From Puniceicoccales bacterium (GTDB taxonomy: Bacteria > Verrucomicrobiota > Verrucomicrobiia > Opitutales > JAIRKQ01), in contig JAIRMM010000012.1 in assembly GCA_031258695.1 (NCBI GenBank), positions 1 to 59,871 on the forward strand: DNA of 59,871 nt, given 5' to 3'. Below are positions 1 through 59,871 of this stretch, piece after piece; position 1 is the stretch's first letter, and each line of letters begins with the position of its first letter. A program made the position numbers and the translations under genes. The notes below the pieces were generated by a model. That model saw nothing but the letters and a program-made list of their open reading frames with translations, did no database searches and had not been told where the DNA came from.

Positions 1-674
1 TGGGTATCGTTGAGTTTTCTCTGGAACTCGCCTTTTTCGGCTTCAGTGACCAAGGCTCTTTGACTGGTCTCTTCGGCTTCTCTCCGGATCGCTTCGGTTT
101 GGCTCCTAGCCTCTTCGAGTTCGACCGCGGCTTTTCTCGCTTGTTCGGCGGCATCGCTCTGAGCATTTCGATACCGCGAGTACAATATAATTATAGATAT
201 GGCGGCTATCATAATACCCGCTATTGTTAATGCCACCCCGACTGGAGTAAAGGAAACGGAAGCACCCGTTACCGTTTGTATTGTCTTTTCAATAACCTCT
301 CTTGTCTCTTCGGTTCCTGGAATCGGAATCTGGTTTTCAACCTCATCGACTTGAATAGTTGCTGTCTCCGTTACAACTTTAACTAATAGCATTATGCCTG
401 CTCCCATTATCCCTGAGATTACCCCTGCCAAGATTAATCCCACTATCCAGTGCCTGTATTGGAAAAGGCCTTTGGCAAGGCTTACGGCAAGATCTTTCAC
501 CGTTTGAACAACCCTTTTGGAAAGACCTGGCACATTCTCACGGAGAAATGTCTTCGCAGAAGTAAACATTCCCGAAGTCCTGGCAGCAACCTGAATATCC
601 ATCGAAGTATCATCCGACGGATTATCTGCCGAAGGTATTTCAGTCTTTAAATTTATACTACTAACTTCACTCAT
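1..674 (-). CDS. Membrane-anchored coiled-coil protein, partial (3' end runs off the window)
   Basis: Hand translation of the minus strand from the ATG at 674 stays open to position 1. It is absent from the ORF track because there is no stop in the window. Sequence starts MSEVSSINLKTEIPSADNPSDD. Two hydrophobic segments (HWIVGLILAGVISGIMGAGIMLLV and VGVALTIAGIMIAAISIIILY) are followed by a charged helix-like stretch, EQARKAAVELEEARSQTEAIRREAEE. No family recognised. Confidence 0.5.
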   Translation of the reverse strand, partial: MSEVSSINLKTEIPSADNPSDDTSMDIQVAARTSGMFTSAKTFLRENVPGLSKRVVQTVKDLAVSLAKGLFQYRHWIVGLILAGVISGIMGAGIMLLVKVVTETATIQVDEVENQIPIPGTEETREVIEKTIQTVTGASVSFTPVGVALTIAGIMIAAISIIILYSRYRNAQSDAAEQARKAAVELEEARSQTEAIRREAEETSQRALVTEAEKGEFQRKLNDT

Positions 675-873
675 AAATTTCTAGATCCGGTCATAAAGTT
701 TACAAACGAACCAAGAATGATCAAGCTAATAGTTTAAATATTGGTGAAATTTAAGGAAATGGTATCGAAATTTTTAATTATTTACATTTTAAAAAACGAA
801 ACAACGGCAAAGCACTGAAATTGGGCACAGGGCATCGCCTTACTAGGTAAAAACCTTTGTGGGCTTTTTGAGC

Positions 874-1374
874 CTAGGTTTGTCGAGAAGATCTTTGGCG
901 GGCAGTCGATGATTTTCTCGCCCTGAAAAATCTTTCGGACAACAGGACAAACCGGCATGCTTTTATATATATTCCCCGTTGTTGCATTTTTGAAAGTTTT
1001 TTTTGGGAATACTTTACGGCATCGGTCAATTTTATAACTTCCGTGAACAAACCTATGATGTACCAGTCATTTCGGGCATCGGAAAGAAGTCTGTTTATCA
1101 TTTCCTCGGATGTCACCGCCGAAGATGATATTTTATACGCACCACACGCATAGGACCTCAGGGCCGAAGATAGCAATTTTGAAAATTCGTAGGATGTGGG
1201 ACCTGACACCTGGGCACGTGCCAGCCGTAGATTCTTTAGGGTCAAACCGACCAATGACGGTCGGGTCCACGTCTCAACATGTTTTTTGCCACGCCTAGCA
1301 TTGCGCCTGCGAGCCAAAATTAGTAGCACCCAAATCACCGCCAATAGAATAATTACTGTGACTTTACCTGCCAT
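874..1374 (-). CDS. Hypothetical single-pass membrane protein (possibly DUF4381-like)
   Basis: ORF 874..1419. I prefer the ATG at 1374 (MAGKVTVIILLAVIWVLLILARRRNARR), which gives an N-terminal TM followed by basic residues and an 11-nt overlap with the tsaB stop. The later SYEFSKLLSSALRSY...TSEEM pattern loosely resembles DUF4381 from memory. Confidence 0.45.
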   Translation of the reverse strand: MAGKVTVIILLAVIWVLLILARRRNARRGKKHVETWTRPSLVGLTLKNLRLARAQVSGPTSYEFSKLLSSALRSYACGAYKISSSAVTSEEMINRLLSDARNDWYIIGLFTEVIKLTDAVKYSQKKLSKMQQRGIYIKACRFVLLSERFFRARKSSTARQRSSRQT

Positions 1375-1984
1375 CTTCCATGGGATTCCCCGACCACTTT
1401 TTATAGTTGCCACCGCCATAATTCTTCAACTCCCCATTGGCAACCTCACAGAGGGACAGAATATCAAAATTCGCCGTGGCAATATCATAGCTCGCAGGTG
1501 GGAACTTTTGATATTTTTCGCACCGCACACGCCGCGTATCTAGGAATAATATGCCGTCACCAAAATCAAGTCCGTCGATGGTAGAAATTTTGATGGTCCT
1601 GCCATCCCTCGCCCTGACAATTAAATTATCCCCCACCCCATAGGTACAAACCATAGGGGCACCCTGGTTTAAACGTATCCCCATATCCAGGGCATCGTAG
1701 GTCATCAGCTTGAAATCACGGTTACCAAAGATCATCCAGGTGTTTATGGAAGCAAGGGCAATTCTCAGACCCAGGGATGAACCGGGACCACCACAATATA
1801 TCATGCCATCGAAATCATCGAGCACGCGGTGCGTTTTTAGAAGTAGCTCTTCCAGGGCAACGGTAATTCCATCGACGGCATTCCCTCCATACGCCTTACT
1901 TGCCAGAATGGTTTCACCATCCACTAGGATAACTTGTATCGTTGGAGTAGCTGAATCTATCAACAGATATCGATGGCCAAACAT
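1364..1984 (-). CDS. tsaB: tRNA threonylcarbamoyladenosine (t6A) biosynthesis protein TsaB (YeaZ family)
   Basis: YLLIDSATPTIQVILVDG and IYCGGPGSSLGLRIALASINTW are typical of the TsaB/YeaZ N-terminal ASKHA fold. The ORF extends to 2050, but the MFGHRYLLIDS start (1984) matches the usual family N-terminus. Confidence 0.7.
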   Translation of the reverse strand: MFGHRYLLIDSATPTIQVILVDGETILASKAYGGNAVDGITVALEELLLKTHRVLDDFDGMIYCGGPGSSLGLRIALASINTWMIFGNRDFKLMTYDALDMGIRLNQGAPMVCTYGVGDNLIVRARDGRTIKISTIDGLDFGDGILFLDTRRVRCEKYQKFPPASYDIATANFDILSLCEVANGELKNYGGGNYKKWSGNPMEDGR

Positions 1985-2189
1985 CTTTGCAAAGATGCAC
2001 ATATCTGCGCCTTTGGCAAAGCAATTTACACATAAAGAAGCAAATACCACGGGAGGCAGGTAACAAAAAATTCACCACCCTACCCTCTTCTCCACACCGA
2101 ACAAAAATATGGCTATCCTAGCCCACCAAAGAAATTGATGGCGAAAAATGGGAAAAAAGGTTCTTCCAAAGGTTTGTGGGATTTTTGAA

Positions 2190-4115
2190 TCATCGGTTTA
2201 CGTTTAATAAAAACTCAGTGTTTGTTTTGGTCTTTCTAATGCGTTGAATTAGCATCTCCATTGCCTCGGTCGGAGAAATCCCCTTTATGGCTCGTCGTAG
2301 GGCGTAGACCTTCTCCATTTCTTCAGGATGGTAGAGCAGTTCCTCTTTCCTCGTTCCACTTTTTTCAATGTTTAGTGCCGGGAACATCCGCTTATCGATG
2401 AGGCTCCTGTCGAGGTGTAGTTCCATATTCCCCGTCCCCTTAAATTCTTCAAAAATTACCTCGTCCATGCGACTTCCCGTTTCCACGAGTGCGGTTGCCA
2501 GAATTGTCAAACTTCCTCCACCCTCGATATTTCTTGCGGCTCCAAAAAACTTTTTCGGGGACTGAAGAGCATTGGCATCGACCCCCCCGGATAACAGTTT
2601 GCCACTGCTAGGTTGCTCCGTATTGTGAGCCCGTGCAAGCCGCGTAATCGAGTCAAGCAATATGACCACATGTTTTCCTGCTTCCACTTGCCTACGGGCT
2701 TTGTCGATCACCATGTCGGCCGCATGCACATGATTATCCGTGGATTCGTCAAATGTTGAACTGATGATCTCGGCATTGGAGACCTGTCTGCGAAAATCCG
2801 TAACTTCTTCCGGCCTTTCATCGATCAGTAATATGATCAGTTTGACATCGGGACGGTTTTTCGAAATGGCATTGGCTATCCCCTGCAACAGGACGGTTTT
2901 CCCCGTTCGCGGAGGGGCAACGATTAAACCACGCTGGCCAAGGCCGATGGGGGTCAAAATATCGATAATGCGCATGGAAACATTATCCCATTTTGTATCA
3001 CCCGTACATTCCAAAAATAGCCTCTCCGTGGGATAGAACGGAATCAAATCCTTGAATTTCGGCAGGTTGCCCACCTGGGTTGGATCACAGCCCATCACAT
3101 TACTGATTTTTAACAGGAATGGGCAGGTAGAATTTTGGGCAGGCGGGTGCAAATAGGCCACCATATCCTGGCCGCGACGCAATCCATATTTCTGTATCAA
3201 AAACTTTGGAATAAATGCACTCTGCGGACGGATCCTATAGTTATCGTTGGCATATACCAGTAGGCCATCCCCCCCTTCAATGGTTTCCAATACTCCCCTG
3301 GCGACGATGGGTATTTTTTCTTCAAACTTTTTTACCATCAGGATTTCAAGAAGTTTGTGGCTACCTTTACCGTTTTCTTCGCCCACCCCATCATGGGCCG
3401 AAATGTCTTTCATTGACAACGATGTCCGGGCTTCATAGGCCCCATTGAAATCGAAGGGAGAGGCATTAAAATCGATATTTTCATCGGCGAAACTTGCCAG
3501 TGCGTCGAAGGAACTCAGGCATCCCATTTCTTTGATTAATCCGCTCGATAGCTGACCAATTTTTACTGTCCTAGCAAACCGCTGCCGATTTTGGCCACCA
3601 CTTTGCTGGTGTTTAAAATTTTGACCATTGTTCCCGTGATTGTTTTTGCCATTATCTCTACCCGAACGCCCCCCGTTGTTCTGGGGCCGATTTTCATTGT
3701 TTCGGGATCTGTCATTACCATTGCGATGATTCTGTTGTCTTTGGGGGGACATCCGGTCTGCGTTTGACGGTGATTGTTCTTCAATCTGCGTGGAAAATCT
3801 CCGCCCCTCGGCGTTTCTCCTTTCAGAATTGTCCACGGGTCTGGGAGATAAATCATCTTCTATGGCGTTATTTGAATGTTTAGGACTCCAAACGACGTCA
3901 AAGGCATTGTAATTCGCATTACGTGGGCTTCCGGATTCATTGCCATCGTCCAAATCCGTAGAAAATTTTTCGGGAACACAATCATCTTCCCCATTGGAAC
4001 CGGCTGGCTTAGCCATTTGGGAAGTATTTTGGCTGCGTTTTGTTGATTTGGCGGATGGTTGTCGCCTGTGTTTTTTCACTTCATAGTCATTATCGTTAGT
4101 AAGTTCCGTATCCAT
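2190..4115 (-). CDS. rho: Transcription termination factor Rho with a long low-complexity N-terminal extension
   Basis: C-terminal two thirds is canonical Rho: a CSD-like RNA-binding region ([15 protein letters not shown]...YGLRRGQ), Walker [13 protein letters not shown], Walker B LLIDE, and KLLSGGVD...[19 protein letters not shown]. About 230 N-terminal residues are N/Q/G/R-rich. Confidence 0.95.
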
Positions 4116-4333
4116 AAAAATTTAAATTTTTATAATAATAGAAAGCCATGCATCAAAAATTGCGAACATGCTTATACTCCCCAAATGCATCAATCCTTGT
4201 TCCAGTGAATGCGAATATACACGAGGATGGCACTCATCCTTGCATAGTTATGTGGCGTTGTCGAGCATTTTTTAAAAAATTTAGGAATTCCAGGGACATA
4301 AAAATCTTGCCTTTTTCCGCCGAAAACATTTTT

Positions 4334-6925
4334 ATGCTCACCATGCATGCCGAATGTCAACAATATGATTTTGATCAAATAGAGCTGTTCTGGCAAAAGT
4401 TTTGGGATAAAAACAGAACATTTTGTGTCCAAGAAGATCCTTCCAAAGAAAAATACTATGTTTTGGACATGTTTCCCTACCCATCGGGGACAGGTTTGCA
4501 CATCGGCCATCCCGAGGGGTATACCGCATCCGATATTTTGGCGAGGTACAAGCACGCAAAAGGGTATAATGTATTGCATCCAATGGGTTGGGATGCGTTT
4601 GGTCTCCCGGCGGAACAGCATGCAACTAAAACGGGGATTAATCCTGCCACCAACACAGCCAACAATGTATCAGTCTTCAAAAAGCAAATGAAACGAATTG
4701 GGTTTGCGATCGACTGGGAAAGGGAAATTAATACCACCGACCCCATTTATTTCAAGTGGACCCAGTGGATATTTTTACAACTTTTTAAACACGGGTTGGC
4801 CTATGTGGATGAATGTCCCGTTTGGTGGTGCGAAGGGTTAAAATCGGTCCTAGCCAATGAAGAAGTCATCGGCGGACGGTCCGAACGGGGAAATTTTCCG
4901 GTTATTAGAAAAAACCTATGCCAGTGGGTTCTAAGAATAACACGCTATGCCGATAAATTATTGGAGGGGTTGTCGAGTGTCGACTGGCCAGATTCAACGA
5001 AACGCCAACAAATAGCTTGGATAGGAAAATCGGAAGGAGCAAATATTTTTTTCAAAATCGATGGCCATGGCGAAGAAATTTGCATATACACCACCCGTCC
5101 GGACACCATTTTCGGGGTAACATTTTTAGTCCTTGCTCCCGAACACCCGTCCGTTGAAAAAATTGTCGCTCCAAAATTTGAAAATGACGTGAAAAAGTAC
5201 GTCGAAAACAGCAAAAAGAAGAGTGACTTGGAACGAACGGATCTGGCAAAAACAAAAACGGGAGTGCAAACGGGGGCCTATGCCATAAACCCTGCCAATG
5301 GGAAAAGGATAGAAATCTGGGTAGCCGATTACGTATTGGCCAGCTATGGAAGCGGTGCCATTATGGCGGTCCCCGGCCACGACAAACGGGACTACGACTT
5401 CGCGTCCAACTACGCCATCGAAATCACCCAAGTAATCACCGACGTTTCCGGAGATAATCAATTGCCCTACGAGGGCGATGGAGTTTTGATAAATTCTGAA
5501 AGGTTTAATGGACTTCCATCCGAAGAAGCTAGGGAAAAAATCGTATCCTGGCTAGGGGAAAACAAACGGGCCGATTTTGCACAAAATTACAAACTGCGGG
5601 ACTGGCTATTTTCTCGCCAAAGGTATTGGGGGGAACCCATCCCAATAATCTGGATCAAGGAAAATGACTACAAGGCAGCGGTTTCGAACGATAAATTTTA
5701 TTTTAAAGAATTTTTACCGGATGAGCCCATCTCCAATGGCAAGGATGGGATAACATATTGCGCTTTGCCGCTTTGCACGAGCCACTTGCCATTGACCTTG
5801 CCGCCGACCGACAACTATTTACCCTCCGGCGATGGGGAAAGTCCACTTGCCAAAATACACTCTTGGCTGAACGTTTATGTAAACGTCGAAACGGGACAGA
5901 TTGTTCCCGCGGATGATTTTAATGAAAAAGACAAAAATTCCTCCTGGGTGCTAGGCCGGCGAGAAACAAATACCATGCCGCAATGGGCGGGGTCCTGTTG
6001 GTATTATTTGAGATACCTGTCTCCCTACTGTGAAACCGCCATCGTCGATCCAAACGCAATAAATTATTGGCAAACGCCGGATTTTTACATAGGGGGGGCG
6101 GAACACGCGGTTTTACACCTCCTATATGCCAGATTCTGGCATAGGTTTTTATTTGACATAGGAGCCATCGAGACGGGGAAAGAACCGTTTGGGAAACTGT
6201 TCCACCAGGGTATCATCCTCGGCGAGGACGGAACAAAAATGTCCAAAAGTCGAGGGAATGTTATCAATCCCGACGAGATCGTGAAGCACTATGGTGCAGA
6301 TGCTCTGAGGTTATATGAAATGTTTCTCGGTCCGCTGGATATGATGAAACCATGGAGCACAAAGGGCATGGAGGGTGTTTCTCGGTTTTTGAAAAAAATT
6401 TGGAACGCATACGTAGACGGGGCTGGCAATGGTAAAAATTTTCAAGGCAATTTGTCCGACGAATGCCAAATGGTCGTCAATGAAACCATTAGAAAGGTTG
6501 GAAACGACATCGAAGGGCTAAAGTTTAATACGGCAATTTCCCAGATGATGATATGTTTAAATTCCATACAAAAAGCAGGAGGGTTCGACCATGCCTCCGC
6601 CAGGAATTTCCTAAAAATTTTAGCACCTTTCGCCCCTCATATTTCCGAAGAATTATGGGCAAGGCTTGGGAATAACAGTAGCATCTACGATGCCCCTTGG
6701 CCGGAGTATGATGATTCAAAAATCGTAGCAACCTCCCAAAAGATTATCGTCCAAGTCAACGGGAAAATGCGGGCAGAACTAATCCTAAATGACCCAAATA
6801 TGTCGGAGGATGCCATTTTTGAACTCGCCGCAAACATGGAAAATGTAAAAAAATACGTCGCCGATAAAAAAATACTCAAAAAGGTTTACGTAAAGGGAAC
6901 AGTTGTTAACTTTGTCGTTGGATAA
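4334..6925 (+). CDS. leuS: Leucine--tRNA ligase
   Basis: HIGH motif (PYPSGTGLHIGHPEGY), KMSKS motif (GTKMSKSRGN), and CP1 editing-domain motifs (TTRPDTIFGVTF, AVPGHDKRDYDFA). The ORF opens at 4148. The family-like N-terminus MLTMHAECQQYDFDQIELFW starts at the ATG at 4334 (alternative 4343), which leaves a divergent promoter region shared with rho. Confidence 0.95.
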   Translation: MLTMHAECQQYDFDQIELFWQKFWDKNRTFCVQEDPSKEKYYVLDMFPYPSGTGLHIGHPEGYTASDILARYKHAKGYNVLHPMGWDAFGLPAEQHATKTGINPATNTANNVSVFKKQMKRIGFAIDWEREINTTDPIYFKWTQWIFLQLFKHGLAYVDECPVWWCEGLKSVLANEEVIGGRSERGNFPVIRKNLCQWVLRITRYADKLLEGLSSVDWPDSTKRQQIAWIGKSEGANIFFKIDGHGEEICIYTTRPDTIFGVTFLVLAPEHPSVEKIVAPKFENDVKKYVENSKKKSDLERTDLAKTKTGVQTGAYAINPANGKRIEIWVADYVLASYGSGAIMAVPGHDKRDYDFASNYAIEITQVITDVSGDNQLPYEGDGVLINSERFNGLPSEEAREKIVSWLGENKRADFAQNYKLRDWLFSRQRYWGEPIPIIWIKENDYKAAVSNDKFYFKEFLPDEPISNGKDGITYCALPLCTSHLPLTLPPTDNYLPSGDGESPLAKIHSWLNVYVNVETGQIVPADDFNEKDKNSSWVLGRRETNTMPQWAGSCWYYLRYLSPYCETAIVDPNAINYWQTPDFYIGGAEHAVLHLLYARFWHRFLFDIGAIETGKEPFGKLFHQGIILGEDGTKMSKSRGNVINPDEIVKHYGADALRLYEMFLGPLDMMKPWSTKGMEGVSRFLKKIWNAYVDGAGNGKNFQGNLSDECQMVVNETIRKVGNDIEGLKFNTAISQMMICLNSIQKAGGFDHASARNFLKILAPFAPHISEELWARLGNNSSIYDAPWPEYDDSKIVATSQKIIVQVNGKMRAELILNDPNMSEDAIFELAANMENVKKYVADKKILKKVYVKGTVVNFVVG

Positions 6926-6933
6926 TTTTTGCT

Positions 6934-8079
6934 GTGAACCTCTTTAGAAGATATGTTTTTAGGGAAACTTTTATCGTTTGTTGTGCGGCGACGGGCTTTT
7001 TCGTCAGCATATTGCTCGTAGCAAATGCCATGCGGGATGTTGTGGAATGGATCACGATGAGACGGCTAACGTGTCGGGAAGGTTTTCAATTGCTGGGCAT
7101 ACTTACGCCGTCCGTCATTTCCCACGCTCTCCCCCTTGGCATGATGGTAGGGATATTGGTCGTAATAGGACGAATGTCGTCTCAAAACGAAATACTTGCC
7201 ATGAAAAGCATGGGCATGGGTCTGTGGGATATTACACGGCCAATATTCCTATTGGCACTGTTATTCACCCTGTTTTCCGGATACGTTAACCTATGCCATG
7301 CCCCTGATTCAATCGGCAGATATAGACAATTTTTCAGGAATATTATACGGAAAAAGCCAATGCGGTTTATTACTCCGAAGGTATTTAATGACTATTTCCC
7401 GGGATATGCGATATACGTCGACAGCCTATCAAATGGAAACTTTAATGGCATGAAAATTTGGCGATTCGACGAAAGGAATTTGTTGGATTCCTATATCTCT
7501 GCCAAGAGCGGACAGATAGTATTTGAGGAATCATCGGGCACGTTTTTACTAAAATTAAACGATGGGAACATGGAGAGATTCGACATCTATGATCCCGCAA
7601 CCGATTTCCAAAAGGTCCCGAAAATTGTTTTCTTCCAGAATATAACGATTAACTTGCCGGCAAAGGAATTCCTGGGGACTCCGATTAACGCTCCCAAAAA
7701 ATTTCATTGGATGACGCTGAATGAATTGTTGGCCGCTAAAAAAAGTTTGAATTCTAAAAAAGATACGATTTCCTATGAAAGCATTCGCCATCAGAAAACA
7801 CTTATAAATATGCAGATCAGTAGCAACCTTGCGAATGCGTTCGGAATATCGGCAATGACCATACTGGCCATTCCCCTTGGAATTAAAGTTCATCGCAGGG
7901 ATACCTCTCTAAATACCGGCATCGCGTTGTGTTTGTGCATAGGATATTATTTCGTCATGGCGATGTTATCTTTGTTCGGGGATTATCCCCGCCTACGGCC
8001 TGACATTTTGGTCTGGATACCCAATATGGTACTAGCGGGATTGGGTATTCCCCTATTCCATCGCGCATCACAGCACTAA
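6934..8079 (+). CDS. LPS export ABC transporter permease, LptF/LptG (YjgP/YjgQ) family
   Basis: GTG start. N-terminal YVFRETFIVCCAATGFFVSILL is typical of YjgP/YjgQ. Three N-terminal TMs, a periplasmic beta-jellyroll-sized middle region and three C-terminal TMs. Confidence 0.8.
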   Translation: MNLFRRYVFRETFIVCCAATGFFVSILLVANAMRDVVEWITMRRLTCREGFQLLGILTPSVISHALPLGMMVGILVVIGRMSSQNEILAMKSMGMGLWDITRPIFLLALLFTLFSGYVNLCHAPDSIGRYRQFFRNIIRKKPMRFITPKVFNDYFPGYAIYVDSLSNGNFNGMKIWRFDERNLLDSYISAKSGQIVFEESSGTFLLKLNDGNMERFDIYDPATDFQKVPKIVFFQNITINLPAKEFLGTPINAPKKFHWMTLNELLAAKKSLNSKKDTISYESIRHQKTLINMQISSNLANAFGISAMTILAIPLGIKVHRRDTSLNTGIALCLCIGYYFVMAMLSLFGDYPRLRPDILVWIPNMVLAGLGIPLFHRASQH

Positions 8080-8084
8080 TCACC

Positions 8085-9152
8085 ATGGCAACGGCAAATT
8101 TAGAAAAAATACAAACAAAGAATATAGTCGTCGGGTTTGACGGTTTTGTCGACACGATAGTCCAGGCCGTCGACGTGCGCAACGGTGAAAAATACACGAG
8201 GATTGAGACCATTTCTGATTTTGGAAAAAGAATAATGTCTGCCGCGGGGAAAAGTTCCAATATCGAGCTCGTCCCGCAAAAAAAATTGATGGGGGGCAAT
8301 GGTCCTCTGCTGGCAGAAACATTGTGTAAGCTTGGGACCAACGTCAGATATATCGGTGCGCTCGGGGATTGTGCGAATAATATTTTTCAAGATTTTGCCA
8401 ATGAAACATCGGCAATTTCCACGGGGGACTACGGCGAAACCCGGGCGATAGAATTCTCCGATGGCAAAATTCTATTCGGAGAAATGCTGTCGTTGTCCCA
8501 AACGACGGTCGATAGCATTTTGGCAAAGATATCCCCCCAAGGCCTAGTCTCTATCATTGATTCGAGCGATGCCTTTGCCATGGTAAACTGGACAATGATG
8601 CAACACATGACAAGCATTGCCCGGTTTTTTGTCAGGGAAATTTTCCCCCAATGTACAAAAAATAATAGGCTATTTTTCTTCGATTTGGCTGACCCAGAAA
8701 AGAGAAAACAGTCTGAACTCACGGAATTTTTACACATAATTAGTTCCTACCAAAAATTTGGAAGATCCGTCCTTGGATTAAATGTCCGGGAAGCACAGCA
8801 GGTATTGCATGCCCTTGGCCAGGATTTTCAGCTCGATGAAAGGGAAGACTCCATGGAAGAAGCTGCCAAATTGCTACGCAAGGCTTTGGAAATTGAGGTG
8901 GCATTTATCCACGGCGTAAAAATTTCTTCCGCCGCCACAGGTAAGGAATCGGCAATTGCAAACAAGTATTTCGTAGAAAATCCGAAAATTTTAACCGGTG
9001 CAGGTGACCGATATAATGCAGGGTTTTTAGCATCGTATTTGTGCAATAACGATATAAATTTTGCCATAAATTTTGCGGCGGCGACGTCGGCATTTTATGT
9101 AAAAAACATGGTTTCGCCAACCCCGAATGATGTGGAAATTTTAGCAATATGA
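8085..9152 (+). CDS. Ribokinase-superfamily (PfkB / ADP-dependent-kinase-like) sugar kinase
   Basis: MGGNGPLLAETLCKLG (GG substrate lid/anion-hole region) and C-terminal ILTGAGDRYNAGFLASYL (the TGAGD catalytic-base motif of the ribokinase fold). Substrate not assignable. Confidence 0.6.
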   Translation: MATANLEKIQTKNIVVGFDGFVDTIVQAVDVRNGEKYTRIETISDFGKRIMSAAGKSSNIELVPQKKLMGGNGPLLAETLCKLGTNVRYIGALGDCANNIFQDFANETSAISTGDYGETRAIEFSDGKILFGEMLSLSQTTVDSILAKISPQGLVSIIDSSDAFAMVNWTMMQHMTSIARFFVREIFPQCTKNNRLFFFDLADPEKRKQSELTEFLHIISSYQKFGRSVLGLNVREAQQVLHALGQDFQLDEREDSMEEAAKLLRKALEIEVAFIHGVKISSAATGKESAIANKYFVENPKILTGAGDRYNAGFLASYLCNNDINFAINFAAATSAFYVKNMVSPTPNDVEILAI

Positions 9153-9778
9153 GTGGGATATTCGTTACGTTTGAAGGAATTGAGGGTTGCGGGAAAAGCA
9201 CCCAACTGGGCATGCTGGCAAATTGGTTGCGTGCCAACGGGAAAGATGTCATCGTGACCCGCGAGCCCGGAGGGACAGACCTCGGAGAAAAAATTCGTAG
9301 CCTTCTGCTGGACGGCAGCAAGGGCGATGTTTTTTCCGTACGGGCAGAAATATTGCTGTTTGAAGCTAGTCGGGCGCAACATGTGGATGAAAAAATTCTG
9401 CCAGCCATAAAATCTGGGAAAATTGTCCTATGCGATAGATTTTTCGATTCGACCGTTGTTTATCAGGGTGTCGCACGGGCAATCGACCCGCATACCGTGC
9501 AATTTTTGAACGAATTCGCCGTGTCCGAGTGCATTCCCGCCATGACAGTTTTCCCGAACATAAGTGTCGCAGAAAGCTTTAGACGCATCGTCCGGGAAGA
9601 TGGTTCCCGGGACAGAATTGAGCAGGAAGATGAAAGTTTCTTCGAAAAAATCCGCGATGGATATTTGGGGTTGGCAAGAGGCAATACCAGATTTTTTATG
9701 GTAGATGGCACCGATAATGTGGAAATAATCCATGAAAAAATAAGGAATGAATTTGCAAAAAGATTTTTTAAAAATTAA
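9149..9778 (+). CDS. tmk: Thymidylate kinase
   Basis: FVTFEGIEGCGKSTQ P-loop, TREPGGT, and DRFFDSTVVYQG (DR motif). 4-nt overlap with the upstream gene. Confidence 0.9.
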   Translation: MSGIFVTFEGIEGCGKSTQLGMLANWLRANGKDVIVTREPGGTDLGEKIRSLLLDGSKGDVFSVRAEILLFEASRAQHVDEKILPAIKSGKIVLCDRFFDSTVVYQGVARAIDPHTVQFLNEFAVSECIPAMTVFPNISVAESFRRIVREDGSRDRIEQEDESFFEKIRDGYLGLARGNTRFFMVDGTDNVEIIHEKIRNEFAKRFFKN

Positions 9779-10625
9779 AAACCAGCGGGGGTTCGCATCG
9801 CTACTAGAATCCTGTGAAAACGGAAGTTTACCCAATTCAAATCTTCTGGTTTGCAAGGACATGGAGGTCTGCAATGGGGTGGCCATACTTCTCGCTGCAA
9901 AAGTTCTTCGGCGGGAAAATCCTGCGACCTGCGTAGATTTTCTACAGGTTCGGCCGGTTGGAGCGATGATGCAGATTTCCGTCGATCAAATTCGGGAACT
10001 GTGCTCGACAATTTACCTATCCCCAAAGGTCTGTGAGAAGAAATTTGTGGTGATTTATGACGCCGGAAGAATGCACGGTACGGCGGCGAATGCATTTCTT
10101 AAGACCCTCGAAGAGCCCCCCGAGGATACGATAATTTTCCTAACAACAACAAGGTTACATACCATTTTGCCGACCATTGTCGGTAGATGTTCAGTGACGC
10201 GACTGTCTTCCGACGGCGAATTTTTTGGGAACAAGGAAATACAAATTTGGCTGGCGAACTATTCGGCATGGCTATCGTTGCTGTTCGATGCAAACTGTGA
10301 GAAAAAGACCAACGCCATCATGCAAATGTATTTACTGCTGACACAACTTGAGTCCCTATTGGCTAGTCTTCTTACGGAGCCCGAAACCGACGATTTTCCA
10401 GGAGAACAGGTGGGCAAGCAAGGAATTTACGGATTGCTCCTTGGGCAAATTGAAAATGAAACGGCAAATTTTTTTAGAAATAGCTTGGAACATGTAAAAA
10501 TTTTCCAAAAAATCATCCCAAGTCTAGAGGGCAAAGCATATCTCATTGCACTAAACGTGAATTTCATGGCATGCGTGGAAACCTTTTTGATAGAAATTTT
10601 TCAAATGGTTGTTAAATTCCCCTAG
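9747..10625 (+). CDS. holB: DNA polymerase III delta-prime subunit (clamp-loader AAA+ protein with degenerate P-loop)
   Basis: AANAFLKTLEEPPEDTIIFLTT (sensor-1/box VII region) and ILPTIVGRC (SRC-like motif). The Walker A position is degenerate, as expected for delta-prime. The tmk-holB adjacency supports the call. Confidence 0.75.
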   Translation: MNLQKDFLKIKNQRGFASLLESCENGSLPNSNLLVCKDMEVCNGVAILLAAKVLRRENPATCVDFLQVRPVGAMMQISVDQIRELCSTIYLSPKVCEKKFVVIYDAGRMHGTAANAFLKTLEEPPEDTIIFLTTTRLHTILPTIVGRCSVTRLSSDGEFFGNKEIQIWLANYSAWLSLLFDANCEKKTNAIMQMYLLLTQLESLLASLLTEPETDDFPGEQVGKQGIYGLLLGQIENETANFFRNSLEHVKIFQKIIPSLEGKAYLIALNVNFMACVETFLIEIFQMVVKFP

Positions 10626-10652
10626 CGAGTTTACATTTTAAAAGGAAGTTTT

Positions 10653-11153
10653 ATGGAAGCAATTTTATCGCGGCATAGCGTAAGGGATTTTAAGCCCGGC
10701 GAAATTTCTATGGATACTCTACGAAAATTAGTCCATGCGGGAATGTCGGCACCGTCGGCCATGCATTCTGCCCCGGGACACTTTGTGGTTGTCACCGAAC
10801 GGGAAAAACTGGATGGCGTGGCAAAGATTCATCCCTATGCGAACATGTCACTGCAAGCATCCGCTGGAATTCTAGTCTGCGGTGAGCCCGGGAAAGAAAT
10901 TCTCAAGGAATTTTTTGATCAAAACTGTGCGGCCGTTGCTGAAAATATTTTAATTGCCGTCAGCGATCTCGGTCTCGGAGCCGTTTGGGTCGGCCTATAC
11001 CCAAACAAATCACACGTCGAAAATTTCAGAAACTATTTCCAATTACCGGCACATATTGTCCCGTTTACGTGGATTCCTGTAGGTCACCTGAAGAGCCCGG
11101 CAAAACCCGACAATCGCCTTGACTCGTCGAGAATCCACCATAACGTGTGGTAG
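10653..11153 (+). CDS. Nitroreductase-family flavoprotein
   Basis: ILSRHSVRDFKPGEIS...LVHAGMSAPSAMHSAP is typical of the nitroreductase (PF00881) N-terminus. Confidence 0.75.
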   Translation: MEAILSRHSVRDFKPGEISMDTLRKLVHAGMSAPSAMHSAPGHFVVVTEREKLDGVAKIHPYANMSLQASAGILVCGEPGKEILKEFFDQNCAAVAENILIAVSDLGLGAVWVGLYPNKSHVENFRNYFQLPAHIVPFTWIPVGHLKSPAKPDNRLDSSRIHHNVW

Positions 11154-11167
11154 CAGAAAAAGAACCT

Positions 11168-11662
11168 ATGAAAATATCAAAAGATCTCGAGAAACTGATA
11201 ATCGAACAGATTCGCAACGAGCTTGAATCCGCTTACATATACCTGGGAATGGCAGCTGCAATGGGAGCAATGTCCTTCGTTGGCATTGCCGGATGGATGC
11301 GTAGGCAAGCAAAGGAAGAAATCGAACATGGCATGAAATTCTATGACTATTTGGTTTCCCGCGGTGTAAAAATTGAATTGCTGCCCATTGCCCAAGCTTC
11401 AACGAACTATAAATCCCCCCTAAATGCCTTCGAAGTTGCCCTTAATCACGAAAAAAAGGTCACCGGGCTAATTCACAAAATGTACGATCTAGCCGTTTTA
11501 CTAAAAGATTACGAATCCCAAAACATGCTAAATTGGTTCGTAACGGAGCAGATCGAAGAAGAGAGTCAAACCCAACACTTTGTCGACCGTTTAAAATTCG
11601 CTGGAGACAATGCCTGCGCTGTCCTTCGCATCGATAGGGAAGCCGGAAAGGTGAAAAATTAA
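11168..11662 (+). CDS. Ferritin (non-haem, Ftn-like)
   Basis: IRNELESAYIYLGMAAAM...QAKEEIEHGMKFYDYLVSRG carries the ferroxidase-centre E...EExH pattern. The ATG at 11168 is preferred over the GTG at 11147, which overlaps the upstream stop. Confidence 0.85.
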   Translation: MKISKDLEKLIIEQIRNELESAYIYLGMAAAMGAMSFVGIAGWMRRQAKEEIEHGMKFYDYLVSRGVKIELLPIAQASTNYKSPLNAFEVALNHEKKVTGLIHKMYDLAVLLKDYESQNMLNWFVTEQIEEESQTQHFVDRLKFAGDNACAVLRIDREAGKVKN

Positions 11663-11763
11663 CGGCTGATTTTAAATAAAAACCCAAAGGCATGGGACAA
11701 AAAATTTAAGTATCCATTTCTCCGGCGTGTTTGGTGAAATGTTCCTTCCGAATGGTTCGATAT

Positions 11764-13138
11764 TTATCTGCCATAGTATTTGTCAATTTTTATTTCTCCT
11801 AGAAAAGCTTCATCGTGGGAAACAACTATCATGGCGCCCGGATATTCACGCAGTATTTGAATGACATGGTCACAGGTTTCCAAATCTAAATTATTGGTAA
11901 TCTCGTCCAAGATGAGAAGTTTGGGTGGACGAGCTGCAAATTTGAGCCAGAGAAAGGCGTGCCCTTTCCCCTCCCGATAAATTTTTAACGGCTTCCGATA
12001 TCTCCTCATTTTTTCGAAAGAGAAAGTCGCCTAGGTGACAGCGGATCTCAGCATGGCTCCATTGCGGTGCAACCTCGGATATTATTTCCAATGCCGATTT
12101 GTCGGGAGAAAGAGTTTCGTAGTGCTGATCCAATATGCCGATATCCTCCAGTGGTGGACTATTCCAGTTCCCTGTTTTTATAACCTTCGGATCGTTCAAT
12201 ATCCCTCTAATCAGCGTGGTTTTCCCACTACCATTTCGGCCAGTAAGTGCAACGCGTTCCGAGGAATGAACGGATAAATTAATATTATTCCAAATAAATG
12301 TGTCGCCATAGCCAACGGCTCCATCGCAAATTGACATGACCGTTCCTTTGGCAACTTTTTGAGCCGACAGATTGAACCTGGGAACGATTACCTTGGGCAG
12401 ATGGATTTGTTCCAATTGACCAATCAAATCTTGTTTTTTCTTAGCAATCGCTTTTAGCTTGCTTCCCTGGGAAACCTCAGCCTTCATGGCCTTCATGTCG
12501 CCGACCGATTTCATCCATCTCCGATTGGCGACTTTCTTTTGTCCAGCAGCTTTACTCTTGGCAGCCCTTTCCTGTTCCTTCATTAAACTTCTATGGGCAT
12601 CCTGTTCTTGGTATTTAAGAAGATCTACCTGATGCGTCAGAGACCGGTGTTTGGTTTGCAATTCCTTCATATAATCGTCGTATTTTCCACGAAAGATCGT
12701 AACCTTGCCATTATCTATGTGCCATAAAATATGTACACAATTTCTTAAAATTTCCCTATCGTGCGTCACTACTACCAACGTCCCGCCATAGGACATTAGT
12801 TTTCTCAGAAGCCCAGACCGATTATGCCTATCCAGGTGATTTGTTGGCTCATCGAGCAACATCAAATCTGGGCTACTGCCGAGGGCGATGGAGAGGGCCC
12901 TATTAAATTTTTCACCTCCGCTGTAGGTGTCAAAATCCGTAATTATTTGCGGAATATATGCAGTCGCAACGTTTGCATCCATTTGCGCAATTGCTTTTAT
13001 AAGCGAAGATTTTCCACAGCCGTTACGGCCGATAATGGCAATGCGATCACCCTGGGAAATAGATGCTGAAAAATTGTCAAAACAGACTTTATGAGGAAAA
13101 GATAGGCTGAAATTTCGAATGTGCAACAAATCTGCCAT
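11764..13138 (-). pseudogene. ABC-F family ATPase (two ABC domains) interrupted by a single-base frameshift
   Basis: ORF 11891..13138 has Walker A 1 (GRNGCGKSS), signature 1 (YSGGE), Walker A 2 (GRNGSGKTT) and signature 2 (LSGGERARLSLAQI), then goes out of frame. ORF 11764..12009 continues in another frame with AARPPKLLILDEITNNLD (Walker B) and VSHD. Deleting one T from the aaattt run (about 11938-11943) restores LAQIAARPPKLLILDE with normal family spacing. Confidence 0.8.
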
Positions 13139-13407
13139 TTTTCATTCTCTTATCCATTATTCTTTTTTTGAGACCCGGCAAGACAAATTTCAATGGAGCG
13201 TATGGGTGCACGTGAGATTAGAAAATTACCACCGAGCGTTGGGCGATGATTAACCTAAATTTTTCAACGTTTGAAGCTTGCAATGTTTTCATAGATCGTA
13301 TTAACAGTTGCCACATTTGAATAGGCGAAAATATTACATTTTTCCGGTGAAAAATAGTGTAAAGTTTTCGCATGCAATTTTTTGAGGAAGGTTTAAAAAA
13401 TTTTAGC

Positions 13408-14940
13408 ATGGACAGTATAACACAACCAATAAGTACCTTGGATGGGTCTGAGGGTATGGCATCGCTGGAACAAATAGTCAAAAATTTACAAGAGGCGGCC
13501 AAAAATACCCAAGAATCACAAACGGTGACCGTAGAGGTGAATGGAAGAACTTGTAGCATAACGGCTGTATCTAAAGAAGAGAAGAAATTTAAAATCATCG
13601 TTGAATACGCTTATACCCCCCTAGGATCACGTATATGTCAACGGGTAGCGAAATTCGTCTATGACAAAAGCAATGTCGGCAACAATCTTAAAACTATGGT
13701 TGATCGAATTGATGAAATTGATCTAGAAAATGTTCAAACTAAATCCGATAAAATTACTGCATTTACCATAGCTTTGGAGGAATATAGTAGCGGAGGAATA
13801 GACATAGCCGATTTACCAACCCTCACACCTGAAATCAACAAGACCTTGGATGACATGCAAATTTTCGTGTATCGAAATGATTTATCATCGGACGAAATGT
13901 CGACACTAAGAGTTGCGTTGGCTAACTTTAGTAGAAATGAGGACGTAATACGATGCCCCGGCCATTCTTCATCAATAAATGCAAGTGACCATGACCAATA
14001 TTGCTATAAGATTGCCCTCCAGGTTGAAGCCATTGAGATATTACTTGATGCCAAAGAAAATGGCCATGTGGGATTGGAAAGAAATGGCCCGTCTGAAATA
14101 TTGGGTAGGGGGCAATACAATATCATTCAGCTTGCATATACCGAAAAAAATAAGGAAGGACCGATAGCATTAAAACCATGTGACCTATCCAAATATGAGA
14201 AAAGTTTTGAGAAAACTAACAATGATTCACAATCGACGAAACGATTTATCGGATATAGATGCGGATCCCACAGGCGAAACAAAGCAACTTCAGGGGTCCA
14301 GGACATGTTTTACGCTCTCGGTCAAAAACTTGAAATAACCGTTCCACACGTGATAGTCACCGTTTCTGCAGCGGAAGTAAATGGGGTCCCTTGCACTGCC
14401 ATGGAAAAGCTGGAGGGTTGCACCGTTTGGCAAGCTGCAAGCGGAGGAAAAATTAAATACGATAACGACTTTATATGCCAAGAAACGTGGATGCAACTCC
14501 AAGATATACTAACGGGACAAGTTGACAGGCACGGCCACAACGCAATGTATATACAGAATGAACAAGTAGTTGCCTTCGACCACGAATTTTCGTACCCAAT
14601 ACTTTCTTCACGAACTTTTGCCAGCATGATTCCAACAGCTGTTTCCGCCATCGATGGCATGGAGTCGAAAAGCTATTGTATGCCACCTGTCATAGACGAA
14701 GATATGTTTAGGCTAGTAGAGTCCCTTGAGTTAGATAAATTGGAAAATATGTACCGGGAGTACGGCTTGACGAGCCTGGAAATTGATCCAGCTATGGCAA
14801 GAGCACGGGCTTTGAAAGAGAAAGTAGAAGAATTAAAACAGAACGGTCGCGTGATAAAACGCGATGAATGGATAAGTTCACCACTAGTAAAGGCCCATTG
14901 CAATTCGAAAAATTTTTATGCCCTATTTCACAGTGACTAG
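13408..14940 (+). CDS. Orphan protein with PI3/PI4-kinase-like catalytic motifs, paralog 1 (candidate secreted kinase)
   Basis: ILGRGQYN (Gly-rich), PIALKPCDLSK (Lys strand), ILTGQVDRHGHNAMY (GDRHxxN-like catalytic loop) and QVVAFDHEF (DFG-like). The ATG at 13408 aligns with the start of the paralog at 15860; the ORF opens at 13372. Confidence 0.7.
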   Translation: MDSITQPISTLDGSEGMASLEQIVKNLQEAAKNTQESQTVTVEVNGRTCSITAVSKEEKKFKIIVEYAYTPLGSRICQRVAKFVYDKSNVGNNLKTMVDRIDEIDLENVQTKSDKITAFTIALEEYSSGGIDIADLPTLTPEINKTLDDMQIFVYRNDLSSDEMSTLRVALANFSRNEDVIRCPGHSSSINASDHDQYCYKIALQVEAIEILLDAKENGHVGLERNGPSEILGRGQYNIIQLAYTEKNKEGPIALKPCDLSKYEKSFEKTNNDSQSTKRFIGYRCGSHRRNKATSGVQDMFYALGQKLEITVPHVIVTVSAAEVNGVPCTAMEKLEGCTVWQAASGGKIKYDNDFICQETWMQLQDILTGQVDRHGHNAMYIQNEQVVAFDHEFSYPILSSRTFASMIPTAVSAIDGMESKSYCMPPVIDEDMFRLVESLELDKLENMYREYGLTSLEIDPAMARARALKEKVEELKQNGRVIKRDEWISSPLVKAHCNSKNFYALFHSD

Positions 14941-14944
14941 TTGG

Positions 14945-15110
14945 TAGTATCTGTCAATTTTTATTTCTCCTAGAAAAGTTTCATCGGGAAAAACAACCAT
15001 GGTTATTGTATCTGACAAAGGCATATAAAAAGATAGCAGTCAAGGGGAAATATGCTACCTGCCAAATGCTATTTTCAAGTACAATAACCATACCGTGGCA
15101 CCCGGATATA
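14945..15110 (-). repeat. Displaced copy of the 3' end of the ABC-F gene (compare 11773-11845), split by an insertion of about 90 nt
   Basis: gtatctgtcaatttttatttctcctagaaaagtttcatcgggaaaaacaaccatgg closely matches gtatttgtcaatttttatttctcctagaaaagcttcatcgtgggaaacaactatcatgg at 11775. The match resumes with ggcacccggatata at about 15097. Confidence 0.7.
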
Positions 15111-15482
15111 AGTGCGAATCCCACAGGCGAAACAAAGCAACTTCAGGGCTTCGAGACATGCTTTACATGGAAAAGAAATCCCGTGTAATAATGATCTCGT
15201 ATGCCGGGAAACGTGGATGCAAATCCAAGACATACTAGCGGGATAAGTTGATAGATATGGCAACTGTAATAATAATGGCCCTTGACTTAGGTGAATTGGA
15301 AAATATATATGGAAAGAAACTGCAAATTGGTCTAGCAAAGGGAGGGGAAAGAGAGTTGCAGGCAACGGCTCGGCGGCTGATGGGATCAGGGTCAGGTGAT
15401 AGAACCGGACACAGGGCACATTCGCCACTAGCGCAGGAGTACTGCAACGAACAAAATTTCCATGCCCTAGGACATTTGGGGG
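15111..15482 (+). pseudogene. Decayed, internally deleted third copy of the kinase-like family
   Basis: gtgcgaatcccacaggcgaaacaaagcaacttcaggg matches the GSHRRNKATS-coding stretch of both intact paralogs. Further blocks match the ETWMQLQDILTG, ELENMY and SPLVK..HCN regions, but with stops, frame changes and large deletions. Confidence 0.75.
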
Positions 15483-15859
15483 AGAGATGAATAATGTGGA
15501 CCATTGGCGTAGCCCAATGGTTGGGAGGGTTAAGGAGAGCAATGGTAAAATTTAGCAATGTGATGCCAAAGGAAGAATGGTTTCTTTTCGTGCCAGTTCG
15601 ATGCGATCGAGATTTGGCAAATCGGGACGATGGGTGGAGTAACTGGTATCCGGCATATTAAAAAATTGTGCAAATGCTAGGCTCGGGACTCATAAATTTA
15701 TGTACAAGGGGGGAAGCAGGCGATGGGGGAAAGTGCGGGTACAGCCGCTCCATTTGAACAGGGGGAGACATTACATTTTCCCAATTGGGAAAATAATGTA
15801 AAGTTTTTGTATGCAATTCTCTTGGGAAAGTTATAAAAGAAAACACAGGAAATTTTAAC

Positions 15860-17515
15860 ATGGACGGCATAGCACAACAAACAAGTACGCCGAATGTCCC
15901 CAAGGGCATGGCGTTGCTAGAACAAATAGTCAAAAATTTACAAGGGGCGGCCGAAAAGGACAAAGCATCAAAAACGGTGACCATAGAGGTGAATGGAAGA
16001 ACTTGTAGCATAACGGCTGTACCTAAAGAAGAGAAGGAATTTAAAATCATCGCTGAATGTGTTTATACCGTCCTTGAATCGCGGGTATGCAATCGGGTAG
16101 CGAATTTCGACTATGACGAAAGCAATCTTAGTGACGATCTTAGAATGATGGCTTATCGAATTAATGACATCAATCCAACAAGTACTAATACTAAAGCCGA
16201 TAAAATTACTGAATTTACCACAACTTTGGATGAATATGTTGCCAAAGGAATAGACATAGCCGATTTACCAACCTTCACACCTGAAATCAACAAGACCTTG
16301 AACAACATGCTAGCTTTCGTGTATCGAAATGATTTATCACCGAATGAAATATCGACGCTAAAAACCGCATTGGCTAATTTTAGTAGAAATGAGAAACTAA
16401 TACGATTCCCAAAACAATCCTCATCAATAAATGAAAATGGTTGTGACGCCCACTGCCTGGGGATTGCTCTCCAGGTTGAAGCCTTTGAGATGTTACTTGA
16501 TGCCAAAGAAAATGGCTATGTAAGGCTGGAAAGAAATGGCCCGCCTGAAATATTGGGTAAGGGGCAATATAATACCGTTCAGGTTGCATATACCAAAAAA
16601 AATAAGGAAGGACCAATAGTATTAAAACCATGTGATCTATCCAAAGAAAACCGAGATTCGAAGGCATTTACACACGCTTCCCAATCCATACAAATATTCG
16701 TAGGACATGCGTGCGGATCCCACAGGCGAAACAAAGCAACTTCGAAGCTACAAGATATGCTTTGCGCCCTTGGTCAAGAGCATGGAATAACCGTTCCACA
16801 CGTGATAGCCTCTGTTTTTGCAGCGGAAGTAAAGGGGATTCCTTGCACTGCCATGGAATATCTGAAGGGTCTTTCCGTTTGGCAAACTTTATCTGAAAGA
16901 AAAATTCCGTATAATAATACCTTCATATGCCATGAAACGTGGATACAACTCCAAGATATACTGACGGGGCAAATAGACAGACATGCCAACAACGTAATGC
17001 TAATAGAGGACGGACAAGTAGTTGCCTTCGACCATGACCTATCGTTCGTAACATATCCTCCACGAACTTTTGCCAGTATAATTCCAAAAATTATTGCAAT
17101 TCCAAAAATTATTGCAACACCAACGGATATAATCAAGGATGGTCATCCCGTAGAAGCCGCCTTTGACGGTCTAAGGACGAGCAACTATTGTATGCCGCCC
17201 GTCATAGATGAGGAAATGTATACCGTAATAACAAATCTTAATTTAAATGAATTAGAAAATATGTATAGGAAATGTGGGTTAGTGAAACTGCAAATTGAAG
17301 CGGCTATGGAAAGGGCACGGGGGTTGCAGACAATGGTTCAGCGGCTGAAGGATGGGGGGCTGGTGATAGAACCGAACGAATGGGCAACTTCACCACTAGT
17401 GAAGCAGCATTGTAACAAATATAATTTCTACGCTAAACGGCATCTTAGTACTCGCATAGAAAAACAGAAACCGGAAGATGCACATAACACGAAGCGGGAC
17501 TTGGAGAAGGCATGA
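15860..17515 (+). CDS. Orphan protein with PI3/PI4-kinase-like catalytic motifs, paralog 2
   Basis: ILGKGQYN, PIVLKPCDLSK, ILTGQIDRHANNVM and QVVAFDHDL. Collinear with 13408..14940 along its whole length. aggaa lies 9 nt upstream of the ATG. Contains an 18-bp perfect tandem duplication (IPKIIAIPKIIA). Confidence 0.7.
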   Translation: MDGIAQQTSTPNVPKGMALLEQIVKNLQGAAEKDKASKTVTIEVNGRTCSITAVPKEEKEFKIIAECVYTVLESRVCNRVANFDYDESNLSDDLRMMAYRINDINPTSTNTKADKITEFTTTLDEYVAKGIDIADLPTFTPEINKTLNNMLAFVYRNDLSPNEISTLKTALANFSRNEKLIRFPKQSSSINENGCDAHCLGIALQVEAFEMLLDAKENGYVRLERNGPPEILGKGQYNTVQVAYTKKNKEGPIVLKPCDLSKENRDSKAFTHASQSIQIFVGHACGSHRRNKATSKLQDMLCALGQEHGITVPHVIASVFAAEVKGIPCTAMEYLKGLSVWQTLSERKIPYNNTFICHETWIQLQDILTGQIDRHANNVMLIEDGQVVAFDHDLSFVTYPPRTFASIIPKIIAIPKIIATPTDIIKDGHPVEAAFDGLRTSNYCMPPVIDEEMYTVITNLNLNELENMYRKCGLVKLQIEAAMERARGLQTMVQRLKDGGLVIEPNEWATSPLVKQHCNKYNFYAKRHLSTRIEKQKPEDAHNTKRDLEKA

Positions 17516-17635
17516 AGTCTTCCAAAGAACACTGCCTTCTCCCCCCTTTTCTAGGTGGGAAGACCACGATAGATGGATCCGGCCATCCAGCATGGTCAAA
17601 GAAGACTGCACAAACGGCCTGGAGATTAGACTACT

Positions 17636-19876
17636 TTAAAAGGAATATTCAGCCCCAACGGAAAGGTTGTGCGTGGAAAAATCCTTGTTAAATCTCGCGA
17701 TGTAAGAACCAACGACGCTCCAGTGAATGTTCAATTTCCGAAGAGCTCCAAGAGACATAATGGCTGCGTTCCGTGAAGGTTGTCTAAATGTTGGAGCGAA
17801 TTTGGCAATACCCAAGTTATTATCAAAGGAGATGGTAGCATCGGAATATTTCCGCATCACCTGACATTCCAAGCCTGTTTTCAATGAAAGTGTGAGCTTT
17901 TTGTCGATCAACTCCTGGTCGAGAATTTCTTTTTCAGCGTTGAAACCGAGGACGATGGCGAAGAAATCATGATTGACGAAAGAAACATGTTGTGCTCCCA
18001 CCGCTGCTGTCGTTGTTTCGTCGTACCCCTTTTGAGCAATATGGCTATAATTTGCACGAAGCCATAGACCAAACTGATAATCTTTGTAGGCATACAAGTT
18101 TTTGACGAGTTCTACACCCATGAAAAGATTATTAGACCTAACTTTAGCATCAAAAACATTGGAGGCTAAATCGGTCCTGTGCAACCTGTCATCGTTACGG
18201 CTATACCCAACGGTAGCCCCGATGTTTGCTTTCAAATACCTATCATTGAAAAATTCATAGGCACCAAACAGTTCAACCGTATAAATATTATGTTTAGCAG
18301 ATTTCTCACGGCTAACGACGGGACCACTAAATTTCGTCTTCCCGTGGGCATATCCAAAGGCGACACCCATTCTAAGATACCTTTCGTTAGGAAATGTCCA
18401 AACATCATCGAGCCCCATGATGAAACCACCCATGCGGCTATCATACCCCAGTCCGGAAACCTTATTCTGATGGGCGTGGCCATGGATGATATGAATGAAC
18501 GGATCGGCAAGGCAACCCTTAACGCTTGTCAGGCGATCGGTAATGGCATTGACAAACAATGCATTAGCCGTCTCTGTCAAGAATGCTAGTTCAGCATTAA
18601 CGTGGGAACTGGCACTTTCACCGTCAGGCAAGCCGCCTCCGGGCGCACCTCCACCCCCGGGCGCACCTGACAACGAAGCTGGCTGTGAACCACCTCCGGC
18701 TCCTATTCTTCTAAATGGACTACCACCACTATTGGGCATACTAAATAGTGACGACTGTGCAACTGGTGCTGACCATGTAAATGGCACTGGCCGTGAATCA
18801 CCTACGGACGCACCAAATCCGGGCGTGCCAAATGGTGCTGGCCGTGAAACATCGGATCTCTTTTCAGACAAATCACCGGGTGCACTAGGTGCTGTCTGTA
18901 AACCACCTCCGGACGCGCCACCTCCGGACGTGCTAAATGGTGCTGGCCGTGAAACATCGGACCTCATTTCAGACAAATCACCTTCAGTCGTGTCCTGCTC
19001 CGACGGCAAAGGTTGTTCTGGGGGCCAATCGTCTTGGGACCAACGCATCCTTGCGGAACCCAAAAAAGACTGGTTGTTTGCTAAGTCAGAATCATTTAGG
19101 TTATGCATAAAATTCCCCATTTCTCCTCTTCTTTGAAAATCAATATCTTCCTGAGCATTCAGCATGCTGTTACCTGAAATTAAACCAACGGCTTCTGCAG
19201 AAGTCGTGGAAAGAACACCTCGAAAAGCACTTTCAGAAGGCTGCGGGACAAAATCTTCATTCCCTCCTGACAGCACCGACGGCGAAGCTGGCTGCGGGAC
19301 AAAATCTTCATTCCCTCCTGACGGCACCGGCGGCGAAGCTGGCTGCGGGACAAAATCTTCATTCCCTCCTGACGGCACCGACGACGAAGCTGGTTGCGGG
19401 ACAAAATCTTCATTCCCTCCTGACGAACCGCCTCCTTGTTGTGGAGCTAAGTGTAAAACATCGAAACTTATTGGAATATCGACATTTCTAAACCCCTCAT
19501 CCTCAATCGTGCCCTGCTCCGGCGGCAAAGGTCGTTCTCTGCTTCCATTCCCGCGTCTCCTTGCGGCAGAAAGAGCATCATTATCCGGGTGAAGATCCCC
19601 ACTTTCCTGTCTCCTGTCGGTCCTCCGAGGACTACGTCTAGGCTCCTGGGAAGCACCTTCATCTCTGTTTCTTCCGTGATCTCTGTTTCTTCCGCGATCT
19701 CCGTTTCCTTCGGGAGGAACAGGTGTGGATCCCTCCACGGGAGGCTTACCTCGGAGAGGTATAGAAAGTAAATGTCCAGAAAATAAATTTCCAGAAAATA
19801 ATACCTTGTCTATGATGACTACAATTATCAAAAAAACCTGAAACTTTCTCAAATTTAAACTAAACCTCTTAATCAT
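17636..19876 (-). CDS. Autotransporter (type Va) outer-membrane protein with a proline/glycine-rich repetitive passenger
   Basis: Hydrophobic N-terminus (FQVFLIIVVIIDKVLF). Repeat-rich passenger: four copies of GGNEDFVPQPAS and two copies of GDLSE(M/K)RSDVSRPAPF. The C-terminal ~300 aa have alternating beta-strand character typical of the autotransporter barrel and end in the aromatic terminus SVGAEYSF. Confidence 0.75.
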   Translation of the reverse strand: MIKRFSLNLRKFQVFLIIVVIIDKVLFSGNLFSGHLLSIPLRGKPPVEGSTPVPPEGNGDRGRNRDHGRNRDEGASQEPRRSPRRTDRRQESGDLHPDNDALSAARRRGNGSRERPLPPEQGTIEDEGFRNVDIPISFDVLHLAPQQGGGSSGGNEDFVPQPASSSVPSGGNEDFVPQPASPPVPSGGNEDFVPQPASPSVLSGGNEDFVPQPSESAFRGVLSTTSAEAVGLISGNSMLNAQEDIDFQRRGEMGNFMHNLNDSDLANNQSFLGSARMRWSQDDWPPEQPLPSEQDTTEGDLSEMRSDVSRPAPFSTSGGGASGGGLQTAPSAPGDLSEKRSDVSRPAPFGTPGFGASVGDSRPVPFTWSAPVAQSSLFSMPNSGGSPFRRIGAGGGSQPASLSGAPGGGGAPGGGLPDGESASSHVNAELAFLTETANALFVNAITDRLTSVKGCLADPFIHIIHGHAHQNKVSGLGYDSRMGGFIMGLDDVWTFPNERYLRMGVAFGYAHGKTKFSGPVVSREKSAKHNIYTVELFGAYEFFNDRYLKANIGATVGYSRNDDRLHRTDLASNVFDAKVRSNNLFMGVELVKNLYAYKDYQFGLWLRANYSHIAQKGYDETTTAAVGAQHVSFVNHDFFAIVLGFNAEKEILDQELIDKKLTLSLKTGLECQVMRKYSDATISFDNNLGIAKFAPTFRQPSRNAAIMSLGALRKLNIHWSVVGSYIARFNKDFSTHNLSVGAEYSF
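19239..19442 (-). repeat. 51-bp in-frame tandem repeat (about 3.6 copies) inside the autotransporter passenger
   Basis: Units begin at 19239, 19290, 19341 and 19392: ggctgcgggacaaaatcttcattccctcctgac(a/g)gcaccg(a/g)cg(g/a)cgaagct. They encode the 17-aa GGNEDFVPQPASxxVxS repeat. Confidence 0.9.
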
Positions 19877-20013
19877 TTTTATACCCTTTTTTCAAAAACT
19901 ATCCATTCAAACCCATCCGTTGCCCTACTAAAATTCCATCGGCAAACTTGTTCAATGATGGTAACCAGGACCCTAACTTTTCCTCCTAGCGGTAGACCTA
20001 AGACCCAGACACA

Positions 20014-20709
20014 TTACATCACACAAATTAGGACCATATAAGTTAAACCACATAAGATTAAAGATTTTAGGAATGCAGAAAAACTGCCCGCCGGAGGCTC
20101 CCCAACTGCTTTTGGCCTTGCCCTTACAAATCCTCCCTCTTTGGCAATAGCTACGATCTCTTGTTCAACCTTTTTATTTTTTTCACCTAAAAGATAATCT
20201 ACGAATGCATTTGCTTCCTTACAAACCTGCCATTCTGAATCTTTACGATATTTTTTTTCATAATAAAACATACGTTCCTCTGTGACCCTTTTTTTTAGCC
20301 TATTAAGCGAAGACTCAGAAAGTTGATTCAAATCAGGAATTCGCTTCAAAAAATCATAATTAATCTTTTGCTGGCAAACTTTATGAATCATTTCAAATCC
20401 TTCTACGGTAGGGCCATGACTTTTAACTATTTCACGCAAATCCAAAAATCTAACAGGCACTTGGGGCTGCGTTTCGCGGCTACAGCTAAACTGCCTCTCC
20501 CCAAGCTGGGCATTGGCCGGCCCATGTCGCAACGACCGCATCACCCGACTCTTGGCTTCTTCATTAATATTAATGGTAGAAGCCTCAAGATGTACCAACC
20601 CGCCTATGCCTTCATCGACATAGGCATACCACCTAACCACATTGGAACCACACACACTCATCTGATATTCCTCAAATTTTGCTTTTCGAATCCAAAACAA
20701 ATTCTCCAC
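20014..20709 (-). CDS. Hypothetical protein with a C-terminal hydrophobic tail anchor
   Basis: 231-aa ORF co-oriented with its flanking genes. The only feature is the C-terminal FSAFLKSLILCGLTYMVLICVM. No family recognised. Confidence 0.5.
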   Translation of the reverse strand: MENLFWIRKAKFEEYQMSVCGSNVVRWYAYVDEGIGGLVHLEASTININEEAKSRVMRSLRHGPANAQLGERQFSCSRETQPQVPVRFLDLREIVKSHGPTVEGFEMIHKVCQQKINYDFLKRIPDLNQLSESSLNRLKKRVTEERMFYYEKKYRKDSEWQVCKEANAFVDYLLGEKNKKVEQEIVAIAKEGGFVRARPKAVGEPPAGSFSAFLKSLILCGLTYMVLICVM

Positions 20710-20790
20710 CTTCTTTCGAAGGCCAAACTTCTTCTGAAACGGACTTTACTTTTTCAATGTTGAAACTAAAAACCCATGGCCCTTACCAAA

Positions 20791-21606
20791 TCACACGGAA
20801 TCCCCTGTCCGATACCTCAACGCCTCCATCCTTATTCTTTCAGCTTCATCCTCCTTCTTTTGTATTACTTTTCGATACTCTAGGTAGCTACTTACACACC
20901 CCTCTATTGCACGCCTTAGGATATCTGGGTCTAGAGCTACCCTTACGTCAAACCAATCAGCATTATACACACGTTTCTCCTCCTCTTGTCCTTCATCGTT
21001 CAATACTCTTGCAGTCTCTGTGACCCAAGTAAGAGTATCTATGTCATATATACTAAAGAGTGAGTCCTTTGCTCCTCTTGCAAAAACTCGTACCTCATCC
21101 GTATATTCTATCATTTTTTCCTTTTCCAGAATTTCAATTGGGAAAAATCGTACTTCTGGATGATTATTGCATCCCGATATTCCATACCCACACGAAACAC
21201 ATCGAGCACTTAAAATGGATTTTGCTAACAGACTCGCCAATATTATTTCCATTGCGACGGACTCAGAATATTCTCTCCCTTCGCTTTCTATCTTTTCCTT
21301 TGCGGCCTCCCCCTCTCGGGCGATAATATCTCTTGCCCCAGAATACAGATTTTCCATGAAAACTAAATATCTGCCGTTTCTAACGCCCAAACCTTCTCGA
21401 GGGGAACCGCCCATCTCGGTAATAGCAGCTTCTCTTCGCTGTAGTTCCTGCTCGTCTATTCCCAGTGTCCTCTCTATAAAAGGCACCTGATGTGGACTAA
21501 TTTGACGGTCCGAAGACAATTCCCTATCTTCCACATCCTGATGAGAAAAAGCTGGATCTGCATACGGATAACGAAGCGAAACCCTTTCAGGATCTAATTC
21601 TGACAT
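20791..21606 (-). CDS. Hypothetical protein (orphan, acidic)
   Basis: 271-aa ORF with no signal peptide or recognisable motif. Lies directly downstream of ftsW. Confidence 0.5.
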   Translation of the reverse strand: MSELDPERVSLRYPYADPAFSHQDVEDRELSSDRQISPHQVPFIERTLGIDEQELQRREAAITEMGGSPREGLGVRNGRYLVFMENLYSGARDIIAREGEAAKEKIESEGREYSESVAMEIILASLLAKSILSARCVSCGYGISGCNNHPEVRFFPIEILEKEKMIEYTDEVRVFARGAKDSLFSIYDIDTLTWVTETARVLNDEGQEEEKRVYNADWFDVRVALDPDILRRAIEGCVSSYLEYRKVIQKKEDEAERIRMEALRYRTGDSV

Positions 21607-21672
21607 ATTTTCTATCTAATTAAATGTTGGTAAAAACTTTCCACCAAGATAAATCTTGATGTTGCGCAAGGG

Positions 21673-21701
21673 ATTATACGAAATTTATAGCAATGCAAGA
21701 A
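21673..21701 (-). promoter_or_regulatory. Possible sigma70-type promoter for the orphan genes downstream of ftsW
   Basis: On the minus strand there is a perfect TATAAT (21678..21673) about 65 nt upstream of the ATG at 21606. The -35 is poor (TTCTTG at 17-nt spacing, or TTGCAT at 14 nt). Confidence 0.3.
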
Positions 21702-21761
21702 AAATTTTCATTTTGGAATTATTTTTTTTGAAAATCTTTCATGTCGCAGATATAATCGACA

Positions 21762-22955
21762 CTAGCGCGGGAAAGGGTTGCTGCATTGACCCTTGGTCGA
21801 CTTTCGCAGTTGCTCATCATTGGAATTGCGATAGTCCCATTCCCTTTGCCCTTCACTGAAACAGTTCAACAAAAGTCCAATCATGAAGGAGAGCAATACC
21901 AGGTTAGACCCTCCGTAGCTTATGAAAGGAAGCCCCATACCCTTTGTTGGAAGTAAACCGGTAACAACGCCAACGTTGATTAGCACCTGGTAAATTATGG
22001 TCAGGGCTATGCCATAGGATAGAAATTTGGCGAAACCACCATGAAGTTTTTTCGCAGAATGTGCGATGGTTAAAAAAAGTGTTAAATATATCGCCAATAC
22101 CAAAATGGCAGCTAGGCTGCCCAGCTCCTCACTGAATATTGGGAAAATAAAATCCGTATGGGCTTCCGGCAAGTAAACCAGTTGCTGGCGACCTTGCCCC
22201 AGTCCCCTTCCATACAATCCACCGGAAGCAAAACCAAGCATCCCCTGCCAGAGTTGGTATGCTCCCGCCAATTTGTTGTTTTCAACGTCGAGAAACGCAA
22301 CTATTCGACCCATTCGGGTGGGATTCAGATATATTAAAATTGAGATGGCCAACAATCCACCGGATATGGCGAACCATATGTACAATAGCCGGGCTCCTGC
22401 CAAAAACAATAGCGTTATCGTCACCGCCCCAATCAACATCGCCGTGCCATAGTCGGGTTCTAGGAATATCAAACCGCATATGCTAGCGACCACCAGCAAA
22501 GGGATCAAAAAACCAATCCTAAAACTCGATCGATTACTTTCGCTATTGTTTAAATATTGTGCCAACCAGAGTACTATGGCAACCTTGGCAAACTCTGAAA
22601 CTTGAATATTAAAACCTCCCACGGCTATCCATCGCCTCGACCCATTGACCATTTTCCCAATGCCTGGAATTAATACGATAACCAGAGCCATGGCAAAAAG
22701 TATTAAAATCCACGAACAACGTTTTTTCAAAAATTTTAAATCAACGAAGCATCCCATAAAAAAAAGTGGAACACCGAGGGCACACCACAGCAACTGTTTA
22801 TGGAAATGATTTTCCGATTTGATAAATGACAAACTGGCACTCGATAAAACAATGAGACCAAGCCCAGTTAGTAGTCCGGTACACGATAAAATAAACCAGC
22901 CAGCTTTACGCTGGCTGAAGTAATTATAATATGCTTCTAATTTTTCTAAAATCAT
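21762..22955 (-). CDS. ftsW: SEDS-family peptidoglycan glycosyltransferase FtsW
   Basis: Roughly 10-TM protein with SEDS motifs (NGSRRWI, LEPDYGTA, LPEAHTDFIF, GLLPTKGMGLPFISYGGS). The dcw-cluster context favours FtsW over RodA. Confidence 0.85.
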   Translation of the reverse strand: MILEKLEAYYNYFSQRKAGWFILSCTGLLTGLGLIVLSSASLSFIKSENHFHKQLLWCALGVPLFFMGCFVDLKFLKKRCSWILILFAMALVIVLIPGIGKMVNGSRRWIAVGGFNIQVSEFAKVAIVLWLAQYLNNSESNRSSFRIGFLIPLLVVASICGLIFLEPDYGTAMLIGAVTITLLFLAGARLLYIWFAISGGLLAISILIYLNPTRMGRIVAFLDVENNKLAGAYQLWQGMLGFASGGLYGRGLGQGRQQLVYLPEAHTDFIFPIFSEELGSLAAILVLAIYLTLFLTIAHSAKKLHGGFAKFLSYGIALTIIYQVLINVGVVTGLLPTKGMGLPFISYGGSNLVLLSFMIGLLLNCFSEGQREWDYRNSNDEQLRKSTKGQCSNPFPR

Positions 22956-22963
22956 AGAAAAGA

Positions 22964-24088
22964 CTAATCCTTGATCTCGACGACAGGAATCTCTTCAAAG
23001 TTTTCAAAAAAATCTTCACCCTTTGCATCGGAAGTATTGGAAACGGGAGACCTAGGCTCAGCCACTGCTTTTTTCTGGGGAATTAGAAGCTTCCTACCTT
23101 CCTGTAGGGAGGAATTATTCTCGAGGTTATTTAATTTTACCAAATCCGCCTTTTCCACCTCCAAATCACGGGCAATTTTATCGATGGTATCACCACTTTT
23201 TATAACATACAAATTACCCGATGAGGTTTTAGACGTTTTCTGCGGTGGAAGAACTAGGGCGTTATTTTTTCTCTCCCTTAGTCCATTCGCTTCATCCGAA
23301 GCAACGGCTGCTTTGCCGGGAATGATTAATTTTTGCCCAGCGCGCAATTTGTTCGGATTGTCTATGCCATTGGCTTCCTGTAAGGCGGCTTGCTTTACGC
23401 CGAAATGTTTCGCAATTAAAGTCAAATTATCTCCCGGTTTTACGGTATACCTGCCATCACTATCCAACACCCTTTGGAATTTTGCTGAACTATTGGCATT
23501 AAAATCCCTAGCCGTGGATTCCGGAATGGTTAGCTTCTGCCCTATCATCAATTTATCGGAAGATAAATCATTCACTGCTTTTAACGATTTTACCGTGACG
23601 CCATACATATGCGCTATCTTGGATAAAGAATCTCCCGCCTGGACGGTGTAAACGGCCGTTTTCGCCGGTGTAACCGGCGATGGCCTTCCGAAAGCTTTAC
23701 CACTCTCAATTTTCAATCGCTGACCCACCTTCAGTTTGCTATCCTTGTCCAAACCATTGATAGCCATAAGCGTCGCCGGGGACATTTTTACCTGCCTGGC
23801 AATCCCATAGATTGTGTCTCCTTTTTGAACGACATAAATTTCATAGACCGGGTCAAATGTGTCGATGTCCCTAAAGAAACGGCCATCCATCCCCATTTCT
23901 TCAAATGATTGCTTTGGTTGTGTGGGCTTTTTCCTTGCACTTGCTCCATCGATGGCTACCTCGGATGCGATAGAATAGGCAACATTGTTGTGTTTTTTCC
24001 TATTGGCACCATCGAAGCTGGAACACCCGGTTACCAGCAACGCGAATGGCGTAAAAATATATACAATTAACACATTTTGCAATTTCAT
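22964..24088 (-). CDS. Lipoprotein with four LysM peptidoglycan-binding repeats (in the NlpD position, no M23 domain seen)
   Basis: Lipobox LLVTGC. Four LysM units: YVVQKGDTIYGIARQ, YTVQAGDSLSKIAHMY, YTVKPGDNLTLIAKHF and YVIKSGDTIDKIARDL, each ending in GQ(R/K)L.IP. Confidence 0.85.
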   Translation of the reverse strand: MKLQNVLIVYIFTPFALLVTGCSSFDGANRKKHNNVAYSIASEVAIDGASARKKPTQPKQSFEEMGMDGRFFRDIDTFDPVYEIYVVQKGDTIYGIARQVKMSPATLMAINGLDKDSKLKVGQRLKIESGKAFGRPSPVTPAKTAVYTVQAGDSLSKIAHMYGVTVKSLKAVNDLSSDKLMIGQKLTIPESTARDFNANSSAKFQRVLDSDGRYTVKPGDNLTLIAKHFGVKQAALQEANGIDNPNKLRAGQKLIIPGKAAVASDEANGLRERKNNALVLPPQKTSKTSSGNLYVIKSGDTIDKIARDLEVEKADLVKLNNLENNSSLQEGRKLLIPQKKAVAEPRSPVSNTSDAKGEDFFENFEEIPVVEIKD

Positions 24089-24115
24089 ATTATAAGATCT
24101 CCCCGTGCATAGTTG

Positions 24116-25459
24116 TCATTTATTTTGTAAATTCAAACATAAAACTCCATTTTCAAAAAATTTTCCCCTCTCCGCGTAGTCCTTAAACCAATCGAGGCTC
24201 GAAAATCCTGGACTTAGCAGCACCACATCTCCATCTTCAGCTATGGTGAAGGCATGCTTTACAATGTCGGCCATTAGTTTTTCCAAATCTCCATGGTTTG
24301 GAAAAAACCTATGGGCCTCCAATTTTTTGACCAAACTCGCATCCGGGTCCCGATATAAAATTTCACCCGTTTCCCCCATCAACAATAGGGCTTTAATCCG
24401 TCCCGCCACGATCTTCTGAAATTTTTCAAGGGGCTCATCCTTTGATTTTCCACCGGCTATCAGGATAACTTTTTTATGGAACGATGCCAATGCAGCATCC
24501 AATGCGTGAAAGTTGGTCGCCTTTGAATCGTTCCAAAATTCCACCTCCTTTTCTTTCCCCGTTTGCATGTCACGCCGTTTGATTTTGGCAACTTTTTGGA
24601 GGCGATGGGGAGGAATTTTAAATGTCAGGGCGGCCTCTCCTAGGCACCCAATGGGAAAACCATTGCAGGTCCAAAACTCTTGGACCAGGGCAAAATTCTC
24701 TTGCTGCGTTCCAATATTCAGCACTGACTCCGGAGGCAGCAGATCAAACTTCGAACAAATGGTATATTTTCCCAAAACGTCTGCAACCCGTAAATTTTCA
24801 CAAAAATCATGGACGCTTTGGCCGACAAAGCAGTGTTTTTGAGGACCATTGGGCGTCTTGGCATTTCTAAGCAAGTTTGCTTTACAATTAAAGTATTCCC
24901 CTATCCCCCCATGAATATCCAGATGATCATCGGCAAAATTTGTCCACAGGACATAGTCCGGACTGAATAATGTTCCTCCATCCATTTGAAACGAACTCAC
25001 CTCTACGACAGCCCAGGCGCCATGTTCATTGATGGCAGAATCTACCATTTCTATGAACGGTCGTCCTATGTTTCCACATGTGACTACTCTTTGGCCATGG
25101 ATTTGCAGGGCATGGGCAACAAATTCCGTGGTCGTTGTTTTCCCATTTGTTCCCGTAATTGCCACAATTTTTCCATGCCAAAAGCATGATGCTAGATCCA
25201 GTTCACCCAGGCAACAACATCCCGCAGCCATTGCCAATTTTGTCCACCCATGGGAAAGCACAAAACTGGGGCTTCTAACAATTAGATGGCACTTCTTCGC
25301 TTCCTCCTTTGAAAATTGTTCTTTCCGGGATCCCGATTCGTCAAAAACTTTGTATGGAATTCTCCGCTTTTCACAAAATCGTACCACGGCTTTCCCGGTC
25401 ACTCCGTACCCTAGAATGCCGATCGTTCCCGGAGAATTAATGATATCCAGCATATCCAT
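24116..25459 (-). CDS. murD: UDP-N-acetylmuramoylalanine--D-glutamate ligase
   Basis: ILGYGVTGKA Rossmann N-terminus and the Mur ligase P-loop GTNGKTTTTEF. Overlaps the mraY stop by 23 nt. Confidence 0.9.
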   Translation of the reverse strand: MDMLDIINSPGTIGILGYGVTGKAVVRFCEKRRIPYKVFDESGSRKEQFSKEEAKKCHLIVRSPSFVLSHGWTKLAMAAGCCCLGELDLASCFWHGKIVAITGTNGKTTTTEFVAHALQIHGQRVVTCGNIGRPFIEMVDSAINEHGAWAVVEVSSFQMDGGTLFSPDYVLWTNFADDHLDIHGGIGEYFNCKANLLRNAKTPNGPQKHCFVGQSVHDFCENLRVADVLGKYTICSKFDLLPPESVLNIGTQQENFALVQEFWTCNGFPIGCLGEAALTFKIPPHRLQKVAKIKRRDMQTGKEKEVEFWNDSKATNFHALDAALASFHKKVILIAGGKSKDEPLEKFQKIVAGRIKALLLMGETGEILYRDPDASLVKKLEAHRFFPNHGDLEKLMADIVKHAFTIAEDGDVVLLSPGFSSLDWFKDYAERGKFFENGVLCLNLQNK

Positions 25460-26558
25460 AAAATACGATAAATAGTGTTATTAATATGCAGATAACCTGG
25501 AGACAAAACGCAGCCTTAACAATTTCACTTTCTAGAAATCCTTTTAATTCGAAGTGATGATGTAGCGGGGCCATCAGGAACACTTTTCTCCTAAAAACTT
25601 TTTTCGAGGTTACCTGTAGAATGACGGAGAGTGCTTCGATTACAAAAATTATCCCCACGGCCGGTAAAATAAACGGTAGCCGTAGCAAACAAGCGACTAT
25701 GGCCAATAGGCCTCCAAGGCCGATGGAACCTATGTCTCCCATAAAAATAGAAGCCGGATGTATGTTAAAAATACCAAAACCAAAACATCCTCCCGCAAAA
25801 CATGTGCATAAAACTGCCAATTCCGTAGAACCGGCAATATATGATAGCATGGTTTCCCTGCTAACATTTACGTTATTCGAATAGAATGCACATACGGCAA
25901 GGGACACAAAGCACAGAGCTATGTTTACAATGGCCAACCCATCAATGCCATCGGTTAAATTTACCGCATTACTCGTCCCGGCGATAACGCAAAAATAAAA
26001 AACAACGATTACCGCCATAGCCATTTGCGGATCAAAGTAGCCATGAAACCATTTCCAATGCACGTGCGTCAAAAGATGGTCAATGGACGGATTTTGTGAC
26101 GCTATGTAGAAAATAAAACCGGTTATTAGCGCCTGCACGCATAGTTTTTGCCTAGACGTTACCCCCTTCGAATTTCCCTTTATGATTTTTAAAATATCAT
26201 CGGCTGCCCCCAACAGGGAACAAAGGAAGTAAACCAACAGGGATATGATGAGCAAATCGTTAAAAGACGCCCAAATAGCAGTCGCAACGAACGAAGCCAG
26301 GGCAATTATGATGCCCCCCATGGTGGGAACCCCCCTTTTATGGTCATGTAAAATCGCCAAGCTCTTCACCTGCTGTTTGGTCCGAAAAACTTGACGCACC
26401 TGGTGTTTTAAAAGCGTCCTTATTATGGGCTTGCCTATCATCAATGCCATGACAAAAGCCGTGACGAAACCCCACATGCATCTTTCATAGAGGCTATATT
26501 GCTTCTCAAACAGTAACGAAACAATTGGATCGAAAGGCCTTATGTCCAACTCTAGCAT
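25437..26558 (-). CDS. mraY: Phospho-N-acetylmuramoyl-pentapeptide transferase
   Basis: KRGVPTMGG, NAVNLTDGIDGLA, FMGDIGSIGLGG and APLHHHFELKG are canonical MraY motifs. Confidence 0.95.
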   Translation of the reverse strand: MLELDIRPFDPIVSLLFEKQYSLYERCMWGFVTAFVMALMIGKPIIRTLLKHQVRQVFRTKQQVKSLAILHDHKRGVPTMGGIIIALASFVATAIWASFNDLLIISLLVYFLCSLLGAADDILKIIKGNSKGVTSRQKLCVQALITGFIFYIASQNPSIDHLLTHVHWKWFHGYFDPQMAMAVIVVFYFCVIAGTSNAVNLTDGIDGLAIVNIALCFVSLAVCAFYSNNVNVSRETMLSYIAGSTELAVLCTCFAGGCFGFGIFNIHPASIFMGDIGSIGLGGLLAIVACLLRLPFILPAVGIIFVIEALSVILQVTSKKVFRRKVFLMAPLHHHFELKGFLESEIVKAAFCLQVICILITLFIVFYGYAGYH

Positions 26559-26737
26559 ATTTTTCTCTTTTATCCAAAAAAATCTGGCCGGATTCCTATT
26601 AAAAAACCAACCCCTTCACAAGGTTTTTTTGAAACCAGTCACAAAATAAAAAATTGAACAAATTTCTTTTGACAAAAGGCATCAATATTTTACACTTATA
26701 TTCCGTTTTAACAAATATTTACACCAAAGGATAGCGT

Positions 26738-28294
26738 ATGAACCCAACAGGTGAAGCAATACTTGACCATAGTCAAATTTTTCCTCAAGGCGATCCAAGC
26801 AATCCCATATCTTCGATTAGGCTAGCGGCAAAAAATTCAAGGATGTCCATAGTAAATCTACTTAGGAAGATAGAAAACAACGCAAAGATAGCTCTTGGAT
26901 TTCTCGGCGTAGATGCTCGATTTTTCTCAAAATTTATTCACAATTTAAGGGGGGCTGTAAGGCCCGCCTGTATCGCAGCTGTATCCTGTTTTGTGGCACT
27001 TCATCTTTTCCCTTCGCTCGGAATAAGTGCCATTGTTGGCATAGTTTTCTTTGTACACCTGGCCGTATCACGGGCCAGGCTAGAAATGATGAAAGAGGAT
27101 TTGGAAGCGGCTAAACAAGCTGGGACAGAAATAGAATCTGGCACCAGGCAAATGGTAGAACAAAATGCTGAATTGCGTAGGCTAAACCTAGAACAAAAGA
27201 CAACGATAGACGCACAAGGAACGACGATAGCAGAAGCACAACGAAATTTGGAAGAAATGCAAAACAACCTTTCGGCAGCCCAGGAAAATCTCGTCCAGGA
27301 ACAACGGATCAAAGAGGAGCAAGACCAATTAATTGCACAACAACAGGTGCAACTCCAAATGCAACAAACTTATATTAACCAATGTCAAAGCTGCCTTGCT
27401 TCGGTTTTTACATCTCAGCAAGAGCTGATACAAGGTTTACAACAAAGGCTAGAATCGCAGACGGCTACGGTCCGGGAAATTTTACAAAATGTGCAGAACA
27501 TTGCGAATGGAGAACAAAAATTGACCGAGGCATTGAATTGGGCTCAAGGGCGAATAGCAGAAGCCCAAGCCAAATTAACGGCGGTGATTGATATAAGTGC
27601 GGATATAACGGATCCTGAAAAATGTAGACAGCTCATTGAAAATGGTCAATTTGCACAAAAGGCACAGGCAATGCAACAGGCCGCCCAAAACGCATATAAT
27701 AAAATGAATGAGCTAAATGCTGGACTTACCACAAGAATTATAGAAGCCCAACGAGCAATAGCAGTCAGCAGGAAACGGGCAGAAGACCAACTTGGGGTAT
27801 TAATGTCGCAACAGCGAGAAACAAGTCATAAGTTGGAGCAAGCCAATGGCCAAATTAAACAAAAGGAACAAGAAATTGCTCGCCTCAAGGAAAAACAGCA
27901 AACGGAATCAAAGCACAACGCAGGGCGAATACAAGCCTTGGAAGCTGAAATTACTCGTGAAAAACAATCCCTGGAGACACTAACCCTAGAAAAAGGCACA
28001 CTGGAACAGAATTTGGAGAAAACTGAGGTTCAACTCGGAACATTACAGGGAGATCTTCATTCGTTGGCATTAACCAATGAAACACTGCGAATACAATGCC
28101 AGATGCAAGAACAAACCATGGAGGAACAGCGGGAAACGATTGAGAGTCAAAGACAGTCATTGGCAGCACTCAATGACAACCTCCATAGCCTTCAAGGACA
28201 ACTACGACAAGGTCCGGGGATTTGGCGAACTTTTGTTACAGCTGCCGGCCTAGCTGTTGGTGCAGTGGCAACCAAGGCAATTCTCCCCGGGTAA
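26738..28294 (+). CDS. Inc-like membrane protein: bilobed hydrophobic hairpin, long Q-rich coiled coil, C-terminal TM
   Basis: PACIAAVSCFVALHLF-PSLG-ISAIVGIVFFVHLAV forms two TMs separated by a 4-residue turn. About 380 aa of heptad-like E/Q/L-rich sequence follow, ending in WRTFVTAAGLAVGAVATKAIL. aagga lies upstream of the ATG. Confidence 0.65.
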   Translation: MNPTGEAILDHSQIFPQGDPSNPISSIRLAAKNSRMSIVNLLRKIENNAKIALGFLGVDARFFSKFIHNLRGAVRPACIAAVSCFVALHLFPSLGISAIVGIVFFVHLAVSRARLEMMKEDLEAAKQAGTEIESGTRQMVEQNAELRRLNLEQKTTIDAQGTTIAEAQRNLEEMQNNLSAAQENLVQEQRIKEEQDQLIAQQQVQLQMQQTYINQCQSCLASVFTSQQELIQGLQQRLESQTATVREILQNVQNIANGEQKLTEALNWAQGRIAEAQAKLTAVIDISADITDPEKCRQLIENGQFAQKAQAMQQAAQNAYNKMNELNAGLTTRIIEAQRAIAVSRKRAEDQLGVLMSQQRETSHKLEQANGQIKQKEQEIARLKEKQQTESKHNAGRIQALEAEITREKQSLETLTLEKGTLEQNLEKTEVQLGTLQGDLHSLALTNETLRIQCQMQEQTMEEQRETIESQRQSLAALNDNLHSLQGQLRQGPGIWRTFVTAAGLAVGAVATKAILPG

Positions 28295-28386
28295 TTCCAT
28301 GGCATCAAGAATTACTCCCTAGCACACGGGAAGCAACTCTAAGTCTGACTCTATTCCTAGGCTTTCTGGTTTTCCAGCAGCAAGAC

Positions 28387-28857
28387 TTATTTCATTCGCA
28401 ATGCTGATTTCTTTATTTCTTCGAGGCATCCGTCAAACACAAGCCTCGTGAGTCGTATGATCTGCGGGACTTCTTGCCAGTGATTGTAGTCATCATATGC
28501 AAACACTGCCCTTTGTTCTTTTAAACCATCTTCATAAAACTTGCAGAAAGTCAACCTTTCGACTTGGGAGGAATGTCCATCGACCAATTTGTTTTGCAAA
28601 TTTTTTGCAAACAACGGATCAAATAATTGCTCCTGCATTGCTTCATTGAATTTCCAGAAATATTCTTCATCGGTTTGGCCGATCAGCATATGGGGTTTGT
28701 GATCCACAAAGTCATAGTAGGTATAGGTATACGCTCCCATATTGGAAATATCAATTTCGCATATCAGCTCTACATTTCCCTTGGATAACCCTTCCTTTGC
28801 GTTATCTACCAATTGCACAGATTCATACCTATAGCTAATTCTTACTGGATTACTCAT
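28387..28857 (-). CDS. Hypothetical 156-aa protein, last gene of the tandem 384-aa paralog cluster
   Basis: ATG preceded by gaggaag. Sits 46 nt downstream of the paralog at 28904. No motif recognised. Confidence 0.55.
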   Translation of the reverse strand: MSNPVRISYRYESVQLVDNAKEGLSKGNVELICEIDISNMGAYTYTYYDFVDHKPHMLIGQTDEEYFWKFNEAMQEQLFDPLFAKNLQNKLVDGHSSQVERLTFCKFYEDGLKEQRAVFAYDDYNHWQEVPQIIRLTRLVFDGCLEEIKKSALRMK

Positions 28858-28903
28858 TGTATCTTCCTCTAAAAATCAAAAAAATAGAACCATTGGCAAG
28901 CCA

Positions 28904-30058
28904 TTAAGTGGATTCTGCCATTAATGCTCTAAATCTGCTACGAAATTCTTGCTCGTCGGGATCTGACTCGTCCGTCGAAAAATCCACAAAACTTTGAATT
29001 TTTTCCTCGGACCCGACAATTCTAAATTTATGTCCTGCTTCTAGCAAGTATGCAAGTTCGAAATAGCTCATCGCTCCACGTTGATTTGAATTGCTCACTT
29101 TTCCGTCTTTCAATGCTTTGATAGCACGTTCGACGTGTAGGTCAATGGTTGGTCTGTCAATTGGAGTACTGGCAATTGGACTGCTCGGCTCATTGCTTGC
29201 CCCGTAGACCTGACAAAATATATGATGGGCATAAATCATTCTAAGATCCTTAGAATCATTTATCTTTGACAAAATGTCATCTTCTATAATCACGGACAGT
29301 ATAGGTTTATAATCAAGCTCAGGCATGGTATCGATTTGTCTCAAAATTTCCTTCCAAATGCGATATGATGCGTATGCTCCCTGTGCGGTAAATGTGTGAC
29401 CCTTCTCGCCTTCGGGAAGTATGAATGTTATGTCTCCTCCCTGGGAAGACACATATTGAGCGCGCTCCGGGAAAACGCTTCCCCACGTTGAGGATCCGGA
29501 GGATGGAACCGACCATAGCTCAAATCCAATTCCAAGTATGCGCTTACCGTCTGGAGTTTTAGGATCTGAAACATCTTCGGCATATCCTAACGCGATACTT
29601 CCTTGGGCATCAATGTAATTTAAAAGTGCAATTAAGGCGTTACGCCGTGGGCTACTAACACTTATTTGATCTATAATATCACCAATTTTTTTACTCAAGG
29701 CCGGCAAATCCTCATCGGGTAATTCACCATCTAACAATCGCCTGACTCGATCCTCTGTGTCTGGATCAAACTTAACCTGCCTCCTTACGAAATCATCCAA
29801 AGAGACACTTCTTCCTAAGCCCTGGACTAGAGGCTGTGCCTCTGGTACCAGATCCAATTGATTCGATTTTCGGGAAAGTAGCTCCTGCCTTATGAGCGAC
29901 TGACGAAGATCAGTGTCAGCATATGCGATTTGCCAAAACCTATCCGAAAACTTTGCCTCCATAGAAGCCCTTAGAGCCGCCGCTCCTGCATGACTTTTGT
30001 CAAGAAATGTTATTTCTCCCATGCCTATGAACATGTGGTAAAATTTTTCGTTTGTCAA
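28904..30058 (-). CDS. Orphan 384-aa protein, tandem paralog 1
   Basis: Collinear with 30182..31336: shared blocks LPxLSKKIGDI, RRNALIALxNYIDAQGSIALGY, YVSSQGGxITFILPE, YRIWKEILRQID and an identical C-terminus FRIVGSEExIQSFVDFSTDE...SRFRALMAEST. The ORF-track start is TTG with no clear RBS, so the start is uncertain (the ATG at M13 is possible). Confidence 0.6.
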   Translation of the reverse strand: MTNEKFYHMFIGMGEITFLDKSHAGAAALRASMEAKFSDRFWQIAYADTDLRQSLIRQELLSRKSNQLDLVPEAQPLVQGLGRSVSLDDFVRRQVKFDPDTEDRVRRLLDGELPDEDLPALSKKIGDIIDQISVSSPRRNALIALLNYIDAQGSIALGYAEDVSDPKTPDGKRILGIGFELWSVPSSGSSTWGSVFPERAQYVSSQGGDITFILPEGEKGHTFTAQGAYASYRIWKEILRQIDTMPELDYKPILSVIIEDDILSKINDSKDLRMIYAHHIFCQVYGASNEPSSPIASTPIDRPTIDLHVERAIKALKDGKVSNSNQRGAMSYFELAYLLEAGHKFRIVGSEEKIQSFVDFSTDESDPDEQEFRSRFRALMAEST

Positions 30059-30181
30059 GGGACAAAAGTAAAATTACTTATATAATTACAAATATAGAAA
30101 TAGAAAATGCAAACATTATCACCAATTAAAGAAAGTAACTACCCATGGAAATGTCAGCATGACGTTTGTTTATGATTGCCA

Positions 30182-31336
30182 TTAAGTGGATTCTGCCATT
30201 AATGCTCTAAATCTGCTATGAAATTCTTGCTCGTCCGTCGAAAAATCCACAAAACTTTGAATTCTTTCCTCGGACCCAACAATTCTAAATTTATATCCCG
30301 CCTCTAGCAAGTATACGAATTCGAAATGGCTTGTCGCTCCATATTGATCGAAATCGCTCCTATTTCCGGCAACCAATGCTTTGATAGCGTATTCGACGCG
30401 TGAACCAATGGTTGATTTGTCAATGGGAGTGTTAGCAATTGGACTGCTTGGCTCATTGCTTAGTGCATAAACTTGACGAAACACATGATAGGCATAAAGT
30501 TTTTTAAAATCCTTCACATCATCTATCTTTGATAGAATGTCATCTTCCATAACCTTGGACAGCGTACGTTTATAGTCAGAACTGGGACCCATGGAATCAA
30601 TTTGCCTCAAAATTTCCTTCCAAATGCGATATGATGTGCATACTCCCAGTGGGGTAAATGTGTGACCATACTTACTCTCGGGAAGTATGAATGTTATGTT
30701 TCCTCCTTGGGAAGAGACATATTGAACGCGTTTCCCAAAAATCGCTCCCCACGTTAGGAATCCGGCGGATGGAACTGACCATAGTAGCCATCCAATTGCA
30801 GGTATAACAGTACCGCCTGGGGCTTTGGGAATTGAAACATCTTCGGTATATCCCAATGCGATGCTTCCTTGGGCATCAATGTAATTTGAAAGTGCAATCA
30901 AAGCGTTACGCTGTGGACTCCTAACATCCATTTGACCCATGATATCGCCAATTTTTTTACTCAAGTTCGGCAATTCCGCATCGGGTAAATTACCACCCAA
31001 GAACCGGTCGATTTGATCCTGTGTGTCCTGATCAAGCGTAGCCCACCTATTTGAGACTTGGTCCAATGAAGTCTGTCTTTCCAAACCCCGGCCCGTGGTC
31101 CGTCCCTTCGATACTCGGTCCAATTGATAGGATCCCCCCATGTCCAATAACCCATGTCGTTTGAGGAACCTACGAAGAACAGTGTTTGCGTATGTTCGCT
31201 GATACCAATCAAACTCAGGGCTTTTAGACTTTCGATCCACAAAATTTCTTACGGCCGTCGCCCCTTTATAACTGCTATCAATGAACGTTCTGCCGTCCAT
31301 GCCACGGAAACGTAGCAAAAGTTCTTCATATGTCAA
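30182..31336 (-). CDS. Orphan 384-aa protein, tandem paralog 2
   Basis: See 28904..30058. Duplication unit is 1278 bp (stop-to-stop spacing). The TTG start at the homologous position is uncertain. Confidence 0.6.
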   Translation of the reverse strand: MTYEELLLRFRGMDGRTFIDSSYKGATAVRNFVDRKSKSPEFDWYQRTYANTVLRRFLKRHGLLDMGGSYQLDRVSKGRTTGRGLERQTSLDQVSNRWATLDQDTQDQIDRFLGGNLPDAELPNLSKKIGDIMGQMDVRSPQRNALIALSNYIDAQGSIALGYTEDVSIPKAPGGTVIPAIGWLLWSVPSAGFLTWGAIFGKRVQYVSSQGGNITFILPESKYGHTFTPLGVCTSYRIWKEILRQIDSMGPSSDYKRTLSKVMEDDILSKIDDVKDFKKLYAYHVFRQVYALSNEPSSPIANTPIDKSTIGSRVEYAIKALVAGNRSDFDQYGATSHFEFVYLLEAGYKFRIVGSEERIQSFVDFSTDEQEFHSRFRALMAEST

Positions 31337-31460
31337 AGGAAAGTAAAAATTTTCGCAAAAACGAAATTATTTGTGCGATCGCAAATATGTGGGCGAAGAA
31401 ATGTAAATACTATTACCAACCAAAGAAAATAAGGCTAGGCTCAACCCGTGCAACTTCCAA

Positions 31461-31513
31461 AACTACCCACGGAAATGCTGGCATGACATTTGTTTATGAT
31501 TGCCATCAAGTGG
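31461..31513 (-). repeat. Remnant of a third duplication-unit boundary (matches 30137..30189)
   Basis: aactacccacggaaatgctggcatgacatttgtttatgattgccatcaagtgg versus aactacccatggaaatgtcagcatgacgtttgtttatgattgccattaagtgg. The second sequence runs into the stop codon of paralog 2; here the match ends. Confidence 0.75.
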
Positions 31514-31556
31514 GGTAAGGCGGTTTTGGCATGCCATAATTTTTCCAAAAAATATT

Positions 31557-34055
31557 TCACTTAGCCGGATGTAGCGATAACTTTTCGCTATCCTTTTCGT
31601 GGGAAATGGTAATTTTTGCTCCGGTGGAAATTTCACCGCTCAGCCATTTATCGGCAAGGGGATCTTCGACATTTTTTTCGATGGCCCGCTTCAGTGGGCG
31701 GGCACCAAACTTCTTGTCGTAGCCATTTTTTACGAGGAAACCTTTCGCATCATCGGAAAAGGTCAGGGTTATTCCCTTTTCGACGGCACGCTTGCTGACC
31801 TTGTCCAACTCAATGTCGACGATTTTTTGCAAAGCTTCATGGTCAAGTTGTTTAAACACGATCATATCCGTTAACCGATTGATAAATTCGGGCTTAAATG
31901 TCTTTTTGGCCTCATCGATTATCGACATTTTGATCCGCTCAAAACTTTGGGATGTATTTTGATCCGCCACAAAACCAAGGGCCATATCCTTTTGCAAAAT
32001 CTCGGCTCCGACATTGCTCGTCATGATTAAAAGCGTATTTTTAAAATCCACCTTGCGCCCCTGACCATCCGTCATATGGCCATCTTCCAAAACCTGCAAT
32101 AAAATTTGTAAAACGTCGGGATGGGCCTTTTCCACCTCATCGAAGAGAATGACCGCATAGGGCTTGCGCCTAATTTTTTCCGTTAGCTGGCCTCCGTCAT
32201 CGTGGCCCACGTACCCCGGAGGAGATCCGACCATTCGCGATACGGAATGTTTTTCCATATATTCGGACATGTCGATCTGGATAACGGCGTCCCTGTTACC
32301 AAAAATCTGTTCAGCCAGCATCTTGGCCAAGTAGGTCTTTCCCACCCCCGTGGGACCGAGGAATAAAAATGACCCAATTGGTTTGTTGGGATCATTCAAA
32401 TCCGTCCGTGAACGGCGGATCGCACAGGCGATGCTTTCGACGGCTTCATCCTGGCCGATTACGATCTTTTTCAATGTCTCACCCAGGTGTAGCAGGCGTT
32501 CCGATTCTTTCTTTTCAAGGCGTGTAATTGGAATCCCCGACCAACCGGCGATGACAGCCAAAATGGCATCGACGTCAACTGTGATGATGCTATTTTTCGA
32601 TTTCCTTTGGGCCTGGCGAGAAAGCTTCTCTTTCTCTTTGATTAGCTGTTTCTCCATATCCCGCAATTGGGCAGCTTTTTCAAAGTTCTGCATCCCGATC
32701 GCCGATTCTTTTTCGCAATGTACCTCTTCGATCTTTTTCAACAATTTTTCCATTTTCGGAGAATTGGTGGATACATTTAACCTCGCCTTGGCTCCCGCTT
32801 CATCGATGACATCAATGGCTTTATCGGGTAAAAACCTATCCTGGATATACCTTGCAGAAAGTTTTACAGCCTCTTCAATTGCTCCATCCGTATACTTTAC
32901 GGCATGGTGTTCCTCGTAGCACTTTTTGACGCCATGCAGAATCAAAATGGCATCCTGAATGCTTGGGGGTTCGACCTGTACGGGTTGAAATCGGCGTTCG
33001 AGCGCGCTGTCCTTTTCTATGTGCTTGCGATATTCATCGAGGGTGGTCGCTCCAATGCATTGGACTTCTCCCCGCGACAGTGCCGGTTTCAAGATATTCG
33101 ACGCATCCATGGCCCCTTCCGATGACCCTGCCCCGACGATCGTATGTAGCTCGTCCAAAAATAATATTACATTTTTTGCCCGTTTAATATCCTCCATGAC
33201 AGCCTTTAAACGTTCTTCAAATTGTCCCCGATATTTTGTTCCTGCCAGCATGAGGGCTATGTCGATGGAAATGATCCTTTTATTGAGTAAGGCTTCGGGA
33301 ACCTTGCCAAAGGCTATCGCCTGGGCTAACCCTTCCGCTATCGCCGTTTTCCCCACCCCCGCTTCGCCAACTAAAACGGGATTATTCTTTGACCGCCTAC
33401 ATAGAATTTGTAATACCCGCGTAATTTCTTTTTCTCGACCAATCACGGGATCTAATTTGTTTTCCTTTGCAATTTCGGTCAGATCACGGCCAAAGGTATT
33501 CAACGCCGGTGTTTTTATGCCCGATGATTGGTTGTCCTTGTCGGATATTTTTTCCGATGTGAAATGGAAATCATCGTCGTCATTGTTCCCTTCGTCTATG
33601 CCAACGAAGTTGGGATCAAGGGCCGATAATATCGCCTGTCGGCAGCTTTCCATCTTCACACCTGCTTCCGCCAACAACCTGGCTGCAATCTCATCATCCT
33701 CGCGCAAAATTCCCAGCAGGAGATGTTCGGTACCAACGTAGGGATGTTGTAACATGCTCGCCTCCTTAGCCGCTGCCAGGAGAACCTTTTGTATGTGCGG
33801 AGATAGCGTAATGTTGGACCCATTTTGAGCATCTCCGTTGGCCGTCGATAGGTACTGTTCGATCCTGGCACGAATTTTTCCAAGGTCGACTCCCATGGAC
33901 CGCAAAATATTAATGGCGATACATTGGGGCAATCTCATAAGAGCCAACAGGAGATGTTCAGGCCCAATGACAGATTGACCAAATCGCTCTGCCTCCTGCC
34001 TAGCCATCGCGAGGATCTGCTGGGCACGCGGAGTTAAATTTACCATTGAATTCAT
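31557..34055 (-). CDS. clpC: ATP-dependent Clp protease ATP-binding subunit ClpC
   Basis: Double Clp_N repeat, two AAA+ modules (GEAGVGKTA and GPTGVGKTY), a UVR-like linker (NFEKAAQLRDMEKQL), and the GAR signature KKFGARPLKRAIE. Confidence 0.95.
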   Translation of the reverse strand: MNSMVNLTPRAQQILAMARQEAERFGQSVIGPEHLLLALMRLPQCIAINILRSMGVDLGKIRARIEQYLSTANGDAQNGSNITLSPHIQKVLLAAAKEASMLQHPYVGTEHLLLGILREDDEIAARLLAEAGVKMESCRQAILSALDPNFVGIDEGNNDDDDFHFTSEKISDKDNQSSGIKTPALNTFGRDLTEIAKENKLDPVIGREKEITRVLQILCRRSKNNPVLVGEAGVGKTAIAEGLAQAIAFGKVPEALLNKRIISIDIALMLAGTKYRGQFEERLKAVMEDIKRAKNVILFLDELHTIVGAGSSEGAMDASNILKPALSRGEVQCIGATTLDEYRKHIEKDSALERRFQPVQVEPPSIQDAILILHGVKKCYEEHHAVKYTDGAIEEAVKLSARYIQDRFLPDKAIDVIDEAGAKARLNVSTNSPKMEKLLKKIEEVHCEKESAIGMQNFEKAAQLRDMEKQLIKEKEKLSRQAQRKSKNSIITVDVDAILAVIAGWSGIPITRLEKKESERLLHLGETLKKIVIGQDEAVESIACAIRRSRTDLNDPNKPIGSFLFLGPTGVGKTYLAKMLAEQIFGNRDAVIQIDMSEYMEKHSVSRMVGSPPGYVGHDDGGQLTEKIRRKPYAVILFDEVEKAHPDVLQILLQVLEDGHMTDGQGRKVDFKNTLLIMTSNVGAEILQKDMALGFVADQNTSQSFERIKMSIIDEAKKTFKPEFINRLTDMIVFKQLDHEALQKIVDIELDKVSKRAVEKGITLTFSDDAKGFLVKNGYDKKFGARPLKRAIEKNVEDPLADKWLSGEISTGAKITISHEKDSEKLSLHPAK

Positions 34056-34148
34056 GTTTTTTCAAAAGGACACATGATACGCATTGCGGTATAATTTGCA
34101 AGTGTCGATGCAATATTCACACCATTTTGGGTCAAAATCAAGCAATTT

Positions 34149-36194
34149 TTATGCCACGACCCCATTCAAATTCTCCAATAAATCGGTTTCGTTCCAGATT
34201 TCCAAGCCCAGAGATTGAGCTTTTCCCAATTTTGAACCACAATTTTCTCCGGCAATAAGTACGTTCACTTGCCTAGATATGGCATTGGCAACATTACCGC
34301 CGAGGCGTTCGATTTTTTCAGCTGCTTCTTGGCGTGTCATGGATGACAATGTGCCGGTTAGGACAAAATTTTTCGCGTAGAATTTCGAATTTTGATTCCG
34401 TGAAATTTCCAAACGCCCATCGCCGGGAACGACCCCTAACATTCGCAAATCATCGAGGATGTTCCCGTTATGTTGTTCCCTAAAAAATGAAACTATCCCA
34501 TGGGACAATTTTATCCCCACACCGCTGATCTGTTCCAACTCTTCGGGCGTCGCAGCAATCAGATTGTCCAGGGAGTGGAAATGGTTCGCTAGAATCTTTG
34601 CCGTTTGTTCCCCAATACCCAAAATGCCGAAACCGTGCAACAGGCGCCAAAGGGGCCGATTTTTGCTATGGTCGATGTTGCTCAAAATTTTCAAAGCCGA
34701 CTTGGTTCCAAATTTTTCCAAACGTTCCAAATCATCAAACGTTAGGCGGTAGATATCGGCGATATTGTTTAGTTTTTTTACCGCCATTAGTTTTTCAATT
34801 ATGGCCGAACCCAATCCGTCAATATCCATGGCTGTCCGTGAAACGAAATGTTCCAGGCGCCTTTGGATTTGTGGCAAACAGCACAAATTTTGACATCGCC
34901 AGGCAACCTCTCCGGGCAGCTGTATCAACTGCGATCCACAGGATGGACAGGTCTTGGGGAAAACAAACGGCATGGAATCTGCGCTTCGCCTCGTACCATC
35001 AACGGCTACAATCGCAGGGATTATCTCCCCCGCCTTTTCCACCGTCACATAATCTCCAATGCGAATATCTTTTTTCGATATTTCATCGGCATTGTGCAGG
35101 GTGGCCCGGGAAACATTTGTGCCCGACAATTGTACGCTTTCCAAATCTGCCACCGGGGTAATTATTCCCGTACGGCCGACTTGCAGGACGACATTTTTGA
35201 TTTTTGTCGTTGCGCGTTCCGGGGTGAATTTATAGGCAATGGCCCACCGTGGAGATTTTGCCGTTGCCCCCAAAATTTCGTAAAGTTGTAATTCATTGAC
35301 CTTCAACACCGCCCCGTCGGTCCAGTAGGGAAAGATATGCCGCGTCTCGTTTAGTTCTTCGACAAACTTCCACGCTTCTTCGATATTTTTAGCCATCCAG
35401 TATTTTTCCTGGGACGCAAACCCGAAATTTTTCAAAAGTTCTAGAACTTCACTTTGGAGATTTACAATTTTTTCCGAACAGTGGCCAACGGCATAGGTAA
35501 TTAATTTTAAATCTCGCCCGGCAACTTCATCGATGGCAAGGGTCTTTAGGGTCCCGGCAGCCAGGTTACGCGGATTGGCAAACGGTTCAAGTCCCTGTTC
35601 CTCCCGTATTTTATTTATCCCAATAAAAGTCTGTTTGTCCATGTAAACTTCCCCACGAATTTCAATGGCTTCGGCATGGTTTTCGATTTCCAATGGCAAA
35701 CCCTTAATTGTTTTAATATTCGCACTGACATCGTCTCCTACCGTACCGTTCCCTCTGGTCAGTGCCCTAAAAAATTTCCCCCTCCTGTAGATCAAATTGA
35801 TCGCGATACCATCGATTTTTGGTTCGATGATATAGGAAAATTTTCGTTGGCCAAGCGTAGCCTCCAGGCGGCTAGAAAATTGAAACAGTTCCTCCCGGGA
35901 ATAGGTATTTGATAAACTCATCATGGGGGACAGATGGGCAAATGATTGAAACCCGGAATTTCTATCATCCCCGATGGCCGTATCTTCTATCTCCACTGCA
36001 TAAACTGATAAAATTTCTCGCAACCTTTCCACCTCAGACTTCAAACAATCATATTCAAAATCAGAAATTCTAGGATTGTTCTCCCTATAATATAGCCTGT
36101 CATGGAGACTCACCTCGGCCAATAATTTATCGTATCTCGCTTTCAGTGCCCGGATTTCGGATGTTGAATAAGTTTTCGTAATGTTGCTCACCAT
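34149..36194 (-). CDS. ligA: NAD-dependent DNA ligase
   Basis: Adenylation motif EPKIDGIAINL, Zn finger CPSCGSQL...WRCQNLCC, HhH region and a C-terminal BRCT (FVLTGTL...R.EA...IE..GG). Confidence 0.95.
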   Translation of the reverse strand: MVSNITKTYSTSEIRALKARYDKLLAEVSLHDRLYYRENNPRISDFEYDCLKSEVERLREILSVYAVEIEDTAIGDDRNSGFQSFAHLSPMMSLSNTYSREELFQFSSRLEATLGQRKFSYIIEPKIDGIAINLIYRRGKFFRALTRGNGTVGDDVSANIKTIKGLPLEIENHAEAIEIRGEVYMDKQTFIGINKIREEQGLEPFANPRNLAAGTLKTLAIDEVAGRDLKLITYAVGHCSEKIVNLQSEVLELLKNFGFASQEKYWMAKNIEEAWKFVEELNETRHIFPYWTDGAVLKVNELQLYEILGATAKSPRWAIAYKFTPERATTKIKNVVLQVGRTGIITPVADLESVQLSGTNVSRATLHNADEISKKDIRIGDYVTVEKAGEIIPAIVAVDGTRRSADSMPFVFPKTCPSCGSQLIQLPGEVAWRCQNLCCLPQIQRRLEHFVSRTAMDIDGLGSAIIEKLMAVKKLNNIADIYRLTFDDLERLEKFGTKSALKILSNIDHSKNRPLWRLLHGFGILGIGEQTAKILANHFHSLDNLIAATPEELEQISGVGIKLSHGIVSFFREQHNGNILDDLRMLGVVPGDGRLEISRNQNSKFYAKNFVLTGTLSSMTRQEAAEKIERLGGNVANAISRQVNVLIAGENCGSKLGKAQSLGLEIWNETDLLENLNGVVA

Positions 36195-36279
36195 AAATAA
36201 TTTTTATCAAAATGAAATGTCAGCTTGTCATTTGATCACAAAAAAATAACAAAGAACCCCATCTTTTTCAAAATTTATT

Positions 36280-37404
36280 ATGAAATTTTCCATAGAAAAG
36301 ACTACGTTTGTTAACGGCCTGCAGCAAGTTTTAAGCGTCGTTGAACAACGGGCAATTATCCCGGTTTTAAGCAATGTGTTGTTGGACTGTGTCGACGGTA
36401 GACTGAAAATCACTGCAACCAATTTGGACATTTCCATCCATTGCCAGGTGAAGGCGGAAATCGAAATTGAAGGCAAAATAACACTTCCGGCAAGGAAATT
36501 GGCCGCCATTGTTCGCTCCCTGCCAGGGGATACCGTCGTGGTGGAACTCGTCGGTACGACGGTGAAAATTTCTTCCGGCCGTTCCAACTTCCAAATCATG
36601 GGTCTGCCGGCGGATGATTTCCCAACCACCAATGAACCAAATCCGTTGAATAAAACACAATTGCAGCAGGCGGAGATGGCAAAAATGCTAAAAAATGTTT
36701 CCTTTGCCCAGTCCAACGATGACAACCGTTTTATCCTAAACAGCGTATACTTTTGTTTCGACCAGAACAAACTAACATTCGCTGCGACGGATGGTCGCCG
36801 CTTGAGTCTGGTATCCAGGGAGATAGCTGAGAGCGTAGAAAACACAAAGGGAGTAATAATTCCCAGCAAAACAATCCGGGAAATTGAAAGACTCCTTGGC
36901 CAGGGGGAAGATGTGTCCTTCCTGTTCGATAATCGCCAAATTGTGTTTCTAATTGCCGTGGATAAAGAAAATCAGGATGGTTTAATGGGTGACATCAAGG
37001 TGGTTTCCAAAATCGTTGAAGGCAACTACCCAAATTTTCGTCAGATCATCCCCCAGGGGGCAGAAAATCGTGTAAAACTCGATCGCCAGCTTACCCTCGA
37101 ATGCATTCAAAGGGTAGCAATCGTTGCCAATGACCAAAAAAACCTAGTCAAACTACGTTTCGAAAATAATACCCTGGAGATATCCGCCGAAAGCCAAGAA
37201 TACGGGAATGCCCATGAAAAGATTGCCATTGTCTACGAAGGGAAACCGATCGAAATCGCATTCAACCATGTATTTATTTGCGACCCATTGAAGGTTCTGA
37301 CACAGGATGAAGTATTTTTTGAATTTAAGGATGAATTAAGTGCTGGAGTTTTTAAGACCCTAGAAGATTTCCTATATGTCGTCATGCCATTGCGAATGGG
37401 ATAG
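36280..37404 (+). CDS. dnaN: DNA polymerase III beta sliding clamp
   Basis: MKFSIEKTTFVNGLQQVLSVVEQRAIIPVLSNVLL...ATNLDISI and FAATDGRRLS are typical of the three-domain clamp. Confidence 0.9.
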   Translation: MKFSIEKTTFVNGLQQVLSVVEQRAIIPVLSNVLLDCVDGRLKITATNLDISIHCQVKAEIEIEGKITLPARKLAAIVRSLPGDTVVVELVGTTVKISSGRSNFQIMGLPADDFPTTNEPNPLNKTQLQQAEMAKMLKNVSFAQSNDDNRFILNSVYFCFDQNKLTFAATDGRRLSLVSREIAESVENTKGVIIPSKTIREIERLLGQGEDVSFLFDNRQIVFLIAVDKENQDGLMGDIKVVSKIVEGNYPNFRQIIPQGAENRVKLDRQLTLECIQRVAIVANDQKNLVKLRFENNTLEISAESQEYGNAHEKIAIVYEGKPIEIAFNHVFICDPLKVLTQDEVFFEFKDELSAGVFKTLEDFLYVVMPLRMG

Positions 37405-37434
37405 GCTCAAAAAGTTAAAAAGAGGGATTAAAAC

Positions 37435-38730
37435 ATGTGGACGATTTTATTGTATAGATTTTTGTTTATTCCATGCTTCCTCATTGCCATGCCATACTAT
37501 GCCTATCGCATGATAAAAAGAGGTGGCTACAAAAAAGATTTCAAGTATCGTTTTGGATTGTTTAAAAAGCTTCCGAAAAGAAAATTCGGCAAAAAGCGAT
37601 TGTGGATACAAGCCGTAAGTGTCGGAGAAGTCAAAGCACTTGAAAAACTGATAAATTTGCTCGTGGGGTCTGACTTGTACGAAATCGTTCTAACAACTAC
37701 GACCAGCACGGGGTATGAGCTAGCCCGTCGGATGTATGCGAGCAAAATACTATTCGTGGGATTATTTCCCTTTGATTTTTGGTTGTTTAGCTGGCTGGCC
37801 TGGAAAAGAATTTTTCCCCACCTGGCGATTCTCATGGAAAGTGAAATTTGGCCGGAACATCTTTGGCAGGCACATTTGCGTGGTGTCCCAGTCATCCTGA
37901 TAAATGCACGTATTTCAGACAAAACATTTGCCCGCTACAAAGCTTTCCCAAATTTGGCAAAACCGACCCTGGACAATATTTCCTACATATTGGCGTCGGA
38001 CCAGCTAATGGCGGACCGTTGCCATGAAATAGGGATTGCCTCGGATCGCATAAAAATTGTGGGGAATATGAAGTTTGACAATAGGATCCCTCGGTTGGAT
38101 TCGGCGGAAGCATCGGCCCTCAGGCATACCCTTGGTTTTACGAAAAATGACCTAGTTTTGCTAGGATCATCCACCTGGCCCCAGGAAGAAGCAATGCTTA
38201 TTAGGGCACTCAAGAGGTGCCGAAATGGCGACGGCCGGTGGAAATTATTGCTTGTCCCTCGCCATGCGGAAAGGCGCAATCGAATCATTGACCTATTGAA
38301 AGCATCCGGCTTCAAATGGCATCAACGGTCTAAAGGCAATGCGAAGGGGGAAGTTGACATTTGTTTGGCCGATACCACGGGCGAGCTACAAACGCTGACA
38401 TCGATTGCCGACCTGGCGTTCATCGGGAAAAGTTTGGCTCCGAATGCCGGTGGTCAATCCCCCGTGGATGCTGCATGCTATGGTATTCCCATCGTCTACG
38501 GCGATAGGATGGCCAATTTTAAGGGTATTTGCCTATCCCTGGAACACTCCAAGTGTGTTATCAAAGTTAAAGATTCAGCCCGTGCAATCATGGCCATAGC
38601 CATGCTCGCAAAGGATGAAGACAAGAGGCAAAGCTTTGCTAAAAAATTGCAAGAATGGCATAAAAACAACTGCGGAGCATCTGAATTTATCGCTAAAAAA
38701 ATTCAGGATATTGCATTTGCTAATCGGTAG
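37435..38730 (+). CDS. waaA: 3-deoxy-D-manno-octulosonic acid (Kdo) transferase
   Basis: N-terminal TM followed by LWIQAVSVGEV (the family WxHxxSxGE motif). GT-B C-terminal half ending GGQSPVDAACYGIPIVYG. Confidence 0.85.
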   Translation: MWTILLYRFLFIPCFLIAMPYYAYRMIKRGGYKKDFKYRFGLFKKLPKRKFGKKRLWIQAVSVGEVKALEKLINLLVGSDLYEIVLTTTTSTGYELARRMYASKILFVGLFPFDFWLFSWLAWKRIFPHLAILMESEIWPEHLWQAHLRGVPVILINARISDKTFARYKAFPNLAKPTLDNISYILASDQLMADRCHEIGIASDRIKIVGNMKFDNRIPRLDSAEASALRHTLGFTKNDLVLLGSSTWPQEEAMLIRALKRCRNGDGRWKLLLVPRHAERRNRIIDLLKASGFKWHQRSKGNAKGEVDICLADTTGELQTLTSIADLAFIGKSLAPNAGGQSPVDAACYGIPIVYGDRMANFKGICLSLEHSKCVIKVKDSARAIMAIAMLAKDEDKRQSFAKKLQEWHKNNCGASEFIAKKIQDIAFANR

Positions 38731-38737
38731 TACGCCC

Positions 38738-39556
38738 GTGGAAATCATTACAAGTAGACAAAATGATCGAATAAAATTTCTATGCAAACTACGGGACCGC
38801 GTAAAACGGGACCGTCATGGGATGTTCCTTGTGGAAGGCTACCGCGAGCTATCACGGGCCATGGACAATGATATTCCCATGGATGGGATTTTTTTCTGTG
38901 AAAAGTTTTTCAAAGATCTCGCCCCCTGGGACCTAATCCAACGTACCGAAAGCAAAAATATTCAAATTTGCCAAGTAAGCGACGAAGTTTTTGAAAAAAT
39001 TAGTTGCCGTGAAAACTGTGACGGCATCCTTGGGCTGGCCAAATTTTGGCACTTGGATTTCCCCCATGTCAAGCTATCAAACAATGCCCTTATTTTGGTC
39101 GCAGAAAGCATTGAAAAAGCCGGTAATCTTGGTGCCCTAATGCGTTCGGCGGAATCTGCCGGCACCGATGTGTTAATTTTGTGCAACCCCGTAACCGACA
39201 TTTTTAATCCCAATGTTATTCGGGCATCCCAGGGGGCAGTTTTCAGTTTGCCAACGGTTGTCACAGGCAATGAAGAAACATTGGAATTTTTGGGAGCAAA
39301 TGCCGTCCAAATCTTCGCCACAACACCATCCGCAAAAAATATTTATTTCCATGAAAATTTTACGTCTCCCACGGCTATCGTCGTTGGATCCGAACATGGT
39401 GGACTGTCAGATTTCTGGTTAAAAAATGATAGGGTAATGCCCATTGCACTTCCACAAAAAGGGATGAGCGATTCCCTCAATGTCAACGACGCAGCCGCGA
39501 TTGTCCTATACGAAGCTGTGCGGCAGAGGATGCAAAAAGAATCCAGCTGGATGTGA
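38738..39556 (+). CDS. SpoU/TrmH-family RNA 2'-O-methyltransferase
   Basis: SPOUT motifs: IEKAGNLGALMRSAESAG, IVVGSEHGGLS and PQKGMSDSLNVNDAAAIVLYE. The ORF opens at 38615 inside waaA. An in-frame GTG at 38738 (VEIITSRQNDRIKFL) begins just after the waaA stop and fits the family N-terminus. Confidence 0.75.
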   Translation: MEIITSRQNDRIKFLCKLRDRVKRDRHGMFLVEGYRELSRAMDNDIPMDGIFFCEKFFKDLAPWDLIQRTESKNIQICQVSDEVFEKISCRENCDGILGLAKFWHLDFPHVKLSNNALILVAESIEKAGNLGALMRSAESAGTDVLILCNPVTDIFNPNVIRASQGAVFSLPTVVTGNEETLEFLGANAVQIFATTPSAKNIYFHENFTSPTAIVVGSEHGGLSDFWLKNDRVMPIALPQKGMSDSLNVNDAAAIVLYEAVRQRMQKESSWM

Positions 39557-39603
39557 TTTTTTGTTGTCAATGCTAACAATTTATCAATTTTCAGAGAAAT
39601 TGA

Positions 39604-40440
39604 ATGGCATTTATCCGTAAAAATTTACCAAAGGGCGAACCCATTGCCCTCATCGCAGGGCGCGGAGATTATCCAATCCTATGCGCCAAAAACATCGTGG
39701 CTTCTGGGCACGATATCGTCGTCGTCGCCGTGGACGATGACGTAGACATTGGGTGGCTCAATGGTTTTCCTGCCCAAAATGTCACAAAAGTTTCCGTTGG
39801 CCAGATGTCGAAATTGTTGAAAGCGTTGGAACGTTTTGGTGTAAAATTTGCCATCATGGCTGGCCAGGTAAAACCCAAAAAGCTTTTCCGGGGGATGTTG
39901 CCGGACCTCAAAGCACTCAGGATGCTAATGACACTGAAGGAACATAACGCCGAATCCATCTTCGGAGCCACCGCCAAAGAAATTGTAAACATCGGCGTGG
40001 AACTATTGGATGCTCGTTCCTTCATGGAGGAGTATCTTGCCACCAAGGGCCCCATGACGCCTAGGAAATTGGAAATCAATGGAAAAAACCTCCAACTGGG
40101 AATTGATACCGCCCGGGAAATTGCCCGCCTGAATATTGGGCAAAGTGTCATCGTGCACCGGGGAACCATCGTGGCAGTCGAAGATTTTGCAGGAACCGAT
40201 GACCTCATCAATCGGACGGGAAAATTTAATTTGAAGGATACCATTTTTGTAAAAACAGCCAAATATCAGCAAGACTTTCGTTTTGACGTGCCCATTTTTG
40301 GCATGCAAACGTTGAAAAACCTACACAATGCCAGGGTAAAGTATGCTGCTTTGGAGGCGCAAAATGTTATAATCCTGGACAAAAACAATGTGTTAGACTG
40401 TGCTACCAAATTCGGCATCGACATCATTGGTTTCGAATAG
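39604..40440 (+). CDS. lpxI: UDP-2,3-diacylglucosamine diphosphatase LpxI (DUF1009)
   Basis: IALIAGRGDYP, FAIMAGQVKPKKLF, REIARLNIGQSVIVHRGTIVAVEDFAGTDDLINR and FDVPIFGMQT match my recollection of Caulobacter LpxI (DIGQ..VV..G.VLAVEA.EGTD; DLPTIG). Confidence 0.8.
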   Translation: MAFIRKNLPKGEPIALIAGRGDYPILCAKNIVASGHDIVVVAVDDDVDIGWLNGFPAQNVTKVSVGQMSKLLKALERFGVKFAIMAGQVKPKKLFRGMLPDLKALRMLMTLKEHNAESIFGATAKEIVNIGVELLDARSFMEEYLATKGPMTPRKLEINGKNLQLGIDTAREIARLNIGQSVIVHRGTIVAVEDFAGTDDLINRTGKFNLKDTIFVKTAKYQQDFRFDVPIFGMQTLKNLHNARVKYAALEAQNVIILDKNNVLDCATKFGIDIIGFE

Positions 40441-40571
40441 ATCTAACCGCCTGCCATCCATGGGGGCCATGGAAATAAACAGCGCGGAACAGCAACAACG
40501 AACAAAGCAACAGGCTTTCTCTTCGCAAAAAGGAAATTTTGTAAACGCTTTGGGAACAAAGATTGAATCAA

Positions 40572-59871: not shown

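Follow-up and report, generated by a model that had tools for sequence, protein, structure and literature searches.

The window, that is the whole 59,871-nt stretch of contig JAIRMM010000012.1 from a Puniceicoccales bacterium, carries two intact tandem paralogs on the forward strand, as the earlier note had claimed (Table 1). In the ORF list the two reading frames span 13372..14940 and 15860..17515, and the proteins share 59% of 528 aligned residues. The start of paralog 1 at 13408 (MDSITQ) is preferred because paralog 2 begins at the equivalent alignment position, because the stretch of paralog 2 matching the extra upstream part of the first ORF (13372..) holds an in-frame TAA, and because the NCBI protein has the 510-aa length of 13408..14940. 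The wording "both intact" had implied a degraded copy, and tblastn located one between the two genes, with fragments matching residues 282-302, 342-377 and 433-532 (E values of 1e-7 to 1e-15); within it, an ORF at 15248..15490 retains "...ELENIYGK...NEQNFHALGH".

About 100 nt upstream of each start codon had also been described as conserved. The similarity is real and modest: the 110 nt upstream of both paralogs are 63% identical with gaps, versus 51 ± 2% for shuffled sequences, and the best-kept common core reads ATTACATTTT...AAAATA(G/A)TGTAAAGTTTT.G.ATGCAATT. The upstream region of paralog 1 aligns also with that of an ortholog in related loci L001/L002. The coding DNA of the paralogs is 76% identical and thus better conserved than the upstream DNA, so that duplication with the promoter or leader carried along explains the upstream likeness. 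A sigma-70-like element upstream of paralog 2 (ATTACA-16-AATAAT, 15770..15797) is not statistically distinctive (17 sites versus 11.7 ± 2.6 expected). An imperfect palindrome upstream of paralog 1, TTACATTTT..AAAAT..TGTAA, is lost in the L001 ortholog, and an operator or hairpin role is therefore unsupported.

Table 1. Features of the kinase locus and of the chaperone genes in the window.
Feature	Position	Strand	Details
Conserved upstream region (promoter or 5' leader), paralog 1	13295..13407	+	core ATTACATTTTTCC..GAAAAATAGTGTAAAGTTTTCGCATGCAATT
Paralog 1	13408..14940	+	510 aa; MDR0693117.1 (NCBI), annotated "hypothetical protein"; variable N-terminal alpha/beta-helical region, atypical kinase domain, C-terminal helical extension
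Paralog 1, Gly-rich loop L232-G-R-G-Q-Y-N238	14101..14121	+	
Paralog 1, K256 (ALKPCD)	14173..14175	+	predicted ATP-binding lysine; 43/43 members
Paralog 1, catalytic loop G370-Q-V-D-R-H-G-H-N378	14515..14541	+	
Paralog 1, D391-H-E	14578..14586	+	activation-loop start; D391 equivalent to metal-binding DFG Asp, 43/43 members
Decayed third copy	15104..15487	+	pseudogene remnant
Conserved upstream region (promoter or 5' leader), paralog 2	15745..15859	+	
Paralog 2	15860..17515	+	551 aa; N-terminal region 1-195, kinase core ~196-400, poorly modelled loop 405-435, C-terminal helical extension 440-535
Paralog 2, Gly-rich loop L232-G-K-G-Q-Y-N238	16553..16573	+	between modelled strands E230-234 and E239-246
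Paralog 2, K256	16625..16627	+	end of modelled strand E250-257
Paralog 2, catalytic loop G370-Q-I-D-R-H-A-N-N378	16967..16993	+	inside PF00454 match, residues 352-398
Paralog 2, D391-H-D	17030..17038	+	
Possible second CesT-like chaperone, weak	41728..42153	-	PF05932 E=0.016, 15.8 bits vs cutoff 22; profile positions 16-115 of 119
CesT-family type III secretion chaperone	43378..43824	-	PF05932 E=3e-20, 73 bits vs cutoff 22

Catalytic motifs and predicted fold

The four motifs reported earlier are present in the described order in both paralogs, with identical residue numbering: the Gly-rich loop L232-G-(K/R)-G-Q-Y-N238, the lysine strand G-P-I-(V/A)-L-K256-P-C-D, the catalytic loop G370-Q-(I/V)-D373-R-H-x-x-N378 and the activation-loop start V-A-F-D391-H-(D/E), with 13 residues from N378 to D391. 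In the alignment of 43 family members, which has a mean column identity of 25%, residues G235, K256, G370, Q371, R374, N378 and D391 never vary; D373 and H392 are found in 42 members each, and H375 in 38. Conservation of the motif residues, including the Lys, DRHxxN and FDH positions singled out beforehand, is by this alignment far above chance. Judged by sequence, the core is of the PI3/PI4-kinase type, and the Gly-rich loop, the beta-3 Lys, (G)xxDRHxxN and the following metal-binding Asp, here 13 residues on, are common to it and to the PF00454 superfamily of PI3K, PI4K and PIKK.

The AlphaFold models are bilobal and confident (AF2 of paralog 2: pLDDT 87.9 at full length; pLDDT 92.2 and pTM 0.91 for the domain only), and the modelled elements follow the canonical order of beta1, G-loop, beta2, beta3 with the Lys, helices, beta4-5, alphaE, catalytic loop, beta6-7 and Asp. 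Foldseek searches against the PDB returned 435 and >1000 kinases at E<=1e-3 and no other class, indicating the kinase fold that had been proposed. Closeness is low for every one of these matches (TM 0.2-0.42). The top neighbours are all protein kinases, PI4KIIIbeta ranks 31st, and Foldseek found no close PI3K/PI4K neighbour (TM <=0.35) and no close neighbour of the C-lobe. As the structural neighbours are generic protein kinases, the structure does not favour a lipid over a protein substrate.

The PI3/PI4-kinase-type signature claimed for the pair stands at the level of the family, where PF00454 is the sole recurrent Pfam match (26 of 43 members, best E 5.6e-7) and is also matched by 33 of 74 distant relatives with E values down to 1.1e-35. 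It is less secure for the window proteins themselves, both being sub-threshold: paralog 2 reaches E=1.3e-4 (22.4 bits vs the Pfam threshold of 27.1) and paralog 1 has no PF00454 match in the Pfam scan. PF00454 matches never reach past the segment of the catalytic and activation loops, with model positions ~113-215 of 241 covered in the window proteins, and Foldseek ranks PI3K/PI4K no higher than ordinary protein kinases. When the profile of the distant relatives was compared with the PDB, human PI4K type II alpha (4hnd) was the top match (E=3.4e-4, from G-loop to activation loop) and hence the closest solved PF00454 member by sequence, followed by FAM20 (FAM20A, FAM20B, FAM20C; over the segment of the catalytic and activation loops) and mTOR/PIKK; the profile of the 43-member family itself gave no significant sequence match in the PDB. 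The Lys strand is a shared element, xxLKPxD here corresponding to xFKPxxE in type II PI4K. Several features set the family apart from these enzymes. The activation loop of paralog 2 starts with D-H-D instead of D-F-G or D-N-G. Unlike PI3K/PI4K, the family lacks a helical accessory domain, and it possesses its own N-terminal alpha/beta-helical region as well as a conserved C-terminal helical extension with a CMPPVID motif.

Distribution, evolution and genomic context

The family is multi-copy and essentially limited to termite-gut "Puniceicoccales": 24 of its 27 loci in species-representative genomes are from Puniceicoccales assemblies of termite-gut metagenomes, with several loci per genome. 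This is the lineage of Opitutales to which Ca. Nucleococcus belongs, and it is described as putatively endosymbiotic in gut protists. At equal dS (~0.5), dN/dS is 0.42-0.53 for the kinases, and ten housekeeping genes beside them have values of 0.04-0.19. The kinase genes evolve ~4x faster than their neighbours; within them the ratio is ~0.9-1.1 in the N-terminal region and 0.26-0.57 in the kinase and C-terminal parts. Part of this elevation could come from relaxed selection during endosymbiont genome reduction and not from host-driven diversification.

Pfam and NCBIfam are empty over the N-terminal ~230 aa, and neither a Sec-like hydrophobic N-terminus nor a transmembrane segment was seen (maximal Kyte-Doolittle mean over 19 residues, 1.15-1.40), both in agreement with the earlier description. 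Of the two type III chaperones previously assigned to the window, the product of 43378..43824 is solid, its homologs being named "type III secretion system chaperone" by NCBI, and that of 41728..42153 is sub-threshold. Both genes lie ~25 kb away from the kinase genes, whose immediate neighbours are housekeeping genes and an autotransporter. In the related locus L023, above-threshold CesT genes (Pfam) directly adjoin family members, and in locus L028 such CesT genes flank a distant relative. Distant relatives are fused to Ank, MLD, SidE_PDE and NUDIX modules, which are typical of effectors. The proposal that the kinases are secreted is therefore supported circumstantially by CesT adjacency in two related loci, by fast evolution and by expansion in a putatively endosymbiotic lineage; against it, no type III apparatus genes were seen in the window or the related loci retrieved. 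Within Verrucomicrobia, V. spinosum is known to have a type III system (PMC3681970).

Proposed role and alternatives

We regard the family as a new, unannotated group of atypical kinases of the PI3/PI4-kinase superfamily that are probably type III effectors. In the reading we prefer, to which we give an even chance, the two genes and the decayed copy belong to a family that is specific to this lineage and has expanded in it, its members being active atypical kinases with a PI3/PI4-kinase-type core, exported to a protist host. The proteins, made without a Sec signal, would reach the host cell probably via a type III system and CesT-class chaperones; the fast-evolving N-terminal region would steer them to a site or partner in the host, and the conserved core would move phosphate from ATP onto a host substrate. 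Phosphoinositides are the likeliest single class of substrate, closely followed by host proteins.

None of LegA5, OpiA, LepB, MavQ and Risk1 is known as a tandemly expanded multi-copy family. Bacterial effectors of the PI3/PI4-kinase type include the PI3K effectors LegA5/AnkK of Legionella, OpiA of Francisella and Risk1 of Rickettsia, the Legionella PI4K effector LepB (PMC7298712) and the Legionella PI kinase effector MavQ (PMC9758233). A divergent catalytic and activation loop with only weak PF00454-type similarity is common to these effectors and the window family, though no sequence relationship between the family and LegA5, OpiA, LepB, MavQ or Risk1 emerged from the searches, and LepB_N had no Pfam match in the window proteins, family members or distant relatives. 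The known effectors are delivered to host cells by intracellular bacteria (PMC7298712, PMC9758233), and a like mode of action is proposed for the window family. They are type IV or type VI substrates of Proteobacteria, whereas the window family is verrucomicrobial and has type III chaperone associations.

PF00454 includes PIKK protein kinases besides lipid kinases. Fam20 kinases carry signal peptides and belong to the secretory pathway. With architecture and delivery unchanged, the substrate could instead be a host protein phosphorylated on Ser/Thr by a PIKK- or Fam20/CotH-like enzyme, an alternative that we consider somewhat unlikely. It agrees with the matches of the distant relatives' profile to mTOR, SMG1, MEC1 and DNA-PKcs, with the Foldseek neighbours and with the Fam20C matches of 3 of the 74 relatives (best E 2.2e-8). 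Pfam gave no Fam20C match in the window proteins or their 42 close relatives. The Foldseek ranking is nevertheless biased, since protein kinases dominate the PDB, and TM is low throughout; the top full-domain sequence match is the lipid kinase PI4K2A, and the characterised bacterial effectors with such a signature that PMC7298712 and PMC9758233 name are PI kinases. LepB and AnkK cluster with the Fam20/CotH-type group (PMC9758233).

An improbable reading is that of a kinase acting inside the symbiont, either an APH-like small-molecule kinase or a HipA-like toxin, the tandem copies reflecting ordinary duplication and decay. The weak APH matches (paralog 2, E=0.053; one family member, E=1.1e-4), a single HipA_2 match in a distant multi-domain relative and the housekeeping neighbourhood with conserved synteny are consistent with it, as is the indirect case for secretion. 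But these matches are non-recurrent, the kinase genes have no small antitoxin-like partner in the ORF list, and restriction to a host-associated lineage in multiple copies per genome, CesT adjacency, effector-module fusions and an N-terminal dN/dS of ~1 beside an invariant active site argue against this reading. It is very improbable that the fold serves another reaction, like the AMPylation performed by SelO or the glutamylation performed by SidJ, or that it is an inactive pseudokinase scaffold. Non-kinase chemistry does occur in several effectors of bacteria that have an atypical kinase fold, SidJ being listed among the atypical effector kinases and pseudokinases of Legionella (PMC9758233), and the isolated position of the C-lobe would fit. 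Pfam scans of the window proteins, the 43 members and the distant relatives gave no SelO or SidJ match, however, and the full phosphotransfer set of Lys, catalytic Asp, Asn and metal-binding Asp is kept in canonical order and spacing.

Tandem kinase-like genes and their upstream regions

The forward strand carries two long open reading frames, and their products, paralogs 1 and 2, are 59% identical in amino acids across 528 aligned residues, in agreement with the tandem paralog pair proposed in the earlier note. For paralog 1, an earlier ATG at 13372 was weighed and discarded in favour of the ATG at 13408. The latter is the likely start because it coincides in the alignment with the first codon of paralog 2, because the matching stretch upstream of paralog 2 holds an in-frame stop codon, and because the NCBI protein of this contig, MDR0693117.1 (LBF49_00900), which is labelled 'hypothetical protein', has 510 aa. 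Fragments of a decayed third copy were detected between the two genes.

The conservation of about 100 nt upstream of each gene, previously noted by eye, was recovered by alignment. The ~110 nt 5' of each start showed 63% identity between the paralogs, as compared with 51 ± 2% in shuffled controls, with ATTACATTTT...TGTAAAGTTTT.G.ATGCAATT as the well-conserved core common to both regions. This identity is lower than that of the coding DNA (76%), and the upstream similarity is therefore the expected trace of a tandem duplication that carried the promoter or leader along. Both upstream regions contain an imperfect palindrome, TTACATTTT..AAAAT..TGTAA, for which a role as operator or RNA hairpin was considered and rejected as unsupported, because the palindrome is not conserved in the ortholog of a related genome (loci L001/L002) and promoter-like matches were not enriched. 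No regulatory meaning was therefore given to it.

Features of the window, with coordinates on the forward strand and the evidence for each
Feature	Coordinates	Strand	Remarks
Paralog 1, candidate kinase	13408..14940	+	510 aa
Paralog 2, candidate kinase	15860..17515	+	551 aa
Decayed third copy, fragments	15104..15487		between paralogs 1 and 2; tblastn; residues 282-302, 342-377, 433-532
ABC-F type ATPase gene, apparent frameshift split	11764..13138	-	ORFs 11764..12009 and 11891..13138
Autotransporter	17636..19876	-	directly downstream of paralog 2; beta-domain E=3.6e-20
Orphan, 518 aa	26738..28294	+	no Pfam match
Orphan after the 384-aa pair, 156 aa	28387..28857	-
Second tandem orphan paralog pair, 384 aa each	28904..30058, 30182..31336	-	clearly similar; no Pfam match
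CesT candidate (weak)	41728..42153		E=0.016
CesT-family chaperone gene (solid)	43378..43824		E=3e-20
Orphan, 517 aa	58110..59663	-	eukaryotic RGS domain E=0.0093, marginal, below threshold

Predicted kinase core and its superfamily

Four motifs had been proposed to form a PI3/PI4-kinase-type catalytic core, and all of them were found in both paralogs with identical numbering: the Gly-rich loop L232-G-(K/R)-G-Q-Y-N, the Lys strand G-P-I-(V/A)-L-K256-P-C-D, the catalytic loop G370-Q-(I/V)-D-R-H-x-x-N378, and the activation-loop start V-A-F-D391-H-(D/E). In the family alignment of 43 sequences (42 relatives from a database search; mean column identity 25%), G235, K256, G370, Q371, R374, N378, and D391 were invariant, D373 and H392 were each present in 42 of the 43 members, and H375 in 38. 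The DRHxxN catalytic loop and the metal-binding-type Asp at the activation-loop start, both features of PF00454, are thus present, and N378 and D391 are spaced by 13 residues, the same N-to-D spacing as in class I PI3K. The block Y-C-M-P-P-V-I-D-x-x-M at residues 443-453 is also conserved and is the hallmark of a C-terminal extension.

AlphaFold2 models built with the family alignment reached a pLDDT of 87.9 and a pTM of 0.78 for the full-length protein, and 92.2 and 0.91 for the kinase domain only (residues 195-535). In the models, the elements come in the order typical of the protein-kinase-like fold. The three N-lobe strands 230-234, 239-246, and 250-257 carry the Gly loop and K256; helices and two further strands come next, and a long helix leads to the catalytic loop, behind which lie two short strands and then D391. 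Together, the family alignment, AlphaFold2, and Foldseek indicated that three further PF00454 features, a Gly-rich loop, an N-lobe Lys, and a bilobal protein-kinase-like fold, are present. Foldseek searches against the PDB (E<=1e-3) returned 435 matches for the full-length model and >1000 for the domain, with kinases throughout among the matches listed, and the kinase fold suspected from the motifs was borne out in this way. The TM-scores of these neighbours were only 0.2-0.42 among the best 50 listed per search. Given these matches, we regard the kinase fold of the window proteins as established at the level of the predicted models, with all solved structures being distant.

The structure searches were not informative as to the kinase class. 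Both the full-length and the domain-only model matched generic kinases only, and lipid and protein kinases were not separated. The PI4K structure 8q6g ranked 31st (TMq 0.26, TMt 0.35) among the best 50 listed, and no close resemblance to the overall architecture or C-lobe of a solved PI3K or PI4K was found among these (TM <=0.42). Within the atypical kinase superfamily, the family would represent an additional, structurally separate branch, because none of the solved neighbours has a TM-score above ~0.4.

Profile searches linked the family to PF00454 through its relatives. The PF00454 profile matched residues 352-398 of paralog 2 with 22.4 bits (E=1.3e-4), which is below the gathering threshold of 27.1 bits, and gave no match to paralog 1 at E<=1. 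When scanned singly, 26 of the 43 family members matched at E<=0.01 (best 5.6e-7), three members carried a precomputed PF00454 match, and no other Pfam family recurred among the 43. When 1.84 billion representative proteins were searched exhaustively with the profile (E<=1e-3), 863 relatives were returned, and in many distant relatives the similarity lay mainly in the C-lobe and the C-terminal extension. PF00454 was matched by 33 of the 74 distant relatives scanned, with E down to 1.1e-35 and some well over the threshold; the strongest scorers were very large proteins, each with multiple kinase domains that match PF00454 solely over the catalytic and activation-loop part. Here, as in paralog 2, the similarity to PF00454 ends at the activation loop. 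When the profile of the 74 distant relatives was compared with the PDB, the best match was human PI4K type II alpha (4hnd, E=3.4e-4), spanning the G-loop to the activation loop, followed by FAM20 proteins and mTOR/PIKKs. Neither paralog 2 nor the 43-member profile had a significant match among all PDB chains; their best matches, to chemoreceptors and MecI, were noise (E 0.03-0.8), and the 43-member profile found no PI4K even at E<=10. The PI3/PI4-kinase-type catalytic signature proposed in the earlier note was retained; the window proteins themselves are below the PF00454 threshold or without a match. Our conclusion from these comparisons is that the family is probably a divergent branch of PI3/PI4-kinase-type atypical kinases that shares the catalytic signature and only putatively the full domain.

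Assignment to other kinase classes was weighed with the same Pfam scans. The LepB_N domain of LepB-type bacterial PI4Ks was not matched in the window proteins (E<=1), the 43 members, or the 74 distant relatives. Neither the window proteins nor any of the 43 members matched HipA, and no small HipB-like antitoxin partner gene lies beside paralog 1 or 2. SelO had no match in the family, and APH gave isolated weak matches only. No protein named OpiA, LegA5/AnkK, MavQ, or Risk1 was among the matches of the PDB sequence searches. The known bacterial PI3/PI4-kinase-type effectors, LegA5/OpiA, LepB, and Risk1 (PMC7298712) and MavQ (PMC9758233), are precedents for the proposed mode of action, whereas the N- and C-terminal parts of the window family are distinct. 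Judged by the Pfam scans and the PDB sequence searches, the family could not be filed in any of the known bacterial effector-kinase families. All family members looked up are annotated 'hypothetical protein', as are the distant relatives looked up, except for HD-domain labels on three names of two proteins. The literature searched contained no description of the window kinase family or of secretion systems in its lineage, and nothing useful on a HopAG1-type kinase/Nudix link. We rate it as a new, phylum-novel family that belongs to an already known superfamily and follows an already known strategy.

Lineage, effector-like features, and proposed role

Loci of the family were sought in GTDB representative genomes, one for each species; 27 were found, 24 of them in metagenome-assembled 'Puniceicoccales bacterium' genomes, often with three to five loci per genome and with accessions of the JAIR/JAIS/JAIT series. 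This accession range corresponds to termite-gut metagenomes of BioProject PRJNA732531, in which an Opitutales lineage including the endonuclear Ca. Nucleococcus was termed 'putatively endosymbiotic' (PMC11257099); the 'Nucleococcus cluster' comprises protist endosymbionts, both nuclear and cytoplasmic (PMC8204192). A clear family member with 37% identity, all motifs intact, and Gln/Pro-rich N-terminal repeats was also observed at 2536..4095 of L018 (JAIRZM010000020.1, 'Holosporaceae bacterium' Gsp477_bin9), an 11-kb contig assigned to an alphaproteobacterial protist-endosymbiont genome of the same termite sample series. Its GC content (45%) is inside the range of the Puniceicoccales loci, and it represents either a transfer between co-resident endosymbionts or a misassigned contig.

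The kinases evolve fast. The window was compared with a syntenic contig; for genes with equal synonymous divergence (dS ~0.5), dN/dS was 0.42-0.53 for the kinases versus 0.04-0.19 for ten housekeeping genes. Within the kinases, it was ~0.9-1.1 for the N-terminal 195 residues, 0.33-0.57 for the core, and 0.26 for the C-terminal part, and the active site is invariant despite the fast N-terminal change. Gene turnover was also evident from the expanded copy number and one pseudogenised copy. Relaxed selection, as in a reduced genome, may account for part of the high dN/dS.

As the earlier note had stated, no signal peptide is present; neither a Sec signal nor a membrane segment was found in the window kinases. 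Their N-terminus is polar and rich in Ser/Thr/Pro/Gln, and its model is disordered (residues 1-10, pLDDT 36), which would be compatible with, not diagnostic of, a type III signal. Of the two type III chaperones claimed for the window, one is a solid CesT-family (PF05932) gene whose homologs are labelled 'type III secretion system chaperone' at NCBI, while the other proved a weak candidate only. The window kinases have no adjacent chaperone gene, the CesT genes being ~25 kb off. Closer linkage was observed in other genomes: in L023, from another Puniceicoccales genome, a family member at 2404..4047 is followed 120 nt downstream by a CesT gene (4167..4658, E=9.7e-14), and in L028, from a different Verrucomicrobiota genome, a distant relative is flanked by two CesT genes on the same strand (E=1.1e-18 and 1.6e-15). 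No type III apparatus genes were found in the window or around the chaperone homologs, and the neighbourhoods of the window CesT homologs contained housekeeping genes only. This result, the distance of the window kinases from a chaperone gene, and the possible relaxed selection count against an effector role.

An 83%-identical homolog of the window CesT chaperone was observed in 110 contig-index blocks, contigs of 0.2-1 Mb included. Four ENA metagenome scaffolds of up to 676 kb (L030-L033) carry it, and its neighbours, ruvB, ruvC, ruvX, and a ~1030-aa orphan, are the same in all four of these places shown. These occurrences suggest that a widespread small-genome relative with near-complete assemblies carries the homolog.

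In the mechanism that we propose, the kinases would be active ATP-dependent phosphotransferases in which K256 is predicted to position ATP, D373 to act as catalytic base, and N378 and D391 to bind metal. Their export into the protist host would most probably rely on type III secretion aided by CesT chaperones, and the variable N-terminal region would probably provide targeting. The substrate would be a host phosphoinositide or a host protein; we give the former somewhat less than an even chance and consider the latter only a little less likely. A more speculative joint reading, which we hold to be less likely than not as a whole, is that these genes constitute the first recognised effector family of the 'Nucleococcus cluster' of termite-gut flagellate endosymbionts. 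Tandemly expanding and diversifying type III-delivered phosphoinositide kinases with a eukaryotic PI3/PI4-like active site would be directed by variable N-terminal modules to different host membranes or the nucleus, where they would build or maintain the intracellular niche, and copies may have been swapped with co-resident Holosporaceae endosymbionts. To our knowledge, nothing is known of host manipulation by verrucomicrobial endosymbionts of termite-gut protists, some of which are intranuclear, and we know of no effector described from these unculturable bacteria. Fast-evolving multi-copy kinases with a conserved active site and type III chaperone links are a concrete first effector candidate. 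Few bacterial effectors of the PI3/PI4-kinase type are known so far (from Legionella, Francisella, and Rickettsia); the window kinases would be an addition from another phylum, with a different route of secretion and in a symbiosis that is not pathogenic.

Neighbouring genes and fused relatives

The window looks like a small, decaying genome. It contains housekeeping genes (rho, leuS, the dcw cluster, clpB, ligA, dnaN, gyrAB), several orphan families in tandem, and one split ABC-F gene, and the gene order is kept in a related genome, including the tandem kinase-gene pair at the same place. The ABC-F ortholog of that genome (L001) is likewise split, with products of 249 and 199 aa, and this fits the decay of genes in a reduced genome. 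In the Gly/Pro-rich passenger of the autotransporter downstream of paralog 2, 'GGNEDFVPQPAS..' is repeated four times in tandem and 'DLSE(M/K)RSDVSRPAPF' segments are duplicated; the protein is a possible surface or host-contact protein. The 518-aa orphan combines a hydrophobic stretch (residues ~77-110) with a very long coiled-coil region rich in Gln/Glu and a hydrophobic C-terminus, an arrangement that we take to resemble chlamydial inclusion-membrane (Inc) proteins. The 384-aa tandem orphans are a candidate for another expanded host-interaction family, and the 517-aa orphan, if its RGS match is real, would be a further eukaryote-like candidate effector.

Distant relatives of the kinases carry effector-type fusions to Ank repeats, a membrane-localisation domain, SidE_PDE, NUDIX, or HD domains. 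A helical segment of the variable N-terminal region, directly ahead of the kinase core (profile positions ~118-226, '...FVxQNDLSxxEIxxL...SINExD...EAxEILLDAK'), was tandemly repeated two to five times in some of the relatives P0036, P0044, P0074, P0091, P0089, and P0177, and in P0177 (521 aa) it was the best match near the N-terminus. The segment behaves as an independent, repeatable module. Three or more such kinase domains were observed in the giant distant relatives P0109 (2154 aa), P0124 (1545 aa), and P0150 (1236 aa). Among these and P0071/P0081, which have an HD-domain annotation, one NUDIX fusion was present, and all of them come from uncharacterised metagenomic bacteria, some of which are Puniceicoccales.
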